IMG/VR virus record: IMGVR_UViG_3300029955_000001
Source of the DNA: a virus
Taxonomy: Duplodnaviria > Caudoviricetes
Length of the DNA stretch: 64,000 nt
Direction: 5' to 3' (one strand)
Both the position numbers and the translations under genes were made by a program. This document shows, piece after piece, positions 1-64,000 of the stretch (the first letter of the stretch is position 1; the number at the start of each line of letters is the position of its first letter). The notes under the pieces are model-generated. The model was not told where the DNA came from. It saw only the letters and a list, made by a program, of their open reading frames with translations, and did no database searches.

Positions 1-190
1 TAATGTGGTACGGTGTGCCGTCTGCTTTTTGTGATTTTGTAGTGGTTGTTGTTACTTGACTTGTCAGTTGTCCATCTGACATTGGGCTATCTTCAATGGG
101 CGTGCATTCTATTACTTTTGAATTAAGTGCTTTGTTAGCAGCAACAATTCCTAGTGAATAAAACTTCATTCCACTATTTTTGGTTTCCAT
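1..190 (-). CDS. Partial (runs off the window start) probable virion/baseplate protein
   Basis: Manual translation METKNSGMKFYSLGIVAANKALNSKVIECTPIED... is open to base 1. It is divergent from SbcC and resembles the N-terminus of a conserved phiKZ-like virion protein (from memory). Confidence 0.55.
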   Translation of the reverse strand, partial: METKNSGMKFYSLGIVAANKALNSKVIECTPIEDSPMSDGQLTSQVTTTTTKSQKADGTPYHI

Positions 191-260
191 TTTCTGTCCT
201 ATGAATATTTTTTACAAGAGCGGTGTATTGTTTGAAGAATTAATAGAGAGGCATCGTTAG

Positions 261-2813
261 ATGAAGATTATATCAGTGGAACTCATAGGCTTTAAAAGAA
301 TAGCTCTTAACGGAGTTACACATTTTCAAATGAAGATGTCTGAAGTTATACAGTTAATACTCGGTACGAATGGTTCAGGTAAGTCTTCTTTACTAAGTGA
401 GCTTTCCCCTCTCCCAGGTGAAAATTCAGACTATACGCGCGATGGGTTAAAAAATATTAACATTACCGATAATGGTAATAGTTATATTTTAACGAGTAAA
501 TTCAATCCTAAACAAGAACATAGTTTTTTTAAAAATGGCGAGAATCTAAATGTAGGCGGGACAATAACTGTTCAGAAAGAACTTGTTAAACAAGAGTTTG
601 GTATAACTCCACAAATACGCGATTTGTTAGTTGGGTTTGAAACATTCCATGACATGTCGGCGTCTAAACGTAGAGAGTGGTTTACATTACTTAGCCCTAT
701 TAATTACGACTATGCTTTAGGTGTATTCAATAAACTGAAAGCACATAATTCATATATTGCAGGTGCATTAAAACATGCTAAGAAACGATTGGTAACTGAG
801 AGTGGTAAAGTTATTTCTATAATTGAAGAAGAGAAGTTACGAAAGGATATTGATTTTACAAATAATGAACTTACTCTTCTTTACGAACACAAAGCTCCTG
901 TAGAACGCCCTATTAAGTCGTACAGAGAACAACAACACGACGGAATGGAAGAACTATCAAGGCTCAGTAATAAACTTCTTAGGATGCGTTTAATAGCTCC
1001 GTATGGTGCTCACTCTTACGGTGTTAATCCAACACACGGACAAGAACGTGATGATTGGTTTGAACTTATTCAACCAAGCTTCACATCAATGATAGATATT
1101 GATAACTTTATAAACACGATTAAAAATGAAATTTCTGTAAAAGAAACATTGATTAGTAAAGAAGTATCCGAACATGCGAAGATTGATGAAACTGTTAAGA
1201 TATTAATCAAGACAGGAGAAGAAGGTGTTAGCGCTCTGCGTGAAAAGATTATGGCGATAGAAGAAGCAAGAGATTATATCTTAAGTAATAGAAAATTGCC
1301 TATTGAATGTGCTGATCCTGTAAACGCTCTTTCATCTTTAAACGTTATTTATGATCTATTGCAAACAACATTTTCTTCTATTCCTGAAAATGAAGATAAG
1401 AAGTATAGCATCTCGCGTTTAACAGAACTGCGACAAACTCTTATTCGTTTAAAAGACATTAACGTTATTCGTAAAGCAGAACATGTTCGGCTTTCTGTTC
1501 AAAAGACACATCTTGAAACGCATAAATCAAATGGTGATTCTGTATGCCCTAAATGTAATCATCGCTGGATAGCTGGTTTTAGTGATGATGCTTATGAAAA
1601 AATAGTTACTGCTGTAGCTGAAAAAGAATATGAGTTAGAAAAAGAAGAAAAAGAAATAAACGAGATTACAGAAAACATTGAAAGTATCCAAGAATATAGC
1701 GATATCTACAGAGATTTCTCTCGTTGTGTTTCTGAATGGAAATCTTTAAAACCATTTTGGGATTATCTTTTAGATGGGGAGTATGTTACTCGTAGTCCTA
1801 GGAAAGCATTAAGTATTCTAAATACATTTAAAGATGATTTAGAATTAGCTGTTACTAGTAAACAGTATGAAAAGGATGCTGTCTCTGTTTACGAATTAAT
1901 ACGCGCTGCTGAACAAGTAGGTAGCGCTAACCTTACGGACTCGCGCATTAAGTTAGAAGAATGTAATTCAGTAATTAGTAATCTCACATCTGAATTAGTC
2001 AAACTGAAGTCAACATTAACTGAATATGTACAATACCGTCGTCAGTTAGCTGAAGCAAATGATCTTGGTGAACGCATTAATGTTTTAACTATTTTGATGG
2101 AAAATACCACATCAGAAATGATTGAAATGATGCGTAGAGATACAGTAGAGCACTGTATTCGACAATTGCAACATTCAATTAGTTTGAAGCAAGAGGCATT
2201 GTCTGCTGCTATTTTACAAAAAGAAATTGTAGCTGATTTAGAAGATCAAGTAGCGAAACTCACTGTTGAAGATGATACAGTGAAACTAATGATCAAGTGT
2301 CTATCGCCAACAGATGGTTTAATCGCAGAAGGATTATTTGGGTTTATCCATAACTTTGTTGGACAAATGAATAACCTTATTCGAAAGGTATGGACTTATC
2401 CTTTGTTAATTCAAGACTGCGGGTTATCTGGGGATACAGGAACTGAGTTAGATTATAAGTTTCCTCTCATGGTGCAGAGTAAAGATAATGTTGTTCCTGA
2501 TGTAAAACTAGGTAGCGATGGGATGGTGGAGATTATTGATCTTGCTTTTAAAGTTGTAGCTATGCGGTACTTAGGTCTTTCAGAGAGTCCTTTAGTGATT
2601 GACGAATTCGGACGTTGTTTGGATGAACAGCACCGAACAGCGTCGATGAACATAGTTAAAACTTTAATGGATACGCAACCATTTACACAATTATTTATGG
2701 TGTCACACTACGAGAGTTTTCATGGAGCTTTTACAAATGCAGAAATATGCGTTCTAGATAAATCAAATATAACAATACCATCAATTTATAATCTACATGT
2801 ATCGATATCATAG
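261..2813 (+). CDS. sbcC: SbcC/Rad50-like SMC ATPase
   Basis: Walker A GTNGSGKSS, long coiled coils, central CPKC zinc hook, signature-like LGSDG, Walker B LVIDE and H-loop VSH. Confidence 0.92.
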   Translation: MKIISVELIGFKRIALNGVTHFQMKMSEVIQLILGTNGSGKSSLLSELSPLPGENSDYTRDGLKNINITDNGNSYILTSKFNPKQEHSFFKNGENLNVGGTITVQKELVKQEFGITPQIRDLLVGFETFHDMSASKRREWFTLLSPINYDYALGVFNKLKAHNSYIAGALKHAKKRLVTESGKVISIIEEEKLRKDIDFTNNELTLLYEHKAPVERPIKSYREQQHDGMEELSRLSNKLLRMRLIAPYGAHSYGVNPTHGQERDDWFELIQPSFTSMIDIDNFINTIKNEISVKETLISKEVSEHAKIDETVKILIKTGEEGVSALREKIMAIEEARDYILSNRKLPIECADPVNALSSLNVIYDLLQTTFSSIPENEDKKYSISRLTELRQTLIRLKDINVIRKAEHVRLSVQKTHLETHKSNGDSVCPKCNHRWIAGFSDDAYEKIVTAVAEKEYELEKEEKEINEITENIESIQEYSDIYRDFSRCVSEWKSLKPFWDYLLDGEYVTRSPRKALSILNTFKDDLELAVTSKQYEKDAVSVYELIRAAEQVGSANLTDSRIKLEECNSVISNLTSELVKLKSTLTEYVQYRRQLAEANDLGERINVLTILMENTTSEMIEMMRRDTVEHCIRQLQHSISLKQEALSAAILQKEIVADLEDQVAKLTVEDDTVKLMIKCLSPTDGLIAEGLFGFIHNFVGQMNNLIRKVWTYPLLIQDCGLSGDTGTELDYKFPLMVQSKDNVVPDVKLGSDGMVEIIDLAFKVVAMRYLGLSESPLVIDEFGRCLDEQHRTASMNIVKTLMDTQPFTQLFMVSHYESFHGAFTNAEICVLDKSNITIPSIYNLHVSIS

Positions 2814-2824
2814 AGGAGAACAAT

Positions 2825-3022
2825 ATGAGCTTAAGTGATTTGAAGAACATATCTACAATAGGCAAGCGTTTAGACGATCTTGAGAAAAGTAACCAAGATC
2901 TAAAATATAGAGTAAAATATCTCGAACAAGAAGTTCAGAGATTAGAAAGTGTTAAAATGAATAGCTCTGAACGTTCTGTTATTATAGCCGAGGCTGGAAA
3001 CTACGCATATGCGATATCGTAA
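2825..3022 (+). CDS. Small coiled-coil hypothetical protein
   Basis: GAGGAG RBS; heptad-like sequence; co-oriented with sbcC. Confidence 0.7.
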   Translation: MSLSDLKNISTIGKRLDDLEKSNQDLKYRVKYLEQEVQRLESVKMNSSERSVIIAEAGNYAYAIS

Positions 3023-3039
3023 TAACTAATGAGGCTAAT

Positions 3040-3243
3040 ATGAAAATTGTAATCCAAGAAATCACTCCAATCAATCCGTTGAAAACAAAAACAAAACATT
3101 ATCAAATTGTTTTCTATGGTAGAAATAAAAAGAAATTACCGATACCTAACGTATTAAGTTTATCCGGCTATGAGCTGGCTGACGCAACCCGTGTCGCAAA
3201 TGAATGGGCTGAAGCATTAGGTGTTCCCGTTGTACATGAATAA
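3040..3243 (+). CDS. Hypothetical protein
   Basis: GAGG RBS; operon position. Confidence 0.65.
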   Translation: MKIVIQEITPINPLKTKTKHYQIVFYGRNKKKLPIPNVLSLSGYELADATRVANEWAEALGVPVVHE

Positions 3244-3254
3244 AGGAATGTGTT

Positions 3255-3905
3255 ATGAAAGCATTAGCTGATAAACTGAATAGAATAGAAAGTATTGGTA
3301 TTTTACTTCAACAAGAAATTGCTGAATTAAAAGAAATTATTATGGGTCCTAAACCTATTGTTGAAACATACGACGTTATAGTGGTGGATGGTGTCCCTGT
3401 ATCGGCTAAGAGCACACCGCCTGCTATTTCATCTGAAGAGAAACAATTAATTGACGATGTTATCGAATTCAAAAATACAGAGAACGATATACGAGAAGGT
3501 CTATTTAAACAGATAAGGGGTAAAGACAGTATTATTAATATGTTTTTATCGCCTACTGTTATTAATGGCGGTAGAGGTTTTATTCGACCAATCCCAGCTT
3601 TCATGCAATATGAAGAAGATATATCTTTTTTAAATCCTGATCGATTAATGGTGTTTCCAGCAGGCTTCTACATGAATCGCGTTACGAGAGAAATACAATT
3701 GTTAATCTTTACGCGTTCGTGCATTGTTTGTATTGATAACTTACCTGGAATAGAAGGTAATGTTCGTTTTATGATAGCAGATAGATCCGGTTATAAAACA
3801 AATGAATTATACAAAGAAGCATCAAGTGAAGATTTGATTTTACTTATCTCTCAATTAGAAGAGAGTTTTAAAGAATTAATGTCACAGTGCGATTTCACGT
3901 CATAA
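3255..3905 (+). CDS. Hypothetical protein
   Basis: AAGGA RBS; 216-aa ORF followed by a hairpin. Confidence 0.75.
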   Translation: MKALADKLNRIESIGILLQQEIAELKEIIMGPKPIVETYDVIVVDGVPVSAKSTPPAISSEEKQLIDDVIEFKNTENDIREGLFKQIRGKDSIINMFLSPTVINGGRGFIRPIPAFMQYEEDISFLNPDRLMVFPAGFYMNRVTREIQLLIFTRSCIVCIDNLPGIEGNVRFMIADRSGYKTNELYKEASSEDLILLISQLEESFKELMSQCDFTS

Positions 3906-3912
3906 CAGCATA

Positions 3913-3951
3913 TAGACCATACCGAGATAATAATCGGTATGGTCTATGCCG
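3913..3951. terminator. Bidirectional hairpin between convergent genes, followed by TATGCCG on +
   Basis: 13-bp stem tagaccataccga/tcggtatggtcta. Confidence 0.75.
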
Positions 3952-5190
3952 CTATATGTTATCTGATCCAATTTCTATAAAATACGCAGAACTCTGGTTA
4001 ACCGGTGTAAATGGCACTAAAGCATTTGATACACTATTTTGTTCAAACAAATTAACTGTGTCGTATAACATGTTGTGTCGTAATGAATCGTGACAATTAA
4101 GACTCCATTGTCTATCCTCATACGTTGACCAGTAATTTGCAATTTTACCAACACCAACGATTAACGGATACTGCGGCTCAATATAAGAAATAAACATATC
4201 AGGCATCTTTGTTTTTCGTACATCTAAACGATTTACAAAGATGTTCGGATTATCCATAACCACAAAGAACGATTGCGATAAAGTCAAATAAGCAGTTATG
4301 TTTGCATCACTATAAAAATCTGCTACCCCTACTTGTTCATTATTTCGTTTTGTTGATTCTAACGGTAGTGAAGATAAATCAATGTATTTCTTTGATTCGT
4401 AATAACGATCCAAAAATGGAAGATTAATAAAGTTAATACAAATCGTATCTGTTCCAACTGGAAAGAATGTTCTATTATCTAAGACATGTAAATAACCGCC
4501 CAATACTAACATAACTGTTTTATTAGTAATGTCAGTTCCTAGGTTAACAATACAGTGCTGGGATAAACTTTGTCTGGTGTTTTGTTTATAGACCATATTG
4601 CTTGTAATCGGTATGAACGTTAGATTACCAATACCGTTAAAGCTATAGATGCCAATTTGATTTTGCTTAGATATCTCACATGACTTCATGCCATCAACAA
4701 CATATACACCAGTCCCGTCTGTGTCTGTCAAATGAAAAAACCCATTTACATTTACTAAACATTTTTGATAAAACAATCGATAGTCTGTGTTTTCTCTAGT
4801 AAGAAAAAGAGAAGTTTTATCACTAGGCACAACAGGTGCTGTTACTGAATCAGGAAGTCGCATTGGTGTAATCGCGTAACCTGCTTTGAAAGCATCTGCA
4901 TAATGTGCGTAACTTGGGTTTAGAACAGGTAAAGTATTTGATGTAACCAGCGAAGAATTACCAATGCTTGCTAGATATTGAACAAATGTAATTGTTTGAC
5001 CATCATTACCTGCTGGTAGATTAACGAAGTCAAATGCCACCGGCGCTGTTAAGTACGGGTTCGTTAACGTAGCTATTATTCTAGAATAGGTAGAAAATAA
5101 CATATCGATAGGAATGCTGCTGATATCTACACTTGTCCAGCGTTCATCCCCTTTTAATGATTTGGCTATAGCCGAGACTAATGTATACAT
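3952..5190 (-). CDS. Conserved phiKZ-like virion structural protein
   Basis: 412 aa, beta-rich; adjacent to sbcC and the tail cluster as in phiKZ-like genomes. Confidence 0.6.
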   Translation of the reverse strand: MYTLVSAIAKSLKGDERWTSVDISSIPIDMLFSTYSRIIATLTNPYLTAPVAFDFVNLPAGNDGQTITFVQYLASIGNSSLVTSNTLPVLNPSYAHYADAFKAGYAITPMRLPDSVTAPVVPSDKTSLFLTRENTDYRLFYQKCLVNVNGFFHLTDTDGTGVYVVDGMKSCEISKQNQIGIYSFNGIGNLTFIPITSNMVYKQNTRQSLSQHCIVNLGTDITNKTVMLVLGGYLHVLDNRTFFPVGTDTICINFINLPFLDRYYESKKYIDLSSLPLESTKRNNEQVGVADFYSDANITAYLTLSQSFFVVMDNPNIFVNRLDVRKTKMPDMFISYIEPQYPLIVGVGKIANYWSTYEDRQWSLNCHDSLRHNMLYDTVNLFEQNSVSNALVPFTPVNQSSAYFIEIGSDNI

Positions 5191-5277
5191 TGTTATTCCT
5201 TTATTTAAACATCGGCACTAAATATTATAGACTGAAGACTTAATCCATAAAATAACCGCTTTACCTGTGGAGGGCAC

Positions 5278-6141
5278 ATGCCATCAACAACACCTGTTAC
5301 GTATCCGTTTGATCCTACAGGTACGCTCGCGTCAAACCTGATAACTGGTGAACAGCAGATTTTGAAGTTACCAACCTTCGAAAATTTTCATTTCCTAGTT
5401 CCTAACTTAGCACCTTATTTTGCGTCGACATTGCAAGTAAGTATCAAATTACTAGATGGCACAGTACAGCCACTAAACGAAGGTATTGATTATTACTGTA
5501 CAAATCTATTCAAAGCGGCATCGATGGCTTGTGAGAAGCCAATTTATGGTTCTGTTAGTTTTCTTGATCTATCCTTATCCGGTATCGTTACTTTTAACTA
5601 CCAAACAATAGGTGGCAACTGGACACTTAACCAACAACAAATTGCGCAGATTATTAGTAATGTATTGCAGAACCCGCGTGTGACTTATTGGGATCAAGTA
5701 ACAGAATATCCTGCTTTATTTCCACCACTTGCCCACGCGTTTGACTTAGTAGATTTAACAGGAGCGGCAGAGTTATACACAGCGTTAATGGCTATAGAAG
5801 CGGCTATCGCTTCTAAAACATACGATGTAACATTATTGAACCAAGCGATCAATACTGCCAATTCTGCCAATGTAATCGCCAACGAAGCAATAGTCAGAGC
5901 AGATGCTGCGTACGCTGCGTCAAACGCACTAGATCCGACTGCGGCGGCTGCTACTTTGGTTGCGTTGCAAACAGCTATTGCCACAGCAGAGGGCACGTTA
6001 CCCGTTACGTTAACAGCAACAGTCAATAACGCTCTATCAGTAGCTAACGCAGCAATGCTGGCGGTAACTGCTTTAGAAACAAACGGAACAAGTTCGAACG
6101 GTATATCTGACGATGTACTCCTTTTCATGGGGCAAAATTAA
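5278..6141 (+). CDS. Virion/tail-fibre attachment protein (phiKZ gp145/146-like N-terminal domain) with Ala-rich coiled coil
   Basis: N-terminal YPFDPTG..NLI.GE motif shared with the 8276 protein; C-terminal Ala-rich helix. Confidence 0.7.
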   Translation: MPSTTPVTYPFDPTGTLASNLITGEQQILKLPTFENFHFLVPNLAPYFASTLQVSIKLLDGTVQPLNEGIDYYCTNLFKAASMACEKPIYGSVSFLDLSLSGIVTFNYQTIGGNWTLNQQQIAQIISNVLQNPRVTYWDQVTEYPALFPPLAHAFDLVDLTGAAELYTALMAIEAAIASKTYDVTLLNQAINTANSANVIANEAIVRADAAYAASNALDPTAAAATLVALQTAIATAEGTLPVTLTATVNNALSVANAAMLAVTALETNGTSSNGISDDVLLFMGQN

Positions 6142-7785
6142 ATGAACACATCTGTAAAAACAAACCAAAGTGTGTCTGTAAATACAACCGCACTAGGCGT
6201 AGTTGTTCCTCCAGGCCCTACTGTTTTAACAGCGAACATCATAGCAGCTGAAGCTATTAAAGCAGGTGATATCGTTGTAATTGGTAGCGATGGACTTGGA
6301 CATTACGCATTACCACCAGATGCACCAGGCGCTATGTTTAGACCAATTATTCAGCCATCGCCGATCAATGTTGCCAATGGTATTCAAGAAACAATAATAC
6401 TTGCTCCATCTGCCGCTAATACAAGTAATCACATAGGTGAGAAATCTATCCTATTACCAAATGGAAATGTAGTTTTTATTTATACAGCTGGTGGTAATAC
6501 TCAAGCATCTGTTGTTTCCCTAAATGGTAGTTTAGTTGGTAGTCAAATACTAGGGGCAAATGATGGAATAGATTTTAGTGTGGATGCTGTTTTACTTAGC
6601 AATGGAAACATAGCTGCGTTTTTCCATGTAGCGCCATCTTCAGCTTTAGCAATGGCAGTCATTGATAAAAATGCAAACTTTGTTTTACAAACAGCCATTA
6701 TCGAAACAAGTACAGGCGGTGGTGCAATTTCAGCCGATGTAATGATTGACGGTAATCTGATCGTTGCGTATACCGATGGGCAGAATCGTAGCCCAAAAAT
6801 TCAAATTCGCACGGCTTCTGGTGGTGTAGTTACCGCTGGGTTTATTCCAAATACATCCTCTGCTCCAGTTGCTAATAACACATCTGTTTCTGTTAACGCA
6901 CTTAAAGCTGGTGGCTTTAGTTTAGTCTACGCAACAACCGATGGTACGAATGGGCAAGTATATGCTTGTGTTTTCAGCGGCATTGGTTCAGCGCTATCAA
7001 ATAACATTCAAGTAGGGCAACCGCAAACAGGCAGTACTATTGGAGCATTTGTTAAAAGCGTTGCTTTGCCAGATGGTGGATTTGCTGTTGTTGCGTATGG
7101 CGGGAATGGTCCTGGTTTTGCATTGAATATTTTTAACAATAATGCACAACCACAAGGAGCCAACATTGTACTTGATGCTTACGATGGTAACGACTCGGTT
7201 AATCGCGCCGGAATAACTGTTCTTGAAAATGGGAACATTGCGGTTATTTGGCGTGTGTTTGGAAATGCATATGGGGCTGTTTATACCACAGCTGGCTTAC
7301 CTATTGTTCAGAAAACATCTTTCGGTGCTTTTAGTTCTTCTGTTGCAATAACAACTATTCCACGTGGCGGTGCCGCAGTAGCATTACAAGGCGCATCTGA
7401 ATTATTTATTGGTGCGTTAGATAATAATCTATCTGGAAACTTTACAGCAGCACTGCCTGCGGGATTACAGAATTCCATTCCATTAATTCAACCTATTGCA
7501 GCTGCTATCTATACATCAGCTACTGGTCTAATTGCAGGCACTGTTTCTAGTAACGTTACTGTTGGTATATTTGCATCGTATAAAATTGACCAAGCTACTC
7601 CTATTGGAGTGGCAACAACTGCTACTGGCGCTAACCAAGATCTCACAGTGCAAACAGCCGGTGTTGCAACGGTACGACTTAGCTTTGGTCAACCTTATTC
7701 TCTTGACGCAAATAACAACACTCCGCCCGGACAGAAAATGTCAGTTATCGGAAACACTGCTATTCTTAAAGGAATTCAGCAATGA
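6142..7785 (+). CDS. Tail-associated beta-rich (propeller-like) protein
   Basis: Repeated L.NGN/L.DGGF..VY blade-like motifs; lies in the tail cluster. Confidence 0.6.
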   Translation: MNTSVKTNQSVSVNTTALGVVVPPGPTVLTANIIAAEAIKAGDIVVIGSDGLGHYALPPDAPGAMFRPIIQPSPINVANGIQETIILAPSAANTSNHIGEKSILLPNGNVVFIYTAGGNTQASVVSLNGSLVGSQILGANDGIDFSVDAVLLSNGNIAAFFHVAPSSALAMAVIDKNANFVLQTAIIETSTGGGAISADVMIDGNLIVAYTDGQNRSPKIQIRTASGGVVTAGFIPNTSSAPVANNTSVSVNALKAGGFSLVYATTDGTNGQVYACVFSGIGSALSNNIQVGQPQTGSTIGAFVKSVALPDGGFAVVAYGGNGPGFALNIFNNNAQPQGANIVLDAYDGNDSVNRAGITVLENGNIAVIWRVFGNAYGAVYTTAGLPIVQKTSFGAFSSSVAITTIPRGGAAVALQGASELFIGALDNNLSGNFTAALPAGLQNSIPLIQPIAAAIYTSATGLIAGTVSSNVTVGIFASYKIDQATPIGVATTATGANQDLTVQTAGVATVRLSFGQPYSLDANNNTPPGQKMSVIGNTAILKGIQQ

Positions 7786-8207
7786 ATTATTTTTTAAATT
7801 CTGGGACATCGACAGTATTTGCTGGTACAACTGTGCCGACATACGACTCTACTAAAAAAGTTTGGGTTACTGATGTTGGTAGTTTTGTTGATGTAACAGG
7901 GAAAAATTATTCGATTGGTTCGAATGATTTAACTCCATTACCAACACCAGTAACAGTAACACCTGCGCAATTTTTAGCATTGTGGACACCTGCTGAATTA
8001 GCAGCAATTCAAACTCTAGAAGCAACTAGTCCTACAGTGAAAAATTTATTTACAGTAATTGCTACAGGTGCTGCAAATATCGACATGTCTCAGTTGTCTG
8101 TTAAAGCAGCTATAAGAAAAACTTTATTCTTATTGCCTGTCGGAATTATTACTGCAGAAAATCAGATTGCTCGTTTCGCAAAGATTCTGTCAGGAACACC
8201 AGCTTAA
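7782..8207 (+). CDS. Putative tail-fibre accessory/assembly protein
   Basis: ATGA overlap with the upstream gene; VTPAQFLALWTPAE motif typical of small tail-associated proteins. Confidence 0.5.
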   Translation: MNYFLNSGTSTVFAGTTVPTYDSTKKVWVTDVGSFVDVTGKNYSIGSNDLTPLPTPVTVTPAQFLALWTPAELAAIQTLEATSPTVKNLFTVIATGAANIDMSQLSVKAAIRKTLFLLPVGIITAENQIARFAKILSGTPA

Positions 8208-8214
8208 AGAGAAG

Positions 8215-8242
8215 ACTAATACCCAGTTACTTGGGTATTAGT
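8215..8242 (+). terminator. Intrinsic terminator-like hairpin
   Basis: actaataccca/tgggtattagt stem followed by T-rich sequence. Confidence 0.6.
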
Positions 8243-8275
8243 TTTATTCACTTGTAAATACAGGTAGGAAAATAA

Positions 8276-11200
8276 ATGTCAACACCACTTGTTCTTAAAT
8301 ATCCAATTGATCCGACTGGAACTAATCCTGCTAATTTAGTACAGGGTGAAGTTCAGACGTTGATCCCAAGACCAATACGTGCGGCAGCAACAGATTACGG
8401 TGCATTTTATTCTGCTTCCTTGATTGTTACCGACACAGCAAACAATACTATTTTAACTTCTGCTCAGTATTACCCAGCAGAAATGTACAAAATTCCAACG
8501 GAGATGTACGGTAAGGAAGTATGTGCAATTATCATTATCACTGATCCAACAGTTAGTAATTCAATATCGTTACAATACCAAGCAGTTGGGGGCATTTTTA
8601 GCACAAGTACTGAAGCTATAGTGCAGATGTTAAATGCAGCTCAATTAGATAACAGACCAATTACTTGGCCTAACATTGAACAGAAACCAACTGAATTTGT
8701 TCCTACTCTGCACACACACAGCACAGATGATTTCTATGGAATGGAATATGTCACGTTTGCACTGGAGCGTGTACGGCAAGCTATTTTACAAGGTGATGAT
8801 GTATCACATGATCAAATTTATGCGTATATTGATAAGAACATCGCTGCTGTATCAGCTGCTCAAGTATCCGCTATTAACGCAGCAATGGCTTTGCATTTAG
8901 CAGCAGCTAATCCGCATCCGCAGTATGTATTGATCGCTGATGAAAATATATATCCTCTTGTAAGAACGCCTACGAATGAAGTCCCTGTCAGTGGGGCGAT
9001 TGGTGTTAACCCCGAGCTAACGTTGACGGGTAATGAATACTATTCGTTATACGGAGTGTCCCAAGGCGCGTCTGAGTTTCGTTTATCGGTTAATGCTGGA
9101 TGTGTTTCTCCTTTTATCTTTGACGCTGTATTAGGGGCTGTAAACACTTATAATTATTCAGGGGTTCTTTCTTCTGAAACTGTTTATTACTGGCAAGTTC
9201 GGTATCAAGATTCAGAAGGCGTGTGGTCTGCTTGGTCTACTGTTACATCGTTTACAAGTGCTGTTATTGGTGTAAATACACCAATAATTAATTCTATAAC
9301 AAATGGTGCGGTAGGTGTAAGCTTAACACCTATTTTAACAAATAGTGCTTTCTCATCAACTGGCATTGTCGATACTCAGACTTCGAGTGTTTTCCAAATA
9401 TGGACTAACAATTCAGCAATCGGTGTTCCTGTTTGGTCTGATACAGTGAACAGTGGTAATTTAAATTCTGTTAGTGTGTCTGGCGGGACGTTGCAAATAA
9501 CAACCACTTATTACGCTAGATCACAACAAGTGGGGGCGTTGCTAGGTGCGTCTAATTGGTCGTCGTGGGTAGCTTTTACAACGGCTTCTACGGGAATTAC
9601 AACGCCGTCGATAATAACCCCCGCAAATGACGCGATAGATGTGTCTATCACGCCAACTATCACAGCTTCGGCCTTTACCCCTTTTGGTGGAACGGATACG
9701 CAAGCTTCGACTAATTGGGAAATATGGACATTGGGAAGTACGTTAACTCCTGTGGTTCGAACGTTTACAGCAAGTGGTACGTTTACGCCACCTAGTGACG
9801 TTATGTCCGTGACTAGTGTTTCTGGATATGGCGCGGCAGCTGTAGCAAATACAACAACACCGGTTACCTATACGTCAGGGGCTGCTTCTACTGCATTTGG
9901 TTTCGCATTCCCAGGCGGTGTAAATGCTACTGCTCCTGTTACTACAACAGAAAATACAGTCGCTGTTATTCCTGGCTATTCGTATCCTATTATAGTGCCA
10001 ACTGGTGGTATTGTTACAATAAACTATTCTACTATTGTTCCTGCGTTAGTATGGTCATCTGAAAATAATACAACTAACCATACATCGATTACACTGCCGG
10101 TAAATAGTATTGTTGCCGATACATTATATCAGATTCGTGTTCAATATACTGGTGTGCTGCACGGTTCATCTGCGTGGTCTGCATGGAGTTATTTTACTGC
10201 TGGTTCACAGGGTGTAAACACTCCGTCTATTACATCGCCAGTTATTGATTCGACAGGTGTGTCTACATCGCCTACATTATTGGCTAGTGCGTTTTCTGTA
10301 TTTGGCGGAGCTGACACGCAAGCATCAGCTAGTTGGGAAATATGGACTGCTGGCACCGCTGTACCGCATACGCAAGCATTTACTGCGAATGGTACTTGGA
10401 CAGCTCCTACTGGTGTGTCTAATTTAACTAGTATTGTTGGCCATGGCGCAGCATCTACGCCAATTAGCGGTATTATTGGTTATGGCCCGTCTTACTATCA
10501 GATAGGCTATAATAGTCTTATTGGTGGTTACAACTATACTTCTACACCAACTATTACACAAACTAGTGGCAGCATTCAAAGCGGCGCTGGTGGTGGAGTT
10601 ACTATACTCCCATTATATTCATATACTTCACCAATCGCGGTTGTGCACGGAACAGTGCCGGATGGAACTTACACCGCGATTGGGACTAACATTAGTGCCA
10701 ATGACGTAACTTCGCCAGTAATGACCGCCGTTGTATCTGGAAATATCGTTACATCAGTAACAGTAACGCCTGGGCTTACAATAGAGGGATCTCAAGAAGA
10801 TGCATTTGCACTGTGGAATATAACTTTTGACATAGGTAATTACTTACAGGGGTTCGCAAGCGCTAATGTAAATACTGGAACTTATTACGCAACTGCAACA
10901 ATTGCTCAAGGCGTAGCAAACAGCGCAACAGCTATTACGTATCAGGTATCTGGGGGCGGAGGCAGTACATTTACGATTAGTTCTACACCTGTACTTACAG
11001 CTGGAAATGCTGAATACGGCACTGTTGGCTATACCGCTGGCGCCAACGCTACTGCTGTCGGTAATACATTTCTTGGTGCCACCGGTTCTGCTGCCCCGGT
11101 TGTCGTTACAGATACAAACGTTGCTGTTGTTCCCGGAACAAGTTATCCTATTGTTGTTCCTACTGGCGCTAGTGTAACAATCAATTGGAGTACAGGTACT

Positions 11201-12709
11201 GCTGGCGCATTAGCATGGTCGGCTGAAGGCGATACGGCTGATAAGACATCTATAACTGTTCCTTCTGGGACATTAAGTAGTTTGTCATCTTACGTAGCTC
11301 GTGTTAAATACACTGGCAATATGTACGGTACTTCAGCATGGTCCACTTGGGATGGGTTTACTACAGGTAACGAAGGTGTTAATACACCTACTATTATATC
11401 GCCAGCAAATAGTTCATCTGTTTCAACGTCAACGTTAACATTGACAGGAAGTACATTTTCTGCATACGGAACAACAGACACACACGCTTCAACTAATTGG
11501 GAGCTATGGTCTGTAGCTACAACACCTGTGTTATTATGGTCATATGAACTTGACACTGTTAATCTAACGTCAATTACAGTACCTAGTAGTTACTTAACTG
11601 ACGGTGTATCGTATCAAGCTCGTATACAGTACACTGGTGCTGCAGCTGGTTCTTCTGAATGGTCTGCGTGGGATGTGTTCACAATGGCTTGGCCTGTCGG
11701 TCCTACAGTTATAGGTGAATCATGGGGTGGCGGTTACTTCATGGGGAATGTTACTGTTGGCGCAGCAAATATGGCAATCATCCTAGCACCAAAAACATCT
11801 GGTGAACATTCTGGAGAAATACTATATACGTCAAATGGTCCTTCGCCATCTGGGGCTTATTCTACTACTGATTCGGTGGCAGATACAGCTGCATGGGCGT
11901 CATTAGGCGCTGGTTCTCCTGCTGCTATATTTGTAAGTGCTTTAACAATTGGCGGGTATAGTGATTGGCAAATACCGTCATCGGCGGTATGGGACCTAGT
12001 TACGGCAAATGCGAATCCAACTACAACTACGTCTGCATTGTATATTACCGGCGGACAAGAAGTAATTGAAAATGCGTGGTATTGGTCTTCGACAGCATAC
12101 GACGACATTAGTACAAACTCTGTTTATGTTAATGCTGTACCTGCTGTAGCAGCACACACGATACCAGCTACTGCTGCTATACCGTCTTACACCACAGGGG
12201 CTGCACCAAGTTATACCATACCAGCGGTTCCTTCAACGCCATCGTCACCAGGCACCCCGATATACCAAACCATATCTGGCGGCACTGGTTTCTTTAGCAT
12301 GTCAGAGACTGGAAACACTTTACCTAGTAATTACGGCCAATGCCCAGCAGGGCAAGCTTTGCTCAGTGAATATGACCAAACATCCACAGATCATGGATGG
12401 GTGTGGTCTTGTCAGATTCAAGATAGGGTTATTACCGGCTATGTTCCAGGAACTGCTGTAGCGCAAATACCAGCAGTTCCGGCTGTATTTGTACCTGCTG
12501 TTCCAGGGACTGTGCATCCTGCTGTACCGGCACAGCCTGCTCAATATATCGCCGCAACACCAGCTGTACCTGGTCATTGGGATACGTCAACTTATACAAC
12601 GTACGACGCCTATGCGTTTAACTATAGTAACTCTACTATGCAGTTACCAAAGCCAACGAACACGGCGTTATACGTGAGAGCAGTTAGGTTAGTTCCTGTT
12701 GGATCGTAA
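8276..12709 (+). CDS. Large tail fibre / receptor-binding protein with five FN3/Ig-like repeats and a C-terminal DUF1566/C-type-lectin-like domain
   Basis: N-terminus shared with the 5278 protein; five repeats ending S.WS.W..FT; C-terminal GESWGGGYF...W.IPS...YWSST...LYVRAVR. Confidence 0.8.
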   Translation: MSTPLVLKYPIDPTGTNPANLVQGEVQTLIPRPIRAAATDYGAFYSASLIVTDTANNTILTSAQYYPAEMYKIPTEMYGKEVCAIIIITDPTVSNSISLQYQAVGGIFSTSTEAIVQMLNAAQLDNRPITWPNIEQKPTEFVPTLHTHSTDDFYGMEYVTFALERVRQAILQGDDVSHDQIYAYIDKNIAAVSAAQVSAINAAMALHLAAANPHPQYVLIADENIYPLVRTPTNEVPVSGAIGVNPELTLTGNEYYSLYGVSQGASEFRLSVNAGCVSPFIFDAVLGAVNTYNYSGVLSSETVYYWQVRYQDSEGVWSAWSTVTSFTSAVIGVNTPIINSITNGAVGVSLTPILTNSAFSSTGIVDTQTSSVFQIWTNNSAIGVPVWSDTVNSGNLNSVSVSGGTLQITTTYYARSQQVGALLGASNWSSWVAFTTASTGITTPSIITPANDAIDVSITPTITASAFTPFGGTDTQASTNWEIWTLGSTLTPVVRTFTASGTFTPPSDVMSVTSVSGYGAAAVANTTTPVTYTSGAASTAFGFAFPGGVNATAPVTTTENTVAVIPGYSYPIIVPTGGIVTINYSTIVPALVWSSENNTTNHTSITLPVNSIVADTLYQIRVQYTGVLHGSSAWSAWSYFTAGSQGVNTPSITSPVIDSTGVSTSPTLLASAFSVFGGADTQASASWEIWTAGTAVPHTQAFTANGTWTAPTGVSNLTSIVGHGAASTPISGIIGYGPSYYQIGYNSLIGGYNYTSTPTITQTSGSIQSGAGGGVTILPLYSYTSPIAVVHGTVPDGTYTAIGTNISANDVTSPVMTAVVSGNIVTSVTVTPGLTIEGSQEDAFALWNITFDIGNYLQGFASANVNTGTYYATATIAQGVANSATAITYQVSGGGGSTFTISSTPVLTAGNAEYGTVGYTAGANATAVGNTFLGATGSAAPVVVTDTNVAVVPGTSYPIVVPTGASVTINWSTGTAGALAWSAEGDTADKTSITVPSGTLSSLSSYVARVKYTGNMYGTSAWSTWDGFTTGNEGVNTPTIISPANSSSVSTSTLTLTGSTFSAYGTTDTHASTNWELWSVATTPVLLWSYELDTVNLTSITVPSSYLTDGVSYQARIQYTGAAAGSSEWSAWDVFTMAWPVGPTVIGESWGGGYFMGNVTVGAANMAIILAPKTSGEHSGEILYTSNGPSPSGAYSTTDSVADTAAWASLGAGSPAAIFVSALTIGGYSDWQIPSSAVWDLVTANANPTTTTSALYITGGQEVIENAWYWSSTAYDDISTNSVYVNAVPAVAAHTIPATAAIPSYTTGAAPSYTIPAVPSTPSSPGTPIYQTISGGTGFFSMSETGNTLPSNYGQCPAGQALLSEYDQTSTDHGWVWSCQIQDRVITGYVPGTAVAQIPAVPAVFVPAVPGTVHPAVPAQPAQYIAATPAVPGHWDTSTYTTYDAYAFNYSNSTMQLPKPTNTALYVRAVRLVPVGS

Positions 12710-12732
12710 TTTACAAGCCATATTGTGAAGAT

Positions 12733-12761
12733 TGACGTGAGAATTAAAAACACTCACGTCA
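12733..12761 (+). terminator. Hairpin after tail-fibre gene
   Basis: tgacgtgag/ctcacgtca stem. Confidence 0.5.
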
Positions 12762-12797
12762 TTTCTAATAACTCTCTATCTCTCTAGGTAAATAAAA

Positions 12798-13223
12798 ATG
12801 ACACAACCAACGCCAATCGTAGTAAATGGTCCTTCTGTAAAAGGATCTTTAGGCATGTCAAGTGTAAGCGAAAAATGTGCTTTACCTGATGGTGTATATG
12901 TTCCTCTTTTTACTGCTCCATCAGGATGTGCTGATGTAGTTGTAAACTATCGTATTGTCTCAAATGACATCACTACTGATACTACTGTTCGTGCTGCTAT
13001 TTGCAATTCTGGTTACGTAGCGGGCACTGCTCCTAGTCCAGCAGATTGGATTCAACCAGGTAATTTTAAGATTGGGCCAAGTGGCGTTACAGTAGGTATT
13101 ATGGAAGATACATCTGTAGTTATGGGTCCTGGTGAAGTGCTTGTTGTATGGGCGTCTAACGGAACAAGTAGTGCGTTTATTGCCACTGCTAGAGTACATG
13201 GCTTCCAAAAAGCGACTTCTTAA
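12798..13223 (+). CDS. Probable virion structural protein (beta-sandwich)
   Basis: 141 aa, beta-rich; lies in the tail cluster. Confidence 0.55.
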   Translation: MTQPTPIVVNGPSVKGSLGMSSVSEKCALPDGVYVPLFTAPSGCADVVVNYRIVSNDITTDTTVRAAICNSGYVAGTAPSPADWIQPGNFKIGPSGVTVGIMEDTSVVMGPGEVLVVWASNGTSSAFIATARVHGFQKATS

Positions 13224-13240
13224 TTTAGAAAGGACTTAGC

Positions 13241-13864
13241 ATGTCACAGTCTTATGGTAACGCGCGTTACGGTCAACAGGCTACTGCCATCGCGGTAACA
13301 GCTGCTGCGACGGTAGCCGCTAACGCAATGACTTTAGCAAATTCATTTTCTTCTCAATTAACTAATGTCGAAGCTAGTCTAGCGGCAGCTATCGTAACTA
13401 TCAATAACACAGGAACGATGGTAGCAGAAGAAACTAGTAGAGCAGAATCAGTAGAAACAATACTGCAACAGGATATAAATAACATTGTACTAAGTTCTGG
13501 CGGAATCGTTACATTACCATACACTATTCCATTCTCATGTTTTGATCCAATCATGGTAACATCGATATTAGATGGTACAATTGTAACTGAACAAGTTACA
13601 TTACCAGTGAACTTAACAGGATCGTTTGGTAAGTGCGGCATTGCTCCAGTGACTTCTAATTCTCAATTCGATATATTGATAAATGGAACCACTGTTGGCG
13701 AAGTTCTATTTAGCCCCGGCTCAACAAACGCTACATTTACTTTTGCAGCACAACAAGTATTAAATCCTGGAGATTTAATTATTCTTCAAGTGAGTAGCGG
13801 TGTATTTGATACCAGTCTAGAAAATGTGTTTATAACATTAACTGGTACTTATACCTCAGCTTAA
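13241..13864 (+). CDS. Probable tail-associated protein (N-terminal coiled coil, C-terminal beta domain)
   Basis: AAGGA RBS; composition and position. Confidence 0.55.
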   Translation: MSQSYGNARYGQQATAIAVTAAATVAANAMTLANSFSSQLTNVEASLAAAIVTINNTGTMVAEETSRAESVETILQQDINNIVLSSGGIVTLPYTIPFSCFDPIMVTSILDGTIVTEQVTLPVNLTGSFGKCGIAPVTSNSQFDILINGTTVGEVLFSPGSTNATFTFAAQQVLNPGDLIILQVSSGVFDTSLENVFITLTGTYTSA

Positions 13865-13965
13865 AATATTAATTTTTTTATATATCACACATGAATAGTG
13901 TGCGATGCAAATCACTTATTTTAGTGGTTTATTATTTTCTCAACAACTTACTAAGGATGTTAAAA

Positions 13966-14256
13966 ATGACTACACCTTTTCCGATTAAACGAAATGTTCT
14001 GCGTATGATTCATTGGTTGATTATAGCAGCATTGTTTTATTTTGTTGCTTATTGCTTATCAATCGACGAAGAGCTTCGTCAGCTTTCTACAATCTCTTGG
14101 AAACTCGGCAATGTAACTGTAGGCGGTTATGTGGGCTATTGGCTAGATAGGCATTTGTTCCAAACAAGGATAGATGACACTAGCCCGCCACTGTTACAGA
14201 TCAGGAGAGCCGTGATTGTGGCAGCTAGTATCTTTGCTGTATCGACAGGATTGTAA
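13966..14256 (+). CDS. Putative holin (2-3 transmembrane segments)
   Basis: Start reassigned to ATG 13966 after AAGGA; hydrophobic helices; GYVGYWLDR.LF motif; directly upstream of a transglycosylase. Confidence 0.75.
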   Translation: MTTPFPIKRNVLRMIHWLIIAALFYFVAYCLSIDEELRQLSTISWKLGNVTVGGYVGYWLDRHLFQTRIDDTSPPLLQIRRAVIVAASIFAVSTGL

Positions 14257-14257
14257 A

Positions 14258-14965
14258 ATGAAACGCATCCTCTTATGTTTAGATAAGTGGGCGACTATTA
14301 TTTACGGGATTTTAATAGCTATTGTTTTATTGTTCGTTGTTGCGAATAGCGTATCTGCTGCTATCATCAATACACATAAACCAATAGTTAAACAATCAGT
14401 CCCACGGACCCCTGTAATTATGCTGCAATATAGAGCTGCGTTAACAAGAGAAGCACAGTTTGTTTACGGCATAAACGCACCTATCCCTATGTTCGCTGGT
14501 CAGATATGGCAAGAGTCCGGCGGTAAAGCAAATGCAAAGGCATGGGATTTAGGAATGGGGTTAGGACAATTCGAACCGGGCACAGCAAAAGAAATAGTGA
14601 AGTTGTATCCTGAATTAGGACCATCTGACCCTTTCAATCCTGTATGGTCAATACGGGCTTTGGTAAGATATGATGATTGGATATACAAGCGCGTTAAAGG
14701 CGTTAATGCATGTGAGGTGTGGGGTGGTAGCTTAGATGGCTACAACGCAGGTCTGGGGTATGTTCAGAAAGCTCAGAGAGCATCTCCTGATCCTACTGTC
14801 TGGTTTACTAAGACCGAATATGTGCCTACAGGCCAAACAGCCAAGAATAAAGAATACAGTCGTGTCTACCCACGAATTATTCTTTTTAAACACCAAGCTA
14901 TGTTTTCTACTTGGGGAGCATTAACGTGTTTACCGTATGTTCCAGTTGGTAAAAATTCTTTTTAA
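14258..14965 (+). CDS. Lytic transglycosylase (SLT family) endolysin with N-terminal TM/SAR segment
   Basis: Catalytic QES motif, GLGQF and YNAG motifs; hydrophobic N-terminus; start taken at ATG 14258. Confidence 0.88.
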   Translation: MKRILLCLDKWATIIYGILIAIVLLFVVANSVSAAIINTHKPIVKQSVPRTPVIMLQYRAALTREAQFVYGINAPIPMFAGQIWQESGGKANAKAWDLGMGLGQFEPGTAKEIVKLYPELGPSDPFNPVWSIRALVRYDDWIYKRVKGVNACEVWGGSLDGYNAGLGYVQKAQRASPDPTVWFTKTEYVPTGQTAKNKEYSRVYPRIILFKHQAMFSTWGALTCLPYVPVGKNSF

Positions 14966-14998
14966 TTTTTATGTTGGTTTGAATAAACAAAAAAAATA

Positions 14999-15037
14999 GG
15001 CATAAAGTCAGAGAGAAAACTCTCTGACTTTATGCCG
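14999..15037. terminator. Bidirectional hairpin: T-tract on minus strand, TATGCCG on plus strand
   Basis: 17-bp stem ggcataaagtcagagag/ctctctgactttatgcc preceded by an A-run. Confidence 0.85.
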
Positions 15038-15049
15038 TACAGTTAACTT

Positions 15050-15460
15050 CTAATCTCTCAGTTTTAAACCTTTATCAGCTAACGCTCTCTTTATTTGCTC
15101 AACGTCAACGTTGGATATGCGAGGCAGCTCTTTCAATAGCGATTCAGTTAGTAATGCTACATCGCCCACTGTATTAATACCAGATTTAATTAAATTATCT
15201 TCTAGTAAACGCGGTAGCCATAACATCACAACTGATTGGGTTAGTAGTGGTGTATTGATATTTTGTTCTGCTGTTACTTTTGCATTCCTATTAAAAAGAG
15301 ATTCGGCTTCTTCAAGATGCTTCCATGATTCTCTCATATGCCTTAAAACAATTTCTTCCCTTTCAATAGCAGTTGTTGATATTGATTCACCAGGGGTTAA
15401 TTGCGCCATTACTTGGTAATACGCTGCCTTAGCTAATAGTACAGCTATTTTATCATTCAT
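15050..15460 (-). CDS. Protein with C-terminal RNA polymerase alpha-CTD-like domain
   Basis: SVVMLWLPRLLEDNLIKSGINTVGDVALLTESLLKELP...EQIKRALADKGLKL aligns by eye to the E. coli alpha-CTD [38 protein letters not shown]...EIKDVLASRGLSL. Confidence 0.8.
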   Translation of the reverse strand: MNDKIAVLLAKAAYYQVMAQLTPGESISTTAIEREEIVLRHMRESWKHLEEAESLFNRNAKVTAEQNINTPLLTQSVVMLWLPRLLEDNLIKSGINTVGDVALLTESLLKELPRISNVDVEQIKRALADKGLKLRD

Positions 15461-15665
15461 GATTATCCTCTTTCTCTTTTTGTGTCTTATTTAATTTATC
15501 AAGTAACGCACTAGCATTACGTGTTAAAAGTTCTTCTGGTGTAGGTGGTTTATCAGTTAGAAATGTATCGTCGTAATATAGTTCTTTTCTACGAAATGGT
15601 AAATATAAAAATAGAAGTAATAAAATAACAAAAACAACAATCAAAAAGATCGTAAACGTATCCAA
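15453..15665 (-). CDS. Small membrane protein
   Basis: N-terminal hydrophobic helix. Confidence 0.65.
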   Translation of the reverse strand: MDTFTIFLIVVFVILLLLFLYLPFRRKELYYDDTFLTDKPPTPEELLTRNASALLDKLNKTQKEKEDNHE

Positions 15666-15667
15666 TT

Positions 15668-16000
15668 TTAAATACCCCTTTTTGCAATAACAATATAAGC
15701 CACCACGTCGTTTGCCTTCGGTTCCTTACCGTCCCATCTCCATCGGAAGTAATGAGCACTCAGACACTTCTCATCACCGTCTCTACGCTTAATCAATACA
15801 CGCGTATTCTTACTCACTGGTGAATCGCCCATTCCTAACCAGCATAACCATTCCCTATCTCCTTTTTTAACTTTCTTATGTTGAACAGGTATTAATAATT
15901 CTTTCAACGATGTCATCTCTTCCACCGTTATACCACAGCTCTCTAATTTTTTAATTAACGCAGTGGCTGCTGTTCTAATAAGCTCTGCTCTTGTTACCAC
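15668..16000 (-). CDS. Hypothetical phage protein
   Basis: AAGGAG RBS with GTG start; W.G.G..PV...RRDG...W...DVVAY motif common in phage proteins. Confidence 0.7.
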   Translation of the reverse strand: MVTRAELIRTAATALIKKLESCGITVEEMTSLKELLIPVQHKKVKKGDREWLCWLGMGDSPVSKNTRVLIKRRDGDEKCLSAHYFRWRWDGKEPKANDVVAYIVIAKRGI

Positions 16001-16091
16001 AATACTCTCCTTTTAAATAAAGTATAAAAAATACATATCTGAAAAATGTATCTATGTATTTTTCTACTCTATCAATAATTACTATGTAACA

Positions 16092-16135
16092 CTACGCTAC
16101 TACTGGAACCTTCCCTAATCCCAGTAGTAGCGTAG
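16092..16135. terminator. 15-bp perfect hairpin downstream of the second alpha-CTD gene
   Basis: ctacgctactactgg/ccagtagtagcgtag. Confidence 0.6.
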
Positions 16136-16143
16136 ATTCTCAT

Positions 16144-16581
16144 CTATGCCGGAAATGAATCAGGTCTTTTCCAATTAGGTAACTTCATCCCTAGCTTCAA
16201 ATTGTGTTCTGCTAGTGCTTTAGTAATTGTTAAAACATAAAGTGAATCCTCGCTTGTTGTATTTAATAACTTAGCCAGTGAATGTTTAGTCATCTGAACT
16301 AATTCACCAATGTAACTTACGTTATTAATAAACAATTTATTTTCTGTTTCTTTTGGCAATCCCAACACATTAACAGATAGACTGTAGTAACATGGTTCAG
16401 CTTTAGGAACACCCATCCAATCCAAGTATTTATCAGCAGCATTGAATAATTGTTCTGCTAAATCAAACTGCGCGTATGCTAAAACAGTCTCTTTACGTTC
16501 GTAAAGAATTCTACCTTTTTCAAAATGATATTTCGCTCTATCTACTAGCAATTGAAAACGTGCATTCATTTCCATTCTCAT
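16144..16581 (-). CDS. Second protein with C-terminal alpha-CTD-like domain
   Basis: SVNVLGLP..TENKL....VSYIGELVQMT...ALAEHNLKLGMKLPNW matches the alpha-CTD, including its LGMRLENW tail. Confidence 0.82.
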   Translation of the reverse strand: MRMEMNARFQLLVDRAKYHFEKGRILYERKETVLAYAQFDLAEQLFNAADKYLDWMGVPKAEPCYYSLSVNVLGLPKETENKLFINNVSYIGELVQMTKHSLAKLLNTTSEDSLYVLTITKALAEHNLKLGMKLPNWKRPDSFPA

Positions 16582-16617
16582 TTATTTAAAAAACAATTAC
16601 ACTATAACTATATCAAA

Positions 16618-16638
16618 GTAATTATATATGTCTGAATT
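16618..16638 (-). promoter_or_regulatory. Putative early (virion RNAP) promoter
   Basis: Minus-strand TTCAGACATATATAATTAC, a member of the repeated motif also seen at 48043 and 50531. Confidence 0.6.
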
Positions 16639-16650
16639 ATTTTGTATTAA

Positions 16651-16684
16651 CGGCATAATAGCTAGGTAGTTATACCTAGCTAAA
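16651..16684 (-). terminator. Hairpin + TATGCCG (minus strand)
   Basis: tagctaggta/tacctagcta stem flanked by CGGCATA on the + strand. Confidence 0.6.
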
Positions 16685-16946
16685 TATAAAGTAAAATACA
16701 AAGTCAAAAGACAAGAAGTGAGATATTGCTTTAAAGCAATATCTAGGTAATAGACACAACTGGACACCTAGGGCGCAGCCTCCGTCTGACGCAGACCGGA
16801 TGGTCACGATACATCCCTGCTCGTGACAAATGATACTCCTTGCCTGTAAAAAAAAAATATATTTTATTTCATTACACAACAAAACGGAATATAGCCTCTC
16901 TATACCATCCAAGTAAGTGGACAGTACAAAGAGACTAGATATTATT

Positions 16947-17261
16947 TTAAACGTCTTGTGGGGTCGGTAAACGTGGTACACGGCGACGTTCTTTATACTT
17001 CACAGTCACCTTCTCTATCTCTACACTAGGTCCAGCGATACGCATCAATCTCCAGTCATCACTGGTAGATATATCCACCAGACCATGTGTTTCAAACGCA
17101 CTCGTTCGTATTCGCTCTCGATATTGGCAAAACCATACTACTCTACCATCTTCTGTGGGTATTTGTTTAATAACCTCACAAATCTTATCCTGATTTTCCT
17201 TATAGACAGGATGAACCAACATAGCGATATCCCCTACTCCCACATTCACGTTATTCTCCAA
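16947..17261 (-). CDS. Hypothetical protein
   Basis: 104-aa ORF abutting the upstream gene in the operon. Confidence 0.7.
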   Translation of the reverse strand: MENNVNVGVGDIAMLVHPVYKENQDKICEVIKQIPTEDGRVVWFCQYRERIRTSAFETHGLVDISTSDDWRLMRIAGPSVEIEKVTVKYKERRRVPRLPTPQDV

Positions 17262-17606
17262 TTAAAGTTTATACGATGGATCAAAATCAGGTAACTCAAT
17301 TAGCTTACCTGCTAATTCATGTTCACAATCTGAAAGGTATTGTATTTTACCATCTGTAACAATACAGTGACACTGAGAGCGTTCTACTTTAGGGCCATCT
17401 GGATTATCCCAATCCACAGGTTCAGAATACGTTTCATGAAAAGAAGGAGTAAATGTAGGAAGAAAAGGATTATAGTTGAACGTCCAGTGAGGGCCTTTTG
17501 TAAAAACTGTTTTTAACAGCATTACGTGAGCGCACTGACATCCAGGGCACCAATACGCAATACAACCACCTTCCAATAATCTTAATTTACTACCGATCAT
17601 GTTCAT
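17262..17606 (-). CDS. DUF6527-like Cys/His metal-binding protein
   Basis: CPGC..H, W.FN....PTF.PS and CH..VTDG.IQYLSDC.H.LAG motifs. Confidence 0.75.
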   Translation of the reverse strand: MNMIGSKLRLLEGGCIAYWCPGCQCAHVMLLKTVFTKGPHWTFNYNPFLPTFTPSFHETYSEPVDWDNPDGPKVERSQCHCIVTDGKIQYLSDCEHELAGKLIELPDFDPSYKL

Positions 17607-18265
17607 TATTTTTTACCTAGATAGGTATTCTTTATTCGGAATATATTCTCGTACAGTTCTGTAACTTTCTTTTCTTCAGCTTCAGTACGTTCGCCGAATG
17701 GAGAAACGATTAAATCCGTTATTTCAATAGGAAAGTTAGGGATAGTAGCTTCTCTGCTAGAAACTTCCAAATCTATTTTTATCCATGGAGAATAATGGTT
17801 CTTTCCATCTTCATCAGTCTTAATAATAAAGACATCGAACTCCCAAGTTAAATCCGTACCAGGAGCAGGGAAGAAATAACGATCTTTTTTCATACCGCTA
17901 TCTGATAGTATTTTAAACTGAACAAAGTTTTGTTCTGTTGTAGGAATGCTAATCTCAAACCTATCCCCATCTGCGTTAGCGGTTGTTTTCGTAGTCAATA
18001 CATATTCAGGTAGCGAATCACCTTTTATAGTCTTACGAATACGGATAGTTCCTTTTCCAGCATTCTTTTCAGATTTAGGAATCTTAAGTTCCCACTGTTC
18101 TTGTTGCTCGAAATTCTCAGCTTTCTTTAGATCGTCAAAGTTAACTAAACGACCATAGTACACATGTTCTATTTCTTTATTAACTTTACCATCAGCAACT
18201 TCTTCTAACGACGGTGCGTTAGTCTTTATGCTTTCTAGTGCTTGTTTTAAAAAACTAGTTCTCAT
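17606..18265 (-). CDS. CYTH-like (triphosphate tunnel) domain protein
   Basis: EIEH motif, RIRK, TTK, K.RY and W..D/ID.E elements typical of the CYTH fold. Confidence 0.65.
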   Translation of the reverse strand: MRTSFLKQALESIKTNAPSLEEVADGKVNKEIEHVYYGRLVNFDDLKKAENFEQQEQWELKIPKSEKNAGKGTIRIRKTIKGDSLPEYVLTTKTTANADGDRFEISIPTTEQNFVQFKILSDSGMKKDRYFFPAPGTDLTWEFDVFIIKTDEDGKNHYSPWIKIDLEVSSREATIPNFPIEITDLIVSPFGERTEAEEKKVTELYENIFRIKNTYLGKK

Positions 18266-18273
18266 GATTGTTC

Positions 18274-18591
18274 CTATTCTGGTTTTATGAAAAAGTAAAG
18301 AAAAGGAAACAGAAATAATAGAAGATTAAATTCTTTTCTCTTTTTAATTGGTTTCGGAATAACACCATAAACACGTCTTTCAATTCCGTCTATCGGAATA
18401 GCTTTAAACGCTTGCACAGCCTCGCACATTGCCCAGTAGACTTTCCCTGAAGCTACCCAGCCTTTCCCTGAATGCATCTCTTCAATAGTGATTCCGAATG
18501 GATGTATAGTCCTGCATCTATCTTTACATTCTTTTGAACAGACTTCATTTTCGCAAAGCATTGTTATTTCCTTACTTATCTGGAGGATCAA
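18274..18591 (-). CDS. Hypothetical Cys-containing protein with C-terminal hydrophobic segment
   Basis: ORF in operon; C-terminal LLLFLFPFLYFF. Confidence 0.5.
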   Translation of the reverse strand: MILQISKEITMLCENEVCSKECKDRCRTIHPFGITIEEMHSGKGWVASGKVYWAMCEAVQAFKAIPIDGIERRVYGVIPKPIKKRKEFNLLLFLFPFLYFFIKPE

Positions 18592-19012
18592 GAATTACTT
18601 TTACTATTTCACTTACTGTTTCAACTACATCTTTAGTGACAGCAATGAGATCGCTCTTATCTGTAGCTTTAATAAAGGCGTAAGCGAACAATACCACAAT
18701 CGCTGCGGTTGTTACTAGTGCCACGGTCACAAACGTTTTAATAAGATAATTACGTAAACGTCTATCTTCTAATTCTAAAATAGAAAATTGATCTTCTTTA
18801 CGATTACCTTTAAACTTATTGTAAAATGTTTCCTGATCAGCTGGGGATAGTTTCTCAAATGCTTTATGAATATCTTCAATCTTAGCATTTTTGTTAATTA
18901 CTACGAGATCGTTATCAGGACTACTAGCAATATCATTGTAATGAGTAACAACATCTTCAATATTAGCGTGTGGCCGTGTGGTGCGTCTTCTTTCGTCTTT
19001 ATTAAAAAACAT
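18572..19012 (-). CDS. Single-TM membrane protein next to spanins (possible holin-like)
   Basis: TM segment FVTVALVTTAAIVVLFAYAFI; directly follows the o-spanin. Confidence 0.5.
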   Translation of the reverse strand: MFFNKDERRRTTRPHANIEDVVTHYNDIASSPDNDLVVINKNAKIEDIHKAFEKLSPADQETFYNKFKGNRKEDQFSILELEDRRLRNYLIKTFVTVALVTTAAIVVLFAYAFIKATDKSDLIAVTKDVVETVSEIVKVILDPPDK

Positions 19013-19023
19013 TAAAAGCTCCC

Positions 19024-19344
19024 CTATGGAGTACTTGGCTGACTATAAATAGCTTGTTGCTGTTTTACCCAAGCACGTAGTTGTGATAAACGGTGATTGC
19101 ATTCAAGTGTGTTTTTTGTCTGAGTATTAAATTTCGTTGACAGTATAGCTACTCGTTCACGTTCTGATGCTGCCATGAATGCAGTCATATTTGGCGGCGG
19201 TTCTACTAGACAATTCAAGATCAAGTTATCTGGTGGCGGAACTAATGTAGGACGGTCTACAATGACTTGTTTTGGAGATGTAGTTGCGCATGCTGTTAAA
19301 AATAAAACAGACGTTAATAAAACTACTTTAAGAATGGCTTTCAT
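19024..19344 (-). CDS. o-spanin (Rz1-like lipoprotein)
   Basis: Lipobox LTA-C; Pro-rich; downstream of the i-spanin. Confidence 0.8.
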   Translation of the reverse strand: MKAILKVVLLTSVLFLTACATTSPKQVIVDRPTLVPPPDNLILNCLVEPPPNMTAFMAASERERVAILSTKFNTQTKNTLECNHRLSQLRAWVKQQQAIYSQPSTP

Positions 19345-19365
19345 AATAATTCCTTTTTAATTTGA

Positions 19366-19944
19366 TTAAAATAATTTCTCAACAGCATCTTTTTCGATAG
19401 CGGTGGTATCTGGTAGATTAATATCCGGAATAGTTATGGTTGGTATTAGCGTCTTAAAACTATTAAATGATGGTTCACTAGTTGACGGCGCTGGGTCATT
19501 GGCAACCGGAGTGGTTTGAACAGGACAACTTAAATTTACCGTCGACGCATCTCCGCAGTAAACCTGCCACATCCCATCTAACTGAACAGCTGCCGTTGCG
19601 TCATCTAAAGCTTTCTCGCTAGCGATAGTAACTGGTCTGCCTTGAGCTTTATCCTCAATCGCTTGTACCTTCTGGTCTATGCCAGATTGAATAGAAGAAA
19701 TCTTTGAATCAGTTTCAGTATTTTGTTGTGCTACAATTGTGTTTGCGGCAGTTGTTACAGCGTCAGATTTTGCTGTGATTGCTGCTGTTTCTTTCTGATC
19801 GGCAATCACAGCTTGTGAGACAGCATTTTGTTGAGCCAGAGCAATGTTCTTAACTTTTGTTTCGTGGTAATCCCAAGCACAATAACCGGCAATGCTAATT
19901 ACTACAGCAAAGATAGCTAATCGAATATCAAGCATTATGTCCAT
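19366..19944 (-). CDS. i-spanin (Rz-like)
   Basis: N-terminal TM followed by Ala/Gln-rich coiled coil; pairs with the lipoprotein. Confidence 0.72.
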   Translation of the reverse strand: MDIMLDIRLAIFAVVISIAGYCAWDYHETKVKNIALAQQNAVSQAVIADQKETAAITAKSDAVTTAANTIVAQQNTETDSKISSIQSGIDQKVQAIEDKAQGRPVTIASEKALDDATAAVQLDGMWQVYCGDASTVNLSCPVQTTPVANDPAPSTSEPSFNSFKTLIPTITIPDINLPDTTAIEKDAVEKLF

Positions 19945-19958
19945 TATTTACTCCAAGT

Positions 19959-20531
19959 TTAAATATAAAATCTGTAACGACAATAAACGACAGCGAGCGC
20001 GTCTATAGAGTGTTCATCTAATTCTTCAATAGGGATGTGACCGTCGTATGCTATTTCATCTTTCATTTCAATAAGCTTATTACGCATAGCGTCTTTAGCA
20101 CCTGCACCATGAACACCTACTGCGTTCTTAACCGAACTAGGCGGAGTCATCTCGAGTACGTGCCAAAAAGAATATCGATTTACAGCTGATCTAATAGCAG
20201 ACACAACTTCTGTTAACGCAATTCCTGCTTGTGGGAATTTTTGGTTCACAAAAGGAGCTTCGGAATTAATAGATAAAGGACGAAGTCTATTAAACAAATT
20301 AAGAAGATACTCTTCAATAGCGGATATTCTAGCTGTACGAAAATCATAGAGTTGTTCTGCCCATGATTCTTTCCCAGCTAACTTAGCGGCATTAATAGAC
20401 CATGCTTCTGTAGAGACAATTTGCATTGTCTCTACATTGATTCGCATGACACCTATGCCGAGCATTGTTGATCCAGGGTCAATGCCTACTAATATCGCTA
20501 TAGAAGATGAATTACTAGGCATTGTAAGCAT
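19959..20531 (-). CDS. ruvC: RuvC-like Holliday junction resolvase
   Basis: GIDPG, ..E.PF, P..VK.AVG and EH.IDALAV motifs. Confidence 0.85.
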   Translation of the reverse strand: MLTMPSNSSSIAILVGIDPGSTMLGIGVMRINVETMQIVSTEAWSINAAKLAGKESWAEQLYDFRTARISAIEEYLLNLFNRLRPLSINSEAPFVNQKFPQAGIALTEVVSAIRSAVNRYSFWHVLEMTPPSSVKNAVGVHGAGAKDAMRNKLIEMKDEIAYDGHIPIEELDEHSIDALAVVYCRYRFYI

Positions 20532-20554
20532 AGTGTAATTTATAAAAAATAATG

Positions 20555-21403
20555 TTACGATAACGTTAATAACGGTTCAGTAGCGCCAACATCTAGAAGG
20601 AGGGTGATGGCGTTGTTGGAATACTGAACTGGGTAGAATGTATTAATGAATGAAACAATCTGGACAGCAATTGCTTCATTAAAACTAATTTGTGTGTTGT
20701 TAACAGCCGGAGAAGACACAACAGCATCTATCCCAGAACACAACCCAACCTCACTAATAATAGCTGCATTTGGATCGTTATATTTGACATTAGCTACATT
20801 AATTAATTCTGTAATGTCTGCCGCTCCTAATAACAAACTTAATTGCGCAGAAGCAGCAGCGTAATTACCAGTCGTTAAATTAACACCACTGCTTGATAAG
20901 ACAGGCGGTGTTGGATTAAGGTTAGAGTTATTAGCAACAAATGGAGTAACCGTAGTAACGCCACTAGCCACATTGATCAGTTCCATTGCAGCAATCACGT
21001 CCGTCAGTACCATACGACGCAAGTAGTAAGCAACGTACGCAGCGCCGTTATACTGTTCTATACGACGTAATCCATATAGTGCTTGTTCGGCTGTGGTTAT
21101 GTCGTTTGCAATAGGCCGTAGTACAAAAGGTAAATGATTGTACAATGCTGCATCTGTTGCGATGTGTTGAATAGGAGTAGGTATCGCAATCCCATTTGCA
21201 TCTACTGAAAAAGTATGTCCACCATTACCAATTGTCCAATAACCAAGTGATGGCAGGACACCAGCTGCTGGGTACACACCACTTTGAATATTAAACTTTT
21301 CATTTAACGTGGTAAGCGGCATGCATGCCCAATTAGATAATTTCATCAGTAATGCTGTTTGCAAATACGAACCGTAAAGAGTACGGCAAATTGGTTGTGT
21401 CAT
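20555..21403 (-). CDS. Conserved phiKZ-like virion structural protein
   Basis: Synteny with ruvC and the portal block; HLPFVLR, YYL.R and ISE.GLCSG motifs. Confidence 0.65.
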   Translation of the reverse strand: MTQPICRTLYGSYLQTALLMKLSNWACMPLTTLNEKFNIQSGVYPAAGVLPSLGYWTIGNGGHTFSVDANGIAIPTPIQHIATDAALYNHLPFVLRPIANDITTAEQALYGLRRIEQYNGAAYVAYYLRRMVLTDVIAAMELINVASGVTTVTPFVANNSNLNPTPPVLSSSGVNLTTGNYAAASAQLSLLLGAADITELINVANVKYNDPNAAIISEVGLCSGIDAVVSSPAVNNTQISFNEAIAVQIVSFINTFYPVQYSNNAITLLLDVGATEPLLTLS

Positions 21404-21480
21404 TTTATATTCCTAAATTGTTAAATTAAATTAATTACTAAACACAGTCACAGTATTGCGTATGTTGAGGAAAATAGTTA

Positions 21481-23760
21481 CTAAGTTTGGTATACTCCAA
21501 ATATATTTAAAAAGTCATTTTGTTGGAATGGCGTAAGCGCTAAGAATGTATCAATCCCAGGAACAGAAATAACACCATTAGGCACAGTTGGCAAGTTCAA
21601 AACATAAGCCCCGACAGGTGCTGTGTTTAGATATATCTGTTGAACATTATTAATAATAGTTTCTATAGCAGGAGCACCTAAATCGTATTGTGTGGTATTA
21701 GAAAAACCACTAGTTATTAGATTAGATAAGCTTGCTAAATTAACATCATAACTTAATGTTTCAGAAACAGAACATTTTGAACTAATTACACCAGTTACCA
21801 TATCGGGCAATTGTTGTTCACCAATTACTTCGCCATATCCGTTACCTACACGTACAGTCGTCCAGTCAGTTTCCTCAACAGCTGTATTATTGGTCTGAGT
21901 GATGAACTGAATACCGTAACTACTAAGTTGCGCTAGCATTGCTACCATCGCTTCTTGTATCTGTTGTAATGTAGTTGTTGTAATGTTTGCTAAACCTGTG
22001 GATTGATTCAACAACGATGTATAAAGCGTGCCTAAATTACTAATACTAAGACCAGTAATATTAATGTTTTTAGAAGCGAACCACTCAGCGTAAGTTTGCC
22101 CATTAGGAACCATTGTACAAACATTATCGCTATAGATACGATTACACAAACCAGCCACCATTGCGCGGGCATCTTTATGTTCTTGATACGCTGTTAAATT
22201 ACGTTGCAGCTGAGACGAGTTATAAATCTTTTGACACGTAGAATAGAACGCGCTAGTTGATATGATCGTGCCAATTGTTGGTTGTAGTGAAACTGCCAAT
22301 TGAGCAGTAGCTTCAGTTACTAGACTTGGGTCTACCACAGACATTAAATCAGACACTGGGTCAACACCAGGATTAAATCTCTGTACTCTATTAGCAAACA
22401 TTTGCGGGATAGTGGTCAATGGAATACCAATAGAGCCACAGAAACAGTACCATGCAAATATATAGGCATCTTTTACTGTTAGAGCGTAAGTTTCTCCTGT
22501 AACTGGATTGTTTACATTAACAACTGCCACATAGTTACCATTGCAAGCTAGCCATAACCAATGGTTTACTAATATACTACTGAGTGTGATTGGCGAACTA
22601 TTTGTATAGTCAATTACCGTTGACTCCAATACCTTTGTAAGTAAAGTATTGTATTTTGAATTCTGCATTGCTGCCTGAATGTTAGTTTCTTGCGTAGTTT
22701 GATACGTAAGATTACCAGGAGCTAGCGGTTGCTCTAAATTCATAACTTGATCTAATGTAAACGATGTTTGATCGTCAGCGCTAACTAGACCGTTTACAGA
22801 AGTTTTAATAAATACTAAATCTGGATACAACTGATTTGGTTGATTTATTAAATCATGTTTCATTGTAAACTTAGACAAAGGTAAACCACGCTCTGTCATG
22901 ATATGTTCAACAATCCAATCAAAGGTAGCTTGTTTACCTGAATTGCGTTCTATGTATGCGATGTTTCTATAGAAAAATAATGTTTGACTAAGTGTCATTA
23001 AATCTATATATTGATCTAAGAACCCATGACTGGCAAGATACATCTTTACATGAAAGCTATGTGCTTCATTTGTTTTGCAGGCACGTAATCGTGCGTTAAT
23101 AACTGCTGGAACTAAATTCAAATACATAATTCCAAGAGAAACAGCAGGGTACAATGTATCGCTAATTCCGAACTGTGTGTTATACCAACGAGCTTTGTAA
23201 CCATTAATCCATTTTTGTAATTTTGGTATTAAGGTATACTCATTGTCTTCGACTAGACTTGGCGGGTATCCTAGTATTGTTCCATCAGCTGCTGTAATTG
23301 CTGTGTTAATATCAACAGGATACAATATACCCATAATTAGCAATACTTGATCGGGATAGCGAGAAACAAGTTGCTGGTAGTTATATGTACCATATGCATA
23401 GCCTGCGGCAGTTGCTGTGTTTACTGCAAGATTAGCTACTGTGAAATTAATGACATTCAATGTATCTAGCGACACCACTGTCATCATCGTGTCGACAGGG
23501 TGGTACTGACCAGCTAGATTCATGTAATATTTCCACGTAGTGGGGTCAGCTGTGTTAACTGTTCCGTTTTGTGGTGGATCAGTAACAAATGTATTTAACG
23601 ACATAGCTGAGTCATTACTTTTAATAATGATCGACGCAGCTAAAGCTGTGACACTATTAATATAAACATCATATTCGTTCACAGCAGAAGCCAAACCAGG
23701 TAATGCTGATGTGGTAGCATTACTATTTGAACCAGGTGGTACTAAAGATACAATGCTCAT
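21481..23760 (-). CDS. Large virion structural protein (phiKZ gp128-like)
   Basis: Divergent from the portal; WKYY.NLAG.YH..D motif; synteny. Confidence 0.65.
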   Translation of the reverse strand: MSIVSLVPPGSNSNATTSALPGLASAVNEYDVYINSVTALAASIIIKSNDSAMSLNTFVTDPPQNGTVNTADPTTWKYYMNLAGQYHPVDTMMTVVSLDTLNVINFTVANLAVNTATAAGYAYGTYNYQQLVSRYPDQVLLIMGILYPVDINTAITAADGTILGYPPSLVEDNEYTLIPKLQKWINGYKARWYNTQFGISDTLYPAVSLGIMYLNLVPAVINARLRACKTNEAHSFHVKMYLASHGFLDQYIDLMTLSQTLFFYRNIAYIERNSGKQATFDWIVEHIMTERGLPLSKFTMKHDLINQPNQLYPDLVFIKTSVNGLVSADDQTSFTLDQVMNLEQPLAPGNLTYQTTQETNIQAAMQNSKYNTLLTKVLESTVIDYTNSSPITLSSILVNHWLWLACNGNYVAVVNVNNPVTGETYALTVKDAYIFAWYCFCGSIGIPLTTIPQMFANRVQRFNPGVDPVSDLMSVVDPSLVTEATAQLAVSLQPTIGTIISTSAFYSTCQKIYNSSQLQRNLTAYQEHKDARAMVAGLCNRIYSDNVCTMVPNGQTYAEWFASKNINITGLSISNLGTLYTSLLNQSTGLANITTTTLQQIQEAMVAMLAQLSSYGIQFITQTNNTAVEETDWTTVRVGNGYGEVIGEQQLPDMVTGVISSKCSVSETLSYDVNLASLSNLITSGFSNTTQYDLGAPAIETIINNVQQIYLNTAPVGAYVLNLPTVPNGVISVPGIDTFLALTPFQQNDFLNIFGVYQT

Positions 23761-23830
23761 TTGGTTACCTATTAAGACATTTTTTACGACATCGTAACAT
23801 CGTATAGTTTAAAACTACAAAGGCAGTGAC

Positions 23831-26827
23831 ATGGCAAAAGATAATGATTCTTTCATGAAGATGGTGCGGGCTGCTGGTTCCGGCAAAAGAGTTCCTGTAA
23901 TATCACTAGTACGTCAGGACCCAAATTTGGCCGCAGTAATTTCCAAGCTCGTTTCCGGTGTTCAAAAACCTATTTACGATAACTATGGCAATCGTGAACC
24001 TATGTCACCGAATGTTGGTGCGTTAAAGAACATCGCGCAACATACAGCACAAAGTATAACCGACTCTAAAACAACAATGCAGATATTCCCAGATATGGAA
24101 TTATCTGCACAGATTTTAATCAGTTCTATTTTATCGCCAAAAGACATGATGGCAACAGATTTGTCTTTCTGGGTAACAGAAGGTCTTATTTCGCCAGATG
24201 TTACCGCATCGATGGTTACACGTACTACTTCATATTTTGAACAAGACTATAAAATAAAGCCGCTATTGCAGAAAATGCTTAGGGCAATGCTGTTTGAAGA
24301 AGGGTCTTACCCTGTTGCTGTCATACCAGAAAATACTCTCGACCACATCATTAACGGTCAGAATAATATCACTTTGGAAAGTCTTAGTGAGACTATTACA
24401 AGAGATGGTTCTATCGTCCCAATTGGTCTATTAGGCCCGTCAATTAAGACCGCGCCAACACCAGTGCGTAATGGTACAGTGATGTCGTTAGAATCATTTA
24501 ACGATTATCAACCAGATCGTAATGTAGACGGACGTATTACGTTTGAAGGTATTTTAAGTAAATCCGTATCCGATCATTTTGTTTCTGTTACTGATAATTA
24601 TAATTTGTTGAAGATACCACAAATTAATCAGAAGATTCGAGAACAACGTATTGTTAACGCCATTGGCAGTAAAGCAATGGAATCAATAGGCGGAAGAAAT
24701 CAGTTTGGGCAAAACTTTAATCCGCCTAAAGTAAAGAAATTAAATGATCGTGATGTAACTGGTTTAGTTTATAAAGAACGTAATTTTCAATACAAACCAA
24801 TTTCAGCATTAAAAACTCAAGAGCAACTGAATCGACGTACTGTTGGCAATCCATTGATTTTGCATTTACCTGCTGAGTCAATTATTCCAGTATATGTTCC
24901 TGGTTGCGTTGAGCAACAAGTTGGTTTCTTTGTGTTAATTGATGGCGATGGTAATCCATTATCTACTGTTGACAATGCTGACTACTATCAACAGTTATCT
25001 GCGCAATTAAATTCGAATGGTAGTTTTACATCGGCTATGTTGACACGTGTGAAAAGCATGATGTCTGGTTTTGATGTTACGAATCGCGAGCATCTTGATT
25101 ATAGTGCGCGTGCTTATGGTGAATTGGTCGAGCAAGACTTGCTGGCACGACTGCGTAATGGTGTATATGGTAACGGCGTAGCATTGGCGAAGAAAGAAGA
25201 AATCTATCGCATTATGCTAGCACGTACGTTGCAGAAACAACACACTCAATTATTGTTTATTCCAATTGAGTTAATGACTTATTTTGCGTTTAGATATAAC
25301 TCAGCAGGTATTGGTGTCTCGCTGTTAGAGGGTATGAAGGTACTGAACAGTCTTCGCGCTATGTTGTTGTTTGCAAACGTAATGGCTTCATTAAAGAATT
25401 CCATTGGCCGGACAGAAGTGAAATTAAAACTGGATGAATCTGATCCATCACCTCAGAAGACAATTGAAATTGCGATGCATGAAATTATTCGCTCACGTCA
25501 ACATTTCTTTCCACTAGGGATTAATAGCCCAACTGATTTAGTCGATTGGTTGCAGAAATCCGGTTTTGAATTCACTTTCGAAGGTCATCCTGGTATACCA
25601 GATGTGAGTATTGATTTTGGTGAAAAGAGTACTAACTTTGTTAAACCAGATACAGAGTTGGAAGAGAACTTACGAAAACGCTCTATTATGTCAGTTGGCC
25701 TTAGTCCAGCTACTGTAGATGCTACGTTCGAAGCAGAGTTCGCCAGTAGTGTTGTTACAAATAACATTTTGTTAGCGAAACGTGTATTACAAATTCAAGA
25801 AGAGTTTACACCACAACTGAGTGCTCATATGCGTAAATGCATGCTGAATTCAGAAGAACTCATTAATGATTTACGTGATATATTAATGGCTAACTATAAA
25901 AAGTTAAATGTAGAAGTATTAGATAACATGGAGCATCACCATCATTCTTTTAATGCTAAGAAAGCGAATGACGATGACGTAAGTGACGAGACAAAGCAGT
26001 ATGTTGTTAATAAGTTTTTACATGAATACATCATGAATTTTAATGTGAGTTTGCCAAAACCAAACTCAGTCACATTAGAGAACCAATTAACAGCACTCGA
26101 AACTTACACTAAGGTTCTTGATATTACACTTGAGGCATGGATAAGTGAGAAGTTCTTTACTGCGGACGTAGGCGGTGAAGTAGCTAATCAAGTAATCACT
26201 GTTAAGGAAATATTAAAAGCTTATTTCATTCGCCAGTGGATGAATGAAAATGGTGTGATGCCTGAACTGAGTAAGTTAACTAATACAGGGGATGATAGTA
26301 AACCTGAATTGGATGTATTCAAAATTCAAGCAGCACATATGGAAGGGTTAACGAAATCATTAACTAAACTAATGGTGCAAGTTGAAACAAGTAAAGCTGC
26401 TAGTAACGCAATCATGGATAAGTTAACTGTTAGCGGTAGTAGTAGTAACGCTGCTGGTGGTGGCGGGTCATCCGATGATTTTGGTGGTGGTAGTAGCGAT
26501 TTAGGAAGTGGTGATTTATCTAGTGGCAATATAGATCAGATGGGCAGCGAGCCACCTGATCTAGGCGGAATGCCTGAAGGCGAAGAAACAGGTGATGAAA
26601 CTGGCGCAGGTGGTGAATCAGAAACTGAAACTCCTACTGAAATGCCAAATGAGCCTAGCCCAGAAACTGGTAATGAAACTAAAGAACCAGAGCAACAAGA
26701 AAGTCAAGAAGAAGAAACACCTGAAGATAAGAAGCAACGCGAAGAGGAAGAGGCATTAGCTAAAAAGAAAGCTGATGAAGAAACGCAAGCTAAGAAAGAA
26801 ACTGAAAACAAACCTCCTAGTGTTTAA
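23831..26827 (+). CDS. Portal protein (phiKZ gp129-like) with acidic low-complexity C-tail
   Basis: FPDMELSAQILISSILSP motif; about 1000 aa; synteny; last ~130 aa rich in G/S/E/P. Confidence 0.75.
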   Translation: MAKDNDSFMKMVRAAGSGKRVPVISLVRQDPNLAAVISKLVSGVQKPIYDNYGNREPMSPNVGALKNIAQHTAQSITDSKTTMQIFPDMELSAQILISSILSPKDMMATDLSFWVTEGLISPDVTASMVTRTTSYFEQDYKIKPLLQKMLRAMLFEEGSYPVAVIPENTLDHIINGQNNITLESLSETITRDGSIVPIGLLGPSIKTAPTPVRNGTVMSLESFNDYQPDRNVDGRITFEGILSKSVSDHFVSVTDNYNLLKIPQINQKIREQRIVNAIGSKAMESIGGRNQFGQNFNPPKVKKLNDRDVTGLVYKERNFQYKPISALKTQEQLNRRTVGNPLILHLPAESIIPVYVPGCVEQQVGFFVLIDGDGNPLSTVDNADYYQQLSAQLNSNGSFTSAMLTRVKSMMSGFDVTNREHLDYSARAYGELVEQDLLARLRNGVYGNGVALAKKEEIYRIMLARTLQKQHTQLLFIPIELMTYFAFRYNSAGIGVSLLEGMKVLNSLRAMLLFANVMASLKNSIGRTEVKLKLDESDPSPQKTIEIAMHEIIRSRQHFFPLGINSPTDLVDWLQKSGFEFTFEGHPGIPDVSIDFGEKSTNFVKPDTELEENLRKRSIMSVGLSPATVDATFEAEFASSVVTNNILLAKRVLQIQEEFTPQLSAHMRKCMLNSEELINDLRDILMANYKKLNVEVLDNMEHHHHSFNAKKANDDDVSDETKQYVVNKFLHEYIMNFNVSLPKPNSVTLENQLTALETYTKVLDITLEAWISEKFFTADVGGEVANQVITVKEILKAYFIRQWMNENGVMPELSKLTNTGDDSKPELDVFKIQAAHMEGLTKSLTKLMVQVETSKAASNAIMDKLTVSGSSSNAAGGGGSSDDFGGGSSDLGSGDLSSGNIDQMGSEPPDLGGMPEGEETGDETGAGGESETETPTEMPNEPSPETGNETKEPEQQESQEEETPEDKKQREEEEALAKKKADEETQAKKETENKPPSV

Positions 26828-26850
26828 TGTTTTAAACAAAAAAAATAGTA

Positions 26851-26894
26851 GGCATACGGCCAGATAGGTTTTTATCCTATCTGGCCGTATGCCG
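26851..26894. terminator. Bidirectional hairpin: T-tract on minus strand, TATGCCG on plus strand
   Basis: 18-bp stem ggcatacggccagatagg/cctatctggccgtatgcc. Confidence 0.85.
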
Positions 26895-27098
26895 TATAAC
26901 TTACTTAATGTGGCTTTGTAGTTCCTAGTTTCTCTACTACAACACCGCCAACTCGCATAGTGTTACTTTCTTGCTTTACTTCTGTACCTGTTTCAACGGG
27001 AGCGTTGGTTTGGGTATTTGTGTTTTGTTGAGTATTCATTTTAGTATCAGTTTTTACGTGCTTGTTCGTCAAAATTTCCTCCTACGTCTACTGTGTTT

Positions 27099-27902
27099 TT
27101 AGCACACAGGTTTATTTAATACAAGATCTTTAACATCAATAAAAATACTGCCAACGAGGTCGTCACGCCCGATGATAATACGTTGTGTTTTAGGATCACA
27201 CACAACACCAAAAGCAACACCACTAAAAACAATGTTAACACCTTGCATTATTCTAGTGTTGACACCTTTATCTACTTCTTTGTTACTGCTCGGCTTCGTA
27301 ATAATATCTTTTACTTCAATATTAGAAACAATATCGTAAAAGAAATAGTTGTTAACCACTTTCTTTTGAAGTCTATTATCTGCTACTAAAGATTCTAAAA
27401 TTTCTTTTACATCAGCAATGGAAATACCAGGAATAAAATTTTTCACTATTGGAACTTCCACCACACCTTTATATATATCCTCAAATGTAATACTGGTTAT
27501 TGTGTCAGAATAAAGAGTAAATATAGCGGTTATTATTATTGCAGCTGTAATTTCGGGTGACATTGTCAGTTTACCTTCTGTTTTTGTTTTAGATACACCG
27601 CGAACAGAATTTGTTTTTTTCTCTTTTGGTTCAGACAGGATGTAACAAAGAAGATCGTCTATAGTAAGTTTATCTACTTGTTCTTTAATAACAGCTTCGT
27701 TTAACACATACCGAAAACTGTTAATAGGAAGGGCTTTGTCCATATCGTCGGATTTCTTAACTTGTTTATTGTTAAGAATGATCTGTATAGCTTGATCTCG
27801 GATAACAGATACAGGCAAAGGTGTTCTTGTATTTCCTCTCAATACGCGGCCTACGGCATCGCGAATAATTGTTGTAATTGTTTCTTTAGGCATAATGTCC
27901 AT
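27099..27902 (-). CDS. Hypothetical protein (possible winged-helix elements)
   Basis: 267-aa ORF. Confidence 0.65.
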   Translation of the reverse strand: MDIMPKETITTIIRDAVGRVLRGNTRTPLPVSVIRDQAIQIILNNKQVKKSDDMDKALPINSFRYVLNEAVIKEQVDKLTIDDLLCYILSEPKEKKTNSVRGVSKTKTEGKLTMSPEITAAIIITAIFTLYSDTITSITFEDIYKGVVEVPIVKNFIPGISIADVKEILESLVADNRLQKKVVNNYFFYDIVSNIEVKDIITKPSSNKEVDKGVNTRIMQGVNIVFSGVAFGVVCDPKTQRIIIGRDDLVGSIFIDVKDLVLNKPVC

Positions 27903-27929
27903 TGTTTAATTAGTAATGTTTCGTTATAT

Positions 27930-27966
27930 CGGCATAAATGAGTGGGTTTTTATACCCACTCATTAT
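27930..27966 (-). terminator. Hairpin + TATGCCG (minus strand)
   Basis: aatgagtggg/cccactcatt stem; CGGCATA at 27930-27936. Confidence 0.65.
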
Positions 27967-27971
27967 TTACG

Positions 27972-28418
27972 TTAAATTTTATCTATTTGCGCAGCAGGAC
28001 CAAAATGTTCTTTAGCTATTTGATAGATATCGTCTAAGGTTATTCTTACACCTCGTTTATCCCAGCCTATAGCAAGTGCTCCCCCGCTGACATATCTGAG
28101 TTTCTCATGTCCGATTTCAAACAGTATTGCTACTTGTCCTGTTTCCAATAAGTCAGGTATTTCAGCAACCCAATCACGGTTTTTATTATCTTCAGTTTCG
28201 TCCTCTGGTTCTACAATGAAGTTTGGGAGACCTCCAGTGTCTGTCCCATTGACAATAAAACCAAACATACCGCGTTCTTTATATTCAGAAAGATCTAGCC
28301 CAGGCACGCTGTTGACCCATGCCTTAAATGCTTCTGGATCTTTTACCTTAAAGTAATTACTACACGCATATGCTTCCCAGTTCGCCATACTAATCCTCCA
28401 TTGTTTCCATTGCATCAA
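27972..28418 (-). CDS. Hypothetical phage protein
   Basis: SNYFKVKD..AF..W motif; RBS GGAGG precedes the internal MANWE start. Confidence 0.7.
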   Translation of the reverse strand: MMQWKQWRISMANWEAYACSNYFKVKDPEAFKAWVNSVPGLDLSEYKERGMFGFIVNGTDTGGLPNFIVEPEDETEDNKNRDWVAEIPDLLETGQVAILFEIGHEKLRYVSGGALAIGWDKRGVRITLDDIYQIAKEHFGPAAQIDKI

Positions 28419-28764
28419 TCTGATTCAAAGTTTCAGCAAGTGAAATAGGATCAGATATACCAAGGTTGTTTTCTTCTTCATCGTCTTCTAGGTTGTCACC
28501 AATAGAGTCAATATCTGGAGATGTTTCCACTTCATTAATTGTGATAGGTTGTTCGAATAAATCCGGGCGATTAATACGGACCATGTCAATGATAGTTTTT
28601 GGCTCACACGGGGCTATTGGCTCACCATGTGAACCTACGATAACAACATTGACAAAGCCTGACTTTACCAAAGATCTATTGATGATGTTACTAACCAAAG
28701 TTTTACCAGTGTTAGCTTCACCAGCCACGGTGATCTGAATTCCAGGCATAGATTCATCAGTCAT
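28390..28764 (-). CDS. Small P-loop protein with acidic tail
   Basis: Walker A-like GEANTGKT; start reassigned to ATG 28764 after AAGGA. Confidence 0.65.
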   Translation of the reverse strand: MTDESMPGIQITVAGEANTGKTLVSNIINRSLVKSGFVNVVIVGSHGEPIAPCEPKTIIDMVRINRPDLFEQPITINEVETSPDIDSIGDNLEDDEEENNLGISDPISLAETLNQIDAMETMED

Positions 28765-28781
28765 TTGTTTTCCTTTTAAAA

Positions 28782-29052
28782 TTAATTTTTTGTTATCCGG
28801 AGTTTCAACGCGAGATATTGTTCTTCTACCCATCTCCAATATCCTTAATCAGTACTACACGTTAGAAATTCTTCTATCCAAACTTCTTTCAAGTGTATCG
28901 GGTGTTCAGCCTTATCATGTTTTTGCATATTTTGTTTGCAATTCATGTGCTGATAATTTATCATCACCAAAATCTTCCTGTATTTCGATAATGACATCAC
29001 CTTGAGCAATATAACCTGGCGGTGTGTTTTTATTGCATAAGTTAATAACCAT
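28782..29052 (-). pseudogene. Disrupted small phage gene (EHP...W...T.LGYW.WV type)
   Basis: ATG at 29052 with AGGT RBS. Removing one A from an A5 run near 28920-28924 gives ...KHDKAEHPIHLKEVWIEEFLTCSTD*GYWRWVEEQ, which also has an in-frame TAA. Confidence 0.55.
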
Positions 29053-29067
29053 ATCTACCTTTCGGGA

Positions 29068-29100
29068 ATATTAGCTGCTAGATAATCTAGCAGCTAATAT
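29068..29100 (-). terminator. 15-bp hairpin after the 625-aa gene
   Basis: atattagctgctaga/tctagcagctaatat. Confidence 0.65.
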
Positions 29101-29102
29101 AT

Positions 29103-30980
29103 TTACATGATCAACTTCAACATATAAGCATCGTCTCCAATACTACCTTTCGTTGCTTCCAGAATGCGACCGTCTTTTGTTTTTAACAAGTGGCGACGAT
29201 ACGCAACACCATCTTTCGTTGTTTGTGCTTCTGTATCAGCAAACATACTTACCAGCAAGCTATGCAGAATAGGATTTCCATCTGGCCCTTCTTTCTTTAC
29301 AAGACTAGCAATGTCGTCTTGAAGTTTTATTTCTAACTCGTCATACAAACATTGAACAAAAGTCAAACTATATTTACCGCCAATATAAACAACATCAGCA
29401 ACACACCGACCTTCTTTGGTTTCGCCATCCATATGACTTAGCGTAACAGTGTAAGCTTCATCAAGATCTAACATTTTTAAAGTAGACGTTATTTGAGACT
29501 GTTGATCTTTCAGGAAAGCTTCTGCAATCCTATCGCCAAATTTAGTCTTAATAATAACAATAACGCCTTCTATATCTTCGATGAAATCGTCTATCGTCAA
29601 TCTAGGAATGCAGACTTTCTGTTTCAATAAACGATTGATAAGTTCCGTTATCTCTCGCTTACACAAGTTAAGTAGTTCAGGATGAACCTCATCTTTGAAA
29701 GCAATGATCTTATCCCGCACGCTGATAAATGTTTTTGAATTACTAATATTGCGGATAAATTCTCGATCACTTTGTGAGCAAATAACAGGTTTATAGATAA
29801 ACGCATAACAACGATAAATCGCCGGAATAACTATCTTGTCGCCAAACAAAGATGCATCGTATCGGCACAGACCAGCAGTTAACCATGCTGCTTCTTCTGA
29901 AATTTCAAGAAGTATCTTTTGATTAATTTTAGTTGTTACTACAGGCATTTCTTTTTCTTCTTCAGCAATTGCAATTACTTCATTATTTACTTCTTGGACA
30001 CCGACATGAATACGTTGCATTGCGCTTGCAGCAGCACTTATTCCTAAACCAGTTGGTACTATTCCAGAACTGTTATCAGTGGAATGACTTGCGTAATCCA
30101 TGTTGACATCCTTTTTATTATTAATGAAAGGTGTAATAACACCATTGACATTGGCGATTTGCAGTTCGTATAAATTTGGGTTATACGCTGGGAGATACCA
30201 ATGTTGCTTATTAGGAACCCACAGAACTTTCGAAGCAGTCTTACTTTGTTCTTGTGTTGCTACTGTGTTATTAATAGGTTCGTATACTCTAGCGATGTCG
30301 GTATTTTCAGCTGTTCTTGCCCCACCATAAACACGATTTTCAGTTGAGCCAAAAATCTGTGCCATCTGTATAGGAGGTCGCTGATTGCCACCGCCACCAT
30401 TTACAGACACATGACCTCCTTGTCGATTTGAACTGGGAAATACCGGCGCGCCATTGCCATAGTTATTAACTTGTTGGTTATTGTAACCGCCAATATTGAA
30501 ACCAGGCTTTGGTCGTATTTCTGCTAGCAATGCGTCAAGGTTATTAATAACGCGTTGTATAGCTTCGGCACTATTTGGGTTAACCATACCTTGCAACGGT
30601 TGGAATGTACGAATATTGTCCGCGCAGGCCATCTCGACCATCTTTGGAATAATATCAGCAATAGCTTGCTCCAAACTGGGATATCCGTTATTTCGCATAT
30701 GGAAGTCGATCACTTCCATTGTGAGTAAAACAAGTGTTTCATAATCTTTATTATAGAAACCATTCTGAGCATACTGATTAAACATGAACATTCGAAGCTT
30801 GTTCATACCAGCTGCGTTCTGAATTTCTATCGCAATAGCTGATGCAACCAATGGCAACATTTGCATTAGTTCTTGAGGATATTGTGGGCACTGTGGTACA
30901 TAAGGTGGGTTACCAAAAACCAATGGCATAGGCTGCACTGTCATTTGATCTGGATTAAAAGGCAACGGCGTGTTGTACAT
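29103..30980 (-). CDS. Conserved phiKZ-like hypothetical protein
   Basis: 625 aa; position downstream of the RNAP subunit is typical of the family. Confidence 0.7.
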   Translation of the reverse strand: MYNTPLPFNPDQMTVQPMPLVFGNPPYVPQCPQYPQELMQMLPLVASAIAIEIQNAAGMNKLRMFMFNQYAQNGFYNKDYETLVLLTMEVIDFHMRNNGYPSLEQAIADIIPKMVEMACADNIRTFQPLQGMVNPNSAEAIQRVINNLDALLAEIRPKPGFNIGGYNNQQVNNYGNGAPVFPSSNRQGGHVSVNGGGGNQRPPIQMAQIFGSTENRVYGGARTAENTDIARVYEPINNTVATQEQSKTASKVLWVPNKQHWYLPAYNPNLYELQIANVNGVITPFINNKKDVNMDYASHSTDNSSGIVPTGLGISAAASAMQRIHVGVQEVNNEVIAIAEEEKEMPVVTTKINQKILLEISEEAAWLTAGLCRYDASLFGDKIVIPAIYRCYAFIYKPVICSQSDREFIRNISNSKTFISVRDKIIAFKDEVHPELLNLCKREITELINRLLKQKVCIPRLTIDDFIEDIEGVIVIIKTKFGDRIAEAFLKDQQSQITSTLKMLDLDEAYTVTLSHMDGETKEGRCVADVVYIGGKYSLTFVQCLYDELEIKLQDDIASLVKKEGPDGNPILHSLLVSMFADTEAQTTKDGVAYRRHLLKTKDGRILEATKGSIGDDAYMLKLIM

Positions 30981-31061
30981 GAAGATCTTCCTTTGTAATT
31001 GATAGACTAGGCGTCCCTAGTTTATTTTTATTTTTCACACCCTTAACTACTTACCAGGGTA

Positions 31062-31079
31062 GTGATATATATTTATATT
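31062..31079 (-). promoter_or_regulatory. Putative early-type promoter
   Basis: Minus-strand ...AAATATATATCAC variant of the repeated motif. Confidence 0.4.
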
Positions 31080-31112
31080 ACTTTTGACTCTTATGTTAAT
31101 CAAGAGTTATTT

Positions 31113-32774
31113 CTATCGCCGCAACATTTCCTGAATACCGTCGAGCAGCTTAATATATTTTGGATTACGCTCCACTACGTTCTTAGAGTCATATTGAAGA
31201 TAAAAGTTTATACGACTGCGTCCCGATGGTTCACTTTTAGGCATATTTGAATATCCACCAATTTCAGCCACACTAACATGCATTCGTTTTGACGGATCGT
31301 TTAAGACAGCTCGATCTTTACGATTACTTGTGCGTGTAGAATCTCGCTGAGGTACGAGTATAGATGTTATCTTCAAAGCTTTATTATCGCCCGGATTAGA
31401 GATATTTGTTACTTCTCCATGATTCTTTGTCATTGAATAAATCAAACCTAAACGTAATGTTTGATTCATTGTGGCGATGACTTCTTTTGCTGAGATTTCT
31501 TTCTTAGCCGCTGCTTTCAATTTAAAATGCAATTTAAAGATAGCGCTCGTGATCTCATACAGCACGTGATATAGAACATTCAACTCTTTGTCGTACATTG
31601 AATTCACTTTATCAGTTGCGTTCAACAGCCAGTCGTTAAAGTGTTCTATGATGACAGCAAATAATTGATAGATATCCTCAACTGGAACACCAATCTCTTC
31701 CATCTTCTTTACCACAATTCCATCGATATATTCATCCAGTGAATCAATATGGTCTTTAATATCATCGTTCAACTTACCATGATGAATATTAGCAGACCAA
31801 AGAATGACTCCCATTGCAATATTCCACATCCTCTTTTCACCAGAACCACCAATGAATTGCGGCTGAATACTTGTAGGGAAATGATCAATGATGTAAAACA
31901 AACCACCTAACATATTTCTTACCATTGGAGTCATCTCTTCTTTACGAATAGCCACATTAACTGTGGATGGTTCGTAATAAGCTCTCCCAAATCCTTTTGG
32001 TTTCACCTGCACACTGCTGCAAATAGTCCATTCGTTTTCTGGGTAAACGTTCTTATTTACTTCAGGTCCGCCAATGACTAATTTACATTTTCCAAACTTT
32101 AAAAAAGTATCATGTAAACCATACTTACATAACAAATAATGCATCATCGTTGTATTTGCTTTGATTGTCTGACGCATCCTTTTCATCTTTTGGTTTTTAT
32201 GATAAATTAACGACCAAACAACCTGAACAGTCTCGCGTTTACCATCCACCATGTAGTGCTGACTAACACGTTTAAATGTTAATTTATCACGTAGCAGTCT
32301 AACAAAGATATCCGTCATGCCAACTGAAATTACACGATCAATAAGCAATGGTGAAACATTAAATCTGCTACCGCCTAAAGTAATAGTGCCAGCTTCATTT
32401 ACGAAAGGCAAGTACAAGAAACGATCTGGTAACAATTCTTCTTTAAATTTGAATATATACTTCATCATGTACAAATCACTTCTTGCTACATCAAACGTTC
32501 GCTTACTTGTTTTTCTTTTTGTTGCTTCAGCAAATTCTTCTTGCGGCGTACAGCGTTTATAGCCGAGATACACTAAATCAGTAGGGAATCCATTTGCTGC
32601 TGATTTAATAACCTCGTCAATATACTGTTCGCAATATTGCATGTGCTTACATGCTAACCCATTAGCGATGTTTTCATTAAATCGCGGGGTGTCAGAATCC
32701 ACTAGGAGTGTTAACGCGGTATCTATGATGTTCTCCCTTTTGCAGTGTTTACGATGGGCGCACAACACGCCCAT
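31113..32774 (-). CDS. Non-virion RNA polymerase beta-type subunit (phiKZ gp123-like, N-terminal part of beta)
   Basis: LYLPFV...G.I.L.GSRF...P.L.DR motif; C-terminal H.S.AE.GGYS..PKSEPSGR.RIN; synteny with the MCP. Confidence 0.8.
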   Translation of the reverse strand: MGVLCAHRKHCKRENIIDTALTLLVDSDTPRFNENIANGLACKHMQYCEQYIDEVIKSAANGFPTDLVYLGYKRCTPQEEFAEATKRKTSKRTFDVARSDLYMMKYIFKFKEELLPDRFLYLPFVNEAGTITLGGSRFNVSPLLIDRVISVGMTDIFVRLLRDKLTFKRVSQHYMVDGKRETVQVVWSLIYHKNQKMKRMRQTIKANTTMMHYLLCKYGLHDTFLKFGKCKLVIGGPEVNKNVYPENEWTICSSVQVKPKGFGRAYYEPSTVNVAIRKEEMTPMVRNMLGGLFYIIDHFPTSIQPQFIGGSGEKRMWNIAMGVILWSANIHHGKLNDDIKDHIDSLDEYIDGIVVKKMEEIGVPVEDIYQLFAVIIEHFNDWLLNATDKVNSMYDKELNVLYHVLYEITSAIFKLHFKLKAAAKKEISAKEVIATMNQTLRLGLIYSMTKNHGEVTNISNPGDNKALKITSILVPQRDSTRTSNRKDRAVLNDPSKRMHVSVAEIGGYSNMPKSEPSGRSRINFYLQYDSKNVVERNPKYIKLLDGIQEMLRR

Positions 32775-32780
32775 CGTTTA

Positions 32781-33929
32781 TTACTTTGCAGCTTTCTTTA
32801 TAAAAGTAGAAGCAATAGCAGTACATATTGCTCCTGCACCAATAATCATCGCTGGAATCCATTTGATTATTTCGGTTTGCTCTTTTCGAGAATGAGATGT
32901 ATCCTCGAAATGATCTTTTATTCTCTGTCGTTCTAAAGCAGACACTATGTCTACTCGTTCTTTCATTTCAAGCATTACTTGAGCGTGCCGAGATGCTTCC
33001 ATCTCGAGGCGTTTTAATTCTTTGTTCTTCTCGATTATTTCTAACTCATGCGATTGTTTTGCTATTTGTGTTTCATGTTTCATCGCTAGCAGTGTTTGTT
33101 CGAGAGCAGCCATTTCCATTTTCTTAGCCAGAGACACATCACCAAGATTCAATGCTTCTTCATGCGTCTTAAATAACCCAACCTTTTCTTGTGCTTCCTC
33201 AAACGTAAAGTAGTTTACTTTAACATCAGTAACATCGAACTTTCCAGTAACGGGATTATTCGATACGACATAAATGCCGTCTTTTCTACTACCATCAGTT
33301 TTTGTTGTCACGCGATAAACTTTATTACCAATATTCAAATATCGGTCACCATATCTTTTAGCGCTATCTATTAACTCCACTGAATATCCAAAACATTTAT
33401 TGTCTTGATGTACTAAGTTAGACTGAATAGAATTTGCTTCTTTAGCGGAATTACTAAATGGATGTTGAGGAGCGTATTCAATTGGTAAAATTGAAATGAC
33501 ACAATCTAGTTCGTGGTGATATATTGTACCACCGTTCGCTCTTAACTGATCATAACTAACTGGGTAATCTAATACTAACTTTGCACCGGAGTAATAGGTT
33601 TTCTTTTCGTGTTCATTAAAAGCATTGCGTAATGCTATTAATTCACTACTACTTGAATCATCTGTCACACCAGACAATATATGTTGCGTGTCTAATTTTA
33701 TCGCAGCATTCATAATCATCGTTGTTCTGATAATTAATTTCTTGTTAAACATGCTGCGTTCAGGCTTTAGTACAAATTTATATCCAGATCTCCGTACGAT
33801 AGTGACTGGCACAGGTAAATCGTTAATATACTTTGTGTCAAAATCAAACTGACTACTACCTATCTCACGAATATCTGTTGGTGCTGGATACACCTCACCA
33901 AAGTACGATGGAATTTCATTTTCTTTCAT
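32781..33929 (-). CDS. Conserved hypothetical protein with C-terminal coiled coil and TM (phiKZ gp122-like)
   Basis: Lies between the MCP and the RNAP subunit; C-terminal hydrophobic helix. Confidence 0.7.
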   Translation of the reverse strand: MKENEIPSYFGEVYPAPTDIREIGSSQFDFDTKYINDLPVPVTIVRRSGYKFVLKPERSMFNKKLIIRTTMIMNAAIKLDTQHILSGVTDDSSSSELIALRNAFNEHEKKTYYSGAKLVLDYPVSYDQLRANGGTIYHHELDCVISILPIEYAPQHPFSNSAKEANSIQSNLVHQDNKCFGYSVELIDSAKRYGDRYLNIGNKVYRVTTKTDGSRKDGIYVVSNNPVTGKFDVTDVKVNYFTFEEAQEKVGLFKTHEEALNLGDVSLAKKMEMAALEQTLLAMKHETQIAKQSHELEIIEKNKELKRLEMEASRHAQVMLEMKERVDIVSALERQRIKDHFEDTSHSRKEQTEIIKWIPAMIIGAGAICTAIASTFIKKAAK

Positions 33930-34063
33930 TGCTTTAGCTTTCCAAACGATATCACGTTATGGCATTGAGTGGTGACTTGAGTCGTACTCGTATTAGGTGA
34001 ACGCAATACACGAACAGAATAACTAATCATTAGGAGATGTTGCTTAGAAATAAAAACAGCATA

Positions 34064-34260
34064 ATTATTACCACTTCATAACAGTGACGGTATCTCTCAA
34101 TATCAGAGTTCTTGTTGCTGATCCTTTACATCAGGATTCACTTCACAAGCTATCCGGACTTACCAGCCCTTGTATTTCTATTCTAGCAATTCACGCAAGA
34201 AGTGCCGGTACTGTAAATATTCATACTAGCTACATCATCAGCGTTCTTTGTAAAACCACA
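34064..34260 (-). ncRNA. TnpB omega-RNA (right-end RNA) with putative guide TGTTATGAAGTGGTAAT
   Basis: GCTTGTGAAGTGAA...CAGCAACAAGAAC typical of IS605/IS1341 3' ends; scaffold ends ...CGTCAC at 34084. Confidence 0.65.
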
Positions 34261-34587
34261 ATTCATACATTTAGCACAACAGCGGAACAGTCATTTAGCC
34301 AAATAAATTCTGGGTTTTGTTTTAGTAATACTAATTCATTAATTAAACCAAATACGGTAGGTTTATGCCCTAACTCATAAAGCTCTTTCCATCGTGCTAA
34401 GCCCCAGTTATAAATAAATCTGCTACATCCTGCAAATTGTTTAAATTGAGTTTCTTGTTGTTTAGTAGGAAATAAACGATACTTAAAAGCCTTATGAAAT
34501 GTTATTTATCCATTTAAGGAGATTTTGTTATTTGACATTCTTAATCTCCTTATTTAGAAGAACATATAGTAATTCTCATAACAGTGA
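34076..34587 (-). mobile_element. Degenerate IS200/IS605-family TnpB element bounded by a 12-bp direct repeat
   Basis: TCATAACAGTGA at 34076-34087 and 34576-34587 flanks a tnpB remnant plus its right-end RNA. Confidence 0.75.
34183..34538 (-). pseudogene. tnpB: tnpB remnant (N-terminal HTH joined to C-terminal zinc ribbon; large internal deletion; early in-frame TAA)
   Basis: MSNNKISLNG*ITFHKAFKYRLFPTKQQETQFKQFAGCSRFIYNWGL...WLNDCSAVVL, then in another frame KCMNCGFTKNADDVASMNI. Confidence 0.88.
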
Positions 34588-34601
34588 TATATTACTCAAA
34601 T
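34584..34601 (-). promoter_or_regulatory. Putative early-type promoter upstream of the tnpB remnant and the gp122/RNAP operon
   Basis: Minus-strand ATTTGAGTAATATATCAC. Confidence 0.55.
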
Positions 34602-34616
34602 ATTTTCGAATAGTAA

Positions 34617-34660
34617 CGGCATAAAACCTCTACCAGAACGATTAGGTTCTGATAGAGGAA
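34617..34660 (-). terminator. Hairpin + TATGCCG after the major capsid gene
   Basis: cctctaccagaac/gttctgatagagg stem with one mismatch; CGGCATA at 34617-34623. Confidence 0.7.
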
Positions 34661-34696
34661 TTACAGCCCCAAATGGCTAATCCAACTTAAGTAGGT

Positions 34697-36937
34697 TTAT
34701 ACCAAATCGCTAGTTACAGTTAAGAAATGAACTGGAACTTTTGCCGATACCACATCACTAATCCCCGTGATATCCAGAGCAGCCATGATCGGCAAGTTAA
34801 CAACGTGCAAGAACGACGGTTGGACCGTAAGTTCTTTGCTGTTAGCGCCGTTACGATGCAATGGCAACACCAGGGTCAGTTCTGGCTTCCAAGCCATGTT
34901 ACCGAAATGCATCGGATTAGGCACGCCGTCCATCGAATCACCAAAGGCACCGAACGTCATGATGATCTTACCAGCCATGGTCATGTTCAGAGTCGACACA
35001 ACCTTAACATTGAAGTCATTGCCCAATGTACGGAAGTCGCCAGTTACCGTCAGGTAACGAGAGATAACCGGATCAGTACCGATGATAACAGTCGGAACTT
35101 GGGAAATGCCGCCAGCCAGTGCATCAGCAGCTGCTTTGTAACCAGAGTCACGATACATGCGATAAGCCATGTCGCGCAGTTTATTAACGAGCAATGCTTG
35201 AATATCAGCAATACGATCAGACGACTTGATCGAATCAACCAACGAAGCAACGTCCAGCGTAGCATGTTCGTAGAATGGTTGCACCAAGAAGCGAGCTACA
35301 CCCAGAATGCCCGAGTTATCAGTCAACGAACCAAGAGTTCCAGGAACCAAGCCATCAGCCGTATTCACAAATTCAGCCAACAGATCTTGTGCTTTCAACA
35401 GTTCAGACACAGCAGCATTACTGGTGCGGATATGCGTTGCAGTAATCAGAGCAGCCAGGTCGCTCGAATCGTTTGCATCACCAATCGTCAATGGACGCGG
35501 TACAGTGATAGGCGAACGCAACGGCACTGCGTAAATCTGATTGTAGAACGTAGTATCCAACAGCTGACCACGCATACGACGGTTCAGGTTAGTACGACGC
35601 GCATCAAGATCGTAACCAACAGCCGAAGCATTTGCAAACAGATTTGCAATTGTCAAACCAGCACCAGTGGTCAAGTCCAAGCTAACGCCATTGCCATCGA
35701 TAACAGAAACAACACCCACGTTACCTGGGAACAGATTCGTATCACCCAATTCAAGATTGACACCGCCCGATACTTGCACAGACAAACGAACCGAATAACC
35801 ACCAGCGAGGATAGGTGCAAACGCAGCAGGAAGAACACCGTTTACGTTAGTAGTAGTGCCTGTTACTTGCAGAATATTCGTATCGAATATGCAAGTCATC
35901 ACACGATAGTTCTGTTGCACTGAGTATTGGAATGTGGCCAATGGCAACTTGCCAGTATTGAACTGGATCAAATCAGTTTCAGCATCATTTACAATCTTCA
36001 GATACACCGATTCCAAACGAATGGCAGTATCGATCGAGTCAGTCGAATCATTCAGACCGGTTTCAAGCATTGCGTCAGTTTGCGAAATAGCCAACAGTCC
36101 GAACTTATTGCCCATTTTCAGAGGAGCAGTAGTAATCGACTCACCATCCAACAGAATGGTCTTCGGTGCATACAGAGCTGGGTCAATGAAGTTCGATGCC
36201 GCTTGGGTACGATACACTGGGACAATACGTGTTTGATCATTCTTCAGGATCGTAGGATCGATTACAGCTTGAACGATGTTGCGTTTGTTGAAGTTGTCAA
36301 CAGCACCAGTGATTTGGCGACGAACTTCATTGTACACGGAGATCAGACGGATCGAAACGGTATAGCCAACTTGGTCAGGTGTAACTACAACGGTTGGGAA
36401 GAAAGTTTCGCCGAATTCATCTTGGCGAGCAGCTTGCATGTTATATGCAACAGAATACACAACGGCATTCTTGTTTTCTTTCTCATCATAAGCTTCCATT
36501 GCAGCCGAAATACGACCTTGCAATGAATCGCCAATGCCTTCAGTCCCGAAGAAGGTCATGTTTTCAGCAGCAACCATACTGCGTGCAACAGGAGCATTCA
36601 AGAAACCAGGAATGTCGCCTGCCATAATACCAGCAGCTACGGCAGCTTGTTTTTGCGCAGTGGTCAGAGGAGCACCGTCTGAACGCTTAATCACATGCGT
36701 GTCAACAATCTGTTCCAGTGCCAAATTAAGGCTATTTACACAGCGGTCAAGTTCATTAGCGGTAGTTGCATCAATCGATTCCATCGACATAGCAGCATGT
36801 GCGTATTCTTTGGATGCAAAAGTAGAACCATTTGAATTCAGTTGTTGACGAATGCCAGCAACCAGGTTGTCAAGTGGAGTCGCCGGAGTGTAAGAACCGA
36901 CGCGTTGTTGTTTATTGCGAAACAGTGATGTGCTCAT
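34697..36937 (-). CDS. Major capsid protein (phiKZ gp120-like)
   Basis: QDEFGETFFPTVV and R..G.L.D motifs; propeptide with S/A-M-E cleavage sites; biased codon usage; start taken at ATG 36937. Confidence 0.9.
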   Translation of the reverse strand: MSTSLFRNKQQRVGSYTPATPLDNLVAGIRQQLNSNGSTFASKEYAHAAMSMESIDATTANELDRCVNSLNLALEQIVDTHVIKRSDGAPLTTAQKQAAVAAGIMAGDIPGFLNAPVARSMVAAENMTFFGTEGIGDSLQGRISAAMEAYDEKENKNAVVYSVAYNMQAARQDEFGETFFPTVVVTPDQVGYTVSIRLISVYNEVRRQITGAVDNFNKRNIVQAVIDPTILKNDQTRIVPVYRTQAASNFIDPALYAPKTILLDGESITTAPLKMGNKFGLLAISQTDAMLETGLNDSTDSIDTAIRLESVYLKIVNDAETDLIQFNTGKLPLATFQYSVQQNYRVMTCIFDTNILQVTGTTTNVNGVLPAAFAPILAGGYSVRLSVQVSGGVNLELGDTNLFPGNVGVVSVIDGNGVSLDLTTGAGLTIANLFANASAVGYDLDARRTNLNRRMRGQLLDTTFYNQIYAVPLRSPITVPRPLTIGDANDSSDLAALITATHIRTSNAAVSELLKAQDLLAEFVNTADGLVPGTLGSLTDNSGILGVARFLVQPFYEHATLDVASLVDSIKSSDRIADIQALLVNKLRDMAYRMYRDSGYKAAADALAGGISQVPTVIIGTDPVISRYLTVTGDFRTLGNDFNVKVVSTLNMTMAGKIIMTFGAFGDSMDGVPNPMHFGNMAWKPELTLVLPLHRNGANSKELTVQPSFLHVVNLPIMAALDITGISDVVSAKVPVHFLTVTSDLV

Positions 36938-37001
36938 TTTTTTAAAATCCTTGCAGTTGGAAAGAAAAGATGCTTTTGGGGCATTGTACCTCAAAGTATT
37001 A

Positions 37002-37565
37002 TTAATAATTAGTTGCTAATAAATCGAGATACCTTTTAAACAAAGAGGTTTTTGCTACCTCGTGATACGCGTCGTACACATACAATACTTTTAAAATAGA
37101 CTCAATTAGTGATATTTGTAGTCTTGGATCTACTGGTTCAGTAAAGAATCCGGGATTAATGACAATTCCTAACAATTCTGGTGTTAGGTCATGAACGGTA
37201 AATGGAACCTGTTTTTCATCATAAGAATTATGCTTAGAAGTAGGATCAAAGATTCTATCCCACACTTCTTTATGATTTACTGCATCCAAAGCAAACTTTG
37301 GCAAATCAAGATAACATTCGTTTCTTAACTTTGGTTTATCTTCAGGAACACTGTTTTTCCAAATAGCAGCAAGATCGATGTATATATCCGATCCTAACAC
37401 ATGATTTGTGTAAGTCTGAAAAACAAGAAATGAAATCAAATCATTAAGTGACATCAGTGGCTTTATTTTTTCAAATGATAAACACTGATTTAACGGTAGC
37501 TGATTTCTCTTCATAGTCTCAGCCACCCAAAACGGGATTAAAATAATATCCTTATTCCTCGGCAC
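37002..37565 (-). CDS. Conserved virion protein (phiKZ gp119-like)
   Basis: Lies between the MCP and DnaB, as in phiKZ. Confidence 0.65.
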   Translation of the reverse strand: MPRNKDIILIPFWVAETMKRNQLPLNQCLSFEKIKPLMSLNDLISFLVFQTYTNHVLGSDIYIDLAAIWKNSVPEDKPKLRNECYLDLPKFALDAVNHKEVWDRIFDPTSKHNSYDEKQVPFTVHDLTPELLGIVINPGFFTEPVDPRLQISLIESILKVLYVYDAYHEVAKTSLFKRYLDLLATNY

Positions 37566-37684
37566 GATGATGACTCCTTATACAACACAACATAAGTAAT
37601 TAATGACTGGCGCGACCTCATCTATGAGGACTACTTTAAAAAAATTAATAATCGTCTAACTAAAAATAACACATTCATAACGAT

Positions 37685-39202
37685 ATGGACAATTTACAAC
37701 TATTAGTAACCAGTATTATACTTTTATATCGTGAAAGTCAGCTACCTGGCGCCAATGAAAATTCCGCAACAATCGTAAGAAGCGTTCTTGCAAATATTAA
37801 GGCTGCTGATTTAAACATCGGTATAGGTTCTGAACGTGACATGATCGATGGGTTAAAAGCAACAGCAATGTCAATGTGTGACTCACCTCCTGGATATAAA
37901 TTTGACCAAGGTAGTCTATTACAGCGTTTAAAAGTAAACACTATTGACAATGAAAAAGTATTTAATCTGCTATATGATGGAATAGCTTCTGATTTGCCTG
38001 ATAATCTAAACAAAAGTAAATGTTTGGAAGAAAGGCGTAATTTAAACGAATTCTTTAAACAAAGGAAGTTTGAAGAGATTATTAAAAAAGCGTCACACAC
38101 TATGAAATTTCATAGTGATAAGATGCCTCCCTTTAATAATTTTGTCGCAGACATCGCCACACAGCTTGAACAGTTTACAATTAGAACTGATACTAAAGAT
38201 CCAGCAATTATATCCGAGGTAGATTTTGACCACATTGATCAGATCACAAACGTCTTCACAGCGGTCTCAGAAGAGGCTGCTGGGACTGCTTTATTGAAAT
38301 CTGGCTACCAAGGTATTAACCTAATGCTGGACGGTGGTTTTAGACGTGGTGAGTCAGTTGTTATTGGTGCGTTACAACATCAGTTTAAAACAGGATTTAG
38401 TTTATCGGTGTTTAAACAATTAGCTCTCTATAATATTCCTCAGATGACTGATCCTACAAAGAAACCTTTGATGATCCGTATTTCATTTGAAGATCCGTTA
38501 TCTCTGAACTTCCAGTTTCTTTATCAGTCACTGAAATCAAACGAAGTTGGTGAAAGCTATACACCTATTGACAGCAGTGAAGGAGAGATGGCTGGGTATG
38601 TTAGAGAGCGTTTACAGTCGAATGGGTACTACGTAAAGTTCTTACATGTAAATCCTTCCGGATGGACATATAAAGATATTTGTAACTATATTATTCAGTG
38701 TGAGGCCGATGGTTATGAAGTTCATGTCTGTATGTTGGATTATTTATTAAAGTTACCAACGACTGGATGTGATCAAGGACCTATGGGTCACGATATTCGT
38801 AATCTCTACGAGAGATTAACAAACTTCATGAAAGCTAGAAGAATTTTGTTTATTACGCCTCACCAGCTTTCACCAGAAGCAAAAAAATTAGTTCGTTTAG
38901 GCTCAAGTGATTTAGTAAGAGAGTTACCTGGAAAAGGTTTTTACAGCGGCAGCTCACAAATCGATCAAGTCGTTGATCTTGAGATATATATACATATTGA
39001 ACAATTGAATGGTAAGTCGTATCTCACTATACAACGCGGTAAACATCGTAAGATTAAGCAAACGCCTTTTGAGCATCAATATTGTGTATTGGAGTTTAAC
39101 GATTACGGTATACCTGATGATATTAACGGAGCTGATACCACCAGAACACGTGTCGGTGGTGGTCCAAAAGGAACTAAGGATGAAATTCCGTTTTGGGAGT
39201 AA
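37685..39202 (+). CDS. dnaB: DnaB-like replicative helicase (phiKZ gp118-like)
   Basis: GFRRGE, variant Walker A ALQHQFKT, ISFED, Walker B LDYL, PHQLS and RGKHR arginine finger. Confidence 0.88.
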   Translation: MDNLQLLVTSIILLYRESQLPGANENSATIVRSVLANIKAADLNIGIGSERDMIDGLKATAMSMCDSPPGYKFDQGSLLQRLKVNTIDNEKVFNLLYDGIASDLPDNLNKSKCLEERRNLNEFFKQRKFEEIIKKASHTMKFHSDKMPPFNNFVADIATQLEQFTIRTDTKDPAIISEVDFDHIDQITNVFTAVSEEAAGTALLKSGYQGINLMLDGGFRRGESVVIGALQHQFKTGFSLSVFKQLALYNIPQMTDPTKKPLMIRISFEDPLSLNFQFLYQSLKSNEVGESYTPIDSSEGEMAGYVRERLQSNGYYVKFLHVNPSGWTYKDICNYIIQCEADGYEVHVCMLDYLLKLPTTGCDQGPMGHDIRNLYERLTNFMKARRILFITPHQLSPEAKKLVRLGSSDLVRELPGKGFYSGSSQIDQVVDLEIYIHIEQLNGKSYLTIQRGKHRKIKQTPFEHQYCVLEFNDYGIPDDINGADTTRTRVGGGPKGTKDEIPFWE

Positions 39203-39227
39203 TTAACGACATATAACAGGATTAAAC

Positions 39228-40238
39228 ATGCATACTACTCTTTCTGAAGAACTAATGAAGAAGCACGAAGAGTGTGAGAATCAAGATACAATGGCTATGG
39301 AAAATATTCTTTCTAGTATATCAGAAGGAATAGGCAATATTGTCAATGGCGTTAAGACTAGTATCGTTTTATCTAACGTAAGTGAAAATCAAAATTTAAG
39401 ACATGTAAAAAAACTAACGTCTAAAATTAAATATAAAAAAGCAGTAAAGAAAGATGTTCCTTTAATTGAGATACACCATTACTCAAAATGGCTAAAGTTA
39501 CATGGCCAAGTAATTAACGACGGACAAAAGATTATTCAAGAACTAGAGAGGGTGTCTGCTTTAGGACGCCTTCTGCATTCTGCTTATATTCCCGCATTAA
39601 ATAATCTGTTTGATTACATCGGTAATAAGTTTCTTAAAATAGCAAATGAAGATCAAAAAAAAGCAGTAAGTGATTTTGCCCCAACTGTAGCCATGTTCTA
39701 TCCAAAACACTTTGATAGTATTTTGAATAAGAAACGAAAAGGAGTAACAGTATTAGTTGGGGAAACAGATCGAGATGTTAAGTCAAGTGATGTCTATCTT
39801 GGCAATTGGATTGTCGTAAGTAACACGATGGATTATACAGGACATACACATGTGTTGCCCGCTATTACGGGACTAACGACGAATCCAATAAACGATATCG
39901 AACCTAGGATGTATGTAAATGCTTACACATATCCTCAGGTTTGTAAGATACTATCGTTACTGACCGAAATATTGTTAATGTTAGATACGCTAACTGACTG
40001 GCATCACTTTTCACAATCGGCTAGTAAAGTAAGTGATCTATCACGCGTATATGAACTATCTCATCGCGATTATGCTAACTATAGCGATGAAAAGAAAGCT
40101 GTTACTGTAGAAGCCGTAACGATTGCACAATCAGTATTTAGAGAACATAAAACATTAGAGATCTTTTCAAATGTAGTAAACAGATTAAGTTTTGTTATAC
40201 TCCAGGTTTGCGAAGGTTCTATTCACAGAATGGATTAA
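39228..40238 (+). CDS. Probable internal head/ejection protein, paralog A
   Basis: Paralog of the next gene; N-terminal AME cleavage-like site. Confidence 0.6.
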   Translation: MHTTLSEELMKKHEECENQDTMAMENILSSISEGIGNIVNGVKTSIVLSNVSENQNLRHVKKLTSKIKYKKAVKKDVPLIEIHHYSKWLKLHGQVINDGQKIIQELERVSALGRLLHSAYIPALNNLFDYIGNKFLKIANEDQKKAVSDFAPTVAMFYPKHFDSILNKKRKGVTVLVGETDRDVKSSDVYLGNWIVVSNTMDYTGHTHVLPAITGLTTNPINDIEPRMYVNAYTYPQVCKILSLLTEILLMLDTLTDWHHFSQSASKVSDLSRVYELSHRDYANYSDEKKAVTVEAVTIAQSVFREHKTLEIFSNVVNRLSFVILQVCEGSIHRMD

Positions 40239-40251
40239 ATAAGGAACCGCT

Positions 40252-41277
40252 ATGGATCTCAGGAAAGCTATTCAAAAACCAAAATACATTACTCTGTCGG
40301 AGCTTATCTTTTCACCACGTCCGACTGGTTTAGTAGCAGAGGTTTCAACCGAAGGTATTGTGGATAATGTTACACAGCGATTCCGTAATCTGTTTGAAAA
40401 AAGAGAAAAAGAAGTACATGAAGAAATAATTAACGGTGAACAAGTTCTTACGAAAGTAGATAACATTCGTGCAATGTTAGAAAATAAGAACGATTTACGA
40501 AATGACCCTTCTCAAGTAAGATTAGGAATATATGCTAAGTGGGTTTCTATTCACGGTGTAATTCTTGATGACGCAGATGCGGTATTAAAAGAACTGCTTA
40601 GATTAAAAGACTTAGTTGATCTTTACAATACCGCTTATATTCCCGCATTAAATAACTTATTCAATTACATCGCCGATAATGTTTTAAAACAAGCTCTAAA
40701 CAATCCAGTAGAAGCAATTGACACTTATGAACAATCCCCTGATTTCTTTCCTAAACAATTTAATCGCGTATTAAAAAGACGGCGTAAAGGCGTTGTGGGC
40801 GGAAACGTTACGGATGTAAAAGGAAGTGATAACTACATTGGAGATTGGTATATTGGGTCTATTTCAGATAGTTCGAATTTAGCAAAATGTACGTTAGATA
40901 TTTCACTTCACTATGATCTTACAGTTAAAAAGATTAAGGAAGCACATCTTCAACCATATTCAAAAGAAGAGATTGAAAGTATTCTTGCTGTGGTTAGTGA
41001 GATAGCAAAATCAACAATCAGTGTTTCGCAATATAGTAAATCAGACGATAGCTTCAAAAAGGTTTATCATGACATTGCCGAGTTAGAAAAGAAATATACT
41101 CGATGGGATAGTCAAGGTAAAAGGACAATAGAAGAGAAAGCAGTGCACGATTGCGTGATGATTGCGCATACAGCATTTTGGGAAGTAGAAGAATTTATAG
41201 CGGATACAGCTGTGTTTAACCACATCTGTCGTGTGGTATTGAAGATTTGTGAACACTCCATTCACCGCATGGTTTAA
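40252..41277 (+). CDS. Probable internal head/ejection protein, paralog B
   Basis: Shares YIPALNNLF.YI and DVK.SD.Y.G.W with paralog A; STE-GI cleavage-like site. Confidence 0.6.
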   Translation: MDLRKAIQKPKYITLSELIFSPRPTGLVAEVSTEGIVDNVTQRFRNLFEKREKEVHEEIINGEQVLTKVDNIRAMLENKNDLRNDPSQVRLGIYAKWVSIHGVILDDADAVLKELLRLKDLVDLYNTAYIPALNNLFNYIADNVLKQALNNPVEAIDTYEQSPDFFPKQFNRVLKRRRKGVVGGNVTDVKGSDNYIGDWYIGSISDSSNLAKCTLDISLHYDLTVKKIKEAHLQPYSKEEIESILAVVSEIAKSTISVSQYSKSDDSFKKVYHDIAELEKKYTRWDSQGKRTIEEKAVHDCVMIAHTAFWEVEEFIADTAVFNHICRVVLKICEHSIHRMV

Positions 41278-41295
41278 ATAAATTAGGAGCACGTT

Positions 41296-43317
41296 ATGTT
41301 TGGCATAGGCGCAAAGTTGCGAAGAATGGTAGGTAGCATTAAGATACGGGCATCTGGCGATATTATAAAAATAGATGGTCTCCCAGCCGATGTTATTAAT
41401 AATAGTATTAAAGAATATTGGGAATCAAAACAGATCGGCACGTGGATGTTTAACACAATCACTAGCGATAGTTTAAGTTTCCATAGTTTCTTTCTACCTG
41501 ATTTCGCGTACGTCATTAACACGCTTATTTTAGAAAATAAAGGGCAGCGAAATATCCGTGCTTTAAGAAAACTGTATGCTGATCTATTTACGAATACTTG
41601 GTTAGGGGAAACCGTAAAAGACTATCCAAATATTTTAAATTTACATAATCTAAATAGATTGAATATAACTCTGCTTGATAAGCAGATGGAGTTTTTAAAA
41701 ACTTATAATGAGTTAGTGCCGAAGTGGAGACTGCAAGGTTTTGCTTTAGGTGCAAAACCTGGTGTGGGTAAGACCCTCTGTTGTGTTGCGTTGGGCGAAT
41801 GTTTAGATGCTGATGTTAAAATTTTCATTGTGCCTAAGAACGCAGTAAGAAGTGTGTGGGTAGATACTCTAAAAACACGTCTAGTGAAACCTCCTGAAGT
41901 ATGGGATTCCTTAATGGGAACACTCCCTCCAAAAGGTTTAAGCTATTATATTTTTCACTATGACGCTTTAGATAAAGCCATTGAATTTGCAAAGACTGCC
42001 CGTTGTAGTAAACCTTTTATTGCGTTAGATGAATCCCATAATTTTAATGAATGGACTTCTAATCGAACCCAAGCATTTATTAAGCTTTGCCAGATAACGA
42101 AATGTCAACATGTTGTTTGGTCATCCGGTACTTTAGTTAAAGCAATTGGTAAAGAAGTGATGCCTTTATTAACCACGATCGATGTAATGTTTACATCTGA
42201 TGTAGCAGAACGCTTTAAGAAAATTTATGGCATGAATGCTTCTCGCGCAGCAGATATTTTAAGACATCGTTTAGGACTTGTTACGTTTAAAGCTGAACGT
42301 GCTGACGACGTAGAAAAAGCAATTGAACGCGAAATAAAGATTAAGATTCCAAATGGAAACGATTATACATTAGAATCTATTCGCGTATTGATGTCAGATT
42401 ACATTAAGAAACAGTTAGCGTATTATCAGGCTAATATGGCTCAATTTACTAGGCATTATAATTATTGCTTGGATGTGTTTGAGAAAACACTAAAGACACC
42501 AGAACAACATCAAGAATTAAAGACTTATAAACGATATGTTAAACAGATTCAAAGAGAATATGATCCTGTCCTCATGAAAGAACAAGTGTTGTTTTGTAAT
42601 AAATACGAACTAACACAAATTGTTCCGGCTTTACAAAACGATTTAAAAAATGAGTTTAAGAATCTACGTTCTATTGTTAAATATTATTTCTTAAAAGTAC
42701 AAGGTGAAGCTTTAGGAAGAGTATTTGGTAAGATGCGGATGCAGTGTAATCTAGACATGGTAAAATATACCAAGATGGAAGACGTTATTGAAGCTGCTGT
42801 GAAGAAGACTTTAGTATTCACAAGTTATGTAGAAGTGGTGGATGAAACTTATAAATACCTTACTGATTTAGGTTTTAAACCACTACGTGTTTACGGTGCT
42901 ACAAATAACGATCTTACTAGCATTCTGAATGATTTCAAAAACGATCCAGATGCAAATCCTGTTATTGCAACGTTTCAATCATTATCTACCGCTGTGCCGA
43001 TGATTGAGGCTAATACAGAGATTTTTTTGAACAGTCCGTTTAGACCGCACGAACGCGAGCAAACCATAGCTCGCGTGGACCGGCGTGGGCAAGATACTCA
43101 ATGTAGAATTTTTGATTATTTTTTAGACACTGGAGATCAGCCAAATATTTCTACTCGTTCTAAAGATATCATGAAGATGGCTGAAGAAATGGTAGATGCA
43201 ATATTAGGTGGTCCAAATCCGCATCTATCTGATCATGTGGCTGCTGAAAGTTTAACGGACTATCTCGAAGGAGCAAATTCTGTTTCACTTGTTCCTCAAT
43301 ATGTAAACTGGACATAA
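41296..43317 (+). CDS. SF2 (SNF2/DExH-like) helicase, probably virion-associated
   Basis: GAKPGVGKT, LDESH, SGT and Q.IARVDRRGQ motifs; C-terminal AAE-S site. Confidence 0.85.
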   Translation: MFGIGAKLRRMVGSIKIRASGDIIKIDGLPADVINNSIKEYWESKQIGTWMFNTITSDSLSFHSFFLPDFAYVINTLILENKGQRNIRALRKLYADLFTNTWLGETVKDYPNILNLHNLNRLNITLLDKQMEFLKTYNELVPKWRLQGFALGAKPGVGKTLCCVALGECLDADVKIFIVPKNAVRSVWVDTLKTRLVKPPEVWDSLMGTLPPKGLSYYIFHYDALDKAIEFAKTARCSKPFIALDESHNFNEWTSNRTQAFIKLCQITKCQHVVWSSGTLVKAIGKEVMPLLTTIDVMFTSDVAERFKKIYGMNASRAADILRHRLGLVTFKAERADDVEKAIEREIKIKIPNGNDYTLESIRVLMSDYIKKQLAYYQANMAQFTRHYNYCLDVFEKTLKTPEQHQELKTYKRYVKQIQREYDPVLMKEQVLFCNKYELTQIVPALQNDLKNEFKNLRSIVKYYFLKVQGEALGRVFGKMRMQCNLDMVKYTKMEDVIEAAVKKTLVFTSYVEVVDETYKYLTDLGFKPLRVYGATNNDLTSILNDFKNDPDANPVIATFQSLSTAVPMIEANTEIFLNSPFRPHEREQTIARVDRRGQDTQCRIFDYFLDTGDQPNISTRSKDIMKMAEEMVDAILGGPNPHLSDHVAAESLTDYLEGANSVSLVPQYVNWT

Positions 43318-43320
43318 ATC

Positions 43321-43626
43321 ATGCATAAGTTATTAGTTGATAATGCCGTAGAAGTATGTCGTAAACGAAAACAAGAAGGAGACTGTATAATTACTCCTTC
43401 TTTATCAATTGGTCTCTACGAAGAAGCAATAGTTACTATGGCGGCTGAACTAGAGGAACTACGTGATTCAAGCACTTTGCCAAAAGGATGGCGCTGGTTA
43501 GAACTAGGCGAAGAAACTAACTATGGAGATTTTTGTTGTGACCCACGTGCAGCGCCTGTTAGAATTACTGAAGGCACTTTGATTATGAATGAACGCAATC
43601 ACCCAGTTCGTAGAAGGAGTACATAA
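43321..43626 (+). CDS. Hypothetical protein
   Basis: ORF in operon. Confidence 0.65.
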   Translation: MHKLLVDNAVEVCRKRKQEGDCIITPSLSIGLYEEAIVTMAAELEELRDSSTLPKGWRWLELGEETNYGDFCCDPRAAPVRITEGTLIMNERNHPVRRRST

Positions 43627-43955
43627 TGAAAAAAGCAACAATAGCTCCAGCTTATGTTGCTTTATTTGCTGGATTGTCAGATGTGGCTCAGAAACACGGC
43701 TATGCTTTAGCTGCTCATGGAAGTTTAGTAACTGATTTTGATATTGTTGCTGTTCCATGGACACCAGGTGCTGTAAGTGCAGAAGAGTTAGTAACTGCTA
43801 TAGCAAAACATCTTACTGTCTGTTCTGAAAAAGTTCTACCAGGACTTTCAGAACCTGAAGTAAAGCCACATGGTCGTCTAGCATGGTTAATTCCTCTGAA
43901 GTGGGGCGCGATAGATATTAGTGTAATACCTAGAGTAATTGCGGAGTTGACATAA
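43626..43955 (+). CDS. Putative minimal nucleotidyltransferase-like phage protein
   Basis: GYALAAHGSLVTDFDIVAVPW (hGS..DxD motif). Confidence 0.5.
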   Translation: MKKATIAPAYVALFAGLSDVAQKHGYALAAHGSLVTDFDIVAVPWTPGAVSAEELVTAIAKHLTVCSEKVLPGLSEPEVKPHGRLAWLIPLKWGAIDISVIPRVIAELT

Positions 43956-44309
43956 TGACTGACATTAAGTACTTTATACTTGTTAATATATTTCACAATA
44001 ACATAATAGACGCTATAAATAGTAGCATCGAATTAGGTAGTATTCTATTTATGTGTTTAAGTGTAAGAAGAATTCTTATTGATAAGCAAGTAAAAGGTGT
44101 TAGTATTTTTCAGCTACATGGGGATGGGTTATGGTGCGTGGTTTGCTTACTTTTGCGGTGCAGTAAACCAGCCAATATCTTACAGACTAAGTAGTTTTTA
44201 CGTACTAGTAAATCTAGTGTGGCTTGTGTTATTTTTCTGTTATAAGCCACAATCAAAATTTACTAAATACATATTGTCTTTGATAAAAATTAATCCTGCT
44301 AAGGAGTAA
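43955..44309 (+). pseudogene. PQ-loop/SemiSWEET-like 3-TM membrane protein split by a +1 frameshift
   Basis: Shortening T5 (44106-44110) to T4 joins ...DKQVKGVSIF to SYMGMGYGAWFAYF...NLVWLVLFF. Confidence 0.6.
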
Positions 44310-44315
44310 TAAAAA

Positions 44316-45257
44316 ATGAGTTTATTTAGGAAAGTTGTTAATGACGTGTGTACTGGCATAGATGGTGTTTCTGTAGACCCTGCCAGATTGATTGGTTATG
44401 GTTTTGTTCTTGTAGCTGCCAATGTTTGGTTAGGCGCTACTGTTTACGAGATTTGGAAAACTGGTCATTTTGATGGTACTAACTTTGCAATCAGCTTAGC
44501 GGGCGTTGCTACTGCGTTAATGGCCGCTGCTGGTGGAGTAGCCTTTAAGAGTTCTACGGAGCCTACAGCCGTTTCTACGCCATCTGTAACACCTCCAACT
44601 ACAGCTGCTACCACTCCTGCTAAACCTGATGCTGATTCGGACGATAATGTAGCGGCTGGTATTCCTGCGCCTAGTCCAGCCGCTACTACAACACCCTCAG
44701 GCGTACAAACAGGAATACTCAGTAATCCTTCAGGTATTGATAATACATTAATATCTAGTCCGACCGCTACTTCTCTTACAGCACAAACAGTTGACACTAG
44801 TCTTACTCTTCAAAATAGTGACGGTCAACAAAAAGCAGTATTAATCCCGCAATTTTCTTTTGCAAAAGATACAAATAAATCTGCTATTATTAATCCTTAT
44901 CCGCAAGACCTAAGAGAAGGAATAAGAGACACTAGCGAATCGTCAGATTCTGAACGTTTAATATACGCTAATCAAGTTCCGTTATTCTCTATTGTTTGGA
45001 CAACAGCCGGTAAACTAATAACAGCGGAAGATGTTGTTGAAACATCTACTCCTGTTCCATTGCCGGTTATCGGTGTAATTGATTTGGTGGATGATTCTGT
45101 TGCGTCGGTAATCACTAGTACTAGTTACCCTAAACCACGTCCCGTATTTCCACAAAGTAGATTAGTGACAGATAATAACGAAGTTACAGAAAAGCCACAT
45201 AAACGTCCTGTTATAAAAGGTGGTACTATTATACCAGATAAAGTTTTAAAGAAATAA
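44316..45257 (+). CDS. Holin-like 2-TM N-terminal domain fused to a long Pro/Thr/Ser-rich tail
   Basis: TG.DG.S.DP.R..G motif, two TM helices ending K..TEP, then ~220 aa of low complexity. Confidence 0.55.
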   Translation: MSLFRKVVNDVCTGIDGVSVDPARLIGYGFVLVAANVWLGATVYEIWKTGHFDGTNFAISLAGVATALMAAAGGVAFKSSTEPTAVSTPSVTPPTTAATTPAKPDADSDDNVAAGIPAPSPAATTTPSGVQTGILSNPSGIDNTLISSPTATSLTAQTVDTSLTLQNSDGQQKAVLIPQFSFAKDTNKSAIINPYPQDLREGIRDTSESSDSERLIYANQVPLFSIVWTTAGKLITAEDVVETSTPVPLPVIGVIDLVDDSVASVITSTSYPKPRPVFPQSRLVTDNNEVTEKPHKRPVIKGGTIIPDKVLKK

Positions 45258-45308
45258 CCCTAAATAATTTGATACGTTTATCAAACACTACAGTTATTGG
45301 AATATAAA

Positions 45309-46703
45309 ATGAGCGCACCTGACACCGCATTAGAAACTGAAAAAATCCCAATGGTAATTAAGATCGATAATTCGTTTAGCCCAGAACCACTGACAGAATT
45401 TGAAGGTGATGTTGCTTCTACTGGAGCAGAACAAGAAGAATTAACATACGACAAACAAGAAATATCTGTTGTTGCTGAATCGCTTTCAGTATACGCGGAT
45501 GAACTGGCACATTTGATTCAGTCGAAAACAGGTACTGCTGACACACTGAGTTTGATTCGTTTCGGTGCTCAGCAACAACTTAATCGTGTGGATTTCAGAT
45601 TACCATCTATTGGTTTGGAGAGCGCTGATCTTGATATATTTCAGCAACATCAAATAGTGTTAGAAGGTATTAAAGAGTTTCTTTCAAAACTAAGAGACTA
45701 CTCCAATAAAATCAGGAAACATTGGAAAGATATTCTGCAAGATACTTTCACAACAACGCAGGGTATGATTGGCAAGTACGAAAGTGTGTTGGCTACATCT
45801 AAACAGACTTTTGATTCCGCTAAAGATTCGTTTAAAGGACATGAACATACTGCTAGCTTAACAGAACTTTGGTATCACTTCTCTACTGGAAAAGGAGAAG
45901 TAAAAAATATCATTGAAGCAATCAAAAAAGATTTAGAATTATCTAAATATGTTCTTACTATCTATCCTGCGAAGATTATGCAAGTGCAAGATCGATTTAG
46001 TAATGCGTTTGCTGGTGCACAGGGTGTCGAGCCAACTACTGTAGCTGCAATTGCGAAAAAATTAGAAGCTGTTCCTGTGCCAGCTGATCTTTTTGATAAT
46101 CGTTTCTTAGAAGAAGGAAAGCCATATCTGAGTGTTACTGGTTTAGAAACAAAAACTGGGTCTGTACGTAATCCATTAAGTATCGGGGAAACTGGTAAAG
46201 CATTTGATAGGCTTGCTAGATTAGCATCAACAAAATATGTAATAGAAGCTGGTAGTCTGAAACATAGTGGAAAGAAAGTGTTACGGCAATTAGGCGGTGA
46301 ATTTGCTGGTGTTTCGATGGGTGCTGATGTTAAGTTAAGTACAAATGAAATTGGCATGGTGCTTAAGTTCGGTCAGCAATACATTAACAATGTCAAACAG
46401 TATCTGGGATTGATTTCAAACTTCAAGCCGTATGAAGGACATTTTTATACATGGTTAGATTCAATCATGTCTTCTGGTAATTATGAAAAATTATCTAATG
46501 AAGTTCAGGATCTGATCGATCAGTTTGAAATGGTAGATTTCAATATCTGGAGATGTTTCACTAGCCCAGCAAGATCTGAAATTGCTCGTTCGTTGAAAGG
46601 CGCTAAGTACTGTGCTTATCTTGCTCAACGAATGACTAAGCATGCGGGATCTACACCAACTCCAACGCCAGCTGTTGAACCAACTGAAACACCTACTGAA
46701 TAA
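45309..46703 (+). CDS. Internal head protein (phiKZ inner-body family-like)
   Basis: Acidic propeptide with ALE, VAE, GLE-S and VLE-GIKEF sites typical of processed head proteins. Confidence 0.7.
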   Translation: MSAPDTALETEKIPMVIKIDNSFSPEPLTEFEGDVASTGAEQEELTYDKQEISVVAESLSVYADELAHLIQSKTGTADTLSLIRFGAQQQLNRVDFRLPSIGLESADLDIFQQHQIVLEGIKEFLSKLRDYSNKIRKHWKDILQDTFTTTQGMIGKYESVLATSKQTFDSAKDSFKGHEHTASLTELWYHFSTGKGEVKNIIEAIKKDLELSKYVLTIYPAKIMQVQDRFSNAFAGAQGVEPTTVAAIAKKLEAVPVPADLFDNRFLEEGKPYLSVTGLETKTGSVRNPLSIGETGKAFDRLARLASTKYVIEAGSLKHSGKKVLRQLGGEFAGVSMGADVKLSTNEIGMVLKFGQQYINNVKQYLGLISNFKPYEGHFYTWLDSIMSSGNYEKLSNEVQDLIDQFEMVDFNIWRCFTSPARSEIARSLKGAKYCAYLAQRMTKHAGSTPTPTPAVEPTETPTE

Positions 46704-46719
46704 ACAAAAAAAATAGGTA

Positions 46720-46757
46720 AGTAGACGTGAGGGTTTTACCCTCACGTCTATATGCCG
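46720..46757. terminator. Bidirectional hairpin: T-tract on minus strand, TATGCCG on plus strand
   Basis: tagacgtgaggg/ccctcacgtcta stem; TATGCCG at 46751-46757. Confidence 0.8.
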
Positions 46758-46963
46758 CTTACGATTAAGATTTGTTAGACGGCGTCTTAACCAAACCGGC
46801 GCGTTCAAGATTAACAATCTCTTGATATTCAGCATCCGCATTTATTTTGCGAGCAATAGATTGCAAAACTTCAAATGCAGCTACCGACAGGAACGTGGCC
46901 AAACATATTCCCGATACTTTTACCATTGCGTTCATGTTTTATTCCTATTTATGTTATTGGTTA

Positions 46964-47674
46964 TTAACGATATGCAACCGTGTGATATTGCGCTGGTGCG
47001 TACAACACGTGCGGCTGCGTATAAACAGTGCGTGCTGGTTGTGCTGCTCGATACCGATACATGACTCTCAGCGGCGTATAGCCAGGCCTATTGACATAAT
47101 AGACAGTAGGCTTTAGACCAAGTGGATCGCCGTCGCTGTATGTAGGAGCAGCAGGCTTTGCTTCCTGTTGTTCTTTCTGCTCCTGTGACGCTTCGTCAGG
47201 TGTTAGTTCTTCTTCACCCTTTGATAGAGATTCAGGGACAGTGACCGGCAACACTGTGTGATTATCAGACGCTGCTGGTTTTTCTTGTTGCGCTGGAACA
47301 GTTAGTTGTGGAGCTACGTTGTAAGGTTGGCCCCTGTAAGTATTCGGCGACACATACGCTTGCGGGGCAGGTAGGTATCGATAAACCGGCTGTTGTTGAG
47401 GTTGTTGAGCAACAGCCAATTGAGCTTTCAGGTGAGCAATCTTTTCCGCCTGAAAGGTTTCAATCGTGTGTGCCATTAGTTGCTGTTGTGCGGCTTGTTG
47501 GTGCGAAAGCATCTGTTGTTGCATTAGTGCTTTGTAGGCCGTCGCTTCATCGATTTCGTCAGCGCTAGCCCGCTGACAGAACGCAGCAATACCAACCACT
47601 ACGATCGCCACGGTAATGAATAGCTTCGCACAGGCTACATTCAGCGCGTGCAAGTCTTTAGAAATTACACTCAT
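46964..47674 (-). CDS. Exported or membrane-anchored Gln/Pro/Tyr-rich protein
   Basis: AGGAG RBS; signal-like TM ending ASA-DE; low-complexity body. Confidence 0.65.
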   Translation of the reverse strand: MSVISKDLHALNVACAKLFITVAIVVVGIAAFCQRASADEIDEATAYKALMQQQMLSHQQAAQQQLMAHTIETFQAEKIAHLKAQLAVAQQPQQQPVYRYLPAPQAYVSPNTYRGQPYNVAPQLTVPAQQEKPAASDNHTVLPVTVPESLSKGEEELTPDEASQEQKEQQEAKPAAPTYSDGDPLGLKPTVYYVNRPGYTPLRVMYRYRAAQPARTVYTQPHVLYAPAQYHTVAYR

Positions 47675-47705
47675 GATATTTCTCCTGAATAATTAAAAAA
47701 TTGTA

Positions 47706-47990
47706 TTACGAATTTACCACTACACGATGAGCAGCCATCCATTCTTCTTTGCTGATGATTACTGTGCATTCGCAGCAACCAAAAGATAGCTTGGCAGCGA
47801 TTTCATCAGACCCAGCTACTGGCGAGACACCGATTAATTCAACGTAACCATCACGTTGCGTGTTCGTTGCCAACTGGAGTGCAATCTTTGTTAGCTTGTG
47901 TTCGACTTCTTGAAAATCCATCCACGTCAGGGTTTCATCAGCCAATGATTGCGTCCAACGCTGTGCCGCTACTTGATTCATCCTAAGCAT
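47706..47990 (-). CDS. Hypothetical protein
   Basis: AAGGAG RBS; directly downstream of tandem promoters. Confidence 0.7.
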   Translation of the reverse strand: MLRMNQVAAQRWTQSLADETLTWMDFQEVEHKLTKIALQLATNTQRDGYVELIGVSPVAGSDEIAAKLSFGCCECTVIISKEEWMAAHRVVVNS

Positions 47991-48017
47991 TTAAATCTCC
48001 TTGAGTTGTCAATGTTC

Positions 48018-48059
48018 GAGATATATACTCAAACTCACCGAAGTTATATATGTCTGAAA
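48018..48059 (-). promoter_or_regulatory. Tandem early-type promoters
   Basis: Minus-strand TTTCAGACATATATAAC (48043-48059) and TTTGAGTATATATCTC (about 48018-48033). Confidence 0.6.
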
Positions 48060-48083
48060 AAATCTGGAATACAACTTTTATGT

Positions 48084-48902
48084 TTATAGACTATATTTGT
48101 AGCTTTTCGTTTGCGCCAAGGTAAATCCCATTTCCTTGGCTACTTCTAAACACATAGCTTGATTGCGAATATAACGTAGCGCGAAACTGTTTTCTGAAAC
48201 AGCAGCTAAACAAATTTCTTTTGTTTGAATTTTCGCATGTCTAAAAGTATGTACGTTAGCTTCAACAGCAATAGAACACATGTTTAATGTTTGCCTATCA
48301 ATGTATTCCAGTACGCTCGGTGCGTTTTCAATTGCTGTAAGACAAATCTCTTCAGTTTTATCCCTAACGTAACGGAATGAAGAGTAGTCCTTCGATAGAG
48401 CAAACATGATTAATTCTTTAGTCTGATCTTCGACATACTTCAAAGCATCTGGATTTTGATTTAAGGCTTCGTAACAAATCTTCTCAGTCTTATCCTTGAC
48501 ATGTTTTAGAAACAAACCATTTTGTCTAACTGCTTCCAGACATATTTCTTCTGTTTGGAATTCAGCATATAGGAAGGCGTGATAATCTGTCTGAACTGCT
48601 ATAAGACAAATCTTCTCCGTTTGTGTCTCTACAAATTCAATAGCGAGATAATTTTGTCTTATTGCTTTGATGCATTGTCTTTCAGTTTGGTCGACTACAA
48701 ACTCTAAAGCCAACCCATTTTGATGTAATGCCGTACTGATTATTTTTTTAGTTTTATGTTCAACAAATTCTAAAGCTAACCCGCATTCCTTAACAGCAAG
48801 CAAACATATATCTTCTGTTTGATTTTTAATACGCTGCAATATCATTCCGTTGTTAACAACAAGAAACATAGATTGTAAGTCGCTTACCATTTTTAAGAAC
48901 AT
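48084..48902 (-). CDS. DUF4116-like tandem helical repeat protein
   Basis: About nine 24-aa repeats QTE.ICL.AV.QNG.AL..V. Confidence 0.85.
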   Translation of the reverse strand: MFLKMVSDLQSMFLVVNNGMILQRIKNQTEDICLLAVKECGLALEFVEHKTKKIISTALHQNGLALEFVVDQTERQCIKAIRQNYLAIEFVETQTEKICLIAVQTDYHAFLYAEFQTEEICLEAVRQNGLFLKHVKDKTEKICYEALNQNPDALKYVEDQTKELIMFALSKDYSSFRYVRDKTEEICLTAIENAPSVLEYIDRQTLNMCSIAVEANVHTFRHAKIQTKEICLAAVSENSFALRYIRNQAMCLEVAKEMGFTLAQTKSYKYSL

Positions 48903-49031
48903 TTAATTTCTCCTTTATGAAATTATAATTCAATATAAACAACATAAAACAATATTTATTTCACATACAAAACTAACATAGTCTGCATGTGAAATAAATA
49001 TCAGTACAGTGCAGATATCATAAATCGATAT

Positions 49032-49616
49032 CTACTCTTTTGGCGTGTCGATTACAATAGATTTACCTTTTACACCATAACGATACACATAAATGGTAAT
49101 TTTTTGTAATGTCACGACATAGTCAAATGTATAACCAGCAATGAGCTTTGAAAGTGCAACGTAAGCAGTGAGTTCGCTATTTAGTTTTTTATTACCACGT
49201 GCTAGTAAATTTGCATCAAAGTAACGCATGCTTTTTTGAAGCTGCTCAATGTTTAAACCTTCTCCACTAATTTGTGCGTTGTTAACAGAAGTAATTATGT
49301 TCGTAAGACTTAGTTCTAGATAACTATTAACATCCGTATAATCGAATATATCGAGGACTACTGTGCCAATGCAATTATTGTCAGTTAATGCATCCGATGT
49401 TTTAAATAATTGAATATCGACATGTTTTTCTCGCAATTGAAGCACGTAGGTAATAGACACACCTGATAAATAAGGGCGCGATGCTAGAACATCATCGATG
49501 AATTCCATAATTACACTTAACCGGTCAAGCGTTGTGTACTCAGTTAACACAGTACGTAGTAGCCACGTGCCTATTACACAAACATATGTAAGTGGTTTTA
49601 GTAAAGACATTTTCAT
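49032..49616 (-). CDS. Hypothetical protein
   Basis: Start reassigned to ATG 49616 after AAGGA. Confidence 0.65.
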   Translation of the reverse strand: MKMSLLKPLTYVCVIGTWLLRTVLTEYTTLDRLSVIMEFIDDVLASRPYLSGVSITYVLQLREKHVDIQLFKTSDALTDNNCIGTVVLDIFDYTDVNSYLELSLTNIITSVNNAQISGEGLNIEQLQKSMRYFDANLLARGNKKLNSELTAYVALSKLIAGYTFDYVVTLQKITIYVYRYGVKGKSIVIDTPKE

Positions 49617-49629
49617 CTGGTTTCCTTTT

Positions 49630-50034
49630 TTAATTAACAAGTTCAAAACGTTTAAATCTAATTAAAGAAATATCGTTATTGATATATTTTTTAAATGCAT
49701 ACCAACAGATACCATCTTTATCGTAAGCTTCGATATGTTTTAGTTTCGCTATAAATGCGTCGCCTAACGTGTGTATCGCATCCCCTAGTTTTTTTACTTC
49801 TTCTGATTGTTCAGTGTATGCGTATAATATTATTATTTCTGAAGCATACTCTTCGAGGCATGTATTAGCATCAGCCAAATCGGTGATGTAATCGAATATA
49901 GCTGGGACAAAGTCATGCCCAGCAAAATCATTACTAAACGATAGAGAGTTTAAAACATTGTCGAAATCCTTTATTAACTTCAATGTATCAAGAATGATTA
50001 AATCAGGATATTCGTTTATCTGGTCCATTTTCAA
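49630..50034 (-). CDS. Hypothetical protein
   Basis: 134-aa ORF in operon. Confidence 0.65.
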   Translation of the reverse strand: MKMDQINEYPDLIILDTLKLIKDFDNVLNSLSFSNDFAGHDFVPAIFDYITDLADANTCLEEYASEIIILYAYTEQSEEVKKLGDAIHTLGDAFIAKLKHIEAYDKDGICWYAFKKYINNDISLIRFKRFELVN

Positions 50035-50047
50035 ATCTCTTATAAAA

Positions 50048-50482
50048 TTACACTTCGAATAATATTCTCCAAGCTTTTTTGTGACAAGCTAAACCTGCTG
50101 GCGTGAAACCGGGTTTATCTTGCTGCCAACAAGGAAAACATAAATACTGACGATAGTAGTTAGCCACTAAATCAACACCCAGCCCTCTTTGTCGATACGC
50201 TGGGTCAACTACTAAATCGCCGTAGAGGTATGCGCCTATAATCTTATTTTCTTTAAGCCGCATAATCGCGCCGGCGTTAACTGGTTCGGTGACAATATCG
50301 TATAATCCAAAAGCTTGTTTTTGTATAACGACATTAGAAATAACTGCAAGAGCTTCAGAGTCATCAGTAACTGCTTCAGCTAAAATTTGTTCTAATGTTT
50401 TTTCGAAACAAAGATCAATAGTAGGTACTCTTAAAACACTATCTGCGCCTGTCAAGAAATGAAGCAATGATATTTCTACCAT
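50048..50482 (-). CDS. GNAT-family acetyltransferase
   Basis: Acetyl-CoA binding motif LVVDPAYRQRGLG; C-terminal TPAG. Confidence 0.8.
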   Translation of the reverse strand: MVEISLLHFLTGADSVLRVPTIDLCFEKTLEQILAEAVTDDSEALAVISNVVIQKQAFGLYDIVTEPVNAGAIMRLKENKIIGAYLYGDLVVDPAYRQRGLGVDLVANYYRQYLCFPCWQQDKPGFTPAGLACHKKAWRILFEV

Positions 50483-50530
50483 GATAGCTCTCCTTAATAA
50501 AGAAATGTAAATTACTATTATTTCAAAATT

Positions 50531-50547
50531 GTAATATATGTCTGAAA
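50531..50547 (-). promoter_or_regulatory. Putative early promoter
   Basis: Minus-strand TTTCAGACATATATTAC with a phiKZ-like TATATTAC core. Confidence 0.65.
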
Positions 50548-50635
50548 TATTCTGTGATAAAAAAAATAGTAACTATTAGGCTACTAATTTTTTTTATTTC
50601 AATTTAACGAGTATTCTCCGTGTTATGCTACTCAG

Positions 50636-51091
50636 TTAAATTGAAATAGGCAATTTACCGCTCAATATCCATGACACGATATCAACAGATAAGCAGTCTA
50701 TAATCTGTCGTGTAGCGCTCACAAAACGCTCGTTGTTAGCCGCTGATTTTGCTCGTAGATATTTCAGGTAATCTGGCGTGCTATAATGTCTGGTATGTGT
50801 TACTTGTTTACCACGATGTATTAACTCTATTAAAGATAATACATTAACTATCCCGTTAATAGTACGCGATATACAAAACCCCGTCGTAATACTACCTGGA
50901 TCTATTTTTACTTCTATTTCTTGTAATTGACAATCCTTTTGATCTAGATCAATTAATTGGATTACAAAAGGTTTTACCTTTATCACACGTGCTCTACCTC
51001 TTTCGAGTAATAAACGTGCTCTTTTACCAGTACACGGCATGAGTGGTAGTTTATTCTTATCGATTACAAATACAAATGGTTTACCTGACAT
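50636..51091 (-). pseudogene. iscB: Truncated IscB (PLMP/RRXRR domain + RuvC-I; no HNH or RuvC-II/III)
   Basis: FVIDKNKLPLMPC..KRARLLL..GRA...PFVIQL, KIDPGS.TTG, EL.HRG; about 151 aa from ATG 51091. Confidence 0.88.
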
Positions 51092-51099
51092 AATAATCT

Positions 51100-51328
51100 T
51101 TCTGTGATTTACATCACTGGTTACATTCCCCTCGACAATGTTAAAATAGCTTTTTACGTTATACACATTATCCCTTACTCTTAGGATTGTTTAATGTATA
51201 ACGACAGAGCTACAGACTGAGGAAGCATCTGTAGGTATCATGACTAAAATAACGTAGTACAATTAAGTACTGAGTCTGGTCAACTTAATACCTTACGGTA
51301 TCATCCTTTTAGGGATGGAGTAATTGAC
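51100..51328 (-). ncRNA. IscB omega-RNA (HEARO-type) scaffold
   Basis: GTCAATTAC...CCTAAAAGG...GTTGACCAGACTCAG...ACTACGTT...TAAACA...AACATTGTCGAGGG directly upstream of iscB. Confidence 0.85.
51268..51322. repeat. 55-bp exact repeat, copy 1 (omega-RNA 5' module)
   Basis: Identical to 57074-57128. Confidence 0.9.
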
Positions 51329-51495
51329 AGTTCTTGAGAATCTTCAGGTGCGTATGAAAATGCGCGTTTTTCAATAACGACTAATTTATAAATAAAATTT
51401 GTTACGTCGTCTTTATGTTTAAGTAAAAGTGCTTTTTCTTTTATTTGTTTAATAACATCTAGTATATTGCGCCCTATTATTTTTTCATCGCTCAC
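51301..51495 (-). CDS. Small hypothetical protein whose 3' end is supplied by the IscB element
   Basis: AAGGAG RBS; stop codon lies inside the omega-RNA. Confidence 0.6.
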   Translation of the reverse strand: MSDEKIIGRNILDVIKQIKEKALLLKHKDDVTNFIYKLVVIEKRAFSYAPEDSQELSITPSLKG

Positions 51496-51506
51496 AATTT
51501 TCTCCT

Positions 51507-52331
51507 TTATTTTAAGTCAAGTGGCACGCCTATTATTGGATCTTCTCCATGAAATATTACACCTACTCGGTTTACTACTTTATCGAAAATAGGCATCTCT
51601 AGTTCCAATATTCTTGATCTAGCCACTTGTAAATTTGAGTCTGTTCTTGCTTTATGTTTCTGTGGAAGTGAATCTAATTCTTCAGTAGAAAATAAACCAG
51701 CTATAACACGGCGCTGAATAAACGTGCCGCGTTTGAATGAAGATGGAAAATCATTCCAATTGACACCTTTTGCCATCAGCATATCTTGCATCTCTGCACC
51801 TGATTTTTTGTGCAATTGAGCTTGACTATAAAAAGCACTAGCTGCCATGCTAATACTATTTTTAGAAGCATCGCGTTCACGCCATAGGAAGTTATTTGTT
51901 GCTTCTTCTAACGTAGGGAAGTTACATGCTCTGGCGTCAAATGTAGGTAAGCGATCAGCAAAACCTGGCATTTGTTTTAACACTTCTCTGTAAAAGAAAA
52001 GTGTGGCTTGCGCAGCAAGATGAGAAGTCATTTTAGCTACTCTTCTATCAAACCAAATTTGATTCTTTAAACTATCAGAATACCACGTCAGAGTAATTTC
52101 ATCACTCTGCGTATACCCCATGATAGCATTGGTGTGGTCTACTAAATATTTAGTAGTATTAACCATAGCTCTAGTCATCCGTAAATCAAATGGGCGATCC
52201 ATTCCTTTTGTAAAACGACTGAAACCACGACCATCTAATCTTGCTACGATTGGTAGTAACGGGAAGAACCTACGATCAGATTCGTAGTCTTCATACATTT
52301 TCATACGATCGCCAAGTGCGTCTAAAGACAT
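51507..52331 (-). CDS. Thg1-like tRNA-His guanylyltransferase (3'-5' polymerase)
   Basis: RMK.YE, RLDGRGFS.FT, YTQSDEI, FDAR, F.WR..DA.KNS and KRGTF motifs. Confidence 0.92.
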   Translation of the reverse strand: MSLDALGDRMKMYEDYESDRRFFPLLPIVARLDGRGFSRFTKGMDRPFDLRMTRAMVNTTKYLVDHTNAIMGYTQSDEITLTWYSDSLKNQIWFDRRVAKMTSHLAAQATLFFYREVLKQMPGFADRLPTFDARACNFPTLEEATNNFLWRERDASKNSISMAASAFYSQAQLHKKSGAEMQDMLMAKGVNWNDFPSSFKRGTFIQRRVIAGLFSTEELDSLPQKHKARTDSNLQVARSRILELEMPIFDKVVNRVGVIFHGEDPIIGVPLDLK

Positions 52332-52358
52332 TATTATTCTCCTTTTTTTACATTATAG

Positions 52359-52677
52359 CTAATTATACATCGAAATCGTTGCTGGTTTAGCTAAACAGAT
52401 ATCGATGTTTTTTTTCATTACGCACAGGTAAACAATATCGAATACCTTCTGTGTTATTTTTATTAAAGAAATGCAACGTATAACATGGCAGAACTTCGTC
52501 GCCCTGATATTTAGTTTCTGCTGTACCTGTTTGCATATCAAATTCATTTAGTTCTGTTACAACTGTATGTATAAAGCTATGAAATTTATTTTGAAGCTCT
52601 TTATTAATACAGCGTGTCGTAATGAATTCAAATACAGGAACTGGGTCACTTCCTAATGATGGTAAATGTTCTAACAT
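52359..52677 (-). CDS. Hypothetical protein, paralog of 52692-53033; C-terminus altered by an A8 run
   Basis: Shares CYT..F.N..N..GIRYCL.V.NEK with its neighbour; A7 would restore a neighbour-like tail. Confidence 0.6.
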
Positions 52678-52691
52678 GTTACTCTCCTTTA

Positions 52692-53033
52692 TTAATGAAG
52701 CACAAGTCCTTTATTAACTTTACCATTTACTTCTGTATACATTAGTCCCACATCAGTGATTTTTTCATTTTCTACTAGAAGACAATAACGAATACCATTT
52801 TTATTAAATTCATTATAAAAACGCACCGTATAACACGATACTTTTACACCTGATGTATCAGTGCTTCGTGATATTCCCGTAACAATAATAGGTGCGTCTA
52901 TTTTTACTAATGCGTCTTTTAAAAAATCATAAAACTTTTTTTCAACTTCTTGACTAGCATAACGCTCTTTGAAAAAACGTAGTACCTGTGTAAAATCATG
53001 CGTTATAGGTAGCGGTTCTATTTCTTCACTCAT
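52692..53033 (-). CDS. Hypothetical protein (paralog pair)
   Basis: GGAGG RBS; paralogy with the downstream gene. Confidence 0.7.
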   Translation of the reverse strand: MSEEIEPLPITHDFTQVLRFFKERYASQEVEKKFYDFLKDALVKIDAPIIVTGISRSTDTSGVKVSCYTVRFYNEFNKNGIRYCLLVENEKITDVGLMYTEVNGKVNKGLVLH

Positions 53034-53168
53034 TATACATCCTCCTCTGTTTCTACTGAGAACGGCGCAAGTTCTGGTATAAATGGTAAGTCTACATCAG
53101 TATCTTCCAGTGTATCGCGCCAGTAGCCGATAACCTTTTTATCTTTAATCACAATACTCTCCTTTATT

Positions 53169-53594
53169 TCACCATACTGGTGAACTATCTTTCCATGTTC
53201 TTATTGTATCAAAGACCTTTTTATTATTTTCTATTTCAAAGATAGTCTGATGTAGATATGGTCTGCGTGTAGACTTAATTATAGACATGAAAATAACAAT
53301 AGCAACATCAGCTCTCCATACGACTTTAACAAAAGCGTCTTTAGCAAACGCGCTAATTGGCGCCTTATCTTTATCGTAGATAATCACTGACTCGTTCTCT
53401 ACATGAAGATCTTTTATCTTTAGTATAAATAACTCTAGCTTCGATTTAGGAATACCGACATGACAAGATTCCCAATTATCAAAATGCCTTGTAGTGATAT
53501 ATACTAACGCAGCAGCGTTTTTAACTGTAAGACCAGGAACACTAAGACGAAGAAGTCTCACTATATTGCTATCATTCATGTTCTCGTTCCTCAA
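53169..53594 (-). CDS. Putative helix-turn-helix (XRE-like) protein
   Basis: LR...GLT...AA.LV.IT.R....WE.....IP...LEL pattern. Confidence 0.55.
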   Translation of the reverse strand: MRNENMNDSNIVRLLRLSVPGLTVKNAAALVYITTRHFDNWESCHVGIPKSKLELFILKIKDLHVENESVIIYDKDKAPISAFAKDAFVKVVWRADVAIVIFMSIIKSTRRPYLHQTIFEIENNKKVFDTIRTWKDSSPVW

Positions 53595-54255
53595 ATTCAG
53601 TAAATTTAAACGTATAGTTAACGTCTAATGTTACTGTATTCATTGCAGTAGCCGTTTCCTCAGAACTGATTGGACAGCAACCTGTAAATACTGTTCTAGG
53701 TCGTTTCTTCATTGCGATCTTTGCACGACGTTTAGACATCTGATTGATCTTAGAGTTACTTTTGACAACGACTATTGTGCTTTTATGTAAATCTTGTTCT
53801 TTATGTTCATAGCTTTTTATCCAATTTTTAAAGAATGAAAATACATCTTGGTCTTTAGAAAGTGGAGTTTCGCTTTTATCGACGCTTAATTCTTCTTTCC
53901 AGAAAAAATCTATCAATGGATCAATAACTTTCAATTTGCATGTTGTTAGCGGGATACCGCTAACAATAGATAGCCAAGCTGCTCGTTCAATGCCAATTTT
54001 TTCTGAATCAACACCATAAAGAAAGTAGTATCCATTATGCTCGGTAATAAGATAAATAGCCCAACGATATGTATCTTTATCTGGGCCATCGCATTGCGCT
54101 TCTATAAGCCCAGTGCGATCATCATGTTTTATAGGGAAGACAGCTATATGTGTTATTGGATGTTTGAAATTTTTAATACGTTCTAATAACTGTTCGTTAC
54201 TTTGCATGTGTTTCGATGATAAAATAGCTGATGAAGATTTTACTGGTAAGTCCAT
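53572..54255 (-). CDS. Hypothetical protein
   Basis: AAGGAG RBS; 227 aa. Confidence 0.65.
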   Translation of the reverse strand: MDLPVKSSSAILSSKHMQSNEQLLERIKNFKHPITHIAVFPIKHDDRTGLIEAQCDGPDKDTYRWAIYLITEHNGYYFLYGVDSEKIGIERAAWLSIVSGIPLTTCKLKVIDPLIDFFWKEELSVDKSETPLSKDQDVFSFFKNWIKSYEHKEQDLHKSTIVVVKSNSKINQMSKRRAKIAMKKRPRTVFTGCCPISSEETATAMNTVTLDVNYTFKFTEFEEREHE

Positions 54256-54323
54256 TTAGTAACTCCTTATTAAACAATAGCAGTCAGTCCATGTTATATT
54301 ACATGCTTCTTTATCTCTAAAGT

Positions 54324-55226
54324 TCAAATGGAGATATCATCTCTTGAACGTCTACAAATATATCGCGCAAATCGTGGAGCGTCTTTTAACCCTGTGTCAA
54401 CACTACGATATTTAATAGGTTCATTAATTAATTCTGTCGGATTATCAAAATAATAGAGACGTTCAGCATGGGACATTTTACCTGGTCCAACGTTAATAAT
54501 TTGTCCAGATAAAATATCACGACAAATTAATAAACCTACCATGCCTTTTCCAATTTTATTTTCTCTATGGCTACTGCGTTCTGTATAACCGAGCATATTT
54601 TTCTTAGCTATATTCAAATTCTTTTGGGCTTCTATTATTTTTAATACAATTGCATCTTTGTCCGAGGATGGTTTTAAACGTAAAAACCATCCTTCATTCA
54701 CAGTACATCTGCCGTTTTTATGATGTCCTAATGGATCGCGTAATATAATTCCTTCATATCCTTTTTTGAGACATTCGTTATAGAACGATAATACTTCTAT
54801 TTCATTCTTTAATAAAACATGAGGGATAATTCTAACATCATTTGGTTTATATTTTCTAATATAACTCTCTAATGCTTTTATTCGATTAGCATAAATAAGA
54901 CTAATTGTATCTTCTCTTAAGAAATCAAATGCATTCCAAATAACATGTGGCTCGCCTTCTATTGTTGTTAAAACTGAATTTGTGTCTCTGCAAAGTGATT
55001 TTGATGTAATGTCTCCATAAGTTGCTTCGCCATCAATGCCTGTATAAATAGAATGGGAGAAACGAGTAGTGGTATATAAATTTGCATGGGGATTTAAACT
55101 ACGACCAGTGGCAGTCCCAATAAGGTGCATTAAACGCACACCGTCTATTTTTGGGAACCCCATCACCGGATAATTTATATTGTCTAAAACCGCATCGCAA
55201 GCTAAAGACGGTTTATGCTTATACAT
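54324..55226 (-). CDS. ATP-dependent DNA ligase
   Basis: Motif I PKIDGVR, motif III DGE, FD, motif IV YEGIILR, motif V LRLK and PRF. Confidence 0.92.
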   Translation of the reverse strand: MYKHKPSLACDAVLDNINYPVMGFPKIDGVRLMHLIGTATGRSLNPHANLYTTTRFSHSIYTGIDGEATYGDITSKSLCRDTNSVLTTIEGEPHVIWNAFDFLREDTISLIYANRIKALESYIRKYKPNDVRIIPHVLLKNEIEVLSFYNECLKKGYEGIILRDPLGHHKNGRCTVNEGWFLRLKPSSDKDAIVLKIIEAQKNLNIAKKNMLGYTERSSHRENKIGKGMVGLLICRDILSGQIINVGPGKMSHAERLYYFDNPTELINEPIKYRSVDTGLKDAPRFARYICRRSRDDISI

Positions 55227-55298
55227 AATTTTATTTATATTTTTGGTTTATTATCACACCGCTATTTAAAGCCATTTTAAAATACGATAAGATGCAAA

Positions 55299-55598
55299 TT
55301 ATACAACCGATGGTTTTAATTCGGTGCTATTAGGCTCTGCTTTAACACCATCGACGAAATCAATGAGTTCCCGCTCAATAGAAGAACAGTCGTCATGTCC
55401 GCGACTAATACTATTTCTGTCAATAAAGCCTTCATATTCAGAACGACTAACAAACTTAATAGTAAGTAATTTATCCTTATAAGTCGTTTGCAATGTGTGT
55501 CTATCTTTAACTACCCATGTTAAAGATAGACGTGGTAATGTTATTTTTAAAAAACCACTTCAATCGACACTAGTTTCACTATCGTCAAAGTTACTCAT
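55299..55598 (-). pseudogene. 100-codon gene interrupted by an in-frame TGA at codon 13
   Basis: AAAGGA RBS then MSNFDDSETSVD*SGFLKITLPRLSLTWVVKDRHTLQTTYKDK..., in frame with the 55299-55493 ORF. Confidence 0.55.
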
Positions 55599-55668
55599 GA
55601 TTATTCCTTTATTAAATTAATGCTGTTTGAATACCATTGCGATCACTGTACTATAGTCCATGCATTTT

Positions 55669-56580
55669 TTATACCCTTGGAGTAACCGGTTCGGCGATTT
55701 GAGATTGATATTTGCCGCCGCGATCTTTATACGAAACTTCGCACGGTCTTGTGCCACGAAAAAACTGAATTTGTGCACAACCTTCGTTAGCGTAAAGCAT
55801 TGCTGGTAATGGCGTTGCATTAGCAAATTCTAACGTCAGATAACCTTCCCATTCAGGTTCCAACGGTGTTACCATCACTGAAATACCGCATCTGGCATAG
55901 GTCGATTTACCTACACAGTTAGACACTATATCGCGAGGTATGATAAAACGCTCCAGGGTATGGGTAAGTACGAAGGAATTAGGAGGAATGATGCAAATAG
56001 GTCCTTTGAAATTAACGAAATTCTTATCGTCGAAGTTCTTTGGATCTACGACCGTTGAATTTATATTGGTAAATATTTTAAATTCATCAGAACAACGAAT
56101 ATCGTAACCAAAGCTTGATAAACCATAACTTACGATTTTCTCAGCAATTTCTAGACCCAAACTGAGATCTGTACTACGCCATTTTTCTTTGATATCAAAA
56201 TCAACACTACCGTCGAATGATGCTTGCCATTTACGTCGTTGTTCTTCATTTGGACGTATCCATCGCTCACGTACTTGTCCATCCACAAATGGACTGATCA
56301 TCGGATTGAAATTAGCTTTTTCTCTAACAGTCAATTCACGATAAGCCATCGTACCTAAGGCATGCGTGTTTCTTAATTTATTGAATTCGTAGAAACCTAT
56401 TTCTTTAAGCAGATCTTCTTCCGACTGATACGTAAAAGAATCTATTGGTTGAGGTACAAGAAAAACATCAAACTGTACTCCGCTATCATCAGGCGGCGGC
56501 GTCACTGATGTCATCCTTGTTACTACGTATTTTGGTGGACTGCACAACTCACGTATCTGGCGATCACAAAGTATGCTCAT
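55669..56580 (-). CDS. dcd: dCTP deaminase with two N-terminal insertions
   Basis: [41 protein letters not shown] and Y.GKYQ.Q motifs. Confidence 0.92.
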
Positions 56581-56656
56581 TGTTTAATTTCCTTTCGTAT
56601 TTAAGTCTTGTGTTATTCTCAGAACATCGCTTTCACTATCTATCAAAGCTACCATA

Positions 56657-56953
56657 TCAGTCACCTTTATTGAAAAACGTATCTACACCAACAGTTATTG
56701 ACGTAGCACCTGCTGCTAAGAGTTCGTCATGTTGTTCAATGGTTATTTTGCAGTTAGTTAATATCACGTAATACTCGGGACTCACTACGATATCCCAATC
56801 GTATTCAGTTTTTAGTAAAACGGATATGAATTTTTCAATAGCTTTCTTTAGTGACAGATTGTCAGATAAAAGACTACTTGAATATTCTTTATCGTCGTTA
56901 CGCTGAGATACGTTTGCTTCTTTTCTATACGCGTAAGTTACCCAGCCGCTCAT
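56657..56953 (-). CDS. Hypothetical protein
   Basis: AAAGGA RBS; 98 aa. Confidence 0.7.
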   Translation of the reverse strand: MSGWVTYAYRKEANVSQRNDDKEYSSSLLSDNLSLKKAIEKFISVLLKTEYDWDIVVSPEYYVILTNCKITIEQHDELLAAGATSITVGVDTFFNKGD

Positions 56954-57054
56954 AGTGTTTTCCTTTACGAATTATTAAATGTTATTGTTCGCAATGATGG
57001 TATTTGTATACCCTTTCATCTCTTCTAAAATAAGATATTCTTTAATACACATAC

Positions 57055-57134
57055 ATAACGTAGTATCTTTCGATACTGAGTCTGGTCAACTTAATACCTT
57101 ACGGTATCATCCTTTTAGGGATGGAGTAGTTGAT
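57055..57134 (-). ncRNA. Stand-alone 5' module of an IscB omega-RNA / element left end (no iscB)
   Basis: 80 nt homologous to 51249-51328, with a compensatory hairpin (AGTATC-GAAA-GATACT vs AGTAC-TTAATT-GTACT). Confidence 0.75.
57074..57128. repeat. 55-bp exact repeat, copy 2
   Basis: Identical to 51268-51322. Confidence 0.9.
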
Positions 57135-57351
57135 TAAATAAATAAGTTTGAAGACTATCCAATTCTTCGAGCATAATGTCTTCATCAAAACAAATGGATG
57201 ACAGGCTTGTAATGATGTCACCACGGCGTTTGTTTTCAGTCACCCATTCACTACCTACCTTAGCTTTGTACCATCCTTTAAACAAAGCTAAAAGAGTCGT
57301 GATGTCGCGTTGTTCGTGACTGACATATGGAGTTATAAACGGTACGCTCAT
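57115..57351 (-). CDS. Small hypothetical protein whose stop lies inside the omega-RNA copy
   Basis: AAGGA RBS; ends NQLLHP* within the repeat. Confidence 0.6.
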   Translation of the reverse strand: MSVPFITPYVSHEQRDITTLLALFKGWYKAKVGSEWVTENKRRGDIITSLSSICFDEDIMLEELDSLQTYLFNQLLHP

Positions 57352-57361
57352 TTTATTTCCT

Positions 57362-57802
57362 TTATTTAGACTGCTGTTTAATAAGCTTATCTACTTTGAT
57401 ATAAACTTGCATTTGTTCTTTTCTTGTTGTTAGATCTTGCATTCCATCTGTTACTTCTAAACCTTGTCTGATGTACTGAATCTCCTCATCAGATATTCCC
57501 CACTTATTATCCGTTCGAGACCATCTATCTTTTACGTCACAGATAGCATTAACGGCTAACATCAATACTTCTTTTTCTTCTTCTTTAAAGAATATATCAG
57601 CAAACTCTAAACCTACACTTAATCTAAAGCTAATATCTCTCCATCCTTGCAATGATCCATTTCTTTCAATAAATTCTTCTAATCGTAAATATGGTTTTAT
57701 GTTAAGAAGACCAGCTTCGCTTTCTGTGGTTAGAGGCGTGCTCAATAATAATGTACGACGAACATTAGCTGATTTTCTAGAAGATTTTTTATTACCTGCC
57801 AT
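57362..57802 (-). CDS. Hypothetical phage protein
   Basis: GGAG RBS; basic N-terminus; helical. Confidence 0.7.
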   Translation of the reverse strand: MAGNKKSSRKSANVRRTLLLSTPLTTESEAGLLNIKPYLRLEEFIERNGSLQGWRDISFRLSVGLEFADIFFKEEEKEVLMLAVNAICDVKDRWSRTDNKWGISDEEIQYIRQGLEVTDGMQDLTTRKEQMQVYIKVDKLIKQQSK

Positions 57803-57817
57803 TTGTTCTCCGTTTTA

Positions 57818-58348
57818 TTACGCGACATTCACAGCTTTTACAATACGTCTATTATGTTCTGCTTCTTCAACAAACGGTAATCCTATTTGTTCAGCAGCTT
57901 CTATTCGTCCAAATCCCTGATCACGTAAATCTTTATACATCGCGTAATCAGAAATAATACTAGGATACCAGCAATCAGGGCAATAATCATTTTTGTTACT
58001 TTTATTTAATATGTTCCCGCATGTTTTTCTTAAATGTGTTTTAGAAATAGCCTGGCAGCGTTTCTTAGGGGAGATTATTTGATCGATAATTTCTTTTTCT
58101 TGTTCTGGCGAGATCGCAATACGTTTAACGTATTTTCTAACTATGCGGTCATTATCAGTATCGTCAGGCACGATGAAACTAGACGGATCTTTATTTCTGT
58201 CCGCATTTATTTCATTGATAATATTTCCTGCTTCTTCTTTTCGAAATAGACGTTTTTTTCCAACATGTTTTTGAATCTCAGCAAACGTTAAAGTAAATGT
58301 AAAATTACGAAGAAGTTGATCAAGTGTTACTCTGCGTTCAAAAGTCAT
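57818..58348 (-). CDS. Hypothetical protein with CxxxL...C..C zinc-like motif
   Basis: 176 aa. Confidence 0.65.
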   Translation of the reverse strand: MTFERRVTLDQLLRNFTFTLTFAEIQKHVGKKRLFRKEEAGNIINEINADRNKDPSSFIVPDDTDNDRIVRKYVKRIAISPEQEKEIIDQIISPKKRCQAISKTHLRKTCGNILNKSNKNDYCPDCWYPSIISDYAMYKDLRDQGFGRIEAAEQIGLPFVEEAEHNRRIVKAVNVA

Positions 58349-58374
58349 TTACACACCCCTATGCGAATAGAAAA

Positions 58375-58404
58375 TAGCAGGAGAGCTATATAGCTCTCCT
58401 GCTA
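58375..58404. terminator. 14-bp hairpin
   Basis: tagcaggagagcta/tagctctcctgcta. Confidence 0.65.
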
Positions 58405-58411
58405 AAGTAAG

Positions 58412-59347
58412 TTACTTCATAATGCCAAATGCTGTAATGTGATTATAAGAAACTAAATCGACTCCATGTGTTCTAGGTGTTTCTATTGGTTTAGCAGATT
58501 TTATTTTATCAGACAAACCAGTTAGAGCTTTTAATTTATTGTCTTTAGGTTTCCCATAAAAGGCAATATCACATAGTTCGAATGCTGGTTGAAGTGATTC
58601 TTTATGCATCTTACGCTGACGTTCTAAGAACACTGTTGCTTCCTCACCAGGCAGACGAATACCTCGCACATCTGTTAGTTTACGTTTAGTTCCATACTGA
58701 CCATCGTGCCTTAACGTCGAACTAAAACTACTGCTTCGGCAATAGTAATTATCGTCCTTTTCGCCTGGTAACTTAGGAAATTCGATGGAATCTACTCCAT
58801 AAACACTGAACACATAAGGACCACAGAAAATTCCTTTATCTATGTCAAAGCGATAACAATATGGAAATTTATTAGCACTTTCATTTATAGATTGTGTTTC
58901 AGCATCGACCGAAATCACAGCTTCGTCAGCTGTTAAATTACCGAACATGCTGTCAGTGGGGAAAGAATGCAACTCTATCATAGAACGCAAGGCGACGAGC
59001 ATGTGATTTTGATTAGACACGTCTTTAACCCCAACTGCAGCTTCTTTACCACTAGCTACCAGGGCAAATGGATTAAGATCCGACGCATTACCATTAACTG
59101 CCAAGCTGTTAACATTGTAAGCTTCGGCTTTACCACGAAAATAATCGCCAATAGCTTTTGTATCGTCAGTAGTAAAAGTAGCAAAGAAACTGACCTTTGC
59201 AACTTCGTTTTCAAGAATGCTATAAAAAGCTTTTAACTTATAGTTAGGCGATACGCCAGATTCGAAGAAATAAGTTTTAAAGTTTTCTTTATACCAGATG
59301 TTAAATTCATTTATAATTTCAGGATACATAATTTTATATTCTTTCAA
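58412..59347 (-). CDS. Hypothetical protein
   Basis: 311-aa ORF; no motif recognised. Confidence 0.7.
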   Translation of the reverse strand: MKEYKIMYPEIINEFNIWYKENFKTYFFESGVSPNYKLKAFYSILENEVAKVSFFATFTTDDTKAIGDYFRGKAEAYNVNSLAVNGNASDLNPFALVASGKEAAVGVKDVSNQNHMLVALRSMIELHSFPTDSMFGNLTADEAVISVDAETQSINESANKFPYCYRFDIDKGIFCGPYVFSVYGVDSIEFPKLPGEKDDNYYCRSSSFSSTLRHDGQYGTKRKLTDVRGIRLPGEEATVFLERQRKMHKESLQPAFELCDIAFYGKPKDNKLKALTGLSDKIKSAKPIETPRTHGVDLVSYNHITAFGIMK

Positions 59348-59395
59348 TGTTATATATTTTAGTTTCTAAAATATGTTATTGGGAAAGTTTCTATT

Positions 59396-59821
59396 TTAAG
59401 CCCTTTCACTAACAGCATCAATCGAAATTATTTGGCATTGATCTACGATCTTTGTTCCAGATTTGAATTTAACAAAACCTCGCATTGCAAACTGAACTTT
59501 ATTTTCAGTTATTAACCTATCCAAAATTACCCCTTTTTCATTAGCGAGGGTCTCAATGTCTCCTGTTAACACATTGTCTTCGAATTTGAAATTAGAAACC
59601 TTATGAGATACATTATCTGCACTAACGATTAAACATCTCATTTGCCTTTCTGCGTCACTGAGACTCTTATCTTCTAATGCAGCTGGTCCACCTAGTTCTC
59701 CGAACAACGCCTGTTCTTTAGGTATGTGTTCAAAAGTTAATCTTAATACTTCAGCTGGGTATATACGGCCTTTCTTATTTTCTTTATCAGCTTCTTGAAT
59801 AATCTGGTTTACAAGTAACAT
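59396..59821 (-). CDS. T4 gp21-like prohead protease homolog, apparently catalytically degenerate
   Basis: N..GRIYP..VL, GELGGP, VSH.V and AMRG aligned to T4 gp21 NRNKRLYP, GELNHP and SSRG. Confidence 0.7.
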   Translation of the reverse strand: MLLVNQIIQEADKENKKGRIYPAEVLRLTFEHIPKEQALFGELGGPAALEDKSLSDAERQMRCLIVSADNVSHKVSNFKFEDNVLTGDIETLANEKGVILDRLITENKVQFAMRGFVKFKSGTKIVDQCQIISIDAVSERA

Positions 59822-59823
59822 TG

Positions 59824-60300
59824 TTACACCTCTGTTGTTTTAAATAAACCATCAGCATATCCTAGCTGATAACCTTCCCACAAGAAATGTGTTCCAACGT
59901 TTTTATACTTACCGATTTTATCTCCGTTGGATTCACCAAAAGCATCTTTCTCACCATAACGCTCGATGAATCTAGTAATGAATAAAATATTAGAATCTTT
60001 CTTATAAACAATCTTTTGAATATGCTCTTCAAACTTCAGACGTAGTGGATCATCTTTTGGCAATTCTTGATTTGGCATTTCGATTCCTTTATTACAACTG
60101 TTACGATTATTAAAATGTTCACCGATGTTAATAGATTCTAAACCAAGAAATGACAAAGCAAATGCAATGAATGGCGCGTATATTAATAATTTTTTAAATC
60201 TAGGATTTTCAGAAGTAAATACTCCAAATGAAATAAGTATAAGAATCACCACTAACGTCAGTAAAGCAATTCCTACCCAGCGGTATACATCTCCTAACAT
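59824..60300 (-). CDS. 2-TM membrane protein, possibly an in-frame fusion with a second small ORF
   Basis: Two TM segments; internal AAGGA..ATG at MPNQEL. Confidence 0.6.
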   Translation of the reverse strand: MLGDVYRWVGIALLTLVVILILISFGVFTSENPRFKKLLIYAPFIAFALSFLGLESINIGEHFNNRNSCNKGIEMPNQELPKDDPLRLKFEEHIQKIVYKKDSNILFITRFIERYGEKDAFGESNGDKIGKYKNVGTHFLWEGYQLGYADGLFKTTEV

Positions 60301-60334
60301 AGTTCTCTCCTATTAAAATACCTTGTTCAAACTA

Positions 60335-60352
60335 GTGATATATTGTTTAAAT
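60335..60352 (-). promoter_or_regulatory. Putative early-type promoter
   Basis: Minus-strand ATTTAAACAATATATCAC. Confidence 0.5.
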
Positions 60353-60447
60353 TATCTAGAATGCACGCGTCATAATGTTTACCATTTGTGTTAAAATAAA
60401 CAAAAAAATAAGGAAGAATCCCCCCCCCCTTATTTTTTACTTTAACA

Positions 60448-60630
60448 TTACGGCACAAGCGGCCAGTTGTTTTCCATCGGGGTAGTAGTTAAAACACGCG
60501 CTGCGATAATCACCCGGAACCAGAAGCCGGGATACCCACCACATGCATCCTTTACTTTGTCGCAGTTTTCATCCCATTCTTTACTGCTTTTTGATGACTT
60601 CATCAGTATTACAACTTCTTCTTCGTTCAT
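60448..60630 (-). CDS. Small hypothetical phage protein
   Basis: AAGGA RBS; W...CD.VK.A.GGYP.FW motif. Confidence 0.7.
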   Translation of the reverse strand: MNEEEVVILMKSSKSSKEWDENCDKVKDACGGYPGFWFRVIIAARVLTTTPMENNWPLVP

Positions 60631-60654
60631 GATATTTTTCCTTTTATATTAAGA

Positions 60655-60690
60655 CGGCATAGTAAGGAGAAGTTTTACCTCCTCCCTAGT
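60655..60690 (-). terminator. Hairpin + TATGCCG (minus strand)
   Basis: Imperfect aggag-containing stem; CGGCATA at 60655-60661. Confidence 0.5.
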
Positions 60691-60707
60691 TATTACTCGG
60701 TAGTGCC

Positions 60708-61298
60708 TCAAACATGTCGCTGCCCGAAAGCTTGCGGCACGTCAACTAGTCCAAAACCAGACAAAGCACTGGCTGTATTTTTATCAACTACATGAACTGT
60801 TTCCGGCTTAGCGTTTATGCGATCACGGCGATAGACATACTTTTCTGGTTTAGTTTGTTTTTCGGAATAAGCAGATGTGTCGAACGAGCCTGAGTATTCA
60901 GTATCAAAAACAACTTTTAGATTATTCGTACCTAAAAGTGAAAATACTGAAAGGTTATCGAAATCGTTGCTGACAGGCTTACGTGTTTTGATTGTCCGAA
61001 CTTCTGTTAAAGCTTCGCCGGTGCTGTGTTTTCCAAATATGAAATTTGGATTTGTAGGGAACGTCTTATTAAATAATAGTGAGTGGTGCTCATGTCTTAT
61101 ATCGTTGCATGAAGAACAACACGATTGACAAAATACGCCGAAATTAAAAGCACCTTTAACACTACCGCATTTGCATTGATACAACGTTTCATCTCCGACT
61201 AAATTTCGTATGGACTGCCATGTCTCGTTTAAGAGATTGCGACGGCGCGCAACTGCTTTTTCTAAGTAAGCTGCACGCGTCTCAATATTATCATTCAT
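60708..61298 (-). CDS. Protein containing an RNAP beta'-type zinc-binding motif
   Basis: YQCKCGSVKGAFNFGVFCQSC has the CxCG-x8-GVxCxxC spacing of the beta' ZBD ([20 protein letters not shown]). Confidence 0.6.
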   Translation of the reverse strand: MNDNIETRAAYLEKAVARRRNLLNETWQSIRNLVGDETLYQCKCGSVKGAFNFGVFCQSCCSSCNDIRHEHHSLLFNKTFPTNPNFIFGKHSTGEALTEVRTIKTRKPVSNDFDNLSVFSLLGTNNLKVVFDTEYSGSFDTSAYSEKQTKPEKYVYRRDRINAKPETVHVVDKNTASALSGFGLVDVPQAFGQRHV

Positions 61299-61308
61299 TT
61301 TTATTCCT

Positions 61309-61686
61309 TTAAAGAATTATAATCTTACGCATTTGTTGGTTTAAAGGCACATGTCCTTGCCAACACATTAACCAGTAACTTTCAGTTTGCGTATCAACTT
61401 GCGTTCTCCATACTTTTCCAACAGAGAGATCTTCTGGCACTGACTGACTATGTTCCAATAAAAGAAATGTTTCTCTATCCATAACAACATCAATGCCGTC
61501 CATTGCTACTTTATCTTTCAGTGGGTGGTGATGAAATACTCCACTATTATCTACAGTGTCCGGCAACGTATTAGTTTCATCTAGTAAGTGACTGACGATT
61601 AAATTATTGATACGCGAAGTCGTTTTTGAAATGGTTTCTTGTAGAGCTTTTTTACCTTCTACGCTAGAAAAATAGTCTTCATTCAT
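61309..61686 (-). CDS. Hypothetical protein
   Basis: AAGGAG RBS; S.P..L..GKVWR motif. Confidence 0.7.
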   Translation of the reverse strand: MNEDYFSSVEGKKALQETISKTTSRINNLIVSHLLDETNTLPDTVDNSGVFHHHPLKDKVAMDGIDVVMDRETFLLLEHSQSVPEDLSVGKVWRTQVDTQTESYWLMCWQGHVPLNQQMRKIIIL

Positions 61687-61687
61687 A

Positions 61688-61861
61688 CTACTCTCCTTTA
61701 TTTATTTGTTTATTCTCCACCGCAGGCTTACAAACAAACTTCTTTCCGAACTGTTTAGATTCTGAAGAAATATTACTCTCACAACGCATGAGAGTAATAT
61801 GTTTGTTTAGTTCGTAACCGGTGTAGATACCAAGGACGATCAAAATCACTACGCGCCACAT
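61688..61861 (-). CDS. 57-aa membrane protein (not in the ORF track)
   Basis: AAGGA RBS; MWRVVILIVLGIYTGYELNKHITLMRCE...FVCKP... Confidence 0.6.
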   Translation of the reverse strand: MWRVVILIVLGIYTGYELNKHITLMRCESNISSESKQFGKKFVCKPAVENKQINKGE

Positions 61862-61870
61862 ACTCGTTCC

Positions 61871-62098
61871 TTATAACGGATTGCCGTGACGATCAACGTG
61901 TGCTTCAGCTGCGGCTCTTACGAGTCGTTTCTCTGCATTAGCAAAATGTTTATCGCAATGTTCTTTTCCGAAGTAATGAATGTTTGATGGTGTATTTGAA
62001 TACGCTTGAGCATTGCACCACATCTTTATTTCACCAGGAAAAGCAGCACGATTACGATCGATTGCTTCTTGCTGCTTTTGTTGTTTTGACTTTGGCAT
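61871..62098 (-). CDS. Small hypothetical protein
   Basis: GGAG RBS. Confidence 0.7.
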   Translation of the reverse strand: MPKSKQQKQQEAIDRNRAAFPGEIKMWCNAQAYSNTPSNIHYFGKEHCDKHFANAEKRLVRAAAEAHVDRHGNPL

Positions 62099-62101
62099 AA
62101 A

Positions 62102-62311
62102 TTACTCCAGTTGGTGAATTTCCTTAAACCATTCTGCTGAGTTGAACTCAACAAACTTCTTCTTGAAGTCACGGATATGGTCATCTGCTCTGCTTTCCAG
62201 ATAACCTTCCATGTGGTCAATATTACTCTTATCTTCAGGCTCAGCAATGACTGCTGATACTACTTTTTGGTTACCTGGAAGATGACGTAGTACAACGATG
62301 CATTGTTTCAT
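62102..62311 (-). CDS. Small hypothetical protein
   Basis: AAGGAG RBS. Confidence 0.7.
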   Translation of the reverse strand: MKQCIVVLRHLPGNQKVVSAVIAEPEDKSNIDHMEGYLESRADDHIRDFKKKFVEFNSAEWFKEIHQLE

Positions 62312-62328
62312 GATAAACTCCTTTTCCT

Positions 62329-62536
62329 TTATGCGTAATACATACTGTCATCAACGATCTGTTGTTGCAATTCACTCAGTTCAACGAGTGTGATTTTTGT
62401 ATCGAGCGGGCGTTGTTTAACCGCGTCCATGCATAGACTTTTGATGTGCTTCTCTCTTAGCACGTTTTCAGCTTGTTTCACAGCTTGACCGACTGTGTAC
62501 TTCTTCTCGGTCTTTTTCAGAATGTGTATAACGCAT
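62329..62536 (-). pseudogene. 68-aa gene with a +1 frameshift right after the start
   Basis: Strong RBS + ATG at 62536. Deleting one T gives MRIHILKKTEKKYTVGQAVKQAENVLREKH...YYA*. Confidence 0.55.
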
Positions 62537-62550
62537 GATGCTTCCTTTCC

Positions 62551-63201
62551 TTAATTAAAAGCGATAGCGATATCGAAGTATCCTTTCGATTTAAGCCGTG
62601 TATTTGGTGTACATGTCACAACGCAGTTGAGTTCCTTTTGAATTTTCTTCACAAGGTATTCATAGTGTTGCTGTAACATGCTGGCGCGTTCCTTGTCTTC
62701 TTTCATTACTTCGTGAACACCTTTCAGTAATTCTTGCAGATAGCGTCTTGCCCCAAAATAGGTATAGATCACTTTACTGCTGAACTGGTATTCACTATCC
62801 AACAACTGCCTGTTAATAATGTTGTCAGAAGCGTCACTCAGTTGGCCATAAGAGGCCCGTGGAATTTGATTGGTGTAGATCTTACCGTCATCTGTTGTGA
62901 AGATAAAACCGTCGTATTGAATCACGTCGTCATAGTCACCGGGGACTTTGTGATGCCCTGTACACGTCAGCTTAATAACGTCGAGCATCAGCAGCTTATC
63001 CGACCACGGGATAAACTTCGAATAAGCGCCGCCTTCGGATTTATTGCCGTTAGGGTACTGTATACTGTACCCAATTGCTGCGACTACATCGCCGACGTTG
63101 AAACGCATTCTTGCTGGTGCTGGTGTGCTGTTCAGCCCGACTGGACCTGGATCTTTACTAATTTCTTTTTCCAAATCAGCTACTTGTTGTTGTGCGTTCA
63201 T
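62551..63201 (-). CDS. Hypothetical protein
   Basis: AAGGA RBS; 216 aa. Confidence 0.72.
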   Translation of the reverse strand: MNAQQQVADLEKEISKDPGPVGLNSTPAPARMRFNVGDVVAAIGYSIQYPNGNKSEGGAYSKFIPWSDKLLMLDVIKLTCTGHHKVPGDYDDVIQYDGFIFTTDDGKIYTNQIPRASYGQLSDASDNIINRQLLDSEYQFSSKVIYTYFGARRYLQELLKGVHEVMKEDKERASMLQQHYEYLVKKIQKELNCVVTCTPNTRLKSKGYFDIAIAFN

Positions 63202-63420
63202 GATTTTTCCTTTGTGTTTGATGTGTTGTTATTACAAATACGACAGTGAAAATTCTTTTATTTTGTACTTCAACTTCGATAATTCTCCTATTTAATCTAT
63301 ATTAACTATAGAAATAAAATACATTCCATAACTAACTACTCTGTGAATTTGAGTAATTAGTTACAGGATATAAATTACTCAGCAGATTTTTCAGTTGGTC
63401 AGTTCACCAAACTCGGTCTA

Positions 63421-64000
63421 TTAAGAAGCGAAATGATCGCCGCCGTATACTTTACGTACATAGTTACCGTCGCGCGGATCGTCCTGTCCTTCTGGTACGA
63501 TAAGTGCGTTTGATGCCGATTGTGGAAGTCCCCGACGAATTTTTTCGCCTAGGACGTAAGCATCTTTATCAACAAAACCATTATCCTTCAGCCAGTTTGC
63601 ACAGTCGGGATAGTTAGAAATCTTATCCCAGTCATTACTGCAAATGGCTTTAGCGCCCTCGACATTATTGCGCTCAAGTTCACTGCATACTTGGCGAAGA
63701 CAAGGTACGCCGCGATCATCGTTGTGCTTTGCTTGCATCATAAACAGATCACGCAAGTCGCCTTTGTAGTTATAACTGACCGGTTTAAAGATCTCAGCCG
63801 TATAGGACCGAGACGCAATACATTCACCAAGAGATACTTTCTTGACAAAGAACATCGCTGATCCCTTAGGTTTACTACGATTAAGCGCTAAGGCACTTTG
63901 TAGTAACGGTTGCGGGTAAACGGTGCCGTCGCTAAGCTTTGATGGTTCTTCAGCTAACTCTTTATTCATCGTAGCAATGGCTTCTTCTTGCGTAGAAAAA
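63421..64000 (-). CDS. Hypothetical protein, 5' end outside the window
   Basis: Frame stays open to the window end (FSTQEEAIATMNK...). Confidence 0.65.
   Translation of the reverse strand, partial: FSTQEEAIATMNKELAEEPSKLSDGTVYPQPLLQSALALNRSKPKGSAMFFVKKVSLGECIASRSYTAEIFKPVSYNYKGDLRDLFMMQAKHNDDRGVPCLRQVCSELERNNVEGAKAICSNDWDKISNYPDCANWLKDNGFVDKDAYVLGEKIRRGLPQSASNALIVPEGQDDPRDGNYVRKVYGGDHFAS

Follow-up and report, generated by a model that had tools for sequence, protein, structure and literature searches.

Paralogous alpha-CTD-like proteins with an altered DNA-contact face in a phiKZ-like jumbo phage

The stretch of DNA analysed here (64,000 nucleotides, referred to as the window) belongs to a phiKZ-like giant (jumbo) phage from peat. 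Two small minus-strand genes, A and B, had been proposed from the sequence to encode proteins ending in copies of the C-terminal domain of the host RNA polymerase alpha subunit (alpha-CTD), and both ORFs are present as described. The locus contains the following features:

14999..15036, minus strand: hairpin of 17 pairs with a T-run after it, resembling an intrinsic terminator, at the end of the gene A unit
15050..15460, minus strand: gene A (136 aa), with a helical N-terminal part and an alpha-CTD-like domain (about residues 72-136)
15453..15665, minus strand: ORF of 70 aa, hydrophobic helix at the N-terminus; 8-nt overlap between its end and the start of gene A
15668..16000, minus strand: 110-aa ORF (phrog_9174, E 3.6e-5), opening the unit whose last gene is A
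16031..16043, minus strand: the promoter-like motif for a second time, as TTCAGATATGTAT, with the 110-aa ORF 31 nt downstream
16092..16135, minus strand: perfect 19-bp hairpin without a T-run, directly 3' of gene B
16144..16581, minus strand: gene B (145 aa; with the probable true start, ATG at 16569, 141 aa)
16159..16401, minus strand: alpha-CTD-like coding part of gene B (residues 61-141)
16622..16636, minus strand: promoter-like motif TTCAGACATATATAA, lying upstream of gene B at a distance of 40-55 nt

Genes A and B lie in separate units, each of which has its own motif and its own hairpin or terminator. The 15-mer TTCAGACATATATAA occurs exactly three times in the window (at 16622, 48044 and 50532; 0.62 expected), each time on the minus strand and in a gap upstream of a small-ORF cluster, and its 13-mer core TTCAGAYATRTAT gives five matches against 0.72 expected, a number reached in none of 100 shuffles. 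The cluster had been described as following an early-type promoter. What was so described is this repeated motif, and the early timing is what we infer. In jumbo phages, the RNA polymerases (RNAPs) of which lack alpha subunits, AT-rich conserved motifs mark early operons (PMC7598289). The hairpin at 16092..16135 (RNA fold of -32.4 kcal/mol, z -6.9, no equally stable structure in 200 shuffles) is possibly a terminator or a stability element between the two units. The Rfam scan of positions 14000-19000 returned only a sub-threshold chance match, located on the terminator hairpin. Among the accompanying genes, the 110-aa ORF has weak relatives in Pantoea phages, and the 70-aa ORF is called as a gene in several contigs.

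The B protein comprises a two-helix hairpin (residues 1-60) and an alpha-CTD fold with an LGMKLPNW tail (residues 61-141). Translation probably begins at the fifth codon of the ORF, since A and the relatives P0018, P0068 and P0013 all begin with MN and gene callers give 141 aa; this form is recorded in 22 contigs. The helical N-terminal parts had been regarded as unrelated, which is correct with respect to the alpha N-terminal domain (alpha-NTD) but not with respect to each other, as A and B are paralogous along their entire length (26% full-length identity, E 3e-7). The N-terminal 60 residues have no match in Pfam, and the RpoA assembly domain (RNA_pol_L / RNA_pol_A_bac) is not present. In the structural model, the N-terminal two-helix hairpin resembles generic hairpins only, and the ESM Atlas feature search with the N-terminal part of A gave no usable match. 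Each protein is composed of a family-specific two-helix N-terminal module and a folded alpha-CTD copy.

The alpha-CTD identity of the C-terminal domains was borne out by sequence and profile comparisons for both proteins and by the fold for B. Compared alone with PDB sequences, B matched RNAP alpha chains only, the best being the E. coli alpha-CTD (3k4g, E 1.3e-4, residues 69-138). The RNA_pol_A_CTD family (PF03118) was the top Pfam family for both proteins, at 18.3 bits for A and 16.9 bits for B, values that lie below the curated gathering cut-off of 23.8 bits; HHH_5 matched A only, and more weakly (16.9 bits, E 0.009). A profile built from A and B only retrieved 348 proteins, and all ten of those scanned exceeded the PF03118 cut-off. 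An independent profile of 457 alpha-CTD domains, from which A and B had been left out, gave 62.7 bits for B and 55.7 bits for A, and the family profile matched RNAP alpha only in the PDB, with E values down to 7.6e-40.

The fold was examined for B and not for A. The AF2 model of B from a single sequence was poor (pLDDT 48), and the alignment-based model was used instead; its pLDDT of 90.8 is driven by an alignment consisting mostly of canonical alpha-CTDs. In the VIA-align comparison, the C-terminal domain of this model superimposed on residues 248-324 of E. coli alpha with Z 12.6 (rmsd 1.9 Å over 76 residues, 33% identity). The Z values against solved alpha-CTDs were 12.6, 10.7 (the B. subtilis alpha-CTD) and 8.9, and the best non-alpha HhH structure, the N-terminal domain of RAD51C, reached 8.1. 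All of the 50 top Foldseek matches of B were RNAP alpha, with TM values by target of 0.80-0.87 to 3k4g, 3n97 and 3n4m. The solved alpha-CTDs stand clearly ahead of generic HhH domains in this ranking and, therefore, the preference for the latter that would have spoken against the original prediction was not found. The C-terminal domains of A and B are true homologs of alpha-CTD rather than HhH domains of a generic kind.

The DNA-contact face of these domains is changed. Positions are given in E. coli alpha numbering. In B, E78, N81, T109, E111 and D112 correspond to R265, N268, G296, K298 and S299, and the same positions in A are L85, D88, S116, V118 and D119. This confirms the proposed exchange of R265 for Glu in one protein and Leu in the other. 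The complete 265 determinant (R265, N268, C269, G296, K298, S299) reads E, N, K, T, E, D in B and L, D, N, S, V, D in A; in both paralogs, other residues stand at the equivalents of R265, G296, K298 and S299, and N268 in B is the sole residue retained. The glycine of the second hairpin is gone in both proteins, and B carries a 3-residue insertion there. The hydrophobic core was rightly described as kept, with L262, L270, G279, T285 and L289 retained in A and B. The LGM.L.NW tail attributed to one of the ORFs is that of B (LGMKLPNW); A stops at LKLRD, without the C-terminal NW tail.

The net charge of the 12-residue DNA-contact face is -2 in B and -3 in A, compared with a family mode of +2, and values of -2 or below were found in 22 of the 457 domains; the whole-domain net charge is 0. 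Within the same alignment, R265 is kept in 53% and G296 in 65% of the 457 related domains, and R265 is also kept in 11 of 13 other single-domain proteins shorter than 200 aa. Both R/K265 and G296 are absent from 96 of the 457 alpha-CTD-like domains, mostly in tandem-repeat proteins. Therefore, many proteins use the fold with no canonical DNA face, and its presence need not imply a link with RNA polymerase. One position before the R265 equivalent, both proteins have a basic residue (K77 in B, R84 in A), which might partially rescue the DNA contact. Judged by the residues at these positions, A and B most likely lack UP-like DNA binding. The tree of A, B and their relatives had no starred branch, and shared and parallel losses of the DNA face were not separable in it.

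The surfaces used by alpha-CTD for protein contacts are also altered. The 261 determinant (D259, E261), which contacts sigma region 4, is lost in both proteins (V72/G74 in B, M/W in A). In the 287 determinant (T285-L290, G315, R317, L318), responsible for the contact with CRP-type activators (AR1 in CRP), B keeps T285, L289, G315 and L318, has K for R317, and is changed at four positions (E286K, V287H, E288S, L290A). The entire G315-L318 tail segment of this determinant is missing from A. The basic face of alpha-CTD is reported by Schweimer et al. (2011) to be bound also by NusA-AR2. The original prediction considered CRP/FNR-type activators, NusA and ribosome coupling as the partners titrated by these decoys; these are not favoured, with the 287 determinant mostly changed, the tail of A gone and the NusA-binding face acidified. 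As the E. coli sigma, CRP and NusA contact residues are mostly gone, the proposed partners are doubtful, with the reservation that the comparison was made with E. coli alpha, which may not match that of the host. Mimicry of the sigma region 4 (261) and CRP (287) contacts is not indicated by the residues present.

The recovered copies of A and B are 99.8-100% identical to one another, and the ORFs are intact and unchanged in more than 20 metagenome contigs from many samples. RNA-library contigs from four studies extend over parts of the two genes, and count as weak evidence, since carry-over of DNA is not excluded; stretches without such cover, e.g. 16747-16960, carry no evidential weight. A full-length relative of A, P0018 (35% identity, E 8e-21), exceeds the RNA_pol_A_CTD cut-off with 53.4 bits, and B has a relative, P0088 (31% identity, E 3e-10), in which R265 and G296 are likewise absent. 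The genes neighbouring P0018 and P0088 have nothing in common with the window. In P0018, P0109, P0066, P0147 and P0140, R265, N268 and G296 are kept, and these proteins look competent for DNA binding. No match to A or B was obtained by tblastn among 50,697 GenBank phage records, no useful relative in IMG/VR scans with A, B and P0109, and no relative of B in the genome-contig scan; the word search of 5.8 billion proteins with A and B returned proteins of the same phage only. In GenBank phage records, tblastn with P0018 and P0109 mostly picked up bacterial rpoA, from entries that were mislabelled or contaminated. With a conserved core, ORFs intact in more than 20 contigs and a motif and hairpin or terminator for each unit, genes A and B look maintained.

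That the phage is phiKZ-like was confirmed; its own RNAP is represented in the window by a homolog of phiKZ gp123, a subunit of the nvRNAP (E 7e-79), and the solved phiKZ nvRNAP entries matched this homolog only. A and B are accessory genes: matches to them are absent from FLC9, RP12, FLC1-1B and RTH11, the four closest cultured jumbo phages searched, and the syntenic block in FLC9 is without the A/B insert.

One system comparable to A and B is the alpha-CTD of RpoA itself (about residues 249-329; PF03118; PDB 3K4G, 1LB2, 3N97, 1Z3E), which has the fold and the hydrophobic core in common with B. N268 is retained in B, together with a YIGxLVQ segment and an LGMxLxNW tail of the kind typical for the matched proteobacterial alpha subunits in the PDB. 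A and B depart from RpoA in having no alpha-NTD assembly domain attached, other residues in place of R265, G296, K298 and S299, no 261 determinant and a mostly changed 287 determinant; B has the insertion in its second hairpin, and A is without the tail. The best viral structural matches are free-standing phage proteins of about 110-240 aa annotated in UniProt/BFVD as 'RNA polymerase, alpha subunit, C-terminal' (e.g. A0A6J5MNY7, A0A6J5QDR9, A0A2P1JY10 of Rhodococcus phage Finch and A0A5Q2WLP1 of Mycobacterium phage Mithril), although the similarity is weak, with 14-25% identity and E values of 3e-3 or worse. A and B fit this class, in which a small phage protein combines a non-alpha N-terminal module with a single alpha-CTD domain, and differ from it as a diverged pair with an inverted DNA face in a phiKZ-like jumbo phage that has its own RNAPs; metagenomic relatives such as P0018 and P0109 retain the canonical residues, in contrast to A and B. 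No paper on free-standing phage alpha-CTD proteins was found in the literature search. Small cellular 'coiled-coil + alpha-CTD' proteins, such as P0140 (on an 87-kb bacterial contig) and a 136-aa ESM Atlas cluster with Verrucomicrobiota as the commonest phylum, share the length and layout of A and B (N-terminal helices, linker, alpha-CTD; tail NWxRP). They differ in keeping R265 and G296 and in having ribosomal protein S15 and CCA-adding enzyme genes nearby. Alpha is also the target of phage enzymes; T4 Alt and ModA ADP-ribosylate it at R265. The Rac protein of phiKMV-like phages cleaves host alpha (PMC7552054). The likeness of these systems to A and B lies in early phage functions aimed at alpha or alpha-CTD, which shut down or redirect host transcription; Rac, Alt and ModA are, however, alpha-modifying enzymes, whereas A and B are domain copies without a catalytic domain.

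Our preferred, still tentative, reading is that A and B are early accessory proteins acting on host transcription through protein mimicry and not through DNA binding. The residues with which alpha-CTD grips the minor groove are lost in both proteins and the DNA face is acidic. A and B would act by protein-protein contacts in the host cytoplasm. As alpha-CTD look-alikes, they may engage a host factor that normally touches RNAP's alpha-CTD, or alpha-CTD itself. The result would be a disturbance of host and not of phage transcription while the phage runs on its own polymerases. A more far-reaching form of this reading is rather doubtful: a charge-inverted pseudo-alpha pair of a nucleus-forming-type jumbo phage would bind host alpha-CTD or alpha-CTD-dependent regulators and thereby switch off UP-element- and activator-dependent host transcription, including inducible defence and stress responses.

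Two alternatives are unlikely to a similar degree. According to one, the acidified (HhH)2 domain resembles NusA-AR2 or a DNA mimic in its behaviour: by docking on the basic face with which host alpha-CTD binds DNA, or on a different basic DNA-binding protein, it would prevent initiation that depends on UP elements and activators. NusA AR2 is itself an (HhH)2 domain that occupies the UP-element site of alpha-CTD. This acidic repeat binds alpha-CTD with a Kd below 5 μM (PMC4937328), a precedent that fits the inverted face charge of both paralogs; yet NusA-AR chains are not among the top structural matches, and the neutral domain as a whole is not strongly acidic. According to the other, A and B retain a shifted DNA binding (e.g. 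through K77/R84, position 264) and, in the manner of the canonical family members, serve as small dimeric regulators or nucleoid-type proteins on phage or host DNA that is AT-rich. The basic residue at position 264 in both proteins, N268 in B and the canonical residues of the five relatives named above are consistent with this, but the missing hairpin glycine, the insertion in B, and the negative face with acidic residues at the K298/S299 equivalents argue against it.

There is little probability that A and B are accessory factors of the phage's multisubunit RNAPs, giving phage regulators an alpha-CTD-like contact point. The lack of alpha in jumbo-phage RNAPs (PMC7598289) and the nvRNAP subunit gene within the window would suit such a role; however, A and B do not adjoin RNAP genes, the solved phiKZ nvRNAP entries point to the gp123 homolog only, and the four cultured relatives, which share the virion gene set and presumably the RNAP system, do without them. 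That A and B arose by duplication of a captured alpha-CTD gene, are drifting and now do little or nothing, as the lost DNA-contact residues, the missing tail of A and the lack of close homologs beyond the same phage in large databases might suggest, is very improbable in view of the intact ORFs, the conserved core and confident fold, the promoter-like motif of each gene unit, the unchanged copies in the many contigs and samples, and the full architecture of both proteins despite 26% identity.

In bacterial RNAP, alpha-CTD serves as a hub: UP elements, class I and II activators, NusA and several phage regulators all act on the enzyme through it. Modification and cleavage of alpha by phages are known, and the literature search found no published study of phage-encoded alpha-CTD copies. 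A and B represent a natural separation-of-function variant, in which the fold is retained and the DNA face is lost in a phage transcribing with its own enzymes; they are, therefore, a clean system for determining how a free alpha-CTD affects the cell and which partner it captures in the host. If that partner is a defence or stress activator, A and B would form a new class of host-takeover or anti-defence factor, and they might provide a compact tool for blocking activator-dependent transcription. If the more far-reaching reading is true, they would be the first phage takeover weapon based on mimicry of a host RNA polymerase domain.

The alpha-CTD cluster comprises the following ORFs:

16144-16581, minus strand: ORF B, 145 aa
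15668-16000, minus strand: 110-aa ORF
15453-15665, minus strand: 70-aa ORF with a hydrophobic N-terminus
15050-15460, minus strand: ORF A, 136 aa

A and B can be aligned end to end (26% identity, E 3e-7) and are paralogs, homologous in their N-terminal helical parts too; their status as a real, diverged pair is firmly supported. The original prediction had described these parts as helical, which holds, and as unrelated, which does not. Because all relatives share an MN(D/A)(K/Q) start and gene-calling programs make B 141 aa long, translation of B probably begins at the fifth codon (16569). Upstream, within the same minus-strand run, a 114-aa ORF (17262-17606) matches phrog_3362 (E 1.3e-29); precomputed Pfam annotation assigns it a BubE (PF20137) match.

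The best Pfam family for both A and B was RNA_pol_A_CTD (PF03118), at 18.3 and 16.9 bits, respectively, under the curated cut-off of 23.8; HHH_5 matched A only and scored weaker. Searched alone against all PDB sequences, B retrieved RNA polymerase (RNAP) alpha chains only, with E. coli alpha-CTD 3k4g on top (E 1.3e-4, B residues 69-138). A profile built solely from A and B retrieved 348 proteins among 1.84 billion representatives, and PF03118 was well over its cut-off in all ten of those scanned, including the 145-aa P0018, which is 35% identical to A over its full length (E 8e-21). A profile of 457 alpha-CTD-like domains, excluding A and B, gave 62.7 bits for B and 55.7 for A, values that are partly circular because these domains had been recruited by the A+B profile. 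The family alignment matched RNAP alpha as the sole type in the PDB. At the profile level, the assignment of the C-terminal domain of A as an alpha-CTD homolog is firmly supported.

The AF2 model of B reached a pLDDT of 90.8, with helices at 2-28 and 32-55 and a compact helical domain at 61-141; a caveat is that the family alignment used to build it is rich in canonical alpha-CTDs. In Foldseek, RNAP alpha accounted for 50 of the 50 top PDB matches (TM by target 0.80-0.87 and rmsd 1.9-2.9 A against isolated E. coli alpha-CTDs). In a search independent of Foldseek, E. coli alpha came top, with Z 12.6 and rmsd 1.9 A over 76 residues at 33% identity; the alpha-CTDs of B. subtilis (Z 10.7) and H. 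pylori (Z 8.9) also scored above the leading helix-hairpin-helix domain from outside the alpha family, the N-terminal domain of RAD51C (Z 8.1). The generic fold considered in the original prediction was thus outranked, and the model firmly supports a genuine alpha-CTD fold in B. The N-terminal hairpin matched generic antiparallel helical hairpins only; by analogy with coiled-coil relatives, it is a plausible dimerisation element.

Residues of A and B at E. coli alpha DNA-contact positions, mapped from HMMER alignments
R265: E78 in B, L85 in A
N268: N81 in B, D88 in A
C269: K82 in B, N89 in A
G296: T109 in B, S116 in A
K298: E111 in B, V118 in A
S299: D112 in B, D119 in A

The numbering and the 265, 261 and 287 determinants are those established for E. 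coli alpha. As originally predicted, the R265 position is Leu in one ORF and Glu in the other. In B, three extra residues follow the S299 equivalent, and the YIGELVQ segment and the expected LGM.L.NW tail (LGMKLPNW) are kept; A ends in LKLRD. In the same alignment, R occupies position 265 in 53% of the 457 related domains and G occupies 296 in 65%, and R265 is kept in 11 of 13 other single-domain proteins below 200 aa. Over twelve face positions (265-269, 271, 291, 294, 296-299), net charge is -2 in B and -3 in A, against a family mode of +2; only 22/457 domains are at -2 or below. The alignments firmly support loss of the canonical DNA-contact set in both proteins. Over-reading is cautioned against by the 96/457 domains lacking both R/K265 and G296, mostly repeats of multi-alpha-CTD array proteins, and by the basic residue at 264 in both A and B.

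Small metagenomic proteins joining N-terminal coiled coils or helices to an alpha-CTD (P0095, P0109, P0066, P0140, P0147) frequently carry an NWxRP tail. At least one such protein is cellular: a stand-alone 154-aa combination of a coiled coil with a canonical alpha-CTD, encoded on an 87-kb cellular contig (L004, 8001-8465); its gene has a TrmB-family regulator gene on each side, with ribosomal protein S15 and CCA-adding enzyme genes nearby. The 136-aa alpha-CTD proteins grouped in one Atlas cluster are of bacterial origin. P0013 contains two alpha-CTDs and adjoins another alpha-CTD gene, so multiple copies recur, and P0088 is B-like (31% identity), likewise without the DNA face. The large metagenomic proteins P0003, P0004, P0010 and P0041 contain alpha-CTD-like repeats in tandem, as many as 13, and R265 or G296 is missing from many of these repeats; this architecture is unexplored. 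Several BFVD phage proteins of 111-240 aa, including those of Rhodococcus phage Finch and Mycobacterium phage Mithril, are named alpha-CTD; a literature search found no published description of phage-encoded alpha-CTD homologs. Bacterial rpoA inside several GenBank 'phage' records (Salmonella phage S.Kent 1-2-1, Acinetobacter phage MD-2021a, Salmonella WGS contigs) probably reflects bacterial contamination or mislabelling. In the cultured Ruegeria phage vB_RpoS-V16, a weak alpha-CTD-like match (10405-10581, E 7e-3) within a gene annotated as an HTH-domain protein or pyrophosphatase may represent a fused alpha-CTD.

The window belongs to a phiKZ-like jumbo phage with its own RNAP, as originally stated: it encodes a homolog of nvRNAP subunit gp123 (E 7e-79), phiKZ internal head protein domains, a gp128-like virion protein and a major head protein 58.6% identical to that of Burkholderia phage FLC9 and 46% to those of Ralstonia phages RP12 and RP31. 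The N-terminus (residues 2-171) of a 625-aa protein (29103-30980, minus) matches PDB 9rp3 'Gp316/JADA' (E 1.1e-5). The longest recorded contig of the phage measures 287,693 bp, and near-identical copies turn up in over 20 metagenome contigs from peat and permafrost. In four studies, RNA-library contigs overlap A and B in part, which hints weakly at transcription. Neither the Pfam model nor the A/B family profile found the A-B cluster in FLC9, RP12, FLC1-1B or RTH11, and the syntenic FLC9 block lacks the insert; therefore, the genes are accessory.

The 13-nt motif TTCAGAYATRTAT has five copies in the window against 0.72 expected (at least five in 0/100 shuffles). Copies of it and exact copies of the 15-nt TTCAGACATATATWA, probably the phage's early-promoter element, include:

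16624-16636: TTCAGAYATRTAT, 30-55 nt upstream of B
16031-16043: TTCAGAYATRTAT, 30-55 nt upstream of the 110-aa ORF
48044-48058, minus strand: TTCAGACATATATWA, upstream of another small-ORF cluster
50532-50546, minus strand: TTCAGACATATATWA, upstream of another small-ORF cluster

TTCAGAYATRTAT fits what a review (PMC7598289) says of jumbo phages with RNAPs of their own: their early operons are preceded by conserved AT-rich motifs. According to the same review, the RNAPs of such phages are without alpha subunits. Of the proposed early-type promoter, the repeated upstream motif is present, and early timing would follow by analogy. A 19-bp hairpin separates the B and A units (-32.4 kcal/mol, z -6.9), and a terminator-like hairpin with a T-run lies 3' of A. 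The ~365-nt gap upstream of B has several hairpins (16651-16950, minus), among them a perfect 24-nt palindrome at 16721-16744 and a stem of 20 pairs at 16892-16937; the lack of contigs over 16747-16960 in all four RNA-library runs carries no weight either way.

The decoy interpretation is partly supported: the alpha-CTD homology and lost DNA contacts stand, while the proposed partners (CRP/FNR-type activators, NusA, ribosome coupling) are not favoured by residue conservation. Equivalents of D259/E261, the sigma-contact residues, are kept in neither protein. In the 287 determinant, which contacts CRP, B keeps T285, L289, G315, K317 and L318, with 286, 287, 288 and 290 changed; its tail segment is missing in A. 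Tentatively, and at somewhat less than even chance, A and B may be early accessory proteins acting on host transcription through protein-protein mimicry, which would strike the host while the phage itself is independent of host transcription. It is unlikely that their acidified face binds the basic face of host alpha-CTD, in the manner of the acidic NusA-AR2, an alpha-CTD binder (PMC4937328). Residual DNA binding, favoured by the basic residue at 264 and opposed by the acidic face, is improbable to the same degree. Action with the phage RNAPs is more doubtful still. Functionless drift of this diverged pair is the least credible.

The observation of two alpha-CTD ORFs with replaced DNA contacts is confirmed. 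Free-standing phage alpha-CTD proteins are a known, unstudied kind, to which the present pair adds the inversion of the DNA face and duplication in a jumbo phage.

Follow-up and report, generated by a model that had tools for sequence, protein, structure and literature searches.

The window, by which we mean the whole 64-kb stretch of DNA that was analyzed, belongs to a phiKZ-like jumbo (giant) phage from peat. The nearest cultured phage is Burkholderia phage FLC9, with a capsid identity of only 59%. The locus of interest is the 768-bp gap between the major capsid protein gene and the gp122-like gene, which is followed by an RNA polymerase subunit-like gene (Table 1) that the preliminary description had named the nvRNAP beta subunit. 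The capsid open reading frame encodes 765 amino acids, and the identical gene in L001 through L004 matches Pfam PhiKZ_MCP. Read along the minus strand, the gap consists of an intrinsic terminator, an AT-rich stretch ending in TATATCAC, a 500-bp insert, and a leader of approximately 150 nt. A segment of 821 bp that includes the insert was found with 100% identity in four other metagenome contigs from different samples; thus, the insert is fixed in every copy seen (five contigs). Samples that contain this phage are ERZ27249244, JGI 3300028909 and 3300030004, and SRR8553982. Searches for close relatives at the DNA level with megablast and blastn against the phage collection gave nothing useful, and neither the gp122 peptides nor the exact 23-mer of the right end of the insert had a match in IMG/VR, a collection in which this phage seems not to be represented. 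Elsewhere in the window, the ORF at 50636–51166 is IscB-like (Pfam RRXRR, E 5e-23).

Table 1. Features of the locus between the capsid and polymerase genes
Feature	Position	Strand	Evidence
Major capsid protein gene, phiKZ type (upstream neighbor)	34697..36994	-	PHROG 3231 major head protein, E 4e-193
Intrinsic terminator after capsid gene	34627..34658	-	13-bp stem, then T run
Early-promoter-like element ending TATATCAC (34584-34591)	34584..34612	-	enrichment, relatives, published consensus
Left repeat copy: TAM TCAC + first 8 bases of left end	34576..34587	-	sequence
Decayed TnpB element, 500 bp	34084..34583	-	homology to intact relatives
Element left end, 45 nt before ATG	34539..34583	-	sequence
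tnpB pseudogene	34183..34538	-	translations, tblastn with intact P0014, Pfam
omega-RNA scaffold, 5' limit uncertain	34084..34290	-	ends ...CCGTCAC at 34084; alignment with relatives
Right repeat copy: right-end motif TCAC + first 8 bases of guide/native target	34076..34087	-	sequence
Putative 20-nt guide, made up of native leader close to the promoter	34064..34083	-	directly 3' of conserved scaffold end
gp122-like gene (first gene downstream)	32781..33929	-	PHROG 7727, E 2e-45
RNA polymerase subunit-like gene (PHROG 'polymerase')	31113..32774	-	PHROG 2943, E 1.5e-150

The coding part of the insert is the remains of a tnpB gene. Its ATG (34538–34536) is preceded by a good ribosome-binding site, and the reading frame is closed by a TAA at codon 11 (34508–34506). 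Residues ~84–359 are lost near 34272–34281; what is left of the C-terminal zinc finger is read in a different frame and ends at a TAG (34185–34183). When the intact 391-aa relative P0014 was used in tblastn, residues 9–83 and 360–378 alone aligned; thus, approximately 276 residues are missing, including the RuvC domain. The 75 codons after the stop are 72% identical to residues 9–83 of P0014. The N-terminal piece matched Pfam HTH_OrfB_IS605 (E 1.8e-19). A second match, weak and sub-threshold (E 0.0018), covers the final 19 residues of the zinc-finger domain TNB. The remnant contains no sense-strand ORF of 30 or more amino acids, and tblastn with the intact relative found no second TnpB-like gene within the window. 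The remnant reads as a pseudogene of the IS200/IS605 TnpB family and not as a working member. No TnpA (Y1) gene is present in the element, where 500 bp leaves no room for one, and a source in trans is possible. No terminator or sigma-70-like promoter was found inside the remnant.

The left end of the element forms a hairpin with a 10-bp stem. The hairpin covers the ribosome-binding site; its 5' arm is within the left end, the ATG lies in the loop, and the 3' arm extends to ~34513. The DNA fold of this left end has a z of −1.9, and the analogous hairpin in the related element L005 has a z of −3.1. The preliminary description had regarded the usual TnpA hairpin as apparently reduced; the left-end hairpin is not, and its stem encloses the ribosome-binding site and ATG just as it does in L005. 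The candidate subterminal hairpins are this 10-bp stem on the left and short helices on the right.

The 3' portion of the insert could be aligned with the right ends of five relatives, and all of the invariant columns are kept. The consensus structure for the last ~125 nt contains 21 pairs; compensatory changes occur in 13 of these, and the helices are retained in the window. Because both helices and invariant columns are kept, we conclude that the 3' part of the guide-RNA scaffold is structurally intact; no Rfam family matches it. These alignments, together with the HTH_OrfB_IS605 match, bear out the earlier statement that a TnpB remnant here keeps its guide-RNA scaffold. The likeness to the relatives stops exactly after TCAC, and the first 16 bases of the adjoining guide have no other site in the window at up to two mismatches.

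The box immediately upstream of the insert resembles the early promoters of phiKZ-type phages. The sequence TATATCAC occurs 8 times in the window versus 3.3 expected, a count reached in 1 of 100 shuffles. Four copies (34584, 31062, 53494, and 60335) lie between genes, in the orientation of the gene that follows; a fifth (13881, plus strand) directly abuts the ATG of the next ORF. For phiKZ and 201phi2-1 the published early-promoter consensus is TATATTAC, and extended forms of it are given for 201phi2-1, OBP, and N1M2 (PMC7058600, Table 2). At the same locus, before gp122, the box is TATATCAC in the relative L088 and TATATTAC in the more distant L089. The boxes of the window share with the phiKZ and 201phi2-1 early promoters the form TATAT[T/C]AC, a T-rich element upstream, and a location before genes and after terminators; they differ in that the window phage favors C at the sixth position, and the promoter here is a prediction from sequence. 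Given the match to the consensus, the recurrence before genes, and the conservation in L088 and L089, we consider the 'early-type promoter' of the preliminary description reasonable: the left copy of the 12-base repeat (Table 1) is at the end of a phiKZ-type early promoter.

The 12-base sequence TCACTGTTATGA is present in exactly two copies in the window, both on the minus strand and 500 bp apart, and there are still just these two when one mismatch is allowed. Because 10 of 100 shuffles gave at least two copies of a 12-mer (with no more than one mismatch) somewhere in the window, the copy number alone is not significant, and it is the positions of the copies that carry the weight. The first four bases of the left copy are the last four of the promoter box. 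The first four bases of the right copy are the last four of the omega-RNA scaffold, whose last base (34084) was located by homology to intact relatives, and the right copy runs on into sequence homologous to the insert-free site of L088. The window count and this homology thus confirm that the repeat lies at the promoter end and at the scaffold/guide junction, as had been noted from the letters alone.

The empty-site comparison that had been proposed earlier could be made with L088. This insert-free contig has a capsid gene followed by a gp122 homologue of 60% identity. Its order is a hairpin in the place of the terminator, the same TTTTATGCCG tail, TATATCAC, and then directly TACAGTGAAGTAGCAGTAAT. 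Aligned without gaps, this last sequence and the right flank of the insert in the window, which begins TGTTATGAAGTGGTAATAAT, share 15 of their first 24 bases. Because the insert-free locus has the box followed by the target, the ancestral site held one copy of box plus target. In the window, both copies of the repeat run outward into ancestral sequence. The locus can be described either as an insert with a 12-base duplication or as an insert located 3' of TCAC that starts with 8 bases repeated after the insert; on the sequence, the two descriptions are equivalent. Recombination between the repeats would excise the cassette cleanly, as the preliminary description had stated, and the product would have the layout of L088.

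The close TnpB relatives obtained by protein search form a small set with 56–80% identity to P0014. All of the mapped relatives are on jumbo-phage-like contigs, one of them (L008) in a complete 322 kb virus record, and the lineage was seen there only. A search for its right-end pattern in 185,579 prokaryote species genomes gave 14 matches; none was preceded by the scaffold core, so all are taken as chance. A wider scaffold pattern gave 56 matches in IMG/VR, nearly all from other lineages with longer 3' scaffolds; the only members of this lineage found by pattern in IMG/VR were L207, which is the same element as L173, and L226. A metagenome scan with the TnpB alignment gave nothing above 44% identity. 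L226 is a second wreck, of ~165 nt, with the scaffold only and no ORF; its phage record (221 kb, 82%-complete) contains no TnpB. The gene tables showed no TnpA or Y1_Tnp beside tnpB in any related locus.

The junctions of the mapped elements are compared in Table 2. In five of the eight elements the start is immediately preceded by an early-promoter box, either TATAT[C/T]AC or a form with one base changed, and in all eight the right end closes with the same 4–6 bases as the left flank. Such pairing of left-flank and right-end motifs is known in the IS200/IS605 family (Meers et al., 10.1101/2023.03.14.532601). The TnpBs of L005 and L172 are 80% identical, yet their motifs are TCAC/TCAC and TTAC/TTAC, each matching the promoter variant of the resident phage. 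TCAC is the experimentally assayed TAM of AmaTnpB (PMC10278001), and the corresponding position is T[C/T]AC in three mapped relatives, so the earlier suggestion that TCAC is a TAM is plausible. Where an element follows a promoter box, T[C/T/A]AC would serve as the putative TAM. Position −6 is T in all of the promoter boxes and C or G in all of the right ends, a contrast that hints at a 6-base TAM.

Table 2. Junctions of the element in the window and of its mapped relatives
Element	Left flank	Right end	Motif, left/right	Repeat beyond motif, and setting
Window	TATATCAC	...CCGTCAC	TCAC	8 bases past motif, 12-base repeat
L005	...TATATCAC	...ATCAC	TCAC	
L172	...TATATTAC	...ATTAC	TTAC	
L008	...TATATTAC	...ATTAC	TTAC	
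L173	...CATATCAC	...ATCAC	TCAC	left junction ATCACGC-ACTG vs right ATCACGCCACTG; repeat with indel
L226 (mini-remnant)	CATATAAC	...ATAAC	TAAC	left junction ATAACCCTCGTG vs right ATAACCTCGGTG; repeat with indel
L175	...CTATGTG		TGTG at both sides	ATGTGGAGCT at left and right junction; 5 bases past motif, 10-base repeat; adjoins tubulin-like gene
L006	...TTTTAT		TTTTAT at both sides	between phiKZ-type inner-body and head genes

Because the right end repeats the left flank in all eight mapped elements, four of the 12 repeated bases are explained: bases 1–4 are the ordinary anatomy of the lineage, in which the putative TAM at the left junction is paired with a like motif at the right end. The remaining eight bases (TGTTATGA), for which this anatomy does not account, duplicate the first eight bases of the native target. 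The AT-rich box of phiKZ-type early promoters precedes the start of transcription by ~10 bp (PMC11512511; also PMC8244752); by analogy, transcription here probably starts within or just after these eight bases, which would thus span approximately the stretch from promoter box to start. Insertion of IS200/IS605 elements creates no target duplication (Meers et al., 10.1101/2023.03.14.532601), a point that upholds what had been said in the preliminary description. In the window, eight bases past the TAM are duplicated.

An alternative account of the extra bases would be canonical TnpA transposition 3' of TCAC by an element whose left end happened to share the eight bases of its target. The length of the left end is ordinary (45 nt to the ATG, compared with 42 in L008 and 37 in L005), and left-end starts such as TAAGG, TAAAC, and TAACA resemble the native sequences that follow the box (TACAG in L088, TAACA in L089). 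TA is a common beginning both for left ends and for the native sequence downstream of the promoter, and this shared constraint raises the level expected by chance; the probability of an exact 8/8 match at two fixed positions is ~1.5e-5 for random sequence and, by a rough estimate from 11 native sites, ~5e-4 per element with a shared promoter-downstream consensus. Both values are small, however, and the shared octamer deviates from the usual TA start. Repeats of the same kind in L175, L173, and L226 and the absence of a TnpA gene from every locus also count against coincidence, and we regard it as quite improbable. Among 138 distant TnpB loci, flank repeats of 10 or more bases were found in 3.6%, compared with 2.5% of mismatched controls, a result that would fit coincidence. 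Being no commoner than in controls, a long flank repeat was rejected as a general TnpB trait.

Within the lineage, the number of bases shared past the TAM between left-end start and guide start was 8, 5, 2, 2, 1, 1, 0, and 0 for the eight elements, whereas mismatched pairs (n = 56) had a mean of 0.29 and a maximum of 2. A permutation test on alignment scores for the eight elements gave p = 0.014. The repeats of L173 and L226 are interrupted by single-base indels and resemble an old duplication that is decaying neutrally. There are counterpoints: only eight elements were compared, of which three have little or no extension, and the five bases shared in L175 are located in its left-end hairpin stem. 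Being inside that hairpin, these bases look native to the element and not copied from the target, which favors a target-choice version. In MAFFT alignments of the left ends, the first eight bases of the element in the window fell either against the left end of L008 or into an 8-base insertion that L005 and L172 lack; the relatives have diverged so far at their left ends that these eight bases could not be classed as added, replaced, or original. A cross-search between the phage records of L173 and L226 for their empty sites matched only the 90-nt scaffold.

Taking these results together, we favor, with a probability of roughly 0.6, the interpretation that, in this decayed TnpB-only IS200/IS605-type (OMEGA) element, the eight-base copy is a scar of arrival, made by recombination or break repair, and not a promoter switch. 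It is because canonical transposition gives no duplication and relatives carry weaker or decayed versions that we read the repeat as an insertion or recombination scar. The element would have inserted 3' of a promoter box whose last bases act as TAM. Its position directly 3' of the box would have put tnpB and its guide RNA behind a promoter presumably recognized by the injected virion RNA polymerase. The eight-base copy would have arisen on arrival or soon after, and by recombination or break repair rather than by TnpA peel-and-paste.

Two routes may have produced it. In the first, a single crossover would join the right-end/left-end junction of a circular or tandem form to a target that shares a short stretch with it, giving a Campbell-type duplication of the core. 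In the second, the element would home by break repair, and crossover or priming on the left side would have taken place a few bases within the element. TnpB cleaves at a position far from the TAM, and because of this the TAM-proximal bases of the target would stay on the promoter side. Both routes would work without TnpA, which fits its absence from the loci. Later, the nuclease gene would have been lost through the stop at codon 11, the removal of ~276 codons, and the change of frame. Two other origins of the repeat were considered and rejected. A tandem second copy, with the right flank being a decayed left end, was not supported by local alignment past the repeat (score 19, compared with a shuffle mean of 18.3). 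For a slip of the TnpA boundary that captures flanking DNA (Meers et al.), no variant makes the left-end start equal to the new right flank.

Selection may have helped to fix the arrangement, since a native box-to-start stretch would again stand before an essential early operon. In a stronger form of this idea, an ordinary insertion that parted the −10-like box from its native initiation region would have been followed by selection of a variant that regained the eight native bases beside the box, the early operon being needed. Judging from PMC11512511 and PMC8244752, the duplicated bases would cover roughly what separates the box from the start; the core genes downstream keep the same promoter in L088 and L089, and all five contigs, which come from different samples, carry the insert in identical, fixed form. 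Intact relatives, however, manage with unrelated left-end starts after the same box. In addition, a recombination event would still be required to install eight exact bases, so that such repair is a selective gloss on the favored recombination scar and not a separate mechanism; as an explanation standing by itself, we consider it improbable.

The match between guide and promoter raises the possibility of regulation. According to the preliminary description, a TnpB- or TldR-type effector loaded with this RNA could bind the promoter through an 8-nt seed. The orphan omega-RNA would be loaded by a TnpB/TldR-like protein from elsewhere in the phage, and TCAC plus the eight-base seed would tune the gp122/polymerase operon or would once have autoregulated tnpB. 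A TAM plus eight matching bases lies exactly over the predicted initiation region, the 3' scaffold is structurally intact, and TldR proteins use guides of 9–11 nt with a seed of ~6 nt (10.1101/2023.11.30.569447). In L175, which is an intact element, there is likewise a match, of 5 bases, and an IscB-like remnant is present in the window.

No effector was found in the window, however: there is no second TnpB, and the remnant itself is unable to encode one. The genome record of the sister remnant L226 also lacks any TnpB. Nor is the seed match kept in the intact relatives, of which L005 and L008 have 0 bases, L172 has 2, and L173 is broken by an indel at base 3. The seed match is not conserved, since both L173 and L226 have their indels within the seed, at bases 2–3. 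The right junction consists of TCAC plus a perfect full-length match and is thus a far stronger site than the eight-base seed; it would compete or be cut first, and self-targeting there would be escaped only with a real TAM that is longer. On this evidence the proposed effector is not supported, and we judge a regulatory role to be very unlikely. The match of guide seed and promoter is probably a by-product of the duplication that the scar represents and not a regulatory device. The orphan guide RNA is probably inert, and the element is now probably just part of a ~650-nt leader of the gp122/polymerase operon, through which transcription would read.

The remnant resembles the IS200/IS605 TnpB systems (OMEGA; ISDra2, the ISGst elements, AmaTnpB, and the TnpB-only IS1341 type) in having an HTH_OrfB_IS605 N-terminus and a zinc-finger C-terminus, in a scaffold that overlaps the 3' end of the gene and ends at the right end with the flank as guide, and in a 4-base left-flank motif that recurs in similar form at the right end. 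It differs in that the nuclease gene is destroyed, TnpA is absent nearby both here and in all of the relatives, the target motif coincides with the last bases of an early-promoter box of a jumbo phage, and TAM plus eight target bases are duplicated where canonical insertion leaves no duplication. The likeness to TldR (Wiegand et al., 10.1101/2023.11.30.569447) is a TAM with a short guide match over a promoter. TldRs, however, are intact proteins with a disabled RuvC and conserved guide-target pairs, whereas here there is no protein and the match (TCAC + 8) is absent or broken by indels in L005, L008, L172, L173, and L226.

Decayed TnpB elements as such are familiar; what is new here is where the lineage sits, at early-promoter boxes, and that duplication of TAM plus target recurs in it. 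TnpB-only elements lack the transposase that defines the family, hence the interest in how they move. It is conceivable, though we hold it to be doubtful, that the lineage spreads without TnpA by recombination or repair aimed at early promoters, with the −10-like box supplying the TAM and each insertion duplicating the TAM and the short stretch to the start. The 12-base repeat in the window, the 10-base repeat of L175, and the decayed repeats of L173 and L226 would then be footprints of this route and part of the same reading. If so, they would provide a concrete and testable footprint of a second way of insertion for TnpB-only elements, and a viral promoter consensus would serve a mobile element in two ways, as the place where it inserts and as the signal for its own expression.

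The 500-bp remnant in the window and the ~165-nt element L226 are also similar to PATEs, the protein-less IS200/IS605 derivatives (Meers et al. 2023, 10.1101/2023.03.14.532601), which are short and have kept their ends while losing the protein gene. PATEs differ in keeping both TnpA-binding hairpins and in being mobilized in trans, whereas here it is chiefly the omega-RNA scaffold that is kept, with no known source of TnpA. For the phage itself the consequence is a smaller one: an essential early operon has a dead element in its leader.

The right-end motif of these elements, the last four bases of the omega-RNA scaffold, covaried with the early-promoter variant of the resident phage when left and right junctions were compared on four contigs with intact related TnpB elements (L005, L172, L008, and L173). 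Elements in phages with the TATATCAC promoter had a TCAC right end, and those in phages with the TATATTAC promoter had TTAC; this pairing was seen even between elements whose TnpBs were 80% identical. At position −6 the promoter boxes have T, whereas the right ends have C or G. Judged from sequence, this difference may be what prevents self-targeting.

The interval that separates the capsid gene from the early operon in the window was compared with that of L088, a related phage without the insert. Both have a TTTTATGCCG... terminator tail followed, after approximately 35–40 nt, by TATATCAC. Because the tail and spacing are kept despite only 60% identity between the two gp122 proteins, the comparison suggests that this terminator-promoter module is conserved. 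Coordinates are listed in the table below.

Features of the window and related contigs
Feature	Location	Strand	Remarks
Left-end hairpin	window 34513-34550	minus	ribosome-binding site buried, ATG in loop
Left-end hairpin	L005:513-568		ribosome-binding site buried, ATG in loop
Terminator tail and promoter box	window 34600-34660		common to both phages
Terminator tail and promoter box	L088:560-700		common to both phages
TATATCAC copy	window 13881-13893	plus	two bases upstream of ATG of ORF 13891-14256
Smaller remnant, same TnpB lineage as the window's	L226:3390-3560	minus	IMG/VR record
IscB-like ORF, 176 aa	window 50636-51166	minus	Pfam RRXRR match

The remnant in L226 consists of an ORF-free omega-RNA scaffold of approximately 165 nt, immediately adjoined upstream by a terminator and an early-promoter-like CATATAAC. 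TnpB is absent from this record (221,460 bp, 82% complete).

The predicted left-end hairpin over the tnpB start may provide translational control of tnpB, instead of or in addition to serving as a transposase-binding hairpin. A similar centroid hairpin spans the ribosome-binding site in L172.

For the TATATCAC copy beside an ATG, one possibility is that the early transcript is leaderless; another is that the start codon has been misassigned. The IscB-like ORF matched only the first half of the RRXRR profile (IscB N-terminal region), with an E-value of 5e-23.

Follow-up and report, generated by a model that had tools for sequence, protein, structure and literature searches.

Genome context and architecture of the locus

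The stretch of DNA analysed here, in the following referred to as the window, comprises 64,000 nucleotides (IMG/VR record IMGVR_UViG_3300029955_000001) and originates from a ~288-kb phiKZ-like jumbo phage that is present in many peat samples. The major capsid protein of this phage displays 58.6% identity to that of Burkholderia phage FLC9 and 46% to that of Ralstonia phages RP12/RP31, and the phiKZ internal head protein (phiKZ_IP, recognized by Pfam) is encoded as well; both the phiKZ-type major capsid and the internal head proteins that characterize phiKZ-like phages (Chimalliviridae) are thus present. Direct reading of the genome covered ~85 kb of the 288 kb. Elsewhere in the same phage (L016:5613-7373) two acyl-carrier-like (PP-binding) genes are located near thymidylate synthase.

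On the minus strand of the window a gene for Thg1, a small orphan gene, an omega-RNA and a truncated iscB follow each other. The features are listed below, a slash marking the boundary of the element:

51507..52331, minus strand: Thg1 tRNA-His guanylyltransferase (Pfam Thg1), co-oriented, ends 11 nt before ORF64
51301..51495, minus strand: ORF64, a 64-residue orphan phage gene with a strong RBS and no family match
51327..51346, minus strand: positional guide lying outside the element and formed by the final codons of the phage gene (boundary GT/CA, ISC termini rule)
51095..51326, minus strand: omega-RNA (HEARO) scaffold, which is also the transposon end (Rfam RF02033, fold, alignment with relatives)
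50792..51091, minus strand: iscB codons 1-100, PLMP and RuvC-I with the first catalytic Asp only (Pfam, NCBIfam, profile of full-length IscBs)
50636..50791, minus strand: 51 codons of non-IscB tail following the deletion point (DNA, protein and HMM tests without similarity to IscB)
50595..50648, no strand assigned: long hairpin over the stop of the ORF, 19 bp with 14-bp perfect arms and a 15-nt loop
50559..50594, no strand assigned: terminator-like hairpin flanked on either side by A/T runs, absent from the calls of the consensus scan

The nearest relatives found for the phage Thg1 are only 46-52% identical. The phage population is nearly clonal: in the most distant strain 18 of 10,001 bases differ, none of them inside the element, and zero SNPs in the element are expected by chance for strain L002 (P 0.29). 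All complete copies of the IscB element seen are identical, and a single allele is found in all contigs seen. Because the junction of the element is identical in five independent contigs and is spanned by one RNA-library contig, it does not represent an assembly artefact. Neither empty nor full-length alleles of the site were found in viral or metagenome collections, and a BLAST search of phages and plasmids gave only short plasmid matches over the RNA region.

The omega-RNA scaffold

The HEARO model of Rfam (RF02033) is matched over its full length (1-211 of 211) at 51120-51328 on the minus strand with 149.7 bits and an E-value of 1.7e-32, whereas the corresponding RNAs of six relatives score 115-144 bits. 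As in IscB/omega-RNA (ISC2) loci, this RNA lies directly upstream of the protein-coding frame, here one of 151 residues. A first-pass annotation made from the sequence alone had described the scaffold as well formed, with a GUCAA/UUGAC closing stem and two hairpins, and the full-length match as well as the predicted fold, in which the stem and both hairpins occur, bear this out. The terminal 3′ hairpin with its GUAA loop is located at 51104-51117 of the predicted fold and is present in the relatives as well, and a weak SD is found at 51098-51103, inside the scaffold span.

An RNA-library contig covers 51085-51309 at a depth of 2.5, which is no proof of expression. The RNA-library contigs are scattered, with depths of 2.5-17, and can neither rank genes nor demonstrate one transcript. 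Co-transcription of the omega-RNA with Thg1 is plausible.

The kept part of IscB

The ORF at 50636-51091 (minus strand) encodes 151 residues from its ATG, while gene callers start at a GTG at 51166, inside the omega-RNA, resulting in 176 residues. PLMP, IDPGS and ELIHRG are all present, in agreement with the first-pass annotation, and with them the PLMP and the RuvC-I aspartate of ISC2 proteins. Residues 7-100 match positions 1-89 of the 174 positions of Pfam RRXRR (E 3e-23). Alignment to the NCBIfam model guided_IscB, a comparison that had been proposed at the outset, gives a match to positions 1-90 of 314 with 84 bits, below the cut-off of 175. A profile built from the closest full-length IscBs aligns to residues 1-99, with no further match in any of the six frames; the homology ends at residues ~99-100.

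The break is located directly before the arginine-rich bridge helix, which is consequently missing. RuvC-II, HNH, RuvC-III and the TAM-interacting domain of IscB find no match in six frames, and only one of the four RuvC catalytic residues (those named in PMC13095665) remains. Judged from the protein sequence, RNA-guided DNA cleavage by the 151-residue product is excluded by the missing domains, and the earlier statement that the frame diverges, stops and cannot form a normal nuclease holds. An assignment to IsrB fails as well: the complete split RuvC with bridge helix and the TAM domain of that ~350-residue protein are lacking.

In an AlphaFold model residues 1-100 adopt an IscB-like fold, while the pLDDT is below 50 for residues 115-151; for the tail this is weak evidence, as this part of the model had no alignment depth. 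Two of 41 conserved positions differ in the kept IscB part, no more than intact proteins show. The pairwise dN (~0.27) and dS (>1.2) to full-length relatives represent the time before truncation.

The tail and the downstream hairpins

A search of 1.84 billion protein representatives with the tail returned only the tail itself and a repeat artefact, P0220 (E 2.4e-5), a tandem-repeat ORF of 71 residues with a score added up from three repeats, which was taken as a chance match. An Atlas search yielded only RRXRR clusters (scores ≤0.90, ≤100 shared features) and was uninformative. Comparison with the IscB HMM revealed no significant similarity. A shifted or internally deleted iscB was rejected as source after comparison with the DNA of six relatives (3 of 200 shuffles for the best among six tests), as was the C-terminal half of the phage's own second iscB piece described below (46 of 500 shuffles for DNA, 319 of 1000 for protein; not significant). 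The codon score of the tail lies between real genes and off-frame DNA, and its frame is open for 51 codons, as is the case in 2.6-4% of random or off-frame stretches. From these comparisons the tail may derive from the 3′ end of an orphan gene, picked up when the deletion occurred.

The terminator-like hairpin directly follows the long hairpin over the stop codon. No second copy of the latter was found in the DNA examined. The second element end of the C-terminal half locus (subterminal hairpin, AT-3′) is not matched here; the hairpin at 50595-50648 is a different one.

The first-pass annotation had left the choice between a pseudogene and a miniature RNA-binding derivative. In the latter case PLMP, RuvC-I and the new tail would constitute a domesticated protein that binds the 3′ hairpin of the RNA and regulates or stabilises the transcript of the Thg1 operon. 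PLMP of IsrB indeed contacts the terminal hairpins and the SD (PMC9581776), both of which are kept here, the first 100 residues are predicted to be IscB-like and the tail is an open frame. In that structure, however, nearly every domain is in contact with the RNA, and PLMP lies packed onto RuvC and the TAM domain (PMC9581776), which are gone here; moreover, there is one allele and no family, and the tail is of low confidence with a codon use in the lowest 3.5% of the phage's genes. A domesticated mini-protein is thus very improbable. Of the two possibilities the pseudogene is supported and the mini-protein is not, given a tail unique among the 1.84 billion representatives, its low-confidence model and the lack of a family; if made at all, the 151-residue product would most likely be a non-functional fusion.

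Insertion site and guide

ISC elements begin with CA and insert at GT/GR, with targets such as GT/GA, GT/AA and GT/GG (PMC4810608). In the window the boundary GT/CA is found at 51327/51326, placing a 5′-CA terminus after a GT target half as in ISC2. It splits codon 57 of ORF64 behind its first base (T), so the native part of this gene consists of 56 codons and one T, and its last 8 residues and the TGA are contributed by the element; the frame terminates inside the omega-RNA, and the stop codon had been attributed correctly to the element by the earlier reading. Since a GT/GA or GT/AA target would make codon 57 TGA or TAA, insertion probably took place within the original stop codon of ORF64, and the element now provides a new one 8 residues later.

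The first-pass annotation had identified the guide as coding sequence from the 3′ end of 51301-51495. Its coding origin stands but its extent needs correction: the guide ends at 51327, 2 nt further 3′, because the ISC terminus rule puts the start of the element at 51326 (PMC4810608). IscB normally obtains its guide from flanking DNA and its transcription from a co-oriented upstream gene or promoter (bioRxiv 10.1101/2023.03.14.532601), and in the full-length relative L013 the upstream gene likewise stops inside its omega-RNA. For both reasons a guide that coincides with the 3′ end of a phage gene is the scar to be expected of an insertion and no sign of a new function.

No distinct guide target was found in the DNA examined. 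Database searches gave 11 exact 20-mer matches in genomes, one of them within a coding frame of a peat Terracidiphilus, and 119 or more viral 16-mer matches; none of those checked extends beyond the guide or shares DNA with the window, and they were rejected as targets.

Relatives and prevalence of truncated IscB

The nearest full-length relatives P0094, P0097 and P0093 (metagenomic, loci L011-L013) comprise 452-458 residues and are 66-72% identical over residues 1-100. A close full-length parent was not found; the best candidates (P0093 and P0094, 71-72%) do not come from the window phage. Among 92 short IscB homologues 46 end in non-homologous tails, with breakpoints scattered over profile positions 41-433. 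None of the 92 shares the tail of the window ORF, no relative with its break or its tail was found, and no family of such mini-proteins was detected. A comparable case is L009:5759-6435 on an unrelated phage-like contig, where an intact HEARO is followed by an iscB that breaks off at residue 144, just ahead of an NAD-dependent DNA ligase gene. As a separate observation, tnpB and iscB, both full-length, lie within 5 kb of each other on a 203-kb contig (L014:2088-7314), and another full-length iscB (P0107) is listed for a contig of this length.

Further OMEGA relics in the same phage

Three further nuclease-dead OMEGA relics, each broken differently, are found in the same phage, bringing the total to four:

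57055..57132, minus strand: fragment of a sibling omega-RNA, 78 nt from its 5′ end, at 91% identity (boundary AT/CA)
34200..34500, minus strand: tnpB with an internal deletion (HTH_OrfB_IS605, E 1.6e-19)
L016:10016-11015, same strand as the N-terminal half: iscB C-terminal half, residues ~156 to end

The omega-RNA fragment gives the stop codon of an ORF at 57115-57351. It contains a compensated hairpin variant, and the short open frame after it may be a gene 3′ end. In the tnpB relic, which adjoins the major capsid gene, the N-terminal HTH is joined by the deletion to a C-terminal zinc-finger scrap.

The iscB C-terminal half is located ~51 kb upstream of the N-terminal half, ~37 kb beyond the end of the window. 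Its HNH motifs are intact and the far element end is kept (hairpin, AT/AA boundary), while an omega-RNA is missing. A TGA precedes the C-terminal domain in all nine loci compared, which are identical but for one base. Expression as IscB from the phage RBS and ATG in front is contradicted because these are out of frame; the first in-frame ATG follows the RuvC-II Glu. Splitting of one iscB by inversion is refuted, as the ENA contig has the two halves on one strand. A block translocation is conceivable as the origin of both halves, and would need three breakpoints and a loss of ~165 nt.

The two pieces are complementary (residues 1-100 and ~156 to end) and are placed in the same region of the tree, near P0094/P0097, at similar distances to these proteins (~1.3 in both regions, relative to the P0094-P0097 distance). 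With the far element end retained at the C-terminal half, they could be imagined to be expressed separately and to assemble on the omega-RNA into a split IscB. Such an enzyme is extremely unlikely because the halves together miss ~55 residues including the arginine-rich bridge helix; they also carry the nonsense codon and the out-of-frame start described above, and the tree placement does not require a single parent.

A role of the omega-RNA alone has to be considered as well. The element would then keep its RNA for an intact IscB provided in trans by a sister phage or the host, which would cut element-free competitors, and the ORF would be irrelevant. The omega-RNA is intact, the second omega-RNA 5′ end has its compensated hairpin, an RNA-library contig (although no proof of expression) lies over the scaffold, and protein-less IS605 derivatives with RNAs that would act in trans have been discussed for TnpB (10.1101/2023.03.14.532601). 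Against this, the searches yielded no close full-length IscB, the one further iscB piece detected in the genome is broken and the second RNA copy is without two thirds of the scaffold. Furthermore, phages that form a nucleus are selective in the proteins they import (PMC12908238), and this would be an obstacle for a host enzyme if a nucleus is formed. A guide-only element is therefore quite improbable. Taken together, it is unlikely that the phage keeps the omega-RNA, perhaps with a PLMP mini-protein, as a trans-acting guide against competitors or as a regulator of the Thg1 transcript.

Origin and fate of the element

Most likely the element is a young deletion relic, dead and pseudogene-like, of an ordinary known family. 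This reading follows from the single RuvC catalytic residue left and the orphan non-IscB tail, from the frequency of truncated IscBs with random tails (half of the short homologues, as well as L009), from the three other dead OMEGA pieces in the same genome, one of them with a nonsense codon, and from a guide without a distinct target in the DNA examined and with database matches that do not extend.

A non-autonomous ISC2 element (IS200/IS605 family, iscB plus omega-RNA) would have inserted in co-orientation at the end of a small gene in the Thg1 unit. Insertion into a stop codon would have been nearly harmless, adding 8 residues. Intact IscB is known to maintain and spread its element by cleaving sites that lack it (10.1101/2023.03.14.532601); here the intact protein with its RNA would have attacked the unoccupied site in sister phages and the element would thus have spread. 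With fixation of the element no target would have been left for the nuclease, which would then have been lost. A deletion took everything after codon ~100, with the bridge helix, RuvC-II/III, HNH and the TAM-binding domain and apparently also the far element end, and fused the IscB stump to unrelated DNA. The omega-RNA would look perfect as the event is young, and its 5′ part may be further protected by carrying the stop codon of the upstream gene.

Some observations stand against a relic: decay is not directly visible in the kept parts (neither in the 41 conserved positions nor in the RNA, which outscores its relatives), the allele is fixed in all contigs seen, the tail is open for 51 codons and two omega-RNA 5′ ends survive. 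A neutral simulation with 0.01-0.03 substitutions per site yields 0.35-1.1 new stops in the C-terminal half, counted after subtraction of the terminal stop (one is seen), a 73-91% chance of no stop in the N-terminal half and a 4-33% chance of the 55 identical bases shared by the two RNA copies. Since neutral divergence of this extent fits the counts, the intact appearance of the omega-RNA needs no selection in this model.

As a relic the element matters little alone, and the jumbo-phage setting and the four relics in one genome are its only notable points. The latter show that IscB and TnpB elements repeatedly invade the genomes of phiKZ-like jumbo phages and die by deletion. An invade-fix-decay cycle is known for homing endonucleases, and the four relics fit it. 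The host context of OMEGA elements may be undescribed, as a literature search gave no paper on such elements in phiKZ-like jumbo phages. If the RNA were kept and served in trans, it would constitute a guide-only weapon in phage-phage competition or, alternatively, the locus would hold a first domesticated IscB fragment.

Comparison with known systems

Domesticated TnpBs are known to retain the complete fold for binding RNA and DNA and to fall into conserved clades, unlike the window locus with a quarter of the protein, one recognizable end and no clade. What is shared with the nuclease-dead domesticated TnpB (10.1101/2023.11.30.569447) is a kept RNA and a lost nuclease activity. The same holds for PATE-like protein-less IS605 derivatives, although PATEs keep both ends and the window locus only one. 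IsrB (DtIsrB, PDB code 8DMB) likewise lacks HNH and contains PLMP and RuvC-I, but it keeps the bridge helix, RuvC-II/III and the TAM domain (~350 residues) and nicks DNA, whereas the window ORF has none of these.

The nearest systems are ISC2 (PMC4810608) and IscB-omega-RNA complexes such as GstIscB, OgeuIscB (7UTN, 7XHT) and TbaIscB (9K30). P0094, P0097 and P0093 have the same N-terminal start and an intact HEARO, but keep all domains and occupy unrelated sites. In common with ISC2/IscB are the HEARO upstream of iscB, the 5′-CA after GT, the flanking guide, PLMP and RuvC-I, a co-oriented upstream gene and the lack of an adjacent tnpA. The window locus departs from ISC2/IscB in having lost the bridge helix, RuvC-II/III, HNH, the TAM-interacting domain and probably the second element end, in the 51 foreign residues appended to the stump, and in its location in a phiKZ-like jumbo phage.
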